Below are positions 1-43,607 of a DNA stretch of 43,607 nucleotides, one piece after another. The stretch is from a virus (taxonomy: Duplodnaviria; Caudoviricetes). The notes under the pieces are model-generated. The model made no database searches and was not told the DNA's origin. It saw only the letters and a program-made list of their open reading frames with translations. The translations under genes were made by a program, and so were the position numbers. How positions within the stretch are numbered: position 1 is the first letter of the stretch; the number at the start of each line of letters is the position of its first letter. The stretch spans positions 1 through 43,607 of IMG/VR virus record IMGVR_UViG_3300024051_000006; one strand, 5' to 3'.

Positions 1-735
1 GGCATGGGCATCAAGGGGATCTCGGTGGCCTCGGGCGTCTCGACGGGCACGCTGTCCAAGATCATCTACGGCATGGTGCGCGAGGACGGCACGCGTCGTC
101 CGCCGTGCGCGACGGTGCACGAGCGCACCGCGCGCCGCGTCCTCGCGGTCGGCATCGACCAGGTGCGCGACGGTACCCGTGTCGACGCGCTCGGCACCCG
201 CCGTCGCGTGCAGGCGCTCGTCGCGTGCGGGTGGTCGCTGCCGCTCGTCGCGGAGGTCGCCGGCATCGACACGCAGGTGATGCACCGGCTCGACGATGCG
301 ACGCACGTCGAGGCCCGCACGGCCCGCGCCGTCGCCGCAGCCTACGACGAGCTGTGGAACGTCGCTCCGCCCGCCGCGACGAGGTGGGAGCGCGGCAGCA
401 TCGCGCGCGCACGGAACGTGGCCCGTAAGCGCGGGTACGCACCTCCGCTCGCGTGGGACGACATCGACGACCCGGCGTGCGTGCCGGACGTCGGCGAGAC
501 CTCGCGCGGGGTCGACCTCGACGAGTGGATGCACCTCGTGCGCGGCGGGGACATCCCCGAGGTCGCCGCGCAGAGGATCGGGAGCATGCTCGCCTACGTG
601 CGCCACGTCGCCAAGGAGCAGGGCCGCGCGGACGTGCTGCGCGCCATGGCCGAGCACGTCGTGCTCACCTCGACGCGCGCCGTCGAGATCGCGCGCGCCG
701 AGGCGCTGCTCTCCGACCTGAGGGCCGCGTCGTGA
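1..735 (+). CDS. HTH DNA-binding protein, C-terminal part (gene begins at 43232 and wraps the contig end)
   Basis: GIKGISVASGVSTGTLSKI HTH; GTRRRVQALVACGWS second HTH; PPLAWDDIDDP motif typical of actinophage proteins. Confidence 0.75.
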   Translation, partial: GMGIKGISVASGVSTGTLSKIIYGMVREDGTRRPPCATVHERTARRVLAVGIDQVRDGTRVDALGTRRRVQALVACGWSLPLVAEVAGIDTQVMHRLDDATHVEARTARAVAAAYDELWNVAPPAATRWERGSIARARNVARKRGYAPPLAWDDIDDPACVPDVGETSRGVDLDEWMHLVRGGDIPEVAAQRIGSMLAYVRHVAKEQGRADVLRAMAEHVVLTSTRAVEIARAEALLSDLRAAS

Positions 736-1217
736 GCGTCGACCTGGACCTGCTCGGGCACCTCGCGCTGCTCGACGCCACCGAGACGGCCGAGGAGTGG
801 GGGCACGGCGTGGCGACGTCGGGACCCATCGACCGATGGGCTGCGGACGGCGGCATCGAGCGCGTGTGGCTGTGCGAGTGCGGGCAGACGATCCCCGACC
901 GCGCATGGTCGCTGCACCTGACGACCTACCCCGACCCGCGCCCGATCCCGACGACGGTCCTCGGCACCACGACCGCGCTCGGCGAGCAGGGCCGCGCGCT
1001 GTGGACCGAACTCGCCCAGCAGGTCGGCGCGTGCATCGCCTGCGGGCACGCGCGCATCCACCACGGCATCCACGTCGACGTGCACAAGGAGTCCGGCCTC
1101 AACGGCGACTGCACGAGGTGCGGCTGCAACACGTACCGAGGCGACCCCATGCAGTACGAGCTCACGACAATCCGCGAGATCCAAGCCCGACGACGACGAG
1201 AGAGAGGTGCGGCGTGA
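732..1217 (+). CDS. Hypothetical protein (Cys/His-rich)
   Basis: GTG overlaps upstream stop (GTGA); CxC and CxxC motifs. Confidence 0.6.
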   Translation: MSVDLDLLGHLALLDATETAEEWGHGVATSGPIDRWAADGGIERVWLCECGQTIPDRAWSLHLTTYPDPRPIPTTVLGTTTALGEQGRALWTELAQQVGACIACGHARIHHGIHVDVHKESGLNGDCTRCGCNTYRGDPMQYELTTIREIQARRRRERGAA

Positions 1218-1723
1218 TGGACCTGCTCGACCACCTCGAGGAACTCCTCGCCGGAGAGCAGGCCCCCGCCCGCGCGTGGCACGACGTGAGCGAGAAGAGC
1301 GCCGTCTGGATCTGGTGCCACCTCCCGCCGCCGCGAAACTCCGCGTGCCACCTCAGGATCAACCTCGGCGGTCGGGACGCGATGTTCGGGCAGCCGGAGG
1401 ACTACCTCGGCACATGCTCGTGCGGCACGTGGAAGCCGGCGCTCATCCACGGCCGCGACGGGCGGGACGAACTGATCCATGCCTGGTGCGCGCATGCGTG
1501 GCGCGACGCCGGCACGACCACCCCCGTCGTCGTCGACGAGCGATCCGGCAGGCGCGTCAGCAAGCACACCCGCTGCGAGTGCGGCACGACGGCCTACGGG
1601 CCGTGCGGCGCACTCAATGCCACGACGAGCCACCTCCCTGACGGGCGATGGCTCACCACGTCCCACTGCAACTGCCGCGCGCTCGCGTGGCTCGAGATCT
1701 ACGGAACACGGAGCACCGCATGA
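1217..1723 (+). CDS. Hypothetical protein (Cys-rich)
   Basis: GAGG RBS, TGATG coupling. Confidence 0.6.
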   Translation: MDLLDHLEELLAGEQAPARAWHDVSEKSAVWIWCHLPPPRNSACHLRINLGGRDAMFGQPEDYLGTCSCGTWKPALIHGRDGRDELIHAWCAHAWRDAGTTTPVVVDERSGRRVSKHTRCECGTTAYGPCGALNATTSHLPDGRWLTTSHCNCRALAWLEIYGTRSTA

Positions 1724-2187
1724 CCTGGATCGACAACGCCGCGTGCGTCGGGGAGCCGTCGAGCACGTTCTACCTCGGCGACGGCGAGCACATGCGCCCG
1801 GGCCGCTTCGACCGGGCGCGCGACCTCTGCAGTGCGTGCCCGGTGCGGCAGGCGTGCCTCGACGACGCGCTCGAGCTCGAGAAGGGCTGGGGCTCGCACG
1901 GCTTCCGGGGTGGCCTCACCGCCGACGAGCGCATGAAGATCATCCGGCGCACCACGCAGTACCGCAAGCCCACACGCAAGCGCGTCCGGGCCGCGAAGTC
2001 GAAGCCCGAGCAGAAGCCAGCACCCCCACCGAAGCCGCCCGCCCCCAACGCCCGCACGCCCGAGCGCTACGAGGCCTGGCGCGCATCCCCCGCCTACGCC
2101 ATGACGCTCGCCGCCTACGAGGCGATCACCGACCACCCCGACCTCGCGCTCGCCGCGCGCCGACGAGCCCTCCTGGAGGCCGCATGA
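1720..2187 (+). CDS. whiB: WhiB family transcription factor
   Basis: W..AAC...F...CxxCPVxxxC...GFRGGLTADER WhiB signature. Confidence 0.9.
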   Translation: MTWIDNAACVGEPSSTFYLGDGEHMRPGRFDRARDLCSACPVRQACLDDALELEKGWGSHGFRGGLTADERMKIIRRTTQYRKPTRKRVRAAKSKPEQKPAPPPKPPAPNARTPERYEAWRASPAYAMTLAAYEAITDHPDLALAARRRALLEAA

Positions 2188-2420
2188 CCACCGTCTACAC
2201 CCAGCCCGCGTGCCAACCGTGCATCGCCACGAAGCGCGCGCTCACCAAGCGCGGCGTCGAGTTCCGTGAGGTCGACCTCACGACCGACCCCGACGCTCTC
2301 GAGACCGTCCGCGCGCTCGGACACACACAGGCCCCCGTCGTCGTCTCCGGCGACGCCCACTGGTCCGGCTTCCGACCCGACCGCATCGCCGCGCTCGCGG
2401 CAGAGAAGAGGACAGCATGA
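2184..2420 (+). CDS. nrdH: NrdH-like glutaredoxin
   Basis: VYTQPACQPC, QAPVV, HWSGFRPDRI. Confidence 0.93.
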   Translation: MTTVYTQPACQPCIATKRALTKRGVEFREVDLTTDPDALETVRALGHTQAPVVVSGDAHWSGFRPDRIAALAAEKRTA

Positions 2421-2818
2421 GCACCCCGATCACCGTCGTGGGCCGCATCGGCCAGGCCGAGCTGCGCTTCACGAGCGGCGGCAAGGCGGTCCTGAACGGG
2501 TCGGTCGCGAAGCAGAAGCGCTCCCGGAGCGCTGCTGGCGAGTGGGAGGACTCCGGCGTCGACTGGCACCGGTTCGCGCTCTGGGGCGCGAAGGCCGAGG
2601 CTGCCGCAGAGGTCGTGCAGAAGGGTGTCCTCGTCATCGTCACCGGCGACCTCGAGTCCCGCGACTACGAGACGCGTGACGGCGACAAGCGCACCGTGTG
2701 GGAGATCCGCGCCCAGGAGGTCGGCGTCATCCCGACCGCCCGGACGTCCGCTCGTGCCGCCGCGCCAGCCACCGACCCGTGGGCCGCCGACCGAGCGCCG
2801 CAGGAGCCGCCGTGGTGA
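2417..2818 (+). CDS. ssb: Single-stranded DNA-binding protein
   Basis: ITVVGRIG..ELRFT..GKAV, OB-fold pattern, EPPW C-terminus. Confidence 0.93.
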   Translation: MSTPITVVGRIGQAELRFTSGGKAVLNGSVAKQKRSRSAAGEWEDSGVDWHRFALWGAKAEAAAEVVQKGVLVIVTGDLESRDYETRDGDKRTVWEIRAQEVGVIPTARTSARAAAPATDPWAADRAPQEPPW

Positions 2819-3039
2819 CCGGCCGCGAGACCAACATCCGCCTCTCGTGCGCGCTGCCGACCGTCGCGGTCGTCCTCGCGCTCGTCGTGCTCGTCGCGAA
2901 GATCCTCGGCGCGCCGATCTCGTGGTGGCTCGTCGCCGCAGCGCTCATGCTGCCCGGCGTGCTCACCCTGCTCGCGTTCGCCCTCGCGATGATCGTCGTC
3001 GCGCTCATCGCCCTCATCGGCGACACCAGCCGCCGCTAG
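2815..3039 (+). CDS. Small membrane protein
   Basis: Hydrophobic 2-3 TM; KILGAPISWWLV. Confidence 0.65.
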   Translation: MTGRETNIRLSCALPTVAVVLALVVLVAKILGAPISWWLVAAALMLPGVLTLLAFALAMIVVALIALIGDTSRR

Positions 3040-3047
3040 CCCGCACG

Positions 3048-3093
3048 CACCGAGGCCCGCACGTCCGCCCACGACGAGCGGGCCTCGGCGTGT
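3048..3093 (+). terminator. Putative hairpin terminator
   Basis: CCGAGGCCCGC...GCGGGCCTCGG inverted repeat after gene stop. Confidence 0.5.
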
Positions 3094-3112
3094 CCGAAGA
3101 ATCGAGACATCC

Positions 3113-3484
3113 GTGCACACCGTCACCATGACCATCGGCGCGGCGAACCTGCTCACGGCCAACCAGCGCATGCACCACCACGAGCGAGCGCGCATCGTCC
3201 GCATCCTGCGCCGCGCGGCCGCCGATGCCGCCGCATCCCAGGGCGCGCCCCGCCTCGAGCGGGCGCACATCGTCGTGCACGTCGCATGGCCCGACCGACG
3301 TCGACGCGACGCGCACAACCTCTACGTCACGGCGAAGGCCTGCATCGACGGACTCGTCGACTACGGCCTCATCCCCGACGACGACGACACGCACCTCATC
3401 GGCCCAGACTTCCGCGTCGACCCCGAGCTCTCGGGCATCCGGCGCGCTACCCGCCTCACGTTCCACATCAAGGAGGTCCCGTGA
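3113..3484 (+). CDS. RusA-like Holliday junction resolvase
   Basis: RRRDAHN...KACIDGLVDYGLIPDDD motif. Confidence 0.8.
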   Translation: MHTVTMTIGAANLLTANQRMHHHERARIVRILRRAAADAAASQGAPRLERAHIVVHVAWPDRRRRDAHNLYVTAKACIDGLVDYGLIPDDDDTHLIGPDFRVDPELSGIRRATRLTFHIKEVP

Positions 3485-3747
3485 CCCGCTACCGCACCCG
3501 CTCGGCACCTGTCGACGCGATCCGCTACCGACCCGGCCCCGGCGGCAACTGCGCCGAGGTCGCGGCGTTCATCGACGACGACGTCGAGCACGACGACCGC
3601 GCATGCACGCCCGAGCAGCCGCTCGAGGTGTTCACCGTCGCCGGCTGGGCGAGCGCGCTCCCCGGCGACTGGATCACCCGGGAGCGCGACGGACTCGGCC
3701 TCTACGGCGACGAGCGCTTCCACGAGCTCTTCGAGGAGGCCTCGTGA
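3481..3747 (+). CDS. Hypothetical protein
   Basis: AAGGAGG RBS; PVDAIRY...GDWITRE common phage domain. Confidence 0.7.
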   Translation: MTRYRTRSAPVDAIRYRPGPGGNCAEVAAFIDDDVEHDDRACTPEQPLEVFTVAGWASALPGDWITRERDGLGLYGDERFHELFEEAS

Positions 3748-3863
3748 CGCTCTCCACGTGCGCGCTGTGCGGCCTCAAGTTCGACCCGGAGAGCGCCGAC
3801 GAGCGCCGCCGGCACCGCCTTCTGTACGGCCACACGCCGTCCGCGCGACCGAGATCGGAGTAG
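3744..3863 (+). CDS. Small hypothetical protein (CxxC...H)
   Basis: GTGA coupling, fills the gap between genes. Confidence 0.45.
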   Translation: MTLSTCALCGLKFDPESADERRRHRLLYGHTPSARPRSE

Positions 3864-3865
3864 TC

Positions 3866-4243
3866 ATGGCCTGGGGAAAGGTCGACGACCGATTGCACTC
3901 CCACCCCAAGTGGAGACGCGCCAGTAAGGGCGCGCGAGCCCTCTGGACCACAGCACTGTCCTGGTGCTCGTCGTTCCCGTCAGACGGCATCGTGCCCGCA
4001 CACATGCTCGCCGCCCTCGATGGCACGACCGCCGAGGCGAAGTCGCTCGTCGAGGCTGGGCTATGGGTCGAGCGCAACGACGGATGGGCCTTCCACGAGT
4101 GGTCCGAACGCAACCCGGACGCGAGCTCGCTCATCGCCAAGAAGGCCGCGATGAGCGAAGGAGGCGCGCACGGGCTGCACACGAGGTGGCACGTGAAGCG
4201 CAACCTCTACGTGCCTGGCTGCGAGTGGTGCAAGCGGACATAG
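3866..4243 (+). CDS. Replication initiator (RepA-like N-terminal domain)
   Basis: MAWGKVDDRLHSHPK...ALW...LVEAGLW...GWAFHEW..RNP actinophage Rep motif. Confidence 0.75.
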   Translation: MAWGKVDDRLHSHPKWRRASKGARALWTTALSWCSSFPSDGIVPAHMLAALDGTTAEAKSLVEAGLWVERNDGWAFHEWSERNPDASSLIAKKAAMSEGGAHGLHTRWHVKRNLYVPGCEWCKRT

Positions 4244-4440
4244 TCCCGTGCCCTATCGATAGCCCACCCAATAGCCCCCCCTATAGGGAGGGCTATTGCC
4301 CTCCGTAATGGCCCCCGAATACTCCGTACCCGTACCCGTACCCAGGGGCTATCGCTGTCGTCTCTAGTTCCGTACAGAGATAGATCCAGTCAGACGTCAA
4401 ATCGTCACTTACGTAACGCGCGAGGCCGCGACGGATTGAC
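4244..4440. promoter_or_regulatory. Putative replication origin / iteron region
   Basis: AT-richer spacer after rep; repeated ATAGCCC/GGGCTAT; palindromes CTATCGATAG and CCCTATAGGG; tandem CCGTAC x3. Confidence 0.55.
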
Positions 4441-4461
4441 GCCTGACACGAAGGAGAATCC

Positions 4462-4872
4462 ATGCCCACCCGCGACGAGATCGAGCGCATCGCGGCCGCG
4501 ATGAACGCGATCCGACCCGCCTGGGCCGTTCGCTCGCTCGTCACCTACCTCGAGCGCCACCACGCCGCGCGCACGTACCGAGACCTGGCCGTCGCGGGCG
4601 TCATCGTCGCGCTCGACGAGCGCACGCAGACGCCGAAGCTGCTCGAGCAGCACGGCCCGTGGTGGGCGGCCAGCGCCCCGCCGGGCGACACGGGCGGACC
4701 GCCGGCCCCCAAGTGCCCCCACCCCGGCCACACGTCCTACCCGGCCCACAACTGCGGCGCGTGCCGCAGCGAAGGCCTCGAGACCACCGCCCCTCGCGAC
4801 ACCCGTCCGAGGGGCGTTCCCATGCCCGCGACCGTGCGGGCCCAGATCGACCGACTGAGGAGAATGTCATGA
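4462..4872 (+). CDS. Hypothetical replication-associated protein (C-terminal Zn finger)
   Basis: AAGGAG RBS; RPAW...TP motifs, CPHPGH...CGAC. Confidence 0.7.
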   Translation: MPTRDEIERIAAAMNAIRPAWAVRSLVTYLERHHAARTYRDLAVAGVIVALDERTQTPKLLEQHGPWWAASAPPGDTGGPPAPKCPHPGHTSYPAHNCGACRSEGLETTAPRDTRPRGVPMPATVRAQIDRLRRMS

Positions 4873-5213
4873 CCAGAACGATCACGACGGCTGCCGAGCT
4901 CGCCGCGCTGCCCGTGGGGAGCGTGGTGCGTGGTGCCAAGCTCTGGTACGGCCCTGCGGCCGTGATCTACGTCCGGCAGGAGGAGTTCTGGTACTGCGGC
5001 TGGGGCGTTGAGGAGGAGGCGCAGGTCGTCCTCCCCGTCGTCGTCCTGCACGACCCGTCCGCGCCGGTCGTCCGGGAGGTGTCCTGCGAGGACGTGGCCG
5101 ACGTGCTGTGCGGCAACACCGGGTGCTCGTGCGCCGTGTGCGCCGATAGCGCCCGGCACCTCGCCGACGACCTCCTCGCGCGCTTCGTCATCACCGAGAG
5201 GGGCGAGCGATGA
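4869..5213 (+). CDS. Hypothetical protein
   Basis: GAGGAG RBS; ITTAAELAALPVGSVV motif common in actinophages. Confidence 0.65.
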   Translation: MTRTITTAAELAALPVGSVVRGAKLWYGPAAVIYVRQEEFWYCGWGVEEEAQVVLPVVVLHDPSAPVVREVSCEDVADVLCGNTGCSCAVCADSARHLADDLLARFVITERGER

Positions 5214-5688
5214 GCAACCACCTCGTGACGCTCGTCCGCGACCGCGCCGTCGCGGCCGACGAGCACAGGCAGCACCGTAAGGCCGCGAGTGCGGCGCAGG
5301 CACGCTACGAGGCGCTCGGTGACCGGATCGCCCAGGAGCGCGCCCGGCTCGCCCAGGAGACCGCGTCCGCGCCCGACGCGGTGGTCGTGTGGCGCGACGA
5401 GGACGGCCTCGTGGCCGGGTGCACGGCATGCGACTGGACGCTGACGCTCGAGCGCATCGACGTCCTCGACCGCATCCCGGACTGGCATGCGGACGCGCAC
5501 CGGTACGGGCAGCGCGTCACCGTCAACGGTCGGGGGCTCTCCGCGCGCTGGGGGGGGCTTCCGGTGTCGTGTACGACGTCCTGGCCAGGTCGACGCGCGG
5601 GCGGGACGAGGTGCTCGTCGCGCTCGACGACGGCGCGTGGTGGGGCTTCTCGCGCAAGCATCTGGACTCGGCGGAGGTGATCCCGTGA
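5210..5688 (+). CDS. Hypothetical protein, probably frameshifted at G8 tract 5550-5557
   Basis: 0-frame ends at 5680; the -1 frame after the G tract looks more protein-like and ends at 5688, coupled to the next gene. Confidence 0.5.
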
Positions 5689-6122
5689 GCGCCCTGTTTG
5701 AGGCCGCGACGCTCTTCGACATCGACCCTGACCCCGCGCCCGCGGTCACCTCGGGCGTCGACTGGGACCGGCTCGACGGCCTCGCGTTCCTGTACACCGC
5801 GACGGCGAAGGGCACCTCCACCGGCATCCGCTTCGCCGCGAGCATCGCCGACGCCCAGCGGTGGTGCTCCTCCGACGTATCTCGCGGCGTCATCCGCGGG
5901 ACCGCATGGGCGTACATGTGGACCTCGGCGTCGAACTACATTCGCCACCACTCCGGCGACGGCAGCGTCTACGGCGTCGGCACGCCTCGCATCGACCTGA
6001 CCGGCTGCACGGACAACGGCGAGTGGGACGACCGGATCGCCGCCGAGGGCGTGACAAAGATCGCGCTCGACGAGCTGGCGCAGATCCTCCGCGACTGCGG
6101 CGTCCAGGTGAGTGGGCGATGA
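5685..6122 (+). CDS. Hypothetical protein
   Basis: GGAGG RBS, GTGA coupling. Confidence 0.65.
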   Translation: MSALFEAATLFDIDPDPAPAVTSGVDWDRLDGLAFLYTATAKGTSTGIRFAASIADAQRWCSSDVSRGVIRGTAWAYMWTSASNYIRHHSGDGSVYGVGTPRIDLTGCTDNGEWDDRIAAEGVTKIALDELAQILRDCGVQVSGR

Positions 6123-6562
6123 CGATGCTGACCGTCGAGACCTACGTCCAGTGGCGCGACCGTGCGGTGCGCGAGATCGCCGAGGAGTACGAGCTCACGC
6201 TCGCCGAGGCGCGCGCCGAGACCCCGCCCTCGATGGTCTCCGAGGGCGAGTGGTGGCGGTACGTGCTGCACGCCGTCGAGTGCGGCGCGACCGTGACGAC
6301 GAGCCTGCTGCGGTCCCTGTCGGACGCGCAGTGGCGAGACCTGGCGCTCACGCAGCGCCTGCGCGCGGACGACGCGCTCCGTGCGGACTGGGGGCGGGCG
6401 CGTGCGGGCTGGACTGCCGCCGAGCGCCGCGCCATGACCGCCCACACCGTCGACCCGTCGCTCGGTCCCGGCTGCACGCGTTGTGCCGCCCTCCCCGACG
6501 ATCCCGGCCCGTGCGACCCGCCCGAGCCGTACCACCCGACCGAGAAGGAGACCGACCGATGA
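6119..6562 (+). CDS. Hypothetical protein
   Basis: ATGA coupling, GC3-rich frame. Confidence 0.6.
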   Translation: MTMLTVETYVQWRDRAVREIAEEYELTLAEARAETPPSMVSEGEWWRYVLHAVECGATVTTSLLRSLSDAQWRDLALTQRLRADDALRADWGRARAGWTAAERRAMTAHTVDPSLGPGCTRCAALPDDPGPCDPPEPYHPTEKETDR

Positions 6563-6843
6563 CGCTGCGACCCGTGACCTACTTCGAGGTCGCCTGCGAC
6601 CACGAGGGCTGCGAGGTGAAGACTGGCGACCTCGCCGACTACTCCGGGTGGCTGGGGGCCAGCCATGCCGTTGAGGACTGGGAGGACAGCGGCGGGCAGA
6701 CCGTGGGCGACCGCCACTACTGCCCGGACCACCGCGTGCCGGAGTGCTGCGAGTGCGACGCGACCGACGGCCTCGTCGAGGGCCACGTCGACGGCGACAT
6801 GTACTGCCCGACGCACATCCTGACCGTGAGGAGTGCCCCGTGA
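6559..6843 (+). CDS. Hypothetical Cys-rich protein
   Basis: AAGGAG RBS; CD..GC, YCPDH, YCPTH motifs. Confidence 0.65.
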   Translation: MTLRPVTYFEVACDHEGCEVKTGDLADYSGWLGASHAVEDWEDSGGQTVGDRHYCPDHRVPECCECDATDGLVEGHVDGDMYCPTHILTVRSAP

Positions 6844-7325
6844 CCGACATCCTGCCGAGCTTGGACGCGATCCAGGCACGAGCCGACGCCGCCACCGAAG
6901 GACCGTGGGACGACGAGGACTGCGAGGGCGAACTCTCCGTCCGCGCCGGAACTGCCATCACCCAGTGGAAGACGCTCCCGAGCGGGACGCGCATGGGCAC
7001 GCCTGCCTCGTCGTGGAAGTCGTCCGACCTCATCGCGGAGTGGGACCTCGACACCTGGGACTGGGGCGAGGACCCGAACGACGACCAGCGTCGCCAGGAC
7101 GCCGAGTTCATCGCCGCCGCTCGCACTGACGTGCCCGCGCTCGTCGCTGCCCTCCGCGCCGCGCTCGCGCTCCACCGTGGAGGTGCTGAGGTGCTGGGCT
7201 ACGACGAGGAGGGCGTCTACGGCTACGTCCCCGCGTGCGTCGAGTGCGGCCACGCGGTGCCCTGCCCGACCGTCCGCGCGGTCACCGCGCACATCGACAC
7301 CACCCCGAAGGAGGACGGACGATGA
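6840..7325 (+). CDS. Ead/Ea22-like protein
   Basis: LDAIQARADAATEGPW...DAEFIAAARTDVPALV motif. Confidence 0.7.
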   Translation: MTDILPSLDAIQARADAATEGPWDDEDCEGELSVRAGTAITQWKTLPSGTRMGTPASSWKSSDLIAEWDLDTWDWGEDPNDDQRRQDAEFIAAARTDVPALVAALRAALALHRGGAEVLGYDEEGVYGYVPACVECGHAVPCPTVRAVTAHIDTTPKEDGR

Positions 7326-7705
7326 GCGAACACCTGACGCCGCTCCGCGCGGCCTACATCACGCAGTTGGAGCGCACCTACCGGAGATTCTCGCGAGGCA
7401 TCCCCACCCCTGAGCAGTGCCACGCTTGGGAGGCTGACGCCGACGCGATCATCGCCGCCCACGACGCCGAGGTGCGGGCGACCGCCACGCGCGAGGAGCG
7501 CTGGCGGTGCATCGCCCTCCTCCGGAAGAAGTTCGGCATCACGAACCGCGCCGCGGGCTGGCTCGACCGAGAGGTTGGGCGCTGGCCTGACCAGGTCCGC
7601 GCCGAGGCGTGGGACGAGGGGCACGAGGCCGGGACCATCAACGCGCACGAGCACCGGCACGGGCGACGCATGACCAACCCCTACCGCGAGGGAGGTGCGT
7701 CGTGA
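7322..7705 (+). CDS. Hypothetical protein
   Basis: AAGGAGG RBS; AEAWDEG...NPYR motif. Confidence 0.65.
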   Translation: MSEHLTPLRAAYITQLERTYRRFSRGIPTPEQCHAWEADADAIIAAHDAEVRATATREERWRCIALLRKKFGITNRAAGWLDREVGRWPDQVRAEAWDEGHEAGTINAHEHRHGRRMTNPYREGGAS

Positions 7706-7882
7706 GTGCGAACAGGCTCGTAGCGATCTTCGGCATCCTCCTCGCCGTCGCGTACACGGTCGGCGCGGTGCTGTTCATGCTCGCCGACCGTCACGGGCTC
7801 GCCGCATGGTGGTCGTTCCTGGCCCTCTGGTCCGTCGCGCTCGCGGCGGCGTGGTGGCGGCGCGAGGGAGGTGCGTCGTGAG
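7685..7882 (+). repeat. 22-bp direct repeat CGCGAGGGAGGTGCGTCGTGAG (7685-7706 and 7861-7882)
   Basis: Exact copies at two consecutive gene junctions. Confidence 0.9.
7702..7881 (+). CDS. Small 2-TM membrane protein
   Basis: GGAGG RBS, hydrophobic 59 aa. Confidence 0.65.
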   Translation: MSANRLVAIFGILLAVAYTVGAVLFMLADRHGLAAWWSFLALWSVALAAAWWRREGGAS

Positions 7883-8342
7883 CGACTGGGCGAGCACGAC
7901 CGCCGAGGAGAACGCGCGCCTCAACCTCCGGCACCTCGACGAGCTGACGCTGGCCGTCTGCTACCTCCGTGACGGCACCTACTCCAAGCGTCGGTTCCTC
8001 GACGAGGCCGAGTGGATCGCGGACGAGTACAGCCCCAGCCGTGTCGCCGAGCGACGCCGGAGGGTCGAGGATGCCAGACGGGAGCTGCGCCGCGACCGAC
8101 CGCGCCTCGTGTCCCCCAAGTACGCGAGGCTCAACCCGCGCCGACTCGTCGTCATCCGCGACACGGACGCCGAGGGGTGGCCCGAGTGGATGATCTACCG
8201 CGGTGCCCAGGACCTCAGCACCCACCCCACCCACGCCGAGGCGATCACCGCCGCGCAGCGGATCGCACGGGAGCGCGTCTACACCGCCTGGACGACCCCG
8301 GACAGCGGCACCCGCGCCGACTACGGGCTCATGGTCGGGTGA
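7878..8342 (+). CDS. Hypothetical protein
   Basis: GGAGG RBS, GTGA coupling. Confidence 0.6.
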   Translation: MSDWASTTAEENARLNLRHLDELTLAVCYLRDGTYSKRRFLDEAEWIADEYSPSRVAERRRRVEDARRELRRDRPRLVSPKYARLNPRRLVVIRDTDAEGWPEWMIYRGAQDLSTHPTHAEAITAAQRIARERVYTAWTTPDSGTRADYGLMVG

Positions 8343-8344
8343 CC

Positions 8345-8449
8345 ATGAGCGGCTACACCATCCACGCCGTCTGCCGCTGGCACCACGGACGGGCACCCCA
8401 CTGCACCATCTGCGGCGACCCCTGGCCCTGCCGACGAGTCCGCACCTGA
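8345..8449 (+). CDS. Tiny Cys/His-rich protein
   Basis: MSGYTIHAVCRWHH...CTICGDPWPC. Confidence 0.45.
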   Translation: MSGYTIHAVCRWHHGRAPHCTICGDPWPCRRVRT

Positions 8450-8454
8450 CCCGA

Positions 8455-8486
8455 GCGGCCCCGCACCACACCGGGTGCGGGGCCGC
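8455..8486 (+). terminator. Hairpin terminator
   Basis: GCGGCCCCGCACC...GGTGCGGGGCCGC. Confidence 0.6.
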
Positions 8487-8511
8487 AGCCATGACCACGA
8501 AAGGAGCACGC

Positions 8512-8793
8512 ATGACCGACGACGAGCGCGACGAGGCGATCGACGCCGAGTGCGACCTCATCCGGGGCGCACTCACCCGCCTCGCGCTTCTGCGCAACCC
8601 CGACTACGACGACGACCCGCCCTACGTCATCGGCTGGACCGCCACCGTCGAGTGGACCAACACCGAGCTCGAGCGCAACGGCCAGGGCGGTGTGTTCACC
8701 GAGGCACCACGTGGACAGTCGCTCTCCGCCAGCCGCGGCCTCGGCGAGTTCGCCGTCGACGCCTACCGCATGCCACCTGAGGAGGCCCCGTGA
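8512..8793 (+). CDS. Hypothetical protein
   Basis: AAAGGAG RBS. Confidence 0.65.
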   Translation: MTDDERDEAIDAECDLIRGALTRLALLRNPDYDDDPPYVIGWTATVEWTNTELERNGQGGVFTEAPRGQSLSASRGLGEFAVDAYRMPPEEAP

Positions 8794-9656
8794 TCGACCC
8801 CACCTGCATCCACACCTGGACCCCCGACGCCGACGCCTACGCCTGCTCGTCGTGCGACGCGACCTCGGCCGCATGTGTCGCGCACGACGGCCCGACCGGA
8901 TCGAGCCTGCTCATCTGCGAGGGCTGCATCGCCCGCGAGCGCACCGTGCTCGACGTCATCGACCTGCACCTGGACCAGTGGGACGAGCGCGACCGCAACC
9001 GGGGTCGCTCGCCGGCGGCCTTCACGCTCGTGCCCATGGCTCAGGCGCGCGAGGACGGCGAGGGCGGGCCCGAGGACATCCACGCCGCGCTGCTCGGCTG
9101 GGTAGCGCGCTGGACCGAGCACACCGGCGCGAGCGGCCAGGGCGCGAGCGACTACCTGCGCGGGCACATCATGTGGGCCGCGCACAACCGTGAGGCGAGC
9201 TCGTGGGAGGAGTACCGGCGATCCGTGCGCAGCATCCGTGCCGCCGCGCGCTCGCTCGTCGGCCTCGCCCCCGAGCGGCTGGCGGACCGCTGCCCGCACT
9301 GCCGCGCGCTCGTCGTGCGCGACCGCTGCGACGCCGAGGGCAGGCCGCACCCGGACGGGCTGCAGGACGAGCCGAGGTGCGTCGGCTGCGGCACCGTGTG
9401 GCCGAACGTCGAGAGGTTCACCCTCGCCGTGCACGAGCGCATCGAGACGCTGCCCGAGGACATGCCCGACACGTGGGTGACGCTCGCGGAGGCCAAGCGG
9501 TTCTTCCCGGACGTGCCCGCCGTGTCGTGGCGGGTGTGGCGCTTCCGGGGTCGGCTGCGGGCGCAGGACGGCTACTACCGGCTGGGCGACGTCGTCGCGC
9601 TCGTCAACACGCGGACGACGGTTAGCGTCTCGCGGCCGATGTCTGCTACGGTGTAA
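8790..9656 (+). CDS. Zn-ribbon/HTH protein, putative late-gene regulator
   Basis: Multiple CxxC, CPHC...CVGCGTVW, C-terminal winged-HTH-like segment (YYRLGDVVAL); last gene before the packaging module. Confidence 0.6.
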   Translation: MIDPTCIHTWTPDADAYACSSCDATSAACVAHDGPTGSSLLICEGCIARERTVLDVIDLHLDQWDERDRNRGRSPAAFTLVPMAQAREDGEGGPEDIHAALLGWVARWTEHTGASGQGASDYLRGHIMWAAHNREASSWEEYRRSVRSIRAAARSLVGLAPERLADRCPHCRALVVRDRCDAEGRPHPDGLQDEPRCVGCGTVWPNVERFTLAVHERIETLPEDMPDTWVTLAEAKRFFPDVPAVSWRVWRFRGRLRAQDGYYRLGDVVALVNTRTTVSVSRPMSATV

Positions 9657-9902
9657 CGCATCCGGGTGCTTCGTGCACCCAAAAACAGGCCCCGACGTCA
9701 CAGGCGCGGGGCCTTCGTCGCGTCCAGGGCCGGATGCGACTCGGCGTCAACGCGGGCCGGGACCGCGAACACATCCCGCGAAGGCCGGCTGAGGGGCCTA
9801 CCCCGGTGATTCTCCCCCTTGCAGCGCCGCGACCTGCGCCACCACTCGGCGGACCCCCTGACCGCCACACGCTCGCCCCGACCGCTGCGCGGGGCGAGCA
9901 CC

Positions 9903-9980
9903 GGACAGCGTGAGCGATGGACGCTCAGGCGGCTGTAAACCGCCCGCTCCGGCACCCTGGTTCGATTCCAGGGCTGTCCA
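9903..9980 (+). tRNA. tRNA-Tyr(GTA), atypical, no encoded CCA
   Basis: Acceptor GGACAGC/GCTGTCC plus A discriminator; D stem GAGC/GCTC; anticodon GGCGG-CTGTAAA-CCGCC; 11-nt variable region; T arm CCTGG-TTCGATT-CCAGG. Confidence 0.8.
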
Positions 9981-10235
9981 CGAGACCCCCGCGTTCTAGG
10001 CCGTGGGGCGTCGTCTACTCCCCTCGTCACGGCCCGGACCGTCGACCAACACTCGCCGCGCATGCGACCGACGAGAGCCGTCGTGACGAGGGGGCACGAG
10101 CTCGACGAACACCTGAGGGCAGGGGCCCACCCCCCCTACCCGGGTACGTTCGAGACCGCGGGGTTCTGCTGATTTCCGGACGTACAGGTTCGGGCGCTTT
10201 CCAGTGGTGGCCATTCCCGAGCGTGGAGGTGCCCG

Positions 10236-10562
10236 ATGCCCCGCGCCCCGAAGGCCTGCGGCCGCCTCGGTTGCGAGGCCCGCGTGTCCGGTCGCACCTA
10301 CTGCGACGAGCACGCCCGCAGGCCGCTCTCCCCGTCTGCTCGCGCGGCCCGTGATCCCGACGAGCGTGCGCGTCGCCTCGAGGCCGTGACTGCATGGGTT
10401 GCCGCGAACGGCTGGGTCTGCCCCGGCTGGGGGCGCGCGGCGCACGAGTCGCACGACCTGACCGCCGCGCACTCGATGGCCGTCGCGCTCGGCGGCGTCG
10501 GCTCGCACCTCTCCGTCCTTTGTCGCAGCTGCAATAGCCGCCAGGGCACCGCCCCGTCCTGA
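10236..10562 (+). CDS. HNH endonuclease (packaging-associated)
   Basis: MPRAPKAC...GC...YCDEH N-terminus; LTAAH...GG...LSVLCRSCNSRQG; sits just upstream of terminase. Confidence 0.85.
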   Translation: MPRAPKACGRLGCEARVSGRTYCDEHARRPLSPSARAARDPDERARRLEAVTAWVAANGWVCPGWGRAAHESHDLTAAHSMAVALGGVGSHLSVLCRSCNSRQGTAPS

Positions 10563-10611
10563 CCTCCGACATGGCGTCGGGACACCTCGTCTCCGACATG
10601 GAGGTCACGTC

Positions 10612-11226
10612 ATGCCTGGTCCCGCACCGAAGCACCCGAGCGTGCGCGCCCGGAGGAATAACCCCAAGGCTGGGTTCCGCATGCTCCCGGCGGACGGCCG
10701 GGTCGGCGCAAAGGTCCCGCCATGGCCGCTGCAGCCAGACGTCGAGAAGCAGGCAGCGTTTGAACTCGCGCGCGATCGCGTCGCGGCTCTGCAGGTTGAG
10801 GTCGAGGAGGCTGAGGACGGCCGCACCAAGGGTCGCCTGCGCCGCGATCTGAACAAGAACGAGATGCTCGTGGCGACGCTCGGCCTGCAGATCGAGCAGG
10901 CGCGCGACGCCGAGGTGGCGCTCTGGGCCGACCTCTGGGCGATGCCCCAGGCGGCAATCTGGGAGGAGTCCCACGCCGGCCGCGAGGTCGCGCAGTACGT
11001 CCGCTGGAAGATCCGCGCTGAGCAGGGCGACCTCAAGGCCGCCACCGAGGCGCGCATGCTCTCCGATCGCCTCGGCCTGAACCCGAAGGCCCTCATGTCG
11101 CTGCGCGCGGAGATCGAGCGCGCTGGCGAGGCCGAGGAGCGCGGCGAGCGCCGTCGCGAGGCGCGCAAGCAGAAGCCTCGCTCCGGCGACGACCCGCGCG
11201 GCGGCCTGTACGCGGTCCCGTCCTGA
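10612..11226 (+). CDS. terS: Terminase small subunit
   Basis: MPGPAPK...RARRN, LWAMPQAAIW, DRLGLNPKALMSLR; position. Confidence 0.85.
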   Translation: MPGPAPKHPSVRARRNNPKAGFRMLPADGRVGAKVPPWPLQPDVEKQAAFELARDRVAALQVEVEEAEDGRTKGRLRRDLNKNEMLVATLGLQIEQARDAEVALWADLWAMPQAAIWEESHAGREVAQYVRWKIRAEQGDLKAATEARMLSDRLGLNPKALMSLRAEIERAGEAEERGERRREARKQKPRSGDDPRGGLYAVPS

Positions 11227-12887
11227 TGGGACTGCTGGTCGTCCCTGGGCCCGACGTTGAGCCATGGCCGACGATCGGTGCTGAGGTCTGCGACTTCATC
11301 GAGGAGCGCGCGGTCTACGGCCCGGGATCGCTGCAAGGCCAGCCCTACGTCATCGATCCCGAGTTCCGCGCGTTCATCTACCGGCTCTTCGAGGTGTACC
11401 CGCAGGGGCATCCATGGGCCGGGCGGAGGCGCTTCAAGCGCGGCGGCCTCTCGGTCCGCAAGGGTCTGGCCAAGACGGAGAAGGAAGCGCTGCTCGTCTA
11501 CGCGCACATCCACCCCGAGGGCCCGGGGAAGTGCGACGGCTTCGACGCCTCCGGCAACCCTGTCGCTGCGCCGGTCATGTCGCCCTACGTGCCGATGCTC
11601 GCGTTCTCACTCGATCAGGTCGAGGAGCTCGCCTACGGGGCGCTCAAGTACGTCATCGAGAACGGGCCGGACTCCGATCTGTTCGACGTGTCACTCGAGC
11701 GCGCGCTCCGGCTCGACGAGTGGGGGCGCGCAGATGGCGGCGCGTGGCCGCTCGCGAACGCACCCGACTCGCGCGACGGCGGCCGCACGACGCTGAACGC
11801 GTTCGACGAGCCCCACCGCCTCCACCTCCCCCGGCACCTCAAGGCGCACGAGACCATGGCGGCCAACCTCGCCAAGCGCCCTCTCGAGGACCCGTGGTCG
11901 CTGTACGTCGGCACCGCGGGCGAGCTCGGCCAGGGGTCCGTCGCGGAGAATCTGCACACCGAGGCCGAGGCGATTCGGGACGGCAAGATCGACCGCCCGG
12001 ACCTCTTCTACCTATACCGCACGGACGACGGCGGCCACGACCTCGAGGTGAAGGCCGAGCGGATCAAGGCTGTCGCCGAGGCGACCGGCCCCGCCGGCGA
12101 GTGGGGCCCGGGGCAGTTCGACGACATTGCCTCCCAGTGGGACCGCCCCGGCGTCGACAAGGCATACCTCGAGCGCGTGTGGCTGAACCGCTGGGTGAAG
12201 TCCGGCCAGCAGGCGTTCGACGTCAAGCGCTGGGCCGACCTCAAGCACGTCGGCGGCGACACCGAGGCCCCGCTGCGCGGGCGCATCCCCGCGGGCGCGC
12301 CGGTCGCGGTCGGCTTCGACGGTGCGCGACGCCGCGACGCCACGGCCTTCGTCATCACCGACCTGCTCACGGGCACGCAGGAGATCGCTGGCCTGTGGGA
12401 GAAGGATCTTGACGACGACGACTGGGAAGTGCCCGAGCCAGAGGTCGACCAGACAGTCGAGCACATCTTCTCGCGCTACAACGTCTGGCGCATGTACGGC
12501 GACCCGCCGTACTGGGTCACCGAGATGGGAATCTGGGCCGGTCGACACAAGGGCCTCGTCGAGGAGTGGTGGACGAACCACTACAAAAAGACGGCCTATG
12601 CGATCCGCGCCTACCAGGAAGCGATCGCCTCAGGTGCTGTCGGCTGGACCGCCTCGGACCCGTGCGCGCCCGACTTCGCCCGCCACATCGCTGCGGCCGG
12701 GCAGGTCAAGCTCAAGAACATCGTCGACGAGGACGGCCAGTCGCTGTACATCCTCGGGAAGATCCACCCCGACCGAAAGTTCGACGCCGCGATGGCGGCC
12801 ATGATCTCGTGGCAGGCCTACCTCGACGGCGTGAAGTCTGGCCAGGCCAAGGCTCACATCCCCGCCCGCCCCAGACGCATCAGGTGA
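11226..12887 (+). CDS. terL: Terminase large subunit
   Basis: RKGLAKTE Walker A variant, AFDEPH Walker B, GFDG..RRDAT nuclease motif, KFDAAMA. Confidence 0.93.
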   Translation: MGLLVVPGPDVEPWPTIGAEVCDFIEERAVYGPGSLQGQPYVIDPEFRAFIYRLFEVYPQGHPWAGRRRFKRGGLSVRKGLAKTEKEALLVYAHIHPEGPGKCDGFDASGNPVAAPVMSPYVPMLAFSLDQVEELAYGALKYVIENGPDSDLFDVSLERALRLDEWGRADGGAWPLANAPDSRDGGRTTLNAFDEPHRLHLPRHLKAHETMAANLAKRPLEDPWSLYVGTAGELGQGSVAENLHTEAEAIRDGKIDRPDLFYLYRTDDGGHDLEVKAERIKAVAEATGPAGEWGPGQFDDIASQWDRPGVDKAYLERVWLNRWVKSGQQAFDVKRWADLKHVGGDTEAPLRGRIPAGAPVAVGFDGARRRDATAFVITDLLTGTQEIAGLWEKDLDDDDWEVPEPEVDQTVEHIFSRYNVWRMYGDPPYWVTEMGIWAGRHKGLVEEWWTNHYKKTAYAIRAYQEAIASGAVGWTASDPCAPDFARHIAAAGQVKLKNIVDEDGQSLYILGKIHPDRKFDAAMAAMISWQAYLDGVKSGQAKAHIPARPRRIR

Positions 12888-12898
12888 GAGGAGGCGGC

Positions 12899-14479
12899 GT
12901 GAGCATCGACGTCGAAACCGTTCGGAGCCCAGGCTGGTGGCTGCAGCGGCTCGCTCGCAAGCAGGATGCACGCGCGGCCGAGCTCAAGGACCTCTTCGCT
13001 CGGTACGAGGGCAACGCTCCCGTCCCGACATCGCTGCGTGACGCTCCAGACTCGGCCAAGCGCTTCTTCAAGGCCTCGCGCACCGCGTTTGCCGAGATGA
13101 TCGTGAAGTCCGTGAAGTACCCGCTGCGGCTGCAGGGCGTCTCGACGCCTGCCGATGCCGGCGAAGGCGGCGATCCCGAGGCGTGGCGCATGGTCGTCCG
13201 CTCGGGCATGCGCATGGAGGGTGACGACGCGATCCGACTCGCACTCACGGCGGGCAGCGGCTATGCGATCGTCGCGATGCATGACGATGCCCCTCGATAC
13301 ACCGCCGAGGATCCCCGGCAGGTTGTGACAATCCACGACCCGGTCGTCCAGGCGAAGGTCCTCGCAGCTGCAAAGTTCTTCCACCACGACGTCGACGAGC
13401 GCGCCTACGCGTACCTCTACCTCCCCGGGCGAGTCTGGCGTGCGTTCACGAAGCGCAAGCGCCCCAACGGGGCCCGGTTCTCCGCCGCATGGGACTGGGA
13501 CCCCGAGTTTGGCGGCGAGCTCGGCCAGCCGCTCCCTGAGGGCTGCGAGGACCTGCTCCCCGTGTTCCGGTATCGCTCCGAGGAGGGCGTCGGAGAGTTC
13601 CAGCGCCACCGCGACCTGCTCGACCGACTCGACCACATGGTCCTGCAGGGCATGTCGATCGCGACCTACCAGGCGTTCAAGCAGCGCGCGCTCAAGATCG
13701 ACCCCGAGGACCTGCCGCAGGAGGACCCCGAGACGGGTCAGAAGATCGACTACGACGAGGTGTTCTCGTCGGACCCGGGCGCGCTGTGGATCCTGCCTCC
13801 GACCGCCGAGCTCTGGGAGTCGGGCGCGATCGACCTTACCCCGGTGTGGACAGGGATGGAGAAGTTCACACAGCAGCTCTCGGCCGTAACATTCACGCCG
13901 CTGGCGATGTTCTCGCCTGAGGGTCAGAATCAGTCCGCCGCTGGCTCGGCGTTCGCCCGCGAGGGTCGCACGTTCAAGATCGAGGATCGCCAGGACCGCT
14001 TCGGCGAGACGCACGCTCAGGCGCTCGCGGCGATGTTCCGCATGGTCGGCGACGACGAGCGCTCGCACTTCGAGGACCTCGACATCATCTGGCGGCCAGC
14101 CGAGCGCTACTCGCTCGCGGAGAAGGCCGACGCGGCCGTGAAGGCCAAGACGGCCGGGCTCCCGTGGAAAACCATCGCGCGCGACGTCTGGCAGTACTCG
14201 CCGCAGCAGATCGCGCGCATGGAGTCTGAGCGCGCGGACGACATGTTCCTCGCGGCCGCGCTCGCCGGCGACGACGAGCAGGGCGCGGCTGAGCCTGCTG
14301 CAGCGCCCGGGGGGGGCACGACCGTGGAGAGTCCCGCTGACGCGAAGATGCGCGCCGACACGCTCGGCGTGCTGCGACGCTCGGGCGTCGAGGCGAGCCA
14401 GGCGGCCGAGATCGCGGGCTACTCGGGGATGCGGTTCACCGCTGACCCGGTGGCTCTGCGGGAGCCGACGCAGTCGTGA
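12899..14479 (+). CDS. Portal protein
   Basis: Follows terL; YEGNAP, GEFQRHRDLLDRLDH, YQAFKQRA pattern. Confidence 0.9.
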   Translation: MSIDVETVRSPGWWLQRLARKQDARAAELKDLFARYEGNAPVPTSLRDAPDSAKRFFKASRTAFAEMIVKSVKYPLRLQGVSTPADAGEGGDPEAWRMVVRSGMRMEGDDAIRLALTAGSGYAIVAMHDDAPRYTAEDPRQVVTIHDPVVQAKVLAAAKFFHHDVDERAYAYLYLPGRVWRAFTKRKRPNGARFSAAWDWDPEFGGELGQPLPEGCEDLLPVFRYRSEEGVGEFQRHRDLLDRLDHMVLQGMSIATYQAFKQRALKIDPEDLPQEDPETGQKIDYDEVFSSDPGALWILPPTAELWESGAIDLTPVWTGMEKFTQQLSAVTFTPLAMFSPEGQNQSAAGSAFAREGRTFKIEDRQDRFGETHAQALAAMFRMVGDDERSHFEDLDIIWRPAERYSLAEKADAAVKAKTAGLPWKTIARDVWQYSPQQIARMESERADDMFLAAALAGDDEQGAAEPAAAPGGGTTVESPADAKMRADTLGVLRRSGVEASQAAEIAGYSGMRFTADPVALREPTQS

Positions 14480-15270
14480 ACGTCGAGCAGGCGACCCGTC
14501 TCGTCGATGCCGAGAGTGCCGCCCAGGCGCGGATCGAGCGGCGTGCTGCGGCGAGCGTCGCATCGACAGTCGGAGCGGTCGAGTCTTGGTACGCGCCTGC
14601 CGACGTCCGCGCGCTGTCTCGGCAGGTCGGAGAGATCGCGCGCTCATCCTCGCTCGCCGCAGCCGGGGCCACAGACGCCTACCTCGTGCGCATGCTGTCG
14701 TCGATGCTCGACGCCCCCGCGAAGAGCGTTGGCGTCCTCGACCTCTCCCGTCCGCTGCGATCCGGGGTGGCGTCCTACGAGCAGATCTACGAGCGCGTGG
14801 CGCAGACGGTGCGCTACTACGAGTCGACCGGCCTCTCGCGTGCCGAGGCCGTCGCGCGCGCCGCTGAGCGCGCCGACGCGATGATCCGCACCGACCTCGC
14901 GCTCGCGCGACGCGCTCAGGCCCGCCGCGTGTACTCGGCGACTCCGGCCGTCACGGGATACCGGCGCGTCATCCGTCCCGAGCTCTCGACGACTGGTGTC
15001 TGCGGGCTGTGTGTCGCTGCCGCTGATCGCACCTACTCGCGTGCAGACCTGCTCCCGATCCACGACCGGTGCCGCTGCACGACGATGCCGATCATCCGCG
15101 GCCTGGACCTCGGCCTGGCCGTCGACGAGGGCCTGCTCCGCGCCGTGTACGCCGAGTCCGACTCGACGTCGGGTCGTGACCTCAAGCGGGTCCGGGTCCG
15201 CATCGAGCAGCACGGCGAGCTCGGCCCGATCCTCGTGAACGCGGCGCACCGCACCCGCGCCACCGCCTGA
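14476..15270 (+). CDS. Minor capsid / capsid maturation protein (MuF-like)
   Basis: GYRRVIRPE...CGLC...PIHDRCRC motif. Confidence 0.8.
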   Translation: MNVEQATRLVDAESAAQARIERRAAASVASTVGAVESWYAPADVRALSRQVGEIARSSSLAAAGATDAYLVRMLSSMLDAPAKSVGVLDLSRPLRSGVASYEQIYERVAQTVRYYESTGLSRAEAVARAAERADAMIRTDLALARRAQARRVYSATPAVTGYRRVIRPELSTTGVCGLCVAAADRTYSRADLLPIHDRCRCTTMPIIRGLDLGLAVDEGLLRAVYAESDSTSGRDLKRVRVRIEQHGELGPILVNAAHRTRATA

Positions 15271-15315
15271 CCGCCAGCCCGGCACGGGCTGACCGACCTC
15301 CGACAGGGAGACCTC

Positions 15316-15999
15316 ATGAGCACGAGCATGTACCGCCCCGCTACCGACACCATCGACCCGGCCGCCCCTGGCGGCATCGAGGCGATGCTCGCCTTCCACC
15401 GCGCCGCGTTCGGCGACGCCCGCATGGAGGTGGGCGACGGCGACGACGGCGAGGCTCCGGGCGACGAGCCCAAGGTCAACGAGCACGGCTTCCCCGACGC
15501 GACGCCCGTCAAGGACATGACCGAAGGGCAGCAGGCTGCGTACTGGAAGCACCAGGCGCGCAAGCACGAGGACCGCGTCAAGGCGATGGGCGACTATGAC
15601 GCGCTCAAGACCGAGCGTGACGCGCTCAAGGCGAAGCACCTCACGGACGACGAGAAGGCGCTCGACGCTGCGACCGCCAGCGCTGCCGAGAAGGCGCGCT
15701 CCGAGGTGCGCAGCGAGTACGCCGCCCGCCTCGTCGCCGCGGAGTTCCGCGCCGCCAACTCCGGCCGCATCCCGGCCGAGAAGCTCGCAACCGTCCTCGA
15801 CGGTATCGAGCCCACGAAGTTCCTCACCGCAGACGGTGAGGTCGACACCGACAAGGTGCAGGCGTTCGTCGACGGCATCGCGCCGACGAAGAGCGACAAG
15901 TGGCCCGACATGGGCCAGGGACGACGCAAGCAGAGCGAGGCGAAGAGCGTGGCCGCGGGCCGCGACCTCTACAGCACGCAGCACGCGAAGAAGTCCTGA
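15316..15999 (+). CDS. Scaffolding protein
   Basis: YWKHQARKHE, coiled coil, DGEVDTDKV; position. Confidence 0.85.
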   Translation: MSTSMYRPATDTIDPAAPGGIEAMLAFHRAAFGDARMEVGDGDDGEAPGDEPKVNEHGFPDATPVKDMTEGQQAAYWKHQARKHEDRVKAMGDYDALKTERDALKAKHLTDDEKALDAATASAAEKARSEVRSEYAARLVAAEFRAANSGRIPAEKLATVLDGIEPTKFLTADGEVDTDKVQAFVDGIAPTKSDKWPDMGQGRRKQSEAKSVAAGRDLYSTQHAKKS

Positions 16000-16030
16000 C
16001 CCACCCACCACAGCACGGAAGGAAACCACC

Positions 16031-16417
16031 ATGCCGCGTCTCAAGACCGAGACCTTCGGTGGCGGAGACCAGTCCTGGCTCGGGTCCACGCACGGCATCG
16101 CCAACGCGCGCACCGAGATCCTCGACATCTCCGCGTTCACCGCGACCACGCACTACCCCAACGGCTTCATCCCCTCGGGCACGCCCGTCGCGAAGGTCGG
16201 GGGCCTCCTCGTCCCGTACGACAAGACCGAGGAGACCACCACGGCCGCCGGCATCCTCGCGGGCTTCGTCCTCACGGACCAGCCCGTCGTCGGAACTGCC
16301 GACTTCGCCGTGCCGCTCATCGACCACGGTCGCGTCCTGGTCGACAACCTGCCCACCACGTTCGTCGCCCCCGCGGCCGCCGCCAAGCGCGCCGCCACGA
16401 CGATCGTCTTCGTCTGA
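16031..16417 (+). CDS. Head decoration protein
   Basis: DQSWLGSTHG, IPSGTPV; between scaffold and major capsid. Confidence 0.8.
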   Translation: MPRLKTETFGGGDQSWLGSTHGIANARTEILDISAFTATTHYPNGFIPSGTPVAKVGGLLVPYDKTEETTTAAGILAGFVLTDQPVVGTADFAVPLIDHGRVLVDNLPTTFVAPAAAAKRAATTIVFV

Positions 16418-16430
16418 GAGGGGGAGCAAG

Positions 16431-17450
16431 ATGGCTCTCTGGACCGACATCATCGACCCGGCCACGCTCACCGGGTACGTCCGCGAGGACCTGTCCGCGA
16501 TCGAGCAGCGCCGCGGCTCCCTCGCGCGCTACCTGCCGAACCGGGTCGTCTCCGACATCGTCGTGCGCTTCATCGCCGGGCAGGCCGGCCTCGTCCCCGA
16601 GGCCGAGTTCCGCGCCTACGACGCCGAGCCCACGGTCGGCAAGCGACCGAACGCGAAGCGCACGGTGCTCGAGCTCCCCGCGATCGGGCAGAACATCCCG
16701 GTCTCGGAGTACGACCAGCTCCGCACGCGCAACGCGTCGGACGAGGCGATCCTCCGGGAGATCCTCAACACGGCCCGCCGCGTGACGCTCGCTGTCGCCG
16801 ACCGTATGGAGCGCCTGCGTGGCGTCGTGCTGTCGACCGGCGTCGCGACGATCTCCGAGATCGGCGCGGCCGACTCGTTCGGGCGCACCGGCACGCACAC
16901 GACCTCGGCGTCGCTCCTGTGGGACTCGGCCACGTCCGTCTCGCGTCTCGCGGACCTGCAGACGTGGTCGGACCGCTACGAGGCGACGAACGGCGTCGCC
17001 CCGGGTTCGATCGTCATGTCGCGCAAGGCGTTCCGCGTCCTCGCGCAGGGCGACGAGTTCAAGACGTCGCTCGTCGGCGGCGGCTCGCGCCCGGCCACGG
17101 TCGCGGACGTCAACGCGATCATCGAGGGAGCCGGCCTCCCGCCGGTCGAGGTCTACACCCGGCGCACGTCGGCGGGCCTGGTCCTGCCGGAGAAGGAGGT
17201 CCTCCTCCTGCCCGCGCCGGTCGACCCGGACGCGTGGGAGGAGACGCAGCTCGGTGCCTCGTTCTGGGGCCAGACGCTGTCCGCCTCGGAGGCCGGCTGG
17301 GGTATCGAGGAGGCCGAGCAGCCCGGCATCGTCGCGGGCGTGTACCGCAACGAGAAGCCGCCGATGATCGCCGAGGTGATCTCGGACGCGATCGGCATGC
17401 CGGTGCTCGCGAACGCCGACCTCTCGCTCAAGGCGACCGTCCTCGCGTGA
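16431..17450 (+). CDS. Major capsid protein
   Basis: AEFRAYDAE, lambda gpE-like pattern; position. Confidence 0.9.
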   Translation: MALWTDIIDPATLTGYVREDLSAIEQRRGSLARYLPNRVVSDIVVRFIAGQAGLVPEAEFRAYDAEPTVGKRPNAKRTVLELPAIGQNIPVSEYDQLRTRNASDEAILREILNTARRVTLAVADRMERLRGVVLSTGVATISEIGAADSFGRTGTHTTSASLLWDSATSVSRLADLQTWSDRYEATNGVAPGSIVMSRKAFRVLAQGDEFKTSLVGGGSRPATVADVNAIIEGAGLPPVEVYTRRTSAGLVLPEKEVLLLPAPVDPDAWEETQLGASFWGQTLSASEAGWGIEEAEQPGIVAGVYRNEKPPMIAEVISDAIGMPVLANADLSLKATVLA

Positions 17451-17455
17451 CCGAT

Positions 17456-17490
17456 CCCGTGGGGCGCGGCGCGATGCCGCGCCCCACGGG
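17456..17490 (+). terminator. Hairpin after major capsid gene
   Basis: CCCGTGGGGCGCGGC-GCGAT-GCCGCGCCCCACGGG. Confidence 0.75.
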
Positions 17491-17512
17491 GCAGCCTTGA
17501 AAGGGGCCGAGC

Positions 17513-17860
17513 ATGACGAAGATCCGCCACGACCTCGAGGGGGTCGTGTTCCCGTACACGGCAGACGGCACCCCCGCCGGCTTCCACCTGTCCGCGGGCG
17601 ACGAGGTGCCGGACGGCATCGTCGTCGGCCCGCACCTCATCGAGCCCGAGACCCCCGAGGCCAACGCTGCCGAGGAACCCGAGCCTGCGGCCGAGGCTGC
17701 GGACGACGAGCCTGAGGCCGAGTCCGCGGGCGACGAGGTGCCGGACGGCCGCGCGTCGCGACAGGTCTGGGCCGACTACGCCGACCGCATCGGCGCGGCC
17801 TACCCCGAGGGCGCGACCAAGGCCGAGATCCGTGCCGCGGTCGAGGCGCACTCGGCCTGA
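17513..17860 (+). CDS. Small acidic virion-associated protein
   Basis: Internal duplication SAGDEVPDG; C-terminal W..YA...ATKAEI motif. Confidence 0.65.
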   Translation: MTKIRHDLEGVVFPYTADGTPAGFHLSAGDEVPDGIVVGPHLIEPETPEANAAEEPEPAAEAADDEPEAESAGDEVPDGRASRQVWADYADRIGAAYPEGATKAEIRAAVEAHSA

Positions 17861-17874
17861 CCCCAGGAGGACAT

Positions 17875-18279
17875 ATGGCCACCCTGGGAGTCACGCCCGC
17901 CGACATCCGGGCCGCCGGGTTCGGCCTCGACATCCCGACCGGGGCAGCGGTCGACACGCAGATCCAGACTCTCGTCGACAAGGCCGAGGCGCGCCTCCTC
18001 GCGGCCGTTCCGTCCATCCATCGTCGCATCGCCGCCGGGACGCTCTCGGTCGCGCTCGTCGAGGGCGTCGTCGAGGACATGGTGCTGCGGGTCATCAAGA
18101 ACCCTCGCGCGCTGCGCCAGATGGGCGTGGACGACTTCCAGGCGACGATCGACACGGCGGTGTCCTCAGGTGCGCTGTATGTGACGACCGGCGAGCTCGC
18201 GCTCCTCGCGCCGCCGCCGCGCGGCGCTGTCGGCAGCGTTCGCATCGGCCTGCCGGGATGGAGGCTGCCCGGTGCGTGA
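17875..18279 (+). CDS. Head-to-tail adaptor
   Basis: MVLRVIKNP...GALYVT..ELALL; position. Confidence 0.8.
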   Translation: MATLGVTPADIRAAGFGLDIPTGAAVDTQIQTLVDKAEARLLAAVPSIHRRIAAGTLSVALVEGVVEDMVLRVIKNPRALRQMGVDDFQATIDTAVSSGALYVTTGELALLAPPPRGAVGSVRIGLPGWRLPGA

Positions 18280-18661
18280 CGTGATGCTGTTCGCTCGCCA
18301 GGCGGGCGCGACCCTCGCCGAGTCGCTGTTTGTCGACTCGGCGAGGGTCGAACGGCCGGGCACACCTGACCCGCTCACGGGGCTCCCGCCCATGACGCTC
18401 GTCTACCGCGGCGCGTGCAAGGTGCAAGAGTCGCGCGTCCCGACCGGCGTCGACCGCGAGGCCGGTGGTCGCGAGTACATCGTGCACTCGCGTCAGGTCC
18501 ACTTCCGCGTAGGCGCGTTCGACCCCGAGCCGGGGCTGGTCGTCACGATCGAGTCCGCGGCCATCGATCCGACACTCGTCGGGCGCCACTTCCGTGTGTC
18601 GCGGAAGCCCGGGAAGTCCTCGGCCACGGCGATGCGCCTCGCGGTCGAGGATCCGTCGTGA
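18272..18661 (+). CDS. Head-to-tail stopper
   Basis: VYRGACKVQ...KSSATAMRL; position. Confidence 0.75.
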   Translation: MRDVMLFARQAGATLAESLFVDSARVERPGTPDPLTGLPPMTLVYRGACKVQESRVPTGVDREAGGREYIVHSRQVHFRVGAFDPEPGLVVTIESAAIDPTLVGRHFRVSRKPGKSSATAMRLAVEDPS

Positions 18662-19053
18662 CCTCCCTCGAAGCCTCCGGCTTCTCCGAGGTCATCCAAG
18701 CGTTCGCGACCGCCGAGCGCGCGTCGGCGTCGCAAGCGCGAGCCGTCGTCGAGCGCGGCGCGATGAACATCAAGAGGCAGTTGCAGCGCGAACTGTCCGA
18801 CTCGAAGCACTTCAAGGGCGTCGCGCGCGACGTCTCCTACGACGTCCGCACGGCCGGCGCGTTCGGCGGCGGCATCATCGAGGCCGAGATCGGCCCCGAG
18901 TCTGGCCCGGGAAGCGCCGGCAACCTCGCGAACGTCGCCTACTTCGGCACGTCGCGCGGTGGTGGCACGGTGCCAGACCCGTCGCTCGCGCTCGCCGCCG
19001 AGGTCCCGCGCTTCGAGCGTGAGCTCGGGCGGCTCGTCGGAGAGGGGCTGTGA
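18658..19053 (+). CDS. Neck protein (HK97 gp10-like)
   Basis: GAMNIK...EAEIGP...GNLAN.AYFGTS. Confidence 0.75.
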   Translation: MTSLEASGFSEVIQAFATAERASASQARAVVERGAMNIKRQLQRELSDSKHFKGVARDVSYDVRTAGAFGGGIIEAEIGPESGPGSAGNLANVAYFGTSRGGGTVPDPSLALAAEVPRFERELGRLVGEGL

Positions 19054-19469
19054 TGCTCGCGCACATCCAGGCGATCCAGTCGGGGCTCTCGTCGGCCGGC
19101 TATCCGGTCTACTTCGTGAGCGTCCCGAGCGCGCCGACGTTCCCCTACGTGCTGCTCTGGTCTGGCACCGGCAGCCCCGGCTCCGAGGAGCCGCTTTGCG
19201 GGCCCGTAGGTGACATCGAGGCGGTCGTCGGCGTGACGGTCGTCGCTGGAACGCCTGCGGGCGTGCTGACGGTGCAGGCGAAGGTTCGCGGCATCCTCTC
19301 CCCCGGCGACGCTCGCACAGCACTCACGGTCGCCGGGCGCTCGGCGTCGCTCAAGCGCACGGGCGGCCAGACGGTGCAGGTCGACCGCGATGTGAAGATC
19401 CCCGGCACCGACACGAGCCCGGCGTTCTCGGTCGACCTGTACGACCTGCACTCCACGCCCTGCCTGTAG
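19050..19469 (+). CDS. Tail terminator
   Basis: PTFPYVLLW; position before major tail. Confidence 0.7.
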   Translation: MMLAHIQAIQSGLSSAGYPVYFVSVPSAPTFPYVLLWSGTGSPGSEEPLCGPVGDIEAVVGVTVVAGTPAGVLTVQAKVRGILSPGDARTALTVAGRSASLKRTGGQTVQVDRDVKIPGTDTSPAFSVDLYDLHSTPCL

Positions 19470-19534
19470 TCCATCCGTCCCGCAGCCCCGAGCACCTCGC
19501 TCTGGGGCTGCTCGTCATGCCCAGGAGGCACCTC

Positions 19535-19786
19535 ATGGCGTTCGTCGAGGTCTACCGCGCCGACATCGGCGAGAAGGTCCGGGTGCCCGAGTCGCACCTG
19601 CGGATCTTCCCCGGCGTGTTCACCACCGCTCCCCGCCGTCCGGCGGAGGCCAAGGCCGCTCGCTCCAAGCCCGCCCGTCAGGCCAGGTCCGCCCGCCGGG
19701 CCGCGCCTGAGCGTCAGGCCGAGCGCGCGGAGTCCAACCCCGAGTCCGCGGCCGAGTCCGCGGCGATCCCCCAGGAGGACGCATGA
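19535..19786 (+). CDS. Hypothetical protein
   Basis: AGGAGG RBS; overlaps major tail start. Confidence 0.6.
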   Translation: MAFVEVYRADIGEKVRVPESHLRIFPGVFTTAPRRPAEAKAARSKPARQARSARRAAPERQAERAESNPESAAESAAIPQEDA

Positions 19787-20328
19787 GCGTCAAGACCCTC
19801 GCGGACGGCAACACCAAGGTCACGCTGCTGGCCGCCGCCCCCGCCGACAAGAACGCGATCACCCTCACCGAGCTCACGGGCGCTGGCGCGAAGGACATCT
19901 CGTGCCAGATCCTCAAGAGCGACTTCGACTACGGCCCGACCGGCTCGGAGACCGTCGACGAGGCCCCCCTCTGTGCCGAGGGCAACGGCCAGACGCCCGG
20001 CCTGTCGAACTTCGGCGGCGGCTGGTCGATCTTCCGCTACTGGGACCCCGAGACGGGTCTCGCGGACGACACCGACGACTTCCTCTGGGAGGCCGCCAAG
20101 ACCAAGGGCACCACGCTCTACCTCGCCGTCCGCGACTCGCACAAGAAGTCCAAGGAGGCGTGGGCCGAGGACGACGAGTACCGCTACTTCGAGGTCGTCA
20201 CGGACGACCCGCAGCGTGGCGAGCGGAGCGGCTACATCAAGTACCGCCAGACGCTCCTCCACCAGGACGCGGCGCTCGACAAGCTCGTCGTCGCCGCCGA
20301 GGGTGGCGGCGAGATCGAGAACGGCTGA
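19783..20328 (+). CDS. Major tail protein
   Basis: KTLADGNTKV...DISC...SETVDE.PLC...VVTDDPQ. Confidence 0.85.
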   Translation: MSVKTLADGNTKVTLLAAAPADKNAITLTELTGAGAKDISCQILKSDFDYGPTGSETVDEAPLCAEGNGQTPGLSNFGGGWSIFRYWDPETGLADDTDDFLWEAAKTKGTTLYLAVRDSHKKSKEAWAEDDEYRYFEVVTDDPQRGERSGYIKYRQTLLHQDAALDKLVVAAEGGGEIENG

Positions 20329-20428
20329 CGCCGACAGACCCCGCGCGGCCCCGCTCTTCACGGGTCCGGGGCCGCGCGGACCACCACCCCATCCGACCCG
20401 TGACCATCCAGACCCGTGGAGCAGACCC

Positions 20429-21163
20429 GTGACTGACATCAACGTGAGCGCCGAGAGCGCGCAGAGCATCGACCTCGAGGCATGGCTGGGCGGAGCGACC
20501 GTCGCCGAGGCGTCCGTGGACGTGTACCAGCGCCCCGACCTCCTCGCCCGCATCGAGGAGTGGCAGCGCCGCTACGAGCGCGCCGAGGACTTCGAGCGGC
20601 AGACGGGCGGCGAGCGCTCGGCGGGCGAGGAGGACCCGCTCGCGGCGCTCGACGCCGAGGGTGAGGCGCTCCTTGCCGACCTCGCCGCGTCGCGCTCGAC
20701 CTGGTACCTGCGCGCCCTGTCGTCGGCCGACGAGCAGGCGATCAACGCCGCGCACCCGCTGCCCGAGCGACCCGCGACGTTCTCCGAGAAGCCGCCCGTC
20801 ATGCAGAACCGCCCGACCGACGCGCAGGCGCGCGCGTTCATCAAGGCCTACGAGGCGTGGCAGGCGCGCGGCGAGCAGTACCGGCTCGAGCACGAGGCCG
20901 AGTCCGAGGCGTGGGCGCAGTCGACGACGGCGGCGCTCATCGCTCGCGGCGCGGAGAAGATCGCGCGCTCCGTCGCGCGGATCGAGGTCGGCGGCGAGGT
21001 CATCGCCACCGCCGTCACGCTCGAGCAGGCCCGCTCCCTCCCCGAGCGCATCGGCGAGGTGCAGGTCGGCAAGATCCTCACGGCGATCAGCGCCGCGACC
21101 GAGCTCGAGCCCACGATGCCCGCCCCTTTCTCGCGTCGCGGCTCGGAGACGACCCAGGACTGA
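20429..21163 (+). CDS. Tail assembly chaperone (G)
   Basis: Between major tail and tape measure; slippery site near its end. Confidence 0.75.
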   Translation: MTDINVSAESAQSIDLEAWLGGATVAEASVDVYQRPDLLARIEEWQRRYERAEDFERQTGGERSAGEEDPLAALDAEGEALLADLAASRSTWYLRALSSADEQAINAAHPLPERPATFSEKPPVMQNRPTDAQARAFIKAYEAWQARGEQYRLEHEAESEAWAQSTTAALIARGAEKIARSVARIEVGGEVIATAVTLEQARSLPERIGEVQVGKILTAISAATELEPTMPAPFSRRGSETTQD

Positions 21164-21498
21164 TCCGCGCTCTCCGGACGGCGCGCGCATGGGGCGCGCG
21201 CCCGACAGAGTTCCTGGGGTCGTGGTCCGCGCGCGACCGCGACATGGCCCTCGCCCTCACGATCCACGAGGACGGCATGACTAGGCACGGGCTGCCCGCG
21301 TCGGTGGTCTACGACGACGAGCGCGGATCGTGGCTCGAGGCCCGGCCGATCGTCGACTACGCGGCCGCCGCCGAGCAGCGGTGGCTCAAGGAGAACCCGA
21401 ACGCCGAGCCGGGCACGGTCGTGCAGATCGTCGACACATGGCCCGGCGAGTCAGCGGCGGGCGATGAGCAGGGCGACGCCGAGCACGACGGCGACTAG
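21124..21498 (+). CDS. Tail assembly chaperone GT extension via -1 frameshift at C CCT TTC (21124-21130)
   Basis: -1 frame open to 21498 (LIRALRTARAWGARPTEFLG.W..RDR..ALAL). Confidence 0.7.
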   Translation, partial: PFLASRLGDDPGLIRALRTARAWGARPTEFLGSWSARDRDMALALTIHEDGMTRHGLPASVVYDDERGSWLEARPIVDYAAAAEQRWLKENPNAEPGTVVQIVDTWPGESAAGDEQGDAEHDGD

Positions 21499-21759
21499 CG
21501 CGGGGGCAGTCGCGACGAGCGCGATCCGCCCGGCGCGCGGACGCGGCCGCTCCCCGCCGGCGAGGCGCTTCACGAACCCGACGACGAGCGCGACCACCCC
21601 GGCAACTCCCGTCAGTGCCGCGACGAGCACGCAGATCGGCGCGACGTGCAGCACGGCCAGGACGGGCGTCGCCACGGCCGACGTCGCCACGGCAATCACC
21701 CCGTAGATCAGCGCGCTCGTGCCTGCGGGACGGGTCTGTGTAGCCACCTGCTCAGTCAT
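21451..21759 (-). CDS. Antisense small membrane protein (moron)
   Basis: MTEQVATQ...; about 3 hydrophobic segments; occupies the TAC-TMP gap. Confidence 0.65.
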   Translation of the reverse strand: MTEQVATQTRPAGTSALIYGVIAVATSAVATPVLAVLHVAPICVLVAALTGVAGVVALVVGFVKRLAGGERPRPRAGRIALVATAPALVAVVLGVALLIARR

Positions 21760-21799
21760 GGGCACATCCAACCGCATAGCACCCTCCGGGAGGTAGTCC

Positions 21800-24700
21800 G
21801 TGGCTGATCGGAAGATCAAGGTCGTCCTCACCGGCGAGATCGGGCAGTTCCGCCAGGCGCTCGGCCAGGGCGTGCAGGCGCTCAAGGAGACCCAGGCTGC
21901 GGCGACCAAGACCGCCGCCGTCATGGACAAGGCCAAGTCCGACATGGCGGCCGCGGCCAAGCGCGTCGAGGCCGCAGAGAAGGCCCTCTCCCGCGCCCAG
22001 AAGGACTCGTCCAAGACCGCCTCCCAGAAGGAGGCCGCCGAGCGGAAGCTGCAGAGCGCGCTCGACCAGCACAAGAGGGCCACCGACGCGGCCGTGCAGG
22101 CCGAGGCGAAGCACCGCGTCTCGCTGCAGCAGGTCGCCAAGGCGCAGGAGACTGCTGCGACGGCGGTCGGGCGGACGGCGCAGCGACTCAAGGAGAACTC
22201 TGACGCCTACCAGAAGGTGGGCGGCGTCCTCGCGGCTGCGGGCGCATCCGCGACGGCGCTCGTCGCAGGGGTTGTCAAGACCGGCGTCGCGTACAACACG
22301 CTGCAGCAGACCTCGCGCGCGGCGCTCAAGACGATGCTCGGCGGGTCCGAGGCCGTCAACGCGCAGATGGCCGAGCTCGACAAGTTCGCCAAGACCTCGC
22401 CGTTCTCCAAGCAGACGTTCATCACGGCGCAGCAGCAGATGCTCGCGTTCGGCATCGAGTCGAAGAAGGTCATCCCGTACCTCTCCGCGATCAACGACGC
22501 GACGGCGGCCGCTGGCGGCAACAGTCAGATGCTCGGCGAACTCGCGTTCGTCATGGCGCAGATCAGCGCGGCGGGCAAGATCACCGGGCAGGACCTGATC
22601 CAGTTCGGACAACGCGGCGTCAACGCGGCCGAACTCATCGGCTCGCAGATGGGCCTCACGGGCGCGGAGATCAAGCAGGCGATCACGGACGGCACGCTCG
22701 GTGCCGACACGGCGCTCGACGCGCTCGCACGGGGCATGTCCGAGAAGTTCGAGGGTGCGTCCGCGAACGTCAAGGCGACGTGGGCCGGCGCGACGGACCG
22801 CGTGAAGTCCGCGATCCGCGATATCTCGGCGCTGCTCGCGGCCCCGCTCGTCGACCCCGAGTCGGGCGGCGCGGCGGTCGGCTGGGCGAACGACCTCGCG
22901 GACGGGCTGCGGAAGGTCGAGGGCGTCATCCAGGGCATCCCCGGCCCGGTGCGTGCAGTCGGCAGCGCGCTCGTCGTGGCGGGCGCGGGCGCGACGACGC
23001 TCGCCGGGGCGCTGCTTCTGGCACTCCCCCGCATCGTCGAGACTCGGGCTGCGATGGACGCTCTCGCGGCGTCCGGGTCGAAGATCCCCGGAGTGCTCAA
23101 GGGGATCGGCAAGGCTGCAGGGCTGCTCACAACCCTCGCCGCCACGGCTGCTGGCGGCGTGACATTCACGGACTGGGTAACCAAGGCCGGGACCGCCGCG
23201 CCCGCCGTCGACGCACTCACCGACGCGCTCATGGGCCTCGAGAAGGCTGGCGACGGCCGCTTCGTCCAGAAGCTCATCAGCGGCGACACGGGCCACGCTT
23301 CGTGGAGCGACTGGTTCACGCCGGCCGCCAACCAGGCCGACGCGATCGGAAGCATCTCTGACGCGCTGGGTCGACTCAAGGCGTACAGCGAAGAGGGCTG
23401 GGTCGAGAACTTCCTCTGGGGCAATGCATCGGGGAAGAACTTCTACGGCGAGGACTCCGCGTACAAGCAGGCCGAGGAGTCGATCAAGAACCTCGACGCA
23501 GCGATGGCGCAGGTTGTCGCGAGCGGCGACACAGAGGCGCTCGCGTCGGCCGAGGCTCTGATCGCCTCGGAGGCCGCGTCGCTCGGCCTGACCCTCGACG
23601 AGGTCGCGTCGAAGTGGATGCCGCAGTACACCGAGGCGCTGGCGGGCGTCGGCGCAGAGTCGGCCTCGACCGGTGCGGCGACGCTCAAGCTCGCCGACGA
23701 CACCGAGGAGGCCGCCAAGCGCGCCGAGGAGGCGCAGAAGGCGCTGCAGGCCGCGTTCGACGACTTCTCCTCGCTCTACGGCGGCGCGGCGGCGGCGTTC
23801 ATCGACCTCGGCAGCGCCTACGACGCGGTGGTCCAGAAGAACATCGACCTCGCCGAGTCGACGGCCGCCGCGACGAAGGACTCCAAGGACTCCTGGGAGA
23901 ACTACTACGACGGCGCCTCCGTCTCGATGGACGACTACCTCGCCGAGCTCGAGGCGCAGGTCAAGGCGCAGAGCGAGTGGCAGCAGAACATGGTTGCGCT
24001 CGCGGGCAAGGTCTCCGCCGAGACGCTGGCCGAGCTCGGGAACCTCGGCCCCGAGGGCGCGCCGCTCATCGCGCAGCTCGTCAACGCGTCCGACAAGGAA
24101 CTCGCGCGCCTCGACCTCGCGACGACGGCGAAGCGCGAGACGGACGCGTTCGTGCAGGAACTCGCGAAGGCTCAGGACAACATCCCTGTCCTCAAGATCT
24201 TCGCCGACATGGGCATGGCACGGTCGGCGCTCGACCATTTCGTCAGCGACGCGCAGCGTCGGCACGTCACGCTGAACATCACCGCGAACGCTGGCGGCAC
24301 CGCCCGCACGGGCGTGACGGCCCGCGCGGGCGGCGGTTCCGTCGTTGGCCCTGGCACCGGCACGTCGGACTCGATCCCCGCACTCCTGTCCAACGGCGAG
24401 CACGTCCTGACGGCGTCCGACGTCACCAAGGCTGGCGGGCAGGGCGCGATCTACCGCATGCGCGGCCTCATCCAGGCCGGGGCGCTCCGGTTCGCCTCGG
24501 GTGGTGCCGTGCAGGCGGACGTCGTCCGGGCCAAGGACACGGTGCTGCGCGAGCGGCGCGAGGTCAAGGCGGCCGAGCATGCGGTCGCGCGCGCCCAGTC
24601 GGCCGCGACCCGCGCCTCGCGCGCGTCGGCCGACACGTCCGCGAAGGACAAGGCCGCGAAGGCGGCGGCGAAACGCGAGGCCCGCGAGGCCCAGGACGCC

Positions 24701-25951
24701 CTCAAGGCTGCCCGGTCGCGCCTCGCCCGCGAGAAGGCGCAGCTCAAGACCGCCGAGCAGGCCCTCGCCGACGCGCGCAACGCCCGCGCCGCCGAGAACA
24801 GCCGCCGCGCCGACATCCGCGACCTGCGCGCCGAGCACGCGCTCGACGTCAGCCGCGGCACGACGCGCGCCCAGGTCAACTCCGGCCTCTCCGGGGGCCT
24901 CTCCGCCGTCGACTCCGCGCTCGCGCTCGCAGGCTCGGGCACGCTGTCGAAGGCGAAGAGCGCCGAGCTCCGGCGCGTCGCCCAGCAGGCCGAGAAGGAC
25001 CTCACGACGCAGTACGGGCTGCTGGAGAAGCACAACGCCAAGATCGCCGAGCAGGAGGCCCTGCTCGGCGACGTCAAGGGCATGCGCGACCAGATCGCCC
25101 AGCAGATGATGAGCGAGGTCAAGCTCGCCGACACGCTCGCGGCGGAGACGACGCAGACCGTGCAGCACTCCAACGCCCGCGGCGACATCTGGTACTCGCA
25201 GGCGACCACGGGCGGCGGAACCTCGTCGGGCGCGATGCGCGCCTACCTGGCAGGCAAGCTCGCGAAGGTCACCACCCTCAACGGCAAGCTCGACGCGCTC
25301 CGCAGCAAGGGAATCCCGCCGAGCCTCCTGCGCGAGGTCCTCGGCGCAGGCTCCCTCGACGGATCGATCGCGCTCGCGGACGCGCTGCTGTCGTCCTCGG
25401 CGTCGGACTGGAAGGCGATCACGGCCTCGTGGACCGCGCTCGAGGCCCAGTCGCAGCGCACGGGCGACATTGCGACCCTCTCCGCGTTCGGCACGACCTC
25501 GGCGACGGTCGAGGCGTCCCTCGCGAAGTCGGTCGCGGCGGCCGAGGGCACGAAGAGCGCGGTCGACGAGGTCGCGCGGATCCTCTCGCAGGCCACGGGC
25601 GTCGCGCTCACGGGGTACGCGCTCGGCGGCTGGATCACGGGCGGCACACCGGGCAAGGACTCGGTGCCGCTGCTCGGGATGCCCGGAGAGTTCGTCGTCA
25701 ACGCGCGCTCGTCGCGCTACAACGCGAACCTCCTCGAGCGCATCAACGCGACCCCGGGCCCGGTCGCGGCCCCGCTCGTCGCGGCGCCCGTCGCGGCGGC
25801 CGCGGGCGCGAGCTCGGGCCCGGTGTACGTGACGATCCCCGACATCTACGTCCGCAACCCCATCACGGGGGAGGACGTGCGTGCGGTGGCGAGTCAGACG
25901 GTCCGCGCCGAGCTCACCTCGGCGGCCAGCGCGATGTCGAGGGGGTACTGA
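21800..25951 (+). CDS. Tape measure protein
   Basis: 1383 aa Ala-rich; tape-measure N domain (KTSPF...GKITGQDLIQF); GPGTGTSDSIPA motifs. Confidence 0.95.
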   Translation: MADRKIKVVLTGEIGQFRQALGQGVQALKETQAAATKTAAVMDKAKSDMAAAAKRVEAAEKALSRAQKDSSKTASQKEAAERKLQSALDQHKRATDAAVQAEAKHRVSLQQVAKAQETAATAVGRTAQRLKENSDAYQKVGGVLAAAGASATALVAGVVKTGVAYNTLQQTSRAALKTMLGGSEAVNAQMAELDKFAKTSPFSKQTFITAQQQMLAFGIESKKVIPYLSAINDATAAAGGNSQMLGELAFVMAQISAAGKITGQDLIQFGQRGVNAAELIGSQMGLTGAEIKQAITDGTLGADTALDALARGMSEKFEGASANVKATWAGATDRVKSAIRDISALLAAPLVDPESGGAAVGWANDLADGLRKVEGVIQGIPGPVRAVGSALVVAGAGATTLAGALLLALPRIVETRAAMDALAASGSKIPGVLKGIGKAAGLLTTLAATAAGGVTFTDWVTKAGTAAPAVDALTDALMGLEKAGDGRFVQKLISGDTGHASWSDWFTPAANQADAIGSISDALGRLKAYSEEGWVENFLWGNASGKNFYGEDSAYKQAEESIKNLDAAMAQVVASGDTEALASAEALIASEAASLGLTLDEVASKWMPQYTEALAGVGAESASTGAATLKLADDTEEAAKRAEEAQKALQAAFDDFSSLYGGAAAAFIDLGSAYDAVVQKNIDLAESTAAATKDSKDSWENYYDGASVSMDDYLAELEAQVKAQSEWQQNMVALAGKVSAETLAELGNLGPEGAPLIAQLVNASDKELARLDLATTAKRETDAFVQELAKAQDNIPVLKIFADMGMARSALDHFVSDAQRRHVTLNITANAGGTARTGVTARAGGGSVVGPGTGTSDSIPALLSNGEHVLTASDVTKAGGQGAIYRMRGLIQAGALRFASGGAVQADVVRAKDTVLRERREVKAAEHAVARAQSAATRASRASADTSAKDKAAKAAAKREAREAQDALKAARSRLAREKAQLKTAEQALADARNARAAENSRRADIRDLRAEHALDVSRGTTRAQVNSGLSGGLSAVDSALALAGSGTLSKAKSAELRRVAQQAEKDLTTQYGLLEKHNAKIAEQEALLGDVKGMRDQIAQQMMSEVKLADTLAAETTQTVQHSNARGDIWYSQATTGGGTSSGAMRAYLAGKLAKVTTLNGKLDALRSKGIPPSLLREVLGAGSLDGSIALADALLSSSASDWKAITASWTALEAQSQRTGDIATLSAFGTTSATVEASLAKSVAAAEGTKSAVDEVARILSQATGVALTGYALGGWITGGTPGKDSVPLLGMPGEFVVNARSSRYNANLLERINATPGPVAAPLVAAPVAAAAGASSGPVYVTIPDIYVRNPITGEDVRAVASQTVRAELTSAASAMSRGY

Positions 25952-26757
25952 TGCCGACCGGTGCAGATGGAGTGCTGACCGCCACGTGGCGATCGGGGGC
26001 TGCGGCGGTGTCGCTCGAGGTCGTCGGCACGGCGTGGCCGGTCGCGGTCGTCGAGGTGCGGATCATGCGGCTCGTCGCCGGGCAGCCGGACGTGCCGGTG
26101 CGTGGCGCGGACCGCGTGCCGGCCATCGCCGGCTTCTGGGTCGGCTCGGACCACGAGCAGCCGCTGCACTCCACGGTCGTCTACCAGGCGGTCGGGTGGA
26201 CGGCGGCGGGCGCGCAGGTCGTCTCGAGCATGGTGACCGTCGACACGACCGGCGCCCCTCACGGCATCTGGCTCAAGGCCGCCGGCCGCCCGAACCTCAC
26301 GGTGTGCACGGTCGGCCGATCCGTGGACGGCCCGACGTCGCACACCCAGGGAGGCGTCTACGACGTCGTCGGCGGGACCGGCGTCGCCGTCGCGTCCGTC
26401 GCCGGCGTCCAGGCCGACCGGGTCACGATGACGGTCGGGTCGCTGACCGTCGAGCAGGAGACCGCGATCCGTGCGCTGCTCACCACGACCCGCATCCTGC
26501 TCGTGCAGGACTGCGGGCACGACGTCATCGACTCGGGCTGGTACTACGTCGACTCGGTCCAGCGTGCCCCGCGCGACCCGCAGCACCTCCTGCCGGGCCG
26601 CAACCACACCCTCTCCCTGACCCGCACCGGCATCCCCGCGGGCGGAGGTCAGGGTGTCGTCGGCTGGTCGTGGGCTGCTGTGGAGGCGTCCTACGCGACG
26701 TGGGCTGACGTCGAGGCCGCCTACCCGACGTGGTTCGACCTCGAGCGGGGGGCGTGA
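25951..26757 (+). CDS. Minor tail protein (distal-tail position)
   Basis: Follows TMP; YATWADV..YPTW C-terminus. Confidence 0.75.
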   Translation: MPTGADGVLTATWRSGAAAVSLEVVGTAWPVAVVEVRIMRLVAGQPDVPVRGADRVPAIAGFWVGSDHEQPLHSTVVYQAVGWTAAGAQVVSSMVTVDTTGAPHGIWLKAAGRPNLTVCTVGRSVDGPTSHTQGGVYDVVGGTGVAVASVAGVQADRVTMTVGSLTVEQETAIRALLTTTRILLVQDCGHDVIDSGWYYVDSVQRAPRDPQHLLPGRNHTLSLTRTGIPAGGGQGVVGWSWAAVEASYATWADVEAAYPTWFDLERGA

Positions 26758-27902
26758 TGCAGCAGGTCTCCGCGCGCTTCCTGCCTGCCCTGTGCGGCCC
26801 GCACCGGGTGCAGGTGATGATCGAGTCCCGCCGCGGCGCGAGCGTCCTGTACTCCGGCATCCCCGTCGTCGACGGCAGCGTGACCGTCGACGGCACGGCT
26901 GTGTGCCGCCGCACCCTGTCCCTGACCGTGCCGCCACGCCTGTCCACCGGCCTGTACTCCGACCGCCCCTCCTTGCCGGACTCGCCGTCGCACCCGCTGG
27001 CCGCCTACGGCCAGGAGCTGCACGTCTCCTACGGCGTCGTCTACACCGATGACTCCGTCGAGTGGGTGCGTGCGGGCGTGTTCCGCATCGACTCGACGGC
27101 CGGCTCCCTGCTCGGCGACGGCACCGTGCAGGTGACCGCGCGCTCGCGGGAGGCGTTCATCGTCGACGCGCGTTTCCTCGCGCCGCGCACGGTCTCTGGC
27201 CCGTCGGTGACGTCGCTCATCGCGCAGCTCATCCACGAGGTGCTGCCGGGTGTCGAGGTCGTCGTCGCCGCGAGCCGTGACGCGCGCGTGCCCACGACGA
27301 CGTTCGACGAGGACCGGGCGGGGGCGATCACGTCGCTCGCGGAGTCGATCGGCGCGGTCTGGTACGCCGACGGCTGGGGGCGTTTCGTCGTGGCGGACGC
27401 ACCGTCGACGACGGGCACGCCCGCGTGGACGGTGCACGCGGGCGAGGGCGGCGTGCTCGTGAGCGCCTCGACGTCGACGACGCGCGACGGCGTCTACAAC
27501 GCCGTCGTCGTGCGCGGCGAGTCCCCGTCCGGGGATTTCCCGCCGATGCAGGCCACGGTGTACGACGAGGACCTCACGAGCCCGACCCGCTGGGGCGACC
27601 CGCACACGGGCCGCTTCGGCATGGTGCCCCGCTTCGAGTCCTACCCGACGGTCTCCACGCTCGAGCAGGCGCGCGCTGTCGGCCGCGGGCTGCTGGCGCA
27701 GTCGGTCGGCGCGGCGCACACCCTCGAGGCGTCCTCGGTCCCGAACCCTGCGCTGGAGCCCGGCGATCTCGTCCACGTCATCACCGACCCGGCCGACCCG
27801 GCCGGGAGCGTGCGCGCGCACATCGTCGACGGCTACACCCTCGGCCTGACCGCCGGGGCCGAGTTCCCCATTCGGACGCGTGACGTGAGGCAGGTGGCGT
27901 GA
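26757..27902 (+). CDS. Minor tail protein (baseplate hub-like)
   Basis: GSVTVD...RRTLSL, YNAVVVRGE, PNPALEPGD. Confidence 0.85.
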   Translation: MQQVSARFLPALCGPHRVQVMIESRRGASVLYSGIPVVDGSVTVDGTAVCRRTLSLTVPPRLSTGLYSDRPSLPDSPSHPLAAYGQELHVSYGVVYTDDSVEWVRAGVFRIDSTAGSLLGDGTVQVTARSREAFIVDARFLAPRTVSGPSVTSLIAQLIHEVLPGVEVVVAASRDARVPTTTFDEDRAGAITSLAESIGAVWYADGWGRFVVADAPSTTGTPAWTVHAGEGGVLVSASTSTTRDGVYNAVVVRGESPSGDFPPMQATVYDEDLTSPTRWGDPHTGRFGMVPRFESYPTVSTLEQARAVGRGLLAQSVGAAHTLEASSVPNPALEPGDLVHVITDPADPAGSVRAHIVDGYTLGLTAGAEFPIRTRDVRQVA

Positions 27903-28714
27903 TGGACCTGGCGCAGGGTGTGCGCGCGGCGGTCGCGCGCGACCGACAGTCGGGCGCGTATCTCGGCACGGTGACGGCGATCGACGCGACCGCGCTCGCG
28001 CTGACCGTCGACATCGGCACGGGCACGCCGCTGACGGGCGTGCGCTGGGTCGGCTCCTACGTCCCGGCGGTCGACGATTTCGTGACGGTGCTGCGCGCAG
28101 GGTCGGCGTGGATCGTCCTCGGCAAGCTCTCCAAGGACCTCACGGGGCCGGGCTTCATTGAGCAGACGGCGTACATCCAGCCGGCGTCGTGGGTCCTCGG
28201 CGGCGCATGGACCGACCAGCTGCCGCCCGACGACGGCTGGGACTGGCTGCTCGCCTACGACTCGATCCAGCAGGGCTCCGACTTCGCCGACGAGGCCTAC
28301 GGCATGCGCCAGTATGCGGCGATCGCCTTCTACCAGTCGGTCGCCGCGCAGATCCCTGTGGGGGCGACCGTCACGGCCGCGCGCGTGCGCTTCGCTCGCA
28401 TCGAGGCGATCTGGGCCGGGTCGTCGGGGTCCTCGCTGGTCTCCCCGGTGATCTCCGGGCACGCGCAGGCGACCATGCCGCCCGCCGGGCGCACCCCGGC
28501 GTCGATGAAGCTCGCCGCGTACACGGACTGGCGTCCAGGCACGCTCGCGGTCGGGCAGGCCGTCTCGTGGGCGCTGCCATCTGCGTGGCTGACGGCGCTG
28601 ATGTCGGGGGCGATGACGGGCCTGATGATCCACTCCACGCGCGTCGACGACTACGCGTGGTTCCAGACGGACCTCTCCGGCGTCCTCGAGATCACCTACC
28701 GCATCCCGGCCTAG
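27899..28714 (+). CDS. Minor tail protein
   Basis: N-terminal OB-like GTVTA...YVPAVDD.V.V...VLG; IPVGATVTAARV. Confidence 0.75.
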   Translation: MMDLAQGVRAAVARDRQSGAYLGTVTAIDATALALTVDIGTGTPLTGVRWVGSYVPAVDDFVTVLRAGSAWIVLGKLSKDLTGPGFIEQTAYIQPASWVLGGAWTDQLPPDDGWDWLLAYDSIQQGSDFADEAYGMRQYAAIAFYQSVAAQIPVGATVTAARVRFARIEAIWAGSSGSSLVSPVISGHAQATMPPAGRTPASMKLAAYTDWRPGTLAVGQAVSWALPSAWLTALMSGAMTGLMIHSTRVDDYAWFQTDLSGVLEITYRIPA

Positions 28715-28723
28715 GAGGCTGCC

Positions 28724-28990
28724 GTGTCTGACCTGCCCGACGACACCCCGCCCGACGACGACGTCCCGACCGGGGAGGTCCCCGACGTCGAGGAGCCCGG
28801 ACCTGAGTCCGCGCACGACGACGGCGAGCACGACGACGTCGCACCCGAGCCGACGCCGACGCTCGCGGACCTGCTCGCTCTGCTCGGCCTGCCGACCGAC
28901 GCGCGCGCGCTCGTCGTCACCCCCGAGACCGTCGTGGCGATCGCCGCCGACTATCCCGAGCCCTACACCCCGCCCGCCGAGGAGGCCTGA
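28724..28990 (+). CDS. Acidic hypothetical protein
   Basis: AGGAGG RBS. Confidence 0.6.
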   Translation: MSDLPDDTPPDDDVPTGEVPDVEEPGPESAHDDGEHDDVAPEPTPTLADLLALLGLPTDARALVVTPETVVAIAADYPEPYTPPAEEA

Positions 28991-28992
28991 CC

Positions 28993-29547
28993 ATGGCGAC
29001 CACCACCATCCAGCCCCTGCCGTACCCCGGCCCGCTCGACCCGCCTGCTGGTCCCGCGCAGATCAAGGCGCTCGCCGAGGCGATCGAGGGCCGCACCGTC
29101 ATGCGCTTCGCGACCGCCGCGGCCCGCGACGCCGCGATCCCCAGCGGCGCGCGCGTCGCCGGGATGATGTGCTTCATCGAGGCCGACAACGGTGTTTATG
29201 TCTGGAGCGGGAGCGCATGGGGCGTCGTCTGGCAGGACACGGGTTGGGTGAACATCACGCTCGCGGCGGGGTTCACCGCGCTGTCGCCCGTGCGCGTGCG
29301 ACGCATCGGCCAGGTCGTCCACTGGCGCGGACGCATCGGAGGACCCTGGACGACCTCGTACCAGATCGTCGTGCCACCTGCGAACCTCCCGGCCGGGGTG
29401 CTGATCGGTGGCCTCGGCTGGGCTCTCAACACGGGCTCTCCGACGTTCTCCGCGATTGCTGTCATGGACTCCGGCGGGTTCAAGGTCGCGTGTAACAGCC
29501 CGTCTTCAGGCGTCCACCTCGACGGCATCATGTACCCGGTGAGCTGA
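28993..29547 (+). CDS. Tail fibre / receptor-binding protein, variant A (constant 65 aa plus variable domain A)
   Basis: LPYP, RFATAAARDAAIP..GM constant part; DTGWVNITL...RRIGQVVHWRG fibre C-domain. Confidence 0.8.
   Translation: MATTTIQPLPYPGPLDPPAGPAQIKALAEAIEGRTVMRFATAAARDAAIPSGARVAGMMCFIEADNGVYVWSGSAWGVVWQDTGWVNITLAAGFTALSPVRVRRIGQVVHWRGRIGGPWTTSYQIVVPPANLPAGVLIGGLGWALNTGSPTFSAIAVMDSGGFKVACNSPSSGVHLDGIMYPVS
29179..29206 (+). repeat. Inversion site 1 (dif-like): GAGGCCGACAA-CGGTGT-TTATGTCTGGA
   Basis: 16-bp core 29188-29203 is the exact inverse of 29963-29978. Confidence 0.85.
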
Positions 29548-29976
29548 CCAGTGCGTCAGCTGGCGCGGTAGGAGCCCTCGACGGTGATCGTGTCGCTCGC
29601 GCCCCACGTCCACGGGACGCTCGCGCCCGCGACCGTGCCCGACTCCGAGGTGATCGAGATCGTCGTCCCGGCCCACCGCGACGCATGGAAGGCACGGACC
29701 GCCGACGCGCTCGCGTCGTAGAGCAGCGCGCGGCCGAGAAGTGCTCGCGCCCCAAGGACGCTCGACGACGCAGGCAGCCCCAGGACGACCGTGCCGGTGA
29801 CGGACGACGACGAGCCGAGCACGAGCTCGATCTGGTAGTGGACGACGCCGCCGACGATCGCGTATGCGCCGGCGATCGTGCCGTTGCCGAGGGCGACGCC
29901 CGCGATGGTCGGGATGTACGTCCGCCACGCCGTGTACAGGGCCCGCCACTGCCCCCCGGAGTAGACATAAACACCG
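29190..29976. mobile_element. Invertible tail-fibre cassette
   Basis: Inverted repeats flank two convergent, in-frame alternative 3' gene halves. Confidence 0.85.
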
Positions 29977-29978
29977 TT
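29556..29978 (-). CDS. Silent alternative C-terminal domain B of the tail fibre (fuses in frame after inversion; 205 aa product)
   Basis: NGVYVYSGGQWRALYTAWRTYIPTIAGVALGNGTIAGAY...GSYRAS*; open from the repeat to the stop, no start at its 5' end. Confidence 0.85.
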   Translation of the reverse strand, partial: NGVYVYSGGQWRALYTAWRTYIPTIAGVALGNGTIAGAYAIVGGVVHYQIELVLGSSSSVTGTVVLGLPASSSVLGARALLGRALLYDASASAVRAFHASRWAGTTISITSESGTVAGASVPWTWGASDTITVEGSYRAS

Positions 29979-29987
29979 CTCAGGCTA
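29960..29987 (-). repeat. Inversion site 2 (dif-like): TAGCCTGAGAA-CGGTGT-TTATGTCTACT
   Basis: Same 6-bp spacer and TTATGTCT as site 1, opposite strand. Confidence 0.85.
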
Positions 29988-30080
29988 CCTGCAAGCCCGT
30001 GACCTGCGAGAACACCCGACCGGGCGGCCCTCGCCGCCCAGTCGTCCCACACAGCGGACACCCCGAGAGGACACCCCCGC

Positions 30081-30452
30081 ATGACCTACGACCCCGGCCT
30101 CGGCGCGCTCGAGCACACCCAGCCCAACGCTCGACGCCCGATCGCGGAGGACCCAACCCTCGCCGTCGTCCTGTCCAAGCTCTCGGACCTGCGCGAGGAC
30201 GTCCTCGAGCTGCGCGCCGAGGTCCGCGCGTCCTCCGCCAACGTCGTCGCGCGCGGCGAGTGGCAGCAGCGCAACGCTGCCGTGGACGCGTCTTTCACGG
30301 CGCAGGGCCGCGAGATCGCGCAGCTGCGCACCGACATCGTCCAGGCGCGCACCCTCGCCGAGACCCGCCGCGCCCCCTGGTGGTCCGTCGTCGCAGCGAT
30401 CGGCTCCGTCGTCGCCGTCGCAGCCGTCCTCATCCCCGCCCTCGCCCGCTAG
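30081..30452 (+). CDS. Coiled-coil membrane protein of the lysis cassette
   Basis: Coiled coil plus C-terminal TM; precedes endolysin. Confidence 0.7.
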   Translation: MTYDPGLGALEHTQPNARRPIAEDPTLAVVLSKLSDLREDVLELRAEVRASSANVVARGEWQQRNAAVDASFTAQGREIAQLRTDIVQARTLAETRRAPWWSVVAAIGSVVAVAAVLIPALAR

Positions 30453-30465
30453 GAGGCACCCCCTC

Positions 30466-31329
30466 ATGCAGCAGCAGACCATCGCGCCCGGGCACTGGCT
30501 CGCCCCTGCCCCGGCCGCGTCCTACGCCCGGATGATCCGCGACGGCTGCCCGCCCGGCATCACCTCCGCGGGCCGCACCACCGCGGAGCAGCGCTCGATC
30601 TTCCTGGCCCGCTACCGCCCGCAGGCCACCGGCTCTGGCCCCTACGGCGACGTGGTCACGTGGCAGGGCGTGCGCTACGTGCGCGTGTCGGGCCCCTCGC
30701 CCGCGTCCCCGCCCGGGTCGGTGTGGTCCCTGCACGAGCGCGGCGACGCGATCGACGTGCCCGAGCCCGCCCGCGCCTGGATTCGCACCCACGGCGCGCC
30801 CTACGGCTGGGTCCGAGACACCGTGCCCGGCGAGCCCTGGCACATGGTCTACCAGCCCGACCGTGACACCCGCCCGGGCAGCGTCATCCCGCTGCCGACC
30901 GACCTCCCGGAGGACACCATGCGCCGCATCACCCACACCCGCACGAAGAAGGTCGCGCTCCCGAAGGGCGCGTGGACGACCGCGCCCATCGACGACAAGG
31001 GCAACACGTCCGCGTGCACCGTCGCGGGCCGCGGGCTCGTCGTCGCCGACCTCACCCTCACCGGCGTCCCCAAGGGCAAGGAGGTCCAGGCGCGCGTCAT
31101 CGTCGTCGACACCGACCCCGCCGGCAAGGGAGCCAAGATCGTCTCCCGCGGCCGCATCGTCGAGATCATCGGCACCGGCGGCTCCACGTTCGGCCAGATC
31201 GTCGCGCCCATCGACCTACCCAAGGTCACCGGCACGCGCTCCCGCCGCGCGCGCGTCCAGATCCTCGCCCTCGACGCCGGGGTCACCCTCACCGCCCTGA
31301 CCACCACCACCGACCTCATCCCCGCCTGA
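30466..31329 (+). CDS. Endolysin, M15-type Zn peptidase
   Basis: ITSAGRT..EQ, SLHERGDAID, EPWH motifs. Confidence 0.88.
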   Translation: MQQQTIAPGHWLAPAPAASYARMIRDGCPPGITSAGRTTAEQRSIFLARYRPQATGSGPYGDVVTWQGVRYVRVSGPSPASPPGSVWSLHERGDAIDVPEPARAWIRTHGAPYGWVRDTVPGEPWHMVYQPDRDTRPGSVIPLPTDLPEDTMRRITHTRTKKVALPKGAWTTAPIDDKGNTSACTVAGRGLVVADLTLTGVPKGKEVQARVIVVDTDPAGKGAKIVSRGRIVEIIGTGGSTFGQIVAPIDLPKVTGTRSRRARVQILALDAGVTLTALTTTTDLIPA

Positions 31330-31338
31330 GAGGACACC

Positions 31339-31674
31339 ATGACCCGCACCTGGCTCCACGCCGCCCTCGTCCGCGCCGTGCGCACCGTCGCGCAGACCGC
31401 CGTCGCCCTCATCGGCACCAGCGCCCTCGGCGTCCTCGACGTCGACTGGATCGCCGTCACCTCCGCCTCCGCGCTCGCGGGCATCGTCTCGGTGCTCACG
31501 TCCGTCGCAGGCCTGCCCGAGGCCGCACCGCCCGCCGTCGTCGCCACGGGCATCGCGCCGCCGACGCTCGCCGAGCTCGTCGACCGCGCTGACGAGCGCG
31601 TGGACCCCGCGACCGTCCCCGACCCCGACGAGGACGACGGCGAGGACCCCGACCCGGACCCGACCGATGAGTGA
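31339..31674 (+). CDS. Holin (r1t family)
   Basis: RAVRTVAQTAVALIG...VDW...SVLTSVAGLPE. Confidence 0.92.
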   Translation: MTRTWLHAALVRAVRTVAQTAVALIGTSALGVLDVDWIAVTSASALAGIVSVLTSVAGLPEAAPPAVVATGIAPPTLAELVDRADERVDPATVPDPDEDDGEDPDPDPTDE

Positions 31675-31801
31675 CCTGCCCTGCCCCGCCTGCGAGACCC
31701 CGTGCGGCCGCTGCACCTACGAGTGCGAGGCATGCGGACGCCGCTACGCCTCCGTCCACGCCGCCCGCGAGTGCGCGGACTTCGACGACCGCACCGACTG
31801 A
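31667..31801 (+). CDS. 44-aa Cys-rich small protein
   Basis: MSDLPCPACETPCGRCTYECEACGRRYASVHAARECADFDDRTD; overlaps holin stop; not in the ORF track. Confidence 0.55.
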   Translation: MSDLPCPACETPCGRCTYECEACGRRYASVHAARECADFDDRTD

Positions 31802-31812
31802 CCCCGCGCGCA

Positions 31813-31860
31813 CGACGACGCCCCCACCCTCCCCGAGCGGGAGGGTGGGGGCGCTTCGTC
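31813..31860. terminator. Bidirectional terminator between late operon and leftward cassette
   Basis: CGCCCCCACCCTCCC...GGGAGGGTGGGGGCG hairpin. Confidence 0.75.
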
Positions 31861-31865
31861 ATGCG

Positions 31866-32333
31866 TCAGGACTTCCCGTTCCCGTTCTCGCCCTTCGGGA
31901 AGAGGTAGTTCGCGACGATGTACATGAGGCCGATCACCTGGACGACTGTGCTCGTGAACCATGCGATGAGAACGCTAGATTCGATCGGGCTGTCCTCGCG
32001 ATAGCAGTATGCGATGTAGCTCGCCATCAGCGCGCCCGTGGCAACCAGCGTCCAAACCATCGTGCGCTTGATGGTCGTCGCGAACGACTGCCGGAGCGTC
32101 CGGGTCTGGGCGCGGTCGGAGCGATCATGCTTGAGCATCTCGCGCTCATGCTCCTCCATCTGGAGGCGTCGACGCCGCTCGAAGTCATCGTCGAGGCTCT
32201 CGCGAGAACGAGGAACTCTTGCAGCGCTACGCACGGATTCCACCGTCGACCGCAGGGGCACGTCCCTGCCCTTGATCTCATCAAAGAGGGCTCGATCGAG
32301 GTCTCGACGAGTCCGAGGACGCGGATCAGACAT
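31866..32333 (-). CDS. 2-TM membrane protein (accessory)
   Basis: Two C-terminal hydrophobic helices ending VIGLMYIVANYLFP; lower GC. Confidence 0.75.
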   Translation of the reverse strand: MSDPRPRTRRDLDRALFDEIKGRDVPLRSTVESVRSAARVPRSRESLDDDFERRRRLQMEEHEREMLKHDRSDRAQTRTLRQSFATTIKRTMVWTLVATGALMASYIAYCYREDSPIESSVLIAWFTSTVVQVIGLMYIVANYLFPKGENGNGKS

Positions 32334-32808
32334 CGAGCCGTTCGCGGCGCTTCCGCACCGCCGCTGGGCTCACGCCGAACTTCGCGGCGGCCAGGTAGTC
32401 GGAGCCGTGAGCCTTGATATCAGCCCGGAAATGCTTCTCCGGCATCAGCAAGTTGCCCGCGAACTCGTCGGCGTAGAACTCGTGGAGGTCATACTTCCCC
32501 GGGAGCCGCTCCTCGACGAAGGAGTACTCCTCGTCGCCAGCCTGCTTCCGCTCGAAGTAGTGCCCGAGCTCGTGGGCGCAGGTGAAGGTCTGACGTCCGA
32601 AGTTGTCGCTCTCCTCAACGAGGATCGTGATCTCCCCGGCCTGGGCGACGATCGCCCCGGAGAGCTCGGGCCTGAGCGATGCGACGATCACCTTCATGCC
32701 GAGACTGTCTGCGATACCGAACGGGTCGATGGGGAACGTCGAGCCGTCCCAGTGCTCCTTGAGCACGCTCTCGGCCGCGACCTTGGCCGCTTCCTTGACT
32801 AGCATCAT
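32326..32808 (-). CDS. ImmA/IrrE-family metallopeptidase (second copy)
   Basis: PIDPFGIA, RQTFTCAHELGH, EFYADEFAGNLLMP, FGVS..AV..R. Confidence 0.88.
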   Translation of the reverse strand: MMLVKEAAKVAAESVLKEHWDGSTFPIDPFGIADSLGMKVIVASLRPELSGAIVAQAGEITILVEESDNFGRQTFTCAHELGHYFERKQAGDEEYSFVEERLPGKYDLHEFYADEFAGNLLMPEKHFRADIKAHGSDYLAAAKFGVSPAAVRKRRERLDV

Positions 32809-32936
32809 CCACCCCCAATCACCTACCGCCGACGCTACCTGGTAGGTCCATCTTGTGCTATGACCGAACTCACGGCGAGTCCTGGTTGATGCCTCGGCAT
32901 GCTGACACTCGGCCTTGAGCCAGCACGCAATCCTCG

Positions 32937-34028
32937 TCATGCCCGGGGGTACCGCCGCAGCCGCTGGGACACGGTCGCGTGCGGCATGTCCAGGCTCCGC
33001 GCGACCGACGCGACCGTGACCCCGTCGAGCTCGAGCAGCGCCCGCACGCGCGCGCTCCACACCGGCAGGTCCGTCACATCTCCGAGCGAGGCGACCTCCT
33101 CAGGCGTGAGCGGCCGGCCACGCCGCGCAGCGCCGCGCGCTTGTGCGGCGGCGACCTGCTGCGGCGACCAGCGCGCACCCCGCGACGCCTCCGTAGCCGC
33201 GGCAGGGTCGCGGTGCTCGGCGAGCACGGCCGCATGCTCGTCACGATGCCGCTCCCACGCGGCGCTCATCCGCGCACGGGTCGTCTCCCCGACGAGCGCG
33301 AGACCGGGCGCGAGGCCGTGCCGCTCGCGGTACTCGCTCGCGGTGACGCCGTGGACGCGCACGTGCGTCGCCAGGTGCTCCAGCGCCCGCCCGCACTCGT
33401 GGCAGATGACGCGACCGTCGTCGTCGCGCTCGAGCATCCCGTAGCGGCCGTGCCCGTCCACGCTGCCGTAGGCCGGACGGGCCCGGGCCTCCTCGCGCAG
33501 CCGCTGCCGTCGCCTCGCCTGGTAGTGGGGCCAGCACATCTCCCGCGTCGCGTCCGGCGCGCGCTCGCAGCCGGCGACCGAGCACGTCTCGGGCCGCGGC
33601 TGCCGCAGGCGCGGCACGGCGGGCACCGGCCGCGGGATGCGCACGGCACGCGGCGGTGGCGGCGCGGGGATCACCGGCCTGCCGCTGATGACGCGGCTGT
33701 AGTGCAGGGAGCACCAGCCGCGCGCACGATGAGGACGCCCGCACCCATCGAGCATGCACACCGGGCCGCGCTCCGCGCGCGGGACGACCGGCGCAGACAG
33801 CGCCGCACCGTCCGCACCCAGACGCGCGCGCTCGTAGTGCCGCGGGCACATGCCACGCGCGACCGCGTCGACCTCGCACCCGTCCACGGAGCACGTCGCG
33901 ACCGGGCGCGCGTCGACGGGCGCAGCCATGTCCGACCCGCGCCGCCACCGCGTGTAGTGCGCCACGCACCAGCCGCGCGCCAGGACCGGCCGACCGCAGC
34001 CCTCGACGCTGCAGGTGCGGGCGGTCAT
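32937..34028 (-). CDS. Multi-Zn-finger protein with MucR/Ros-like domain and C-terminal HTH
   Basis: 4x C(S/M)xxGC...CxxHY repeats; ICHECG...LATHVRVHGVTASEYRERHGL; VASVARSLDMPHATVSQRL. Confidence 0.7.
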   Translation of the reverse strand: MTARTCSVEGCGRPVLARGWCVAHYTRWRRGSDMAAPVDARPVATCSVDGCEVDAVARGMCPRHYERARLGADGAALSAPVVPRAERGPVCMLDGCGRPHRARGWCSLHYSRVISGRPVIPAPPPPRAVRIPRPVPAVPRLRQPRPETCSVAGCERAPDATREMCWPHYQARRRQRLREEARARPAYGSVDGHGRYGMLERDDDGRVICHECGRALEHLATHVRVHGVTASEYRERHGLAPGLALVGETTRARMSAAWERHRDEHAAVLAEHRDPAAATEASRGARWSPQQVAAAQARGAARRGRPLTPEEVASLGDVTDLPVWSARVRALLELDGVTVASVARSLDMPHATVSQRLRRYPRA

Positions 34029-34384
34029 CGCTCGCCGAGGTCCTTCAGCAGCGTCATCCGGTCGAGACCGGCCGCGCGCGCGGCCGCAGCCTTGGGCATC
34101 CCGTCGAGCGCAGCCATGCGCGCGACCTGCCGCGCCGCGGCGCGCGCGACCATCTCGGCGCGCTGCGTGCGCCTGCGCTCGGCCCCGGCGTCCTCGGCGG
34201 TCGTCTCCCCGAGGAGGTACTGCACGCACGCGGTGAGCGCGGCCGTCGCCTCCTCGTCGTCGTCGCGGTCCGGGTAGCGGGCCGTGATCTCGTCCCACTC
34301 GTCCGCGAACCGCTCGCGCTGGGCGTCGGTGAGGTCGTCGGCGACGGGGCCGAGCCACGCGCCGTGAGTGTCGATGTCGTACAT
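34025..34384 (-). CDS. HTH protein
   Basis: C-terminal GMPKAAAARAAGLDRMTLLKDLG. Confidence 0.75.
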   Translation of the reverse strand: MYDIDTHGAWLGPVADDLTDAQRERFADEWDEITARYPDRDDDEEATAALTACVQYLLGETTAEDAGAERRRTQRAEMVARAAARQVARMAALDGMPKAAAARAAGLDRMTLLKDLGER

Positions 34385-34396
34385 GAGGGGCTCCGA

Positions 34397-34777
34397 TCAG
34401 GCGTAGAGGGCGTCGTAGGTGGCGTTGACGAGCTCGTAGAAGTCGTCGCCGACGACCGTGGTGCCGATGACGGCGGTGGGGTGGACGAGGACGGCTCCGA
34501 CCGCGGCGTCGTGGTCCTCGTCGTCAGCGAGGTCGGCCTCGATCTCGACGATGACCGACTCGTCGGCGACCGGGACGCCGGCCTGGGCGATGTACGCGGC
34601 GAGCTCCTCGACGGACTCGCAGACGGAGACGCCGTGGCGGACGTCCTCGACCTCCTCGCCGTTCTCGAGGGTGATGTACTTCTCGCCGCCGTGGTTGCGG
34701 GAGTTCCAGCGGGTCGGGTCCAGGAGCGCCGCGGTGTCGCGGTCGGCGGGCTGGATGCGGAAGTATCGGCTGCTCAT
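34397..34777 (-). CDS. Hypothetical acidic protein (possible toxin)
   Basis: Leaderless ATG; YFRIQ...HGVSVCES...VIVEIEAD. Confidence 0.65.
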   Translation of the reverse strand: MSSRYFRIQPADRDTAALLDPTRWNSRNHGGEKYITLENGEEVEDVRHGVSVCESVEELAAYIAQAGVPVADESVIVEIEADLADDEDHDAAVGAVLVHPTAVIGTTVVGDDFYELVNATYDALYA

Positions 34778-34815
34778 GTAGAACACTCTACATGCCTTCT
34801 GTAGTTCTGTCTACA
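34777..34815 (-). promoter_or_regulatory. SigA-type leaderless promoter with two palindromic operators
   Basis: TAGACA-17-TAGAGT-7-ATG; TGTAG-N6-CTACA at 34777-34792 and 34800-34815. Confidence 0.75.
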
Positions 34816-34860
34816 CCCGAGCGCGACGAGTTTCGACCGATCACGAACGCCGCCCCAGCA

Positions 34861-36111
34861 CTACTCCCCTCCGTCGAGCGCGAGCCTCTCCCCCAGCCGC
34901 GCCATGGCGTCCCGTCCGAGCGCCGTCGAGACATGCGTGTAGCCAGCCGTGACCGCGGCCGAGTTGTGCCCCATGATCGCCATGCGCGTCCGCTCGTCCA
35001 CGCCGAGTTCGAGCAGCAGCGTCGCCGTGGTGTGGCGCGCCGAGTGCAGCGGCGCGTCAGGCAGCCCGGCCCGCCTGAGTGCCGCGTCCCACGCTGCAGC
35101 GTCGTCGCGCGGGTCGATCGGGTGCCCGTCGCCACGATGGAAGATCAGGCCAGCGTCACCCGGCGTCGCGACCTCGAGGTGCCGCTCGATGACCTCGGCG
35201 AGCAGCGGGGCCATGGGCACCTCACGCCACCCGGCGCGCGACTTCGGGCGCGTCATCCAGAGTCCGCCGTAGACCTGTCGCGCCTCTTGGTCGGACGGGA
35301 TGCGCACGTGGCGGTCCGGGCAGTAGCCGGCGCGCGTGTACTCGCACGGCCACCCGCCGGTCGGCTTCTCGTCGGCACACCCGTGCTCCCACCGTAGGCG
35401 CTGGATCTGCCACGAGACCGTGATGACACCGGCGTCGAGGTCGACCGCGTCGCGCGTGATGCCGAGCCTCTCGCCCTGCCGCATGCCCGTGAGCAGCGCG
35501 ACGGACCAGTGCGGGGCCTCGTCGGGGTTCGTCGCGACGCTCCGGAGCAGCGTGACCGCCTGGTCGGCCGTGAGCGCGGCGCGCGTGCTGACGGCGCGGC
35601 GTGGCGCGTCGAGGAGCGTCGCCACGTTGCGCGTGACGCGACCCTCGCGCTCGGCGTCAGTGAGTGCCTTGGCGAGGATGCGGTGCGCCTGCAACGCGGT
35701 CGTCGTCGAGCGACCCGCGCGGAGGATCGCGTCGTGCACCTCCCGGACGTGCGCGGGCGTGAGGCGGTCGAGCCGACGCGTGCCGATGGTGGGGACGATC
35801 CACGTGTTGACGTACCCCTGATAGGTCGCGAGCGTCCTCGGCTTGAGGCGCGGGCGAGCGATGGTCTCGAGCCATAGGTTCATCCACGTCGCGACCGTGG
35901 GGCTCGACGTCGGCAGATCGCCCGCGCGGTCGAGCTCGCGTCGCATGTCGGCGAGGAGGCGCGACGCCCCGGCCTTCGTCTTGTGCGTCTTGACCTTCCG
36001 ACGTCGCTTGCCGTCACGGTCGGGCAGCGTGATGGACGCGACCCACATGCCGTCGCTGGTCCGCTGGTAGAGCGACCCTGCGTGGGCGTCCCGTCGTGCC
36101 GTGCGTGCCAT
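34861..36111 (-). CDS. int: Tyrosine integrase
   Basis: GSLYQR N-terminal arm-binding domain; GMRQGE, PKS, HSARH, MGH, GYTH catalytic residues. Confidence 0.95.
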   Translation of the reverse strand: MARTARRDAHAGSLYQRTSDGMWVASITLPDRDGKRRRKVKTHKTKAGASRLLADMRRELDRAGDLPTSSPTVATWMNLWLETIARPRLKPRTLATYQGYVNTWIVPTIGTRRLDRLTPAHVREVHDAILRAGRSTTTALQAHRILAKALTDAEREGRVTRNVATLLDAPRRAVSTRAALTADQAVTLLRSVATNPDEAPHWSVALLTGMRQGERLGITRDAVDLDAGVITVSWQIQRLRWEHGCADEKPTGGWPCEYTRAGYCPDRHVRIPSDQEARQVYGGLWMTRPKSRAGWREVPMAPLLAEVIERHLEVATPGDAGLIFHRGDGHPIDPRDDAAAWDAALRRAGLPDAPLHSARHTTATLLLELGVDERTRMAIMGHNSAAVTAGYTHVSTALGRDAMARLGERLALDGGE

Positions 36112-36130
36112 GGTGCACCTCCCTGCCCCT

Positions 36131-36384
36131 ACTGTAGCCACGACTGTAGCCACGCACCCGCGCGCACATGCGCGCACCCGCTTGTCAAGAATGGCAGAAT
36201 CTCGCGGCTTCCGAGGCCCTTCCGCCCCCCTCAGACTACCCGACCGTCAGACTCATAATCCGTCGGTCCTGGGTTCAAGCCCCAGATGCCTCACGCAGAA
36301 TCCCGCCGATCCTGACGGGCCGAGCGGCGGGCACTGTAGCCACACCTTTAGCCAAGGCCGAAAATCGCTGCTCGGCTGTAGCCA
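36131..36384 (+). other. attP: attP: arm-type repeats (A)CTGTAGCCA flanking a tRNA(CAT) 3'-half core at 36250-36284
   Basis: Repeats at 36131, 36143, 36333, 36345 (degenerate), 36375; core GACTCATAATCCGTCGGTCCTGGGTTCAAGCCCCA spans anticodon loop to T arm. Confidence 0.88.
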
Positions 36385-36387
36385 CAA

Positions 36388-36424
36388 CGAAGCCCCCGAC
36401 CTCGAGGTGAGGCCGGGGGCTTCG
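36388..36424. terminator. Hairpin terminator
   Basis: CGAAGCCCCCG...CGGGGGCTTCG. Confidence 0.7.
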
Positions 36425-36434
36425 GTGCGCGAGG

Positions 36435-36647
36435 TCACTCGTCGAGCGTCTTGCCGCGCGTGTAGCGCAGCAGCCGTCGCGCCCGGACGACGGCGATCCC
36501 GGCCCACACGAGCGTGAGCAGCAGCGTGATCACAGCGAGGCCCGGTGCGAGCGCGGCGAGGACGAGCGTGACGACGAGCCCGCCGAGCGCCCACCACATG
36601 TGCGAGGTCGGGTCCTTGATCGTGCGCGGGTCGATGTCGCGTGCCAT
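36435..36647 (-). CDS. Small 2-TM membrane protein (lysogeny operon)
   Basis: MARDIDP...WWALGGLVVTLVLAAL... Confidence 0.65.
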   Translation of the reverse strand: MARDIDPRTIKDPTSHMWWALGGLVVTLVLAALAPGLAVITLLLTLVWAGIAVVRARRLLRYTRGKTLDE

Positions 36648-36685
36648 GCCCCTAGTCTCGGCCGCGTGCCGCGCGACCTTGAGCC

Positions 36686-37084
36686 TCACGCGCCGAACGC
36701 GCACCGTGTCGCGCGCACGGGCCGCTCGAGCCACAGCGTGACGAGGTGCGCCGTCACGCCGAGCTCGCGCGCCATGGCTCCCGGATGCCCGCCCGTGAGC
36801 GCGGCCGCGACCTCGACCTCGACGGGATCGATGAGCAGCCGCGCGGCATACATGTCGGCCTGGCGCTCGTCGCGCTCGACGTCGTGCGCGCGCGTCCAGT
36901 CGTGGCCGTGGTGGTGGTGGCCGACCTCGTGCGCGATCGTCACACGCTGGGTCAGGGTCGACTTGCGGTGGTTGACCACGACGAGCCCGGAGCGGGTGAG
37001 TTCCCCGCTGCGCCTGCCGAGGTCGCGCCACACCACACGGAGGCCCTGTTCCTCCGCGTGGGCGACGAGGTCGTCAAGTGTCAC
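36686..37084 (-). CDS. ImmA/IrrE metallopeptidase (repressor-cleaving)
   Basis: QRVTIAHEVGH, ERQADMYAARLLI; coupled to the repressor gene. Confidence 0.88.
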   Translation of the reverse strand: MTLDDLVAHAEEQGLRVVWRDLGRRSGELTRSGLVVVNHRKSTLTQRVTIAHEVGHHHHGHDWTRAHDVERDERQADMYAARLLIDPVEVEVAAALTGGHPGAMARELGVTAHLVTLWLERPVRATRCAFGA

Positions 37085-37407
37085 GCTTCCTCCGTCTGCG
37101 CCTCTGCCTCCGCGTCGTCGTCGGAGTCGCGCGCGGCGAGCATGACATCGGCCTGTGACATTGCGACCTCGAAGCGGTCATCGGCGCGCCCGGCGACCGT
37201 CGACACGTCGAGCCCGAGCGCATGCGCGATCCGATACATGACCGAGACGGGAATCTCGCGCGTCCCGTCGAGGTAACGGACGAGGGTCCCGCGAGGGATG
37301 CCGGACCGCTTGGACGCGGCAACGACGCTGAGGCCGGCCGCTGCAATCTCTGCGCGAAGCTGCGCCGCGACGGCGAGCGTGTATGCGTCTCTCTTCTCTG
37401 TGCCCAT
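37081..37407 (-). CDS. Immunity repressor (XRE HTH)
   Basis: SGIPRGTLVRYLDGTREIP...IAHALG; divergent from cro. Confidence 0.85.
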   Translation of the reverse strand: MGTEKRDAYTLAVAAQLRAEIAAAGLSVVAASKRSGIPRGTLVRYLDGTREIPVSVMYRIAHALGLDVSTVAGRADDRFEVAMSQADVMLAARDSDDDAEAEAQTEEA

Positions 37408-37503
37408 GTGGATGACGGTAGTTCCAGATTGGAAACATGACAACCCCAGATTGGGACACGAGTCGGCTTGACACGTCCCCGTATGGGGTCCTACTGTCTC
37501 CAC
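37408..37503. promoter_or_regulatory. Lysis/lysogeny switch: divergent leaderless promoters and three operators
   Basis: Rightward TTGACA(37468)-18-TACTGT-6-ATG; leftward TTGTCA-17-TACCGT-7-ATG; palindromes TTCCAGATTGGAA, CCCAGATTGGG, CCCCGTATGGGG. Confidence 0.85.
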
Positions 37504-37746
37504 ATGGCTACAGCACAGATCGCCGAGCAGGTCGCCGGGATGGTCTCCCAGGCGATCGTCGCCGCCGGCAAGACGAAGAAGCAGATCGCCGAGGCGACCG
37601 GCATTCCGTACACGACGCTCGGTCGCAAGCTGCTCGGGACGACCGAGTTCACCTTCTCCGAGCTCAAGATGATCGCCGACGCGCTCGGCGTCGCGCCCTC
37701 CGCGTTCACGCCCCCGGCGTTCGCCCGCGTCGTGATCGCTGCCTGA
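37504..37746 (+). CDS. Cro-like HTH regulator
   Basis: KQIAEATGIPYTTLGRKL...FTFSEL..IA.ALGV. Confidence 0.85.
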   Translation: MATAQIAEQVAGMVSQAIVAAGKTKKQIAEATGIPYTTLGRKLLGTTEFTFSELKMIADALGVAPSAFTPPAFARVVIAA

Positions 37747-37748
37747 CC

Positions 37749-38249
37749 ATGCCCACCACCCTCACCCCCGGCACCCGCGTCCGCGTCGTCACCGACGACG
37801 TCTACCGCGGCGCGCTCGGCGTCATCGTCGAGGACGCGGGCGACGAGCACACGCACCGCTACTCGGTCGAGTTCGAGGACCGGGTCTCGCCGGACGGCTT
37901 CTTCCGCGCCGACGAGCTCGAGCCGGTCTGGCCCGACCCACCCCCAGCCGTCACGCACCGCGCGTGGTCGGCATGCAGTTCTACCCGCTCCGAGGTTCGC
38001 CACGGACGCAGACACCACGGAGGTACAGCCATGCTCACGATCACGGGCTGGGAGAAGCGCATCGAGGCGCACCCCGAGGCCGCGCACCTCTCGCGCGGCC
38101 AGCGGCAGCGGCTCGCGCTCAAGATCGCCAAGCGCGCCGAGCGCATGCAGTACGTCGACCCGGACGACCTGATCCGCTCGATCCTCTGCTACGCCGACCC
38201 GACCGGCGAGCACGCCGTCCGCAACGTCATGGCGGAGGTGGCAGCATGA
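37749..38249 (+). CDS. Hypothetical ORF (SH3-like N part) with internal in-frame start at 38031
   Basis: GTRVRV...G.IVE...YSVEF...FRADEL; GGAGG RBS before ATG 38031. Confidence 0.55.
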   Translation: MPTTLTPGTRVRVVTDDVYRGALGVIVEDAGDEHTHRYSVEFEDRVSPDGFFRADELEPVWPDPPPAVTHRAWSACSSTRSEVRHGRRHHGGTAMLTITGWEKRIEAHPEAAHLSRGQRQRLALKIAKRAERMQYVDPDDLIRSILCYADPTGEHAVRNVMAEVAA

Positions 38250-38491
38250 AGCGCCTCTACCTGGTCGGCGACTCGGGTCGCATCGTGCACGTCGAGCCGG
38301 ACAACCCGGTCCGGATCGACGGGTGCGCGGGCGCGACGCTCGCGGGCGCGTTCAAGCGCAGCCCGGGCGCGTGGGAGTTCACGGGCCTGAACGGCGAGCA
38401 GTACTCGCGGTTCCCGGACTTCGAGGTCTACTCGTTCCGCGCGCAGTGGGGTTACGTGTGCGGCTGCGAGGCGACGGAGGCCTACCGATGA
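38246..38491 (+). CDS. Hypothetical protein
   Basis: GGAGG RBS, ATGA coupling. Confidence 0.6.
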   Translation: MKRLYLVGDSGRIVHVEPDNPVRIDGCAGATLAGAFKRSPGAWEFTGLNGEQYSRFPDFEVYSFRAQWGYVCGCEATEAYR

Positions 38492-38640
38492 GCCGCCGCT
38501 GCCGCTGCGGGCGACCCGCCGAGGTCGCCAACCCGAACATCCTCGACTTCCAGTGCTGGGACCACTGGCGCGCGCTCACCGACTGGCTCGCCGAGAACCG
38601 CGACAAGTTCGCCGACGAGTGGCCCGGACTCACCGCCTGA
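38488..38640 (+). CDS. Small hypothetical protein
   Basis: GGAGG RBS, CRCG...CWDHW. Confidence 0.55.
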   Translation: MSRRCRCGRPAEVANPNILDFQCWDHWRALTDWLAENRDKFADEWPGLTA

Positions 38641-38707
38641 CCAGACCCAATCCACACGAAAGGCCGCCCGTAGCACCGGGCGGCCTTCGTCGTTCCAGGG
38701 AGGAACC

Positions 38708-39454
38708 TTGACCGGCAACATCGTACCCTTCGACTTCAACGGCGCACAGGTCCGCGTCGTCACCATCGACGGCGAGCCGTGGTTCGTGCTCGCCGACCTC
38801 TGCACCGTCCTCGAGATCGCGAACGTCGGCAACGTCGCGGCGCGGCTCGACTCGCTGAGCATCCGTCAGGCGGATGTTCAGAACGCGCGCGGCCAGATGC
38901 GCGCCACCGTCGTCGTGTCCGAGGCGGGCATGTACGAGGTCGTCATCCGATCCGACAAGCCCGACGCCGCCCGCTTCCGCCGCTGGATCACCGCCGAGGT
39001 GCTTCCCCAGATCCGTCGCACCGGCTCCTACGGCACCGCGCCGGCGCTCACGGGCCCCGCGCTCATGGCGGCCGCGCTCATCGAGGCGCAGGCCGTCCTC
39101 GAGGCGCGCGAGGCCGAGGTACGCGAGCTCACGCCTCGCGCCGAGGCCTGGGACGCGCTCGCATCGACGGACGGCGACTACTCGATGCGCGACGCCGCGC
39201 AGATCCTCTGCCGCGAGCACGGCATCGACATCGGCCAGAGCCGACTCTCCAAGCGGCTGCGCGAGATCGGCTGGGTCGACGCGTCCGGCATCCCCTACCA
39301 GCGGCACGTCGACCTCGGTCGGCTGCGCTCGCGGGCGCGCTACTACACGCACGCCCGCACGCAGGAGCGCGTGCTCGCCGAGCCGCAGATCCGCATCACG
39401 CCGAAGGGCGTCGCGGACCTGCGCACCATCCTCGCCACGAAGGAGATCGCATGA
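38708..39454 (+). CDS. Antirepressor (BRO-N plus KilA-C)
   Basis: VRVVTIDGEPWFVLADLC, RSDKPDA.RFRRWIT.EVLPQIRRTGSY, ITPKG. Confidence 0.92.
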   Translation: MTGNIVPFDFNGAQVRVVTIDGEPWFVLADLCTVLEIANVGNVAARLDSLSIRQADVQNARGQMRATVVVSEAGMYEVVIRSDKPDAARFRRWITAEVLPQIRRTGSYGTAPALTGPALMAAALIEAQAVLEAREAEVRELTPRAEAWDALASTDGDYSMRDAAQILCREHGIDIGQSRLSKRLREIGWVDASGIPYQRHVDLGRLRSRARYYTHARTQERVLAEPQIRITPKGVADLRTILATKEIA

Positions 39455-39633
39455 CCCCCCCGAAGCTCTCCTACACCTACGCCGAGGCCTCCGAGGCCAC
39501 CGGAATCCCGATCCGCACGCTGCAGGCGCGCATCACGGCGGGCGACCTCGTCGCGCGCCGCCTCGGCTCGAAGCCGATCATCCTCGCCGCCGACCTCGAG
39601 GCGTTCCTCGCCTCCCTCCCCGAGAAGGACTGA
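39451..39633 (+). CDS. Excisionase-like HTH protein
   Basis: YTYAEASEATGIPIRTL...GDL.ARRLG...I...DLEAFL. Confidence 0.8.
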   Translation: MTPPKLSYTYAEASEATGIPIRTLQARITAGDLVARRLGSKPIILAADLEAFLASLPEKD

Positions 39634-39635
39634 CG

Positions 39636-39947
39636 ATGTTCTGGAACCGCAAGAAGAAGCCCGCCCCTGCCCCGTTCGCGGGCGTCACCATCCCCGAGTC
39701 GGTCGCCGGGGCCACGAGCGACGACGACCTGTTCGCGGTCGCGCGCGGCGCGGGCGTGCTGCGCGAGTACGGCGACGACCACCCGGGCTGGCAGCGCATC
39801 ATCGACGCGCTCGTGGCCGACGTCGAGGCCGAGCAGCGCGCGCTCATCGCCGAGAGCGAGGCGCGCACGACCGAGGCCCTGCTCGCGTTCCAGCGCGACG
39901 ACGACGCCGAGGCCGCCATGCGAATCTTCCGCGGGGGCGAGTCGTGA
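39636..39947 (+). CDS. Hypothetical protein
   Basis: AAGGA RBS. Confidence 0.6.
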   Translation: MFWNRKKKPAPAPFAGVTIPESVAGATSDDDLFAVARGAGVLREYGDDHPGWQRIIDALVADVEAEQRALIAESEARTTEALLAFQRDDDAEAAMRIFRGGES

Positions 39948-40309
39948 GCGTCGACCGGATCAGCCCGCCTGAGGAGTACCCCGGGCCCGAGGGAAGCGCG
40001 CGCGCTCGCGTCGAGCTCGAGAACCTGCCCGACGTCCAGGTCCTCGGCTACGCGACGCTCGTTCCGCCCGCCGCAGTCGGCCGCCCGGCTGCCACCATCC
40101 GCACCGGCTGCTACCTGCCGATGCTCGGCGAGGTCTACGTCGACATCGACTTCGCCGCGCTCGCGGAGTGGGTCGACGCGGTGCGTGCGGAGCGTCGCCG
40201 CCTCGGCGTCGTCGACGAGCCCGGTGACTTCGCGTGCGACTGCGACACCACGCCCGCCGCCGGCGGGTGGCCGCACAAGTCGACGTGCCCGGCGTGGAGC
40301 GCGTCGTGA
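39944..40309 (+). CDS. Hypothetical protein
   Basis: GTGA coupling. Confidence 0.6.
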   Translation: MSVDRISPPEEYPGPEGSARARVELENLPDVQVLGYATLVPPAAVGRPAATIRTGCYLPMLGEVYVDIDFAALAEWVDAVRAERRRLGVVDEPGDFACDCDTTPAAGGWPHKSTCPAWSAS

Positions 40310-40557
40310 GCCGCTACCAGGCCGCGGCACGCCCCCGGATCAGCACGCCGCGGACCGAGCAGATGCGTGCCGCACTCGCCTCCGGGGCCCGCCGCGTCGC
40401 GCACGCGGAGGCCGAGGGGCGCACGTCGTGGGCCGAGGGGCAGGTCGTCAGGTCGCTGCACCGCACGTACACGTGGCAGGCGCTCGCTGAGGCGACCGGC
40501 CTGAGCGCGCACCGCCTGCGGCAGATCGCTGACCTGTGGCCCGAGGAGGCGGCGTGA
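40306..40557 (+). CDS. HTH protein
   Basis: TWQALAEATGLSAHRLRQI. Confidence 0.65.
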   Translation: MSRYQAAARPRISTPRTEQMRAALASGARRVAHAEAEGRTSWAEGQVVRSLHRTYTWQALAEATGLSAHRLRQIADLWPEEAA

Positions 40558-40823
40558 TCAACGACCCCTACGCCTACCTGCATCCGCTGAGCGACGAGCA
40601 GCGAGCGGCCGCGCTGGCGACCGCGAAGCGCCACGGCGGCGAGGACGTCGCGTGGATGCTCGGCCTCGCCGACTACCCGCGCCTGCCGTGCGGCCACCCC
40701 CACGGGTCGCTGCAGAACCGCCCCGACCCGAACCGCTACGCGCCTGTCGAGGTCGAGTGCGTCGAGTGCGGCGCGCGCTGGAAGAAGGCGCGCGGCATGA
40801 ACGCGGCGAGGGCCGTCGCGTGA
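40554..40823 (+). CDS. Hypothetical Zn-binding protein
   Basis: GGAGG RBS; CGH...CVEC. Confidence 0.6.
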   Translation: MINDPYAYLHPLSDEQRAAALATAKRHGGEDVAWMLGLADYPRLPCGHPHGSLQNRPDPNRYAPVEVECVECGARWKKARGMNAARAVA

Positions 40824-41032
40824 CGCGCGCGCAGGTCGACGAGCGCGCGCTCCTCTGCGAGATGTACGCGCTCACCGGCCAGACGCTCACCGACGCCGCG
40901 ACGGCGCTCGGCATCACGACCACGACCCTGAGCGCGTGGCTCGGCACGCACCGCATGTGCCGCACGCGCGCACGCCTGACCAGACGCCGCCACGGTGCGG
41001 CGTGCCACCACCACGAGAGGTGCACCCGATGA
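40820..41032 (+). CDS. HTH protein
   Basis: TLTDAATALGITTTTLSAWL. Confidence 0.6.
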   Translation: MTRAQVDERALLCEMYALTGQTLTDAATALGITTTTLSAWLGTHRMCRTRARLTRRRHGAACHHHERCTR

Positions 41033-41289
41033 CCATGGAGGACCGCGCGCTCGCTGCGCGCCAGGAGCAGATCGACGCGCAGCGCGAGCGGGACCACGAG
41101 CTCGTGCGGCTGCGCGACGAGGAGCGGCTCGCCGCGGAGTCCGTCGCGACCCAGGCCGAGGTCGTGTTCCGCAACGACCCGAGCGACGGCGACCCCGCCG
41201 TGACGTTCGCCCGACTGCGCCAGCGGACGGCCGCCTACGTCGCCGCGCGCGACGAGGCCGACGCGTTCCAGCGGGAGCACGGGCTGTGA
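41029..41289 (+). CDS. Hypothetical protein
   Basis: GAGG RBS, coupling. Confidence 0.6.
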   Translation: MTMEDRALAARQEQIDAQRERDHELVRLRDEERLAAESVATQAEVVFRNDPSDGDPAVTFARLRQRTAAYVAARDEADAFQREHGL

Positions 41290-41393
41290 CCGCCGACGAG
41301 TGGGCCGGGCTGGCCATCGTCGGCGCGATCCTCGCGGCCGTCGCATGGACGGTCGACCGCATCGACAAGGACAGGAAGAGGGAGGGGCGATGA
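41286..41393 (+). CDS. Tiny single-TM protein
   Basis: WAGLAIVGAILAAVAW followed by a basic tail. Confidence 0.5.
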   Translation: MTADEWAGLAIVGAILAAVAWTVDRIDKDRKREGR

Positions 41394-42154
41394 GCCTCAA
41401 GTTCAGCGCGAAGGCGCACCGCTACTGGCTCGACGGCAAGCCCGTCCCCGGCGTCACCACGATCCTCGGCAAGGGCATCCCGAAGCCCGCGCTGCCGTAC
41501 TGGGCGGCGAGGATGGTCGCCGAGTACGTGGCCGACGAGCCCGAGAAGGTCGACGCGCTGCGCGAGGCCGGTCGCGACCCGATGGTCGCCGCGCTCAAGA
41601 GCGTGCCGTGGACCCGCCGCGACCAGGCCGGGCTGCGCGGCACCGAGATCCACGCGCTCGCAGACCTGCTCGCGCACGGCGAGGAGGTCTCAGTCCCCGA
41701 GCAGCACGTCCACGAGGTTACGGGGCTGGCTGAGTGGCTCGACGAGTTCGACGCCACCCCGATCCTCACCGAGCGATCCGTCGCGCACCGCGGCCACCGC
41801 TACGCGGGGCGGCTCGACTTCCTCGGCACGCTCGGCGCGCTCGGCACCGAGACGTGGCTCCTCGACTGGAAGACGTCCTCGGGCGTCTACGGCGAGACGG
41901 CGCTGCAGACCGCCGCCTACGCGCACGCCGAGTTCTACGTCGAGGACGACGCTCCCGACGTCGAGCACCCCATGCCCCATGTCGACCGCATCGGCGTCGT
42001 CCACGTCACCCCGGACGGCTCCCACCTCTACGACCTCGGCGAGCCCGCCGAGGCGTTCGAGCACTTCCTCGCCGCCAAGGCCGTCGCCGACGCCACCGTC
42101 TGGCGCGACAGCATCATCGGCGACCCGATCACAGCACCCAAGGAGATCCCGTGA
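41390..42154 (+). CDS. PD-(D/E)XK (Cas4/RecE-like) exonuclease
   Basis: PGVTTIL, RGTEIH, YAGRLD, LLDWKTS, LQTAAY. Confidence 0.88.
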   Translation: MSLKFSAKAHRYWLDGKPVPGVTTILGKGIPKPALPYWAARMVAEYVADEPEKVDALREAGRDPMVAALKSVPWTRRDQAGLRGTEIHALADLLAHGEEVSVPEQHVHEVTGLAEWLDEFDATPILTERSVAHRGHRYAGRLDFLGTLGALGTETWLLDWKTSSGVYGETALQTAAYAHAEFYVEDDAPDVEHPMPHVDRIGVVHVTPDGSHLYDLGEPAEAFEHFLAAKAVADATVWRDSIIGDPITAPKEIP

Positions 42155-43050
42155 CCGCCCTGACCATCCACGAGCCCGCGCAGTCGGGCCTCGCCACCAC
42201 CTCCGCGCCCGACCCGACCGGCGGCAGGCTCGTCGCCTGGGCCGAGGCCGCGTCGGCCGCGAACCAGCTCGCCAAGGCGCTCGCGACGACCGCGTTCGTC
42301 CCGCAGGCGATGCGCAACCCCGGCGACGCGACCGCCGCGATCCTCATGGGCGACGAGCTCGGCCTCTCCCCGCTCGCCGCGCTCCGCTCGATCTACGTCG
42401 TGCACGGCACGCCCGCGCTGTACGCGCGCAGCATGGTCGCGCTCGCCCAGTCGCACGGGCACGAGATCTGGACCGAGGAGTCCTCGGACGCGAAGGTCGT
42501 CGTGTGCGGCCGGCGTCGCGGCTCGGAGAAGGTCGAGCGCTCGGAGTGGACGATCCAGCGCGCACAGAAGGCGGGCTACACGTCCAACAAGAAGTACGCC
42601 TCGAACCCGCAGGAGATGCTCTACTCCAAGGCCGCCGGCGAGGTGGCTCGGAAGATCGCGGCCGACACGCTCGCGGGCATTCCGTACTCGGTGGAGGACA
42701 TCGAGCTCGGCGAGCAGCCGACCGTGACGGTGCAGCGCGAGCCGGTGAAGCGGACGGTGGCGCGCAAGGCGAAGGTCGCCGCCCCCGCGCCCCGGGCGAA
42801 CACCGACCCTGACCCCATCGACGTCACCGACGCCGAGGTCCTGCCGGACGAGGAGCCGGAGGGCGACGTGCTCACGGACCGCACGCGCGGCCGGATGTTC
42901 GCGCTCTTCGCCGAGCAGGGCATCGAGGACCCGGACGTCCAGCGGTCGGGCATGTCCTCGATCCTCGGGCGCGCCGTCGCGTCGCGGTCGTCGCTCACGG
43001 AGGCCGAGGCGCGCGAGGTCATCGCGTCGCTCGAGGCTCGGCAGTCGTGA
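42151..43050 (+). CDS. RecT-like ssDNA annealing protein
   Basis: FVPQAMR.PGDATAAILMG.ELGL.P..ALRSIYVVHG.P; W...RA.KAG; P.EML. Confidence 0.8.
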   Translation: MTALTIHEPAQSGLATTSAPDPTGGRLVAWAEAASAANQLAKALATTAFVPQAMRNPGDATAAILMGDELGLSPLAALRSIYVVHGTPALYARSMVALAQSHGHEIWTEESSDAKVVVCGRRRGSEKVERSEWTIQRAQKAGYTSNKKYASNPQEMLYSKAAGEVARKIAADTLAGIPYSVEDIELGEQPTVTVQREPVKRTVARKAKVAAPAPRANTDPDPIDVTDAEVLPDEEPEGDVLTDRTRGRMFALFAEQGIEDPDVQRSGMSSILGRAVASRSSLTEAEAREVIASLEARQS

Positions 43051-43175
43051 CCCCCCTCGAGCGCTGGCGCGCGCGTCAGGCCGTCATCGACCGGGCGCGC
43101 GCGTCGGCCCTCGCGGCCGCCGCGTTCTTCCACGGCGCGGCGGCAGGGCGCATCGCCGCCCAGTACCAGTCCTGA
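43047..43175 (+). CDS. Small hypothetical protein
   Basis: GTGA coupling, followed by a hairpin. Confidence 0.45.
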   Translation: MTPLERWRARQAVIDRARASALAAAAFFHGAAAGRIAAQYQS

Positions 43176-43231
43176 CAGCCCGGCCCTCGCGCCACACGGT
43201 GCGGGGGCCTTCGTGATGAGAGAGAGTGACC

Positions 43232-43607
43232 ATGGCGACACGCTTCCACGCAGCGTGCTCGACGTGCGGGTGGACGGGCGGGCCGTACCGCTCCCAGCGC
43301 ATGGCCGACTACGCGCACTCGCGACACTCGTGCGAGCGGCAGGCCCGGCAGCGCGCGGCCTACGAGCGGTCCATCAAGCGTGACGCGCAGATCGACCGCA
43401 CGCCGATCGACTGCGCCCACCCTCGTGCCCGCCACCAGCACGGCACCTACGCGGCGTACACGCTCGACCGCTGCCGGTGCGTGCCGTGCTCGGCGGCAGC
43501 CTCGGAGTACGGCCACAGCCTCCGCCGCCGTCACGCCTACGGGCAGACGACGGCGGTCGACGCCGAGCCGGTGCGCGCGCACATCGAGCGGCTGCGCGCT
43601 GGCGGCA
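43232..43607 (+). CDS. N-terminal part of the HTH protein continuing at position 1
   Basis: HGTYAAYTLDRCRCVPC, VDAEPVRAHIERL; open to the contig end and in frame with ATG at 4 given the GGCA overlap. Confidence 0.75.
   Translation, partial: MATRFHAACSTCGWTGGPYRSQRMADYAHSRHSCERQARQRAAYERSIKRDAQIDRTPIDCAHPRARHQHGTYAAYTLDRCRCVPCSAAASEYGHSLRRRHAYGQTTAVDAEPVRAHIERLRAGG

Follow-up and report, generated by a model that had tools for sequence, protein, structure and literature searches.

In the Gin, Cin and Min systems, a phage-encoded serine invertase leaves a constant N-terminus fused to alternative C-terminal receptor-binding parts. Other phages rely on recombinases of the host, and IMEX phages such as CTXphi integrate at the host dif site through host Xer and a dif-like site of their own. 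The core sites of tyrosine recombinases generally have an arm-spacer-arm form; within the Xer pair, XerD binds more strongly and recruits XerC, which would make a weak XerC arm tolerable.

Mu Gin/gix, P1 Cin/cix and p15B Min are the tail-fibre inversion systems named alongside the Rin shufflon of Bifidobacterium prophages, a phage-encoded tyrosine invertase system whose invertase gene lies adjacent to the cassettes, of which there are several, and whose rix site is 11 bp long (Mavrich 2018, PMC6109161). In prophages Bb423phi2/689b-1 a second inversion lacks an invertase, and the available part of the same paper proposes action in trans with no mention of Xer or dif (PMC6109161). Tail-gene inversions have also been noted in bifidobacterial prophages, with no mechanism given in the available part of that report (PMC8705816). 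On Acinetobacter plasmids, XerC/D reversibly inverts DNA lying between opposed, spacer-matched pdif sites (PMC9947245). By title or abstract, we found no report of an Xer-driven or dif-like phage tail inversion in a literature search that left most subscription papers outside its scope.

Here we describe a locus at the end of the tail genes of a 43,607-nucleotide viral genome (hereafter the window, meaning the whole stretch of DNA analyzed). From sequence comparison and structure prediction, we consider it probable that the locus is a two-state tail-tip switch, likely inverted by host XerC/XerD.

Results

The phage genome

The window is a temperate siphophage-type genome of 71.7% GC, encoding WhiB, portal, capsid, tape measure, holin and a tyrosine integrase, together with a RecT-like gene. 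It is colinear with a 43-kb prophage of Sanguibacter massiliensis (genome G001, reached via locus L082), circularly permuted and at 69-89% identity. Because both of its ends abut in the order of that prophage and its attP is intact, the window appears near-complete, despite a CheckV estimate of 54% for the record. The attP core is duplicated at both ends of the prophage, with tRNA-Met at the matching host sites, and the intact attP, with its tRNA-Met core and four arm repeats, marks the contig as the excised form. Three features provide context:

31339-31674, plus strand: holin (PF16945, E = 5.7e-17), marking the lysis cassette (30081-31674) that follows the switch
34861-36177, minus strand: tyrosine integrase with an N-terminal SAM-like domain (PF00589, PF14659), the rival candidate enzyme
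36132-36385, plus strand: integrase attP, with a tRNA-Met-derived core at about 36250-36290 and four exact 10-bp arm-type repeats

Beyond the lysis cassette, a minus-strand insert of two genes (31866-33060) encodes a metallopeptidase of the IrrE/ImmA type (PF06114) and what may be a membrane protein; it is locally AT-richer and may be an accessory module. A leftward gene block is immediately preceded by two AT-rich imperfect palindromes of operator-like appearance (34774-34815), which also lie downstream of the integrase. A search for promoter and terminator consensus sequences between 28700 and 30500 found none.

An inverted repeat joins an expressed head to a silent one

The tail locus consists of the following elements:

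28993-29547, plus strand: expressed tail receptor-binding protein gene, an ORF of 184 aa with a constant N-terminus (about 65 aa) and head A
29179-29206, plus strand: dif-like site 1, inside the tail gene (XerC-type arm 29179-29189, spacer 29190-29195, XerD-type arm 29196-29206)
29190-29976, unstranded: predicted invertible segment, 787 bp from spacer to spacer, with heads A and B tail to tail
29556-29978, minus strand: silent, start-less cassette of 140 codons for head B, recognized by its open frame, GC3 of 0.91 and predicted structure
29960-29987, minus strand: dif-like site 2 (XerC-type arm 29987-29977, degenerate and non-coding; spacer 29976-29971; XerD-type arm 29970-29960)

An earlier note, made from the sequence alone, had drawn attention to a 16-mer that occurs at 29188-29203 (plus strand) and again, inverted, at 29963-29978 (minus strand). 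Both copies are there, and no third turns up in the window even when 3 mismatches are allowed (mean expected by chance 0.04; two copies in 0 of 100 shuffles). With 10 A/T positions, against at most 6 in the others, the pair is the most AT-rich of the window's 19 perfect inverted 16-mer pairs; when the 1.09-kb region was shuffled, a perfect 16-nt inverted repeat of any kind appeared in 28 of 1000 cases. The note's start-less minus-strand frame (29556-29978), open for 140 codons, and its alternative products on a common 65-aa N-terminus, 184 aa with head A and 205 aa with head B, are likewise as described; the frame also has an in-frame stop just upstream. With a GC3 of 0.91, against 0.83 for cassette A, cassette B resembles coding DNA.

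Structure prediction for the two heads, which the note had proposed, gave models that both resemble receptor-binding heads. The AF2 model of head A (mean pLDDT 83.6) matched the lactococcal bIL170 RBP head 2fsd first in Foldseek (E = 1.2e-4) and Listeria PSA gp15 (6r5w) next. Head B (pLDDT 96.7) had no Foldseek match at E<=0.001; VIA-align paired it with a tailspike C-terminal domain (6f7k; Z 10.0, rmsd 2.9, 116 aligned) and a giant-virus protein (Z 9.9) and, at Z under 8, which is weak by itself, with the PSA gp15 RBP 6r5w (Z 7.3) and the bIL170 head 2fsd (Z 6.9). As modeled, both cassettes fold like viral receptor-binding heads, a fold that alone is no proof of receptor binding. Head B had been called a second, unrelated fibre-type domain; the fibre-head fold stands, and the lack of relationship does not. 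BLASTP aligns heads A and B over their first 15 aa only, yet both match phrog_16452 and belong to the same class of receptor-binding head folds, and hence are not unrelated.

The protein family is alike over about 76 N-terminal residues, after which the C-termini diverge (23 proteins aligned out of 24 homologues, omitting P0024, a short and weak match). Head B is 35-39% identical to four B-type proteins, three of them full-length (P0012, P0017 and P0021). In these three a B-type C-terminus is joined to a window-type N-terminus, so the predicted alternative product occurs in nature. Many further proteins of 200-220 aa match the entire profile in a profile search; tblastn with head A or head B gave no match in cultured phages.

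The repeats are dif-like

Each repeat, once extended to 28 bp, comprises an 11-nt arm, a 6-nt spacer and a second 11-nt arm; the 16-mer covers the final two bases of the XerC arm (AA), the whole spacer and eight of the XerD-arm bases. The two spacers are the same 6 nt on opposite strands, with XerC-type arms outside the 787-bp segment and XerD-type arms inside it. Arm bases equal to those of the host-type dif of L138 number 17 of 22 in site 1 and 12 of 22 in site 2, whose XerC arm (5 of 11) is the weakest of eight aligned systems. The XerD arms of both sites retain 7 conserved bases by way of codons used at 3-7% in the genome, and each of the window's two arm deviations is found singly in relatives. 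Judged by their sequence, the two sites look like an Xer recombination pair (11-6-11 in form, opposed and spacer-identical), with a weak XerC arm in site 2.

A pattern derived from the phage sites has exactly one intergenic match in the Sanguibacter massiliensis genome, and this site has the form of the actinobacterial dif predicted by Kono et al. 2011 (PMC3025954), a study according to which no actinobacterial dif had experimental confirmation. The equivalent site in G069 lies at 1.669 Mb in a total of 3.352 Mb, close to the half-way point, and a looser pattern matches in 107 of the 121 genomes of the same family as G001, many of the genomes listed having a single canonical copy. We built a dif matrix from the arms of 18 host sites, omitting L165 and L167, whose genomes hold another canonical site; it is partly circular, as its training sites were first found through the phage-derived pattern. 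Over all window positions it ranks site 1 first (18.4 bits) and site 2 second (9.4), followed by a position at 4.9; host dif sites score 32-44.5 bits, well above both. The repeat copies of three relatives (L083, L084 and L087) likewise rank first and second.

In addition to the chromosomal dif, several loci (L170-L175 and L177, in G110, G057, G114, G027 and G065) carry dif-like sites that score highly but have non-canonical spacers, G110 having three; these are possible pdif modules or dif-integrating elements of this family. In G001 a tyrosine recombinase gene (C1:748945-749487), about 1.8 kb from the chromosomal dif, possibly belongs to an element integrated there.

The peptide x-A-D-N-x-x-Y is common in the tail-protein family and by itself yields scores of up to 19.7 in lower-GC phages that have no second cassette. 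When this peptide was held fixed and codons were drawn at window usage, the expressed sites scored above expectation in the window (p = 0.0023), L083 (0.0029), L084 (0.0020) and L087 (0.0066); the values were 0.0008 for single-cassette L001 and 0.08 for L169. Of 7 conserved XerC-arm bases, the silent site's outer arm, which is non-coding, keeps 6-7 in seven other two-site systems and 5 in the window. Copy-to-copy identity in those seven fades at about the outer edge of the XerC-arm motif. We infer, as the likeliest history, that a hinge peptide already near dif in sequence was then tuned into a working site.

Relatives with the same layout

We looked for an inverted copy of the junction core at the 96 homologue loci whose sequence continues for at least 1.2 kb downstream. 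It was present in the window record, L083, L084, L087 and one chance pair; the inverted match of L033/L034, whose partner scored -19, was rejected as chance. A search of 401 genomes found the gene in six and added a fourth two-site relative in G248 (L643). Heads differ from locus to locus, with the expressed head of L087 and the silent head of L084 starting with the same 11 residues, and lysis genes follow the switch in L084 and L087, the loci with annotated next genes. The two spacers of L083 differ by one base. Repeat length is 55-61 nt or more in L083 and L087 and only 16-21 nt in the window, L084 and the cultured phage BP677P2. At L087:6185-6868 the cassettes are paralogous and look as though one had recently been copied from the other; they share a perfect inverted repeat of 61 nt and additional shorter arms.

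Locked derivatives also occur: L001 has a single cassette, as does L169, where a short piece of the 3' end of a second one survives in inverted form. In these two prophage-like regions of G069 (L001:6187-6576 and L169:6040-6435) the N-termini are unrelated and one head is held in common. Their DNA similarity starts at the dif-like site, suggesting that heads were exchanged between phages at that point.

Both orientations in Bifidobacterium phages

Viral contigs were scanned for exact dif (123 loci of about 880 stretches, and 119 of about 440 for a second pattern, with flanks taken for the best 80 of each). Opposed, spacer-matched pairs lay in the last tail gene, followed by lysis genes, in two phage groups of about 54% GC, of which the first matches 8 cultured Bifidobacterium phages and the second had no cultured-phage match. 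Among the matches listed, converging pairs were confined to Bifidobacterium-type phages, save one low-scoring chance partner in L523. The exact actinobacterial-type dif core itself is present in about 880 viral-contig stretches, among the matches listed mostly as single sites over a wide GC range, and some of these may be dimer-resolution or integration sites. The 8-bp repeat of Bb423phi2/689b-1 was also sought in a dif context; it gave no pair among 120 loci listed (23 of 64 parts) or in the best 80 of 119 loci (31 of 64 parts), sets that did not include the Bb423phi2/689b-1 locus.

For the first group, orientation was typed in 40 records, comprising 38 contigs and 2 cultured genomes (L434 was omitted for its unrelated context). 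Both cassettes could be typed in 24: X/Y in 9, Y/X in 7, Z/X in 5 and X/Z in 3. The orientations stand at 12 against 12, a count over different genomes, in a lineage other than that of the window, and not within one clone. In the best 12 pairs of opposite state, identity is 92-94% once one segment is reverse complemented, against 54-60% in direct comparison. In three of the 38 contigs a site lies no more than about 30 nt from the contig end, which hints weakly that the sample contained both orientations. In L445, L450 and L459 the silent site abuts foreign or truncated sequence, possibly through Xer recombination with other dif-like partners or through misassembly.

The sites of cultured BP677P2 score 35.5 and 33.0 bits, within the host range. 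None of its 46 CDS has an integrase or resolvase Pfam match, though it does encode a YqaJ exonuclease and an ERF annealing protein. In BA720P3 the other head is fused, the site has decayed and the second cassette is absent.

Candidate recombinases and the orientation of the window copy

The earlier note had remarked on the absence of an adjacent invertase and had recognized the integrase as the only site-specific recombinase. This holds: no serine resolvase/invertase (PF00239) was found in the window, and its sole site-specific recombinase and sole PF00589 gene is the integrase, 4.9 kb from the switch. No arm-type repeats of attP lie near the tail switch. L002, whose integrase is 91% identical to that of the window, nevertheless lacks a dif-like site and has one cassette. 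On the G248 contig the recombinases are all of the serine type, one of them encoded about 6 kb from the switch. L083 has a 309-aa tyrosine recombinase 2.9 kb from the switch, beside a host primase gene; this enzyme is probably its integrase. The dif-like sites thus persist while the phage recombinase varies from tyrosine (window) to serine (G248) to none (BP677P2). XerD/XerC-like genes were present in all four host-type genomes tested, above the curated XerD cut-off in one.

A single sequencing run held window DNA (contigs only, depth about 12), and it is probably the source sample. It contained one unbroken contig in the window's orientation and no inverted joint, at a depth too shallow to show the absence of a minor orientation. 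Two joints listed in that run have sides of less than 30 nt that look like other organisms, and neither changes strand. On these contigs, the junction check that the earlier note had proposed for raw reads returned one orientation. The note had also proposed a look for relatives fixed the other way round: both orientations occur in the analogous Bifidobacterium group, whereas among head-B viral loci a site pair was found in 0 of 31, and no close relative was found with the window's two cassettes reversed. With site 2 degenerate and a single orientation in contigs, the window copy may be slow or locked.

Discussion

The earlier note's central claim, a two-way receptor-binding switch driven in trans, fits all the tests above, namely the head folds, the B-type relatives, the recurring layout and the two orientations in the analogous Bifidobacterium group. 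What that reading missed is the dif-like form of the sites, which points to host XerC/XerD as the likely driver and away from both the phage integrase and a serine invertase of the Gin/Cin type. In the mechanism we propose, a constant N-terminus would carry one of two predicted heads while the silent head is held in the inverted cassette. XerC would bind the outer arms and XerD the inner arms, and strand exchange in the 6-nt spacers would invert the 787-bp segment, swapping the head on the constant N-terminus. Virions would then bear head A or head B, which may recognize different cell-wall receptors. The phage spacer differs from that of the host dif, which would keep the phage from recombining into the chromosome terminus.

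Three other readings deserve weight. The locus may have arisen as an Xer-driven switch that is now locked or nearly so, with head A always made and head B a silent spare. The degenerate XerC arm of site 2, the one orientation in the sequencing run and the frequency of locked derivatives (BA720P3, L001, L169) would all fit this, yet the spacers are identical, the XerD arms keep their 7 conserved bases through codons used at only 3-7%, cassette B is intact with its GC3 of 0.91, each arm deviation is seen singly in relatives, and the run is shallow and made up of contigs; we regard a locked copy as unlikely. Somewhat less likely still is inversion in trans by the phage's own tyrosine integrase or by another non-Xer host recombinase. 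The window does encode such an integrase, L083 has one near its switch, the arm-spacer-arm form is general to tyrosine recombinases, and Rin demonstrates that phage-encoded tyrosine invertases exist (PMC6109161). The integrase as driver is weakened, however, by its own tRNA-Met attP with arm repeats that do not recur at the switch, by the site-less, single-cassette L002 with its 91% identical enzyme, by BP677P2, which has no such enzyme, and by arms that match dif specifically.

Finally, the likeness to dif could be a by-product of a conserved peptide and a past duplication, in which case any exchange would be rare homologous recombination between short repeats. The scores that the peptide yields in homologues without a second cassette, the long common repeats of L083 and L087 and the RecT-like gene of the window lean that way. 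Against this stand the codon-null p values of 0.002-0.007, the conservation of non-coding arms at silent sites, the repeats of only 16-21 nt in the window, L084 and BP677P2, and the near-perfect dif of the Bifidobacterium phages, which together make passive repeats very improbable. Inversion by host XerC/XerD thus remains our preferred reading.

More broadly, we lean, if only slightly, towards the view that distant actinobacterial tailed phages have repeatedly written host dif into the hinge codons of a receptor-binding protein, so that the host's chromosome-segregation recombinase would serve both as invertase and as a swapper of heads between phages. If true, host-range switches would include an invertase-free class that escapes searches for recombinase genes, and in which inversion would change which cells the virus binds. 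Gin, Cin, Min and Rin bring their own invertase, and the invertase-less case is left without an enzyme in the available part of its description (PMC6109161); a dif mimic names one, directly testable in cultured Bifidobacterium phages. The dif-like pair offers a DNA signature for finding such switches, would add the phase variation of a virion protein to the known ways of exploiting Xer, integration and plasmid shuffling, and may help to explain the uneven plaquing and host range of gut bifidophages.

Among known systems, Gin, Cin and Min resemble the locus in their constant and variable tail parts, inverted crossover sites and crossover within a reading frame; they differ in their phage-encoded serine invertase, none having been found in the window, where the sites are of dif form. 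IMEX phages exploit host Xer through a dif-like site, as we propose for the window phage, which unlike them integrates at tRNA-Met by its own integrase and has two sites with a spacer unlike that of host dif. Rin, as far as its available description goes, is likewise an actinobacterial phage system with RBP-head C-terminal cassettes and tyrosine-recombinase chemistry, whereas the window has two cassettes, no adjacent arm-less tyrosine invertase and 28-bp dif-like sites. The Bb423phi2/689b-1 inversion is similarly two-state, about 500 bp long, placed among structural genes and without a flanking recombinase; it has an 8-bp repeat, and neither its enzyme nor the gene function is named in the available part of the paper (PMC6109161). 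Acinetobacter pdif modules share opposed sites, identical spacers, host XerC/D and the lack of an element-encoded recombinase; those described in the available part of that work are plasmid modules with intergenic sites, whereas here a phage gene contains one of the sites and a protein would be reassembled by recombination (PMC9947245). The locus would work like a Gin/Rin-type receptor switch, yet is a member of neither family.

Follow-up and report, generated by a model that had tools for sequence, protein, structure and literature searches.

Inverted dif-like sites at the fibre gene of a temperate actinophage suggest inversion of alternative tips by host XerCD

We found that the fibre gene of a temperate actinophage contains a dif-like site whose inverted partner heads a second, silent tip, and we consider it probable that the host XerCD recombinase inverts this fibre cassette. 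At the level of sequence, the support consists of inverted dif-like sites, matched spacers, a crossover that keeps the reading frame, an intact second tip, and no adjacent recombinase. A preliminary description of this DNA had proposed host Xer as the fibre invertase; that inferred mechanism is supported, each computational check having come out in its favour. The DNA analysed here (the window) comprises positions 1 to 43,607 of the IMG/VR record IMGVR_UViG_3300024051_000006. It is the genome of a temperate tailed phage, with terminase, portal, capsid, tail, lysis, integrase, and repressor genes, and it is probably a complete circle, since a single reading frame spans both its ends. We infer that the host is Sanguibacter or close kin, because the top two named fibre homologues are Sanguibacter proteins and the attP region matches one Sanguibacter genome at two places (94-95%). 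The attP region also matches tRNA-Met genes in three further genomes.

Several other features of the window were recorded. A tRNA-Tyr(GTA) gene (9903-9981) is located upstream of the terminase genes. Between the lysis genes and the integrase is a minus-strand island of lower GC (31866-32850), which encodes an IrrE/ImmA-like metallopeptidase (PF06114) and a membrane-protein-like gene; a second IrrE/ImmA-like peptidase is encoded at 36686-37084.

The fibre, or receptor-binding protein, is 184 aa long (28993..29547, plus strand) and consists of a constant N-terminal part of 64 aa followed by the resident tip A. The silent tip B lies on the minus strand (29556..29981); it has 141 open codons, a GC3 of 0.92, and a stop just before it. 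The predicted invertible segment, measured from spacer to spacer, spans 29190..29976 and holds the two tips tail to tail. An inversion within the core would fuse the constant 64 residues to tip B in frame, giving a protein of 205 aa. When tip B was compared with 19 other homologues, three matched: the expressed tips of P0009, P0010, and P0018 share 32-35% identity with it (E 2e-16 to 2e-13). The model of the resident fibre has a pLDDT of 73; at E 1e-3 to 1e-2, its best fold matches, receptor-binding head domains from lactococcal and Listeria phages, are no more than suggestive of a receptor-binding protein. A search of cultured phages with the window fibre gave no match, and one with the fibre of the related locus L151 gave two weak records, both from one Streptomyces phage. 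The sole dataset, probably the source of the window, is one run kept as contigs; there the cassette is seen in one orientation, in one contig, with no strand-changing joint, but rare variants drop out of such contigs, and absence of the flipped form is not shown by them.

Site 1 (29179..29206, plus strand) lies in frame within the fibre gene, where its codons read E-A-D-N-G-V-Y-V-W. Site 2 (29960..29987, minus strand) is its inverted partner, with the same spacer and inner right arm; the outer arm of site 2 is degenerate and falls outside every fibre reading frame. Both 28-mers, their 11-6-11 parse, and the common spacer CGGTGT were as the preliminary description had read them. From homology to E. 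coli dif, site 1 has a putative XerC arm outside the invertible segment and a putative XerD arm inside it. The two sites share an exact 16-bp inverted repeat (29188-29203 / 29978-29963). The length of this repeat alone is not significant: a 16-bp inverted repeat within 2 kb arises in 24 of 100 codon-block shuffles, and the pair is not among the 25 longest inverted repeats reported by a generic repeat finder. Its composition is distinctive. In the window it is the only 16-bp inverted repeat with at most 8 G+C, none of 500 shuffles yields one, and the motif TTATGT is found on either strand only at sites 1 and 2.

The published actinobacterial difs have in common the core CCGATAA-N6-TTATGT (table in PMC3025954). 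The actinobacterial dif consensus used in the preliminary description agrees with that table; it also agrees with the consensus of our host-family matrix, except in the outer right arm. A hand count reproduced the arm matches reported there against this consensus (right arms 8/11 and 9/11, left arms 7/11 and 6/11, for sites 1 and 2). The dif-type pattern matched 270 of 401 genomes of the host order, mostly once, and a reversed control matched few. The arm matrix was built from 28 distinct host-family sites; it draws on 30 loci, from which two apparently secondary ones were removed, with L202 and L203 added. Scoring with such a matrix, as had been proposed, placed the two sites first and second among the 87,160 28-mers of the window: site 1 scored 16.8 bits and site 2 scored 7.2, and the next 28-mer scored 3.6. 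Real host-family difs score far above both (31.6-44.6 bits).

The suggestion that the host dif should be compared with the arms also bore out, in that host-family difs resemble them. Against the dif of L202, a named Sanguibacter genome, site 1 matches at 8/11 positions on the left and 9/11 on the right, and site 2 at 5/11 and 7/11. Across two Sanguibacter-type difs, 16-17 of the 22 arm bases match in site 1 and 12-14 in site 2, whose left arm retains 5-6 of 11 dif bases. The spacer CGGTGT matches host-type difs at only one of six positions (seven difs, including L202). Both window sites lack the inner-left-arm T seen in all matrix sites, where the T is universal by construction, the core of the matrix having been fixed by the search pattern. 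By hand count, the inner XerC-arm core is matched at 6/7 positions in site 1 and 5/7 in site 2.

Dif-like sites were also seen in other settings. An unrelated GC-rich viral contig (L013, 2992-3019) has a near-perfect and apparently intergenic site with the same spacer, CGGTGT, as the window. A search for the exact 15-bp core across viral contigs gave 64 single matches and no pairs, L013 being the sole GC-rich match. Among bacteria, one genus has extra perfect dif-like sites (L385, G157:C37, 488-967; G770, G780, G789, G812, and G828). These sets have a common non-chromosomal spacer, some are inverted, and several lie close to the ends of contigs. Their appearance is that of pdif modules, here in an actinobacterium. 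One host-family genome has three dif-like sites in direct repeat with one spacer (L386, G529:C52, at 53, 3307, and 4710, minus strand), and several others have a second dif-like site.

The preliminary description had proposed a scan for inverted pairs without an adjacent recombinase, and such pairs are indeed found again in other phages of actinobacteria, in some cases in both orientations. From 135 related loci we inspected 24, picked for longer N-terminal matches, and in five of these (L147, L148, L151, L067, and L145) a dif-like site occupies the same codon. In L147, L148, and L151 an inverted partner is located 0.7 kb away and heads an intact silent tip. Each of these pairs has its own spacer, ranks first and second within its own locus by the dif matrix, and has the full CCGATAA core in both sites; this 7/7 match of the inner XerC-arm core, present in all six sites, is also found in six cultured BP isolates. 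With the window included, spacers are identical in three of the four actinophage pairs. The exception, L147, has one mismatch. The right core is matched at only 5/7 positions in L147 and L151, which have an atypical right arm in common, and the right arm of L148 begins with C, a change described as likely inactivating in Acinetobacter (PMC13141974). In L067 and L145 there is only one site, which is weaker and has no partner passing the filter. The silent tip of L148 resembles both tips of L151, which indicates that tips move between phages. A search of the family Cellulomonadaceae, covering 337 genomes, gave 22 matches in 19 of them but added no pair: ten matches were dropped (nine unoriented, one mis-oriented), and of the 12 correctly oriented ones three were known loci and nine had neither a site nor an inverted repeat longer than 11 bp. 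A named Sanguibacter prophage (L146, 14399-15818) with an integrase 91% identical to that of the window has a fibre without a dif-like site or a spare tip.

These comparisons bear on whether the switch of this phage is a relic, that is, whether XerCD drove it in the ancestry and the decayed outer arms no longer recombine. Outward of the spacer, the window sites share only two contiguous bases, as against 7-8 in the relatives; site 2 scores as low as given above, no flipped form was present in the contigs of the one run, and among close relatives L067 retains a single site and L146 lacks one altogether. Decay of this kind would leave unexplained why the silent tip is intact with its high GC3 and why the two sites still agree fully in spacer and inner right arm. 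The departures of the arms also have precedents: a predicted Shewanella dif shows the same T-to-C change as site 1 (PMC2731167), and XerC arms differ within active pdif pairs (PMC9947245). We regard a relic as decidedly improbable, and XerCD-driven inversion in the present phage as the better reading.

Larger numbers of pairs came from phages of Bifidobacterium type. A motif scan of viral contigs gave at least 127 rows at no fewer than 80 loci, and from the matches listed we chose by eye 46 records with a site in fibre context, 28 of them at least 90% complete. One of these records matches eight cultured Bifidobacterium phages at ~83%; the host of the second subgroup is less sure than that of the first, since its record matches cultured phages over a short stretch only. 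An inverted pair is present in six of the eight cultured isolates, all six in one common orientation, and is absent from the other two. Sites of this type are near-perfect difs; those of the isolates match the published B. adolescentis dif at 8 bases on the left and 10 on the right (hand count). Of the 45 records parsed among the matches listed, a partner is present in 18; in 20, no candidate within at least 2 kb passed the filter, and the other 7 are truncated or mis-parsed. A looser filter reveals weaker partners in some of the 20. Some Bifidobacterium-type phages (L223, L251, L257, and L274-L279) show segments of greater length (1.1-1.6 kb) or additional weak sites, a hint that their cassettes may hold three or more tips.

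Spacers are identical within 16 of the 18 pairs and differ between phages. In the group with variable spacers, 8 of 9 pairs are identical, where permutation gave a mean of 2.8 (P=0.0008); this figure could be inflated by relatedness and by gene conversion. Opposite orientations of the same cassettes were seen, and their breakpoints fall within the sites: in all six pairwise comparisons the inverted block ends in the sites and the flanks are collinear. On a flank tree of 13 rows, from which L215 was left out for its short flank, orientation changes three times, and a single change was obtained in 0% of 200 bootstrap trees; orientation thus changed at least twice. The opposite orientations come from different genomes, 79-93% alike, and not from one population. 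The Bifidobacterium and window fibres match weakly around the joint motif (E 0.027), and because this identity is weak the Bifidobacterium-type phages are analogues or distant kin of the present phage. Our confidence in inversion by XerCD is somewhat higher for the Bifidobacterium family than for this phage.

Inversions of this kind could also be driven by homology at short repeats, through annealing by phage RecT or Erf or through template switching, the likeness to dif being a by-product of the fibre peptide motif or of a dif captured long ago. Enzymes for such a route are at hand: the window encodes an exonuclease and a RecT-like annealing protein (41300..43050, plus strand) as well as RusA, and the Bifidobacterium isolate BP677P3 has genes for an Erf-like protein and for a nuclease resembling RecE. 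The repeats extend inward over 21-48 bp in L147 and L151, and the peptide motif D-x-x-x-Y-V by itself favours dif-like DNA, as in the unrelated fibres L240, L258, and L259. A typical host dif translates as A-D-N-A-H-Y-V (hand reading), which is the joint peptide of the second Bifidobacterium-type subgroup, so a dif could double as coding sequence here. Peptide and homology nevertheless leave much of the pattern unaccounted for. The AT-ending codons at the site, pointed out in the preliminary description, are indeed rare in seven window ORFs (TAT 3/70 Tyr, GTT 7/249 Val, GGT 15/308 Gly). Random synonymous codons for the same peptide reach the dif score of site 1 with P=0.0019, and in this test of rare codons and dif score by synonymous recoding all six sites tested gave P values of 0.001-0.024. 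Although fibre translation never reaches the outer arm of the silent site, the dif core is conserved in that arm among the Bifidobacterium-type pairs (14-18 of 18 at each position from -7 to -1), and outward homology stops at its edge, after 7-8 bp in L147, L148, L151, and L336. The repeat of the window, moreover, is only 16 bp long. Inversion by homology alone is therefore unlikely in our estimation, and host XerCD remains the favoured agent.

The only site-specific recombinase found in the window is a tyrosine integrase with an N-terminal SAM-like domain (34861..36177, minus strand), 4.9 kb from site 2. Its probable target is the attP core at 36250..36290 (plus strand), which matches host tRNA-Met(CAT) genes over their 3' part and is unlike the inversion sites. 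A third TTATG of the window (36258, minus strand) was considered as a link between integrase and sites and rejected, because its register differs from that of the site arms; it appears to be the tRNA anticodon loop within attP. Neither the minor tail genes upstream of the fibre (26730..28990, plus strand) nor the genes downstream of the cassette, the last of which encodes a holin (30081..31674, plus strand), gave a recombinase match. Small and large serine recombinases and IS110-type enzymes had no match in the window, although a very divergent enzyme could escape. With the same proviso, profile searches with PF00589 and PF00239 matched none of the 46 Bifidobacterium-type records; PF07508 matched none of the 28 near-complete ones, and the 46 annotated genes of BP677P3 include no site-specific recombinase.

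An enzyme other than XerCD could act in trans, either the integrase of the phage or another tyrosine recombinase of the host or a co-resident element with Xer-like specificity. Apart from the window integrase, candidates are the short arm-less tyrosine recombinases of L147 and L151, encoded 2.8 and ~4.6 kb downstream, past the lysis genes, in the two loci with the common atypical right arm, and the 5-10 PF00589 matches in each host-side genome. A recombinase supplied in trans has also been proposed for a Bifidobacterium prophage (PMC6109161). The L147 enzyme is itself probably an integrase, because a 35-bp copy of a tRNA-Asn end adjoins it. It is unrelated to the window integrase (E 0.19), and the two have different tRNA att sites, whereas the fibre sites are of one type. 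The lack of a detected recombinase in the 46 Bifidobacterium-type records and the fact that the site arms follow the chromosomal dif also speak against an enzyme of this sort, and we think it an improbable source of the inversion. As for the preferred enzyme, each of four host-side genomes has two Xer-sized genes scoring 257-330 bits on XerC/XerD models; only one of these eight Xer-like genes passes a curated cut-off.

A near-perfect site is not always accompanied by a partner. At 20 single-site loci (within L207-L285), and in L067 at 6187, a near-perfect in-frame site is kept and the tips after it vary widely. A site may thus persist for a reason other than inversion, since 20 of the 45 parsed records, together with L067 and L145, have a single one. 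Integration at the host dif (as in IMEX) or resolution of phage genome dimers might be such a function, with inversion incidental; the many relatives that keep a single site fit this reading, and IMEX elements are well known (PMC5357621). For the window it is very improbable: the spacer hardly matches that of host difs, the phage has its own integrase and tRNA attP, and the site is in frame at the joint of constant and variable parts with a partner that heads an intact tip. Single-site phages with variable tips could instead reflect tip exchange between genomes. A broader and more tentative proposal, to which we give less than even weight, is that actinobacterial phages, among them phages of gut bacteria that lack any recombinase, wrote the host dif into the coding joint of the fibre and use XerCD as a free engine for tip switching; phages with a spare tip would invert it, and single-site phages would exchange tips between co-infecting genomes, with a shared pool of receptor-binding cassettes as the result.

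In the mechanism that we favour, the chromosome-dimer resolvase XerCD of the host would synapse the two phage sites, with XerC on the outer arm and XerD on the inner arm, and invert the ~0.8 kb cassette of two alternative tips. The matched spacers would permit exchange between the two phage sites, and the difference of this spacer from the host dif (one match in six) would keep the phage from recombining with the chromosome. The outer arms of the window are the weakest among the pairs found, and its XerC-side arms are weaker than those of the relatives; such arms would make flipping rare. Inversion would swap the predicted receptor-binding tip, and the tips would differ in receptor. The tie between switching and host cell-cycle state that the preliminary description raised found no support in the analysis, and there is precedent for XerCD acting without FtsK, in the phage TLC (PMC5357621).

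If this mechanism is correct, a housekeeping enzyme of chromosome segregation drives receptor switching in a phage, and searches for invertases in the neighbourhood of cassettes miss some phage phase variation. It would also name a candidate enzyme for recombinase-less phage inversions earlier ascribed to a trans factor, and bear on the host-range stability of such phages. Near-perfect sites are present in the cultured Bifidobacterium phages BP677/BP742, and the question is therefore testable by PCR, reporters, and xer mutants. The literature that we searched, which covers few subscription journals, contained no phage fibre inversion driven by host Xer. Xer is unmentioned in PMC9881135 and in the available portion of a cyanophage preprint that concerns long repeats (10.64898/2026.02.14.705889).

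The closest parallels are found in four known systems. Like the cassette described here, the Rin shufflon of Bifidobacterium prophages and the Gin, Cin, and Min systems join a constant N-terminus to alternative receptor-binding C-termini by inversion (PMC6109161). Those systems have their own invertase beside the cassette, whereas the present one has none adjacent, and the 11-bp rix site of Rin, as given in that paper, is not dif-like. The same study describes a second inversion of ~500 bp in a structural gene of prophages 689b-1 and Bb423phi2, for which its authors suggest an invertase acting in trans. That inversion resembles ours in affecting a structural gene without a flanking recombinase, and in prophages that integrate at tRNA-Met; the main text names no enzyme for it and contains no match to XerC or dif (PMC6109161). 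A search for its 8-bp crossover as a dif-like site gave 13 + 2 matches, none in a fibre pair.

The IMEX elements (the CTX, VGJ, and TLC phages and the gonococcal island) are likewise mobile elements that depend on host XerCD, use degenerate dif-like sites, and in some cases dispense with FtsK (PMC5357621). They integrate at the chromosomal dif, whereas the phage spacer here differs from the host dif and the predicted outcome is inversion within the phage genome. Reversible inversion is reported for Acinetobacter plasmids between pdif sites in opposite orientation whose spacers and XerD arms are identical and whose XerC arms differ (PMC9947245); a further precedent for inversion between pdif pairs comes from the same genus, in which one spacer mismatch adjoining the XerC arm is tolerated (PMC13141974). 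The window pair has this same pattern, with identical spacer and inner arm and differing XerC arms, and its segment, like the D module of the pdif system, has the D arms inside. The plasmid modules are whole genes between intergenic sites; the phage site, in contrast, is in frame within a structural gene, and its inversion would swap a domain. Hijacking of Xer, known from integration and plasmid shuffling, would thereby reach the swapping of domains within a gene, and a fibre switch driven by XerCD would join two known kinds of system, the fibre shufflons and pdif inversion.
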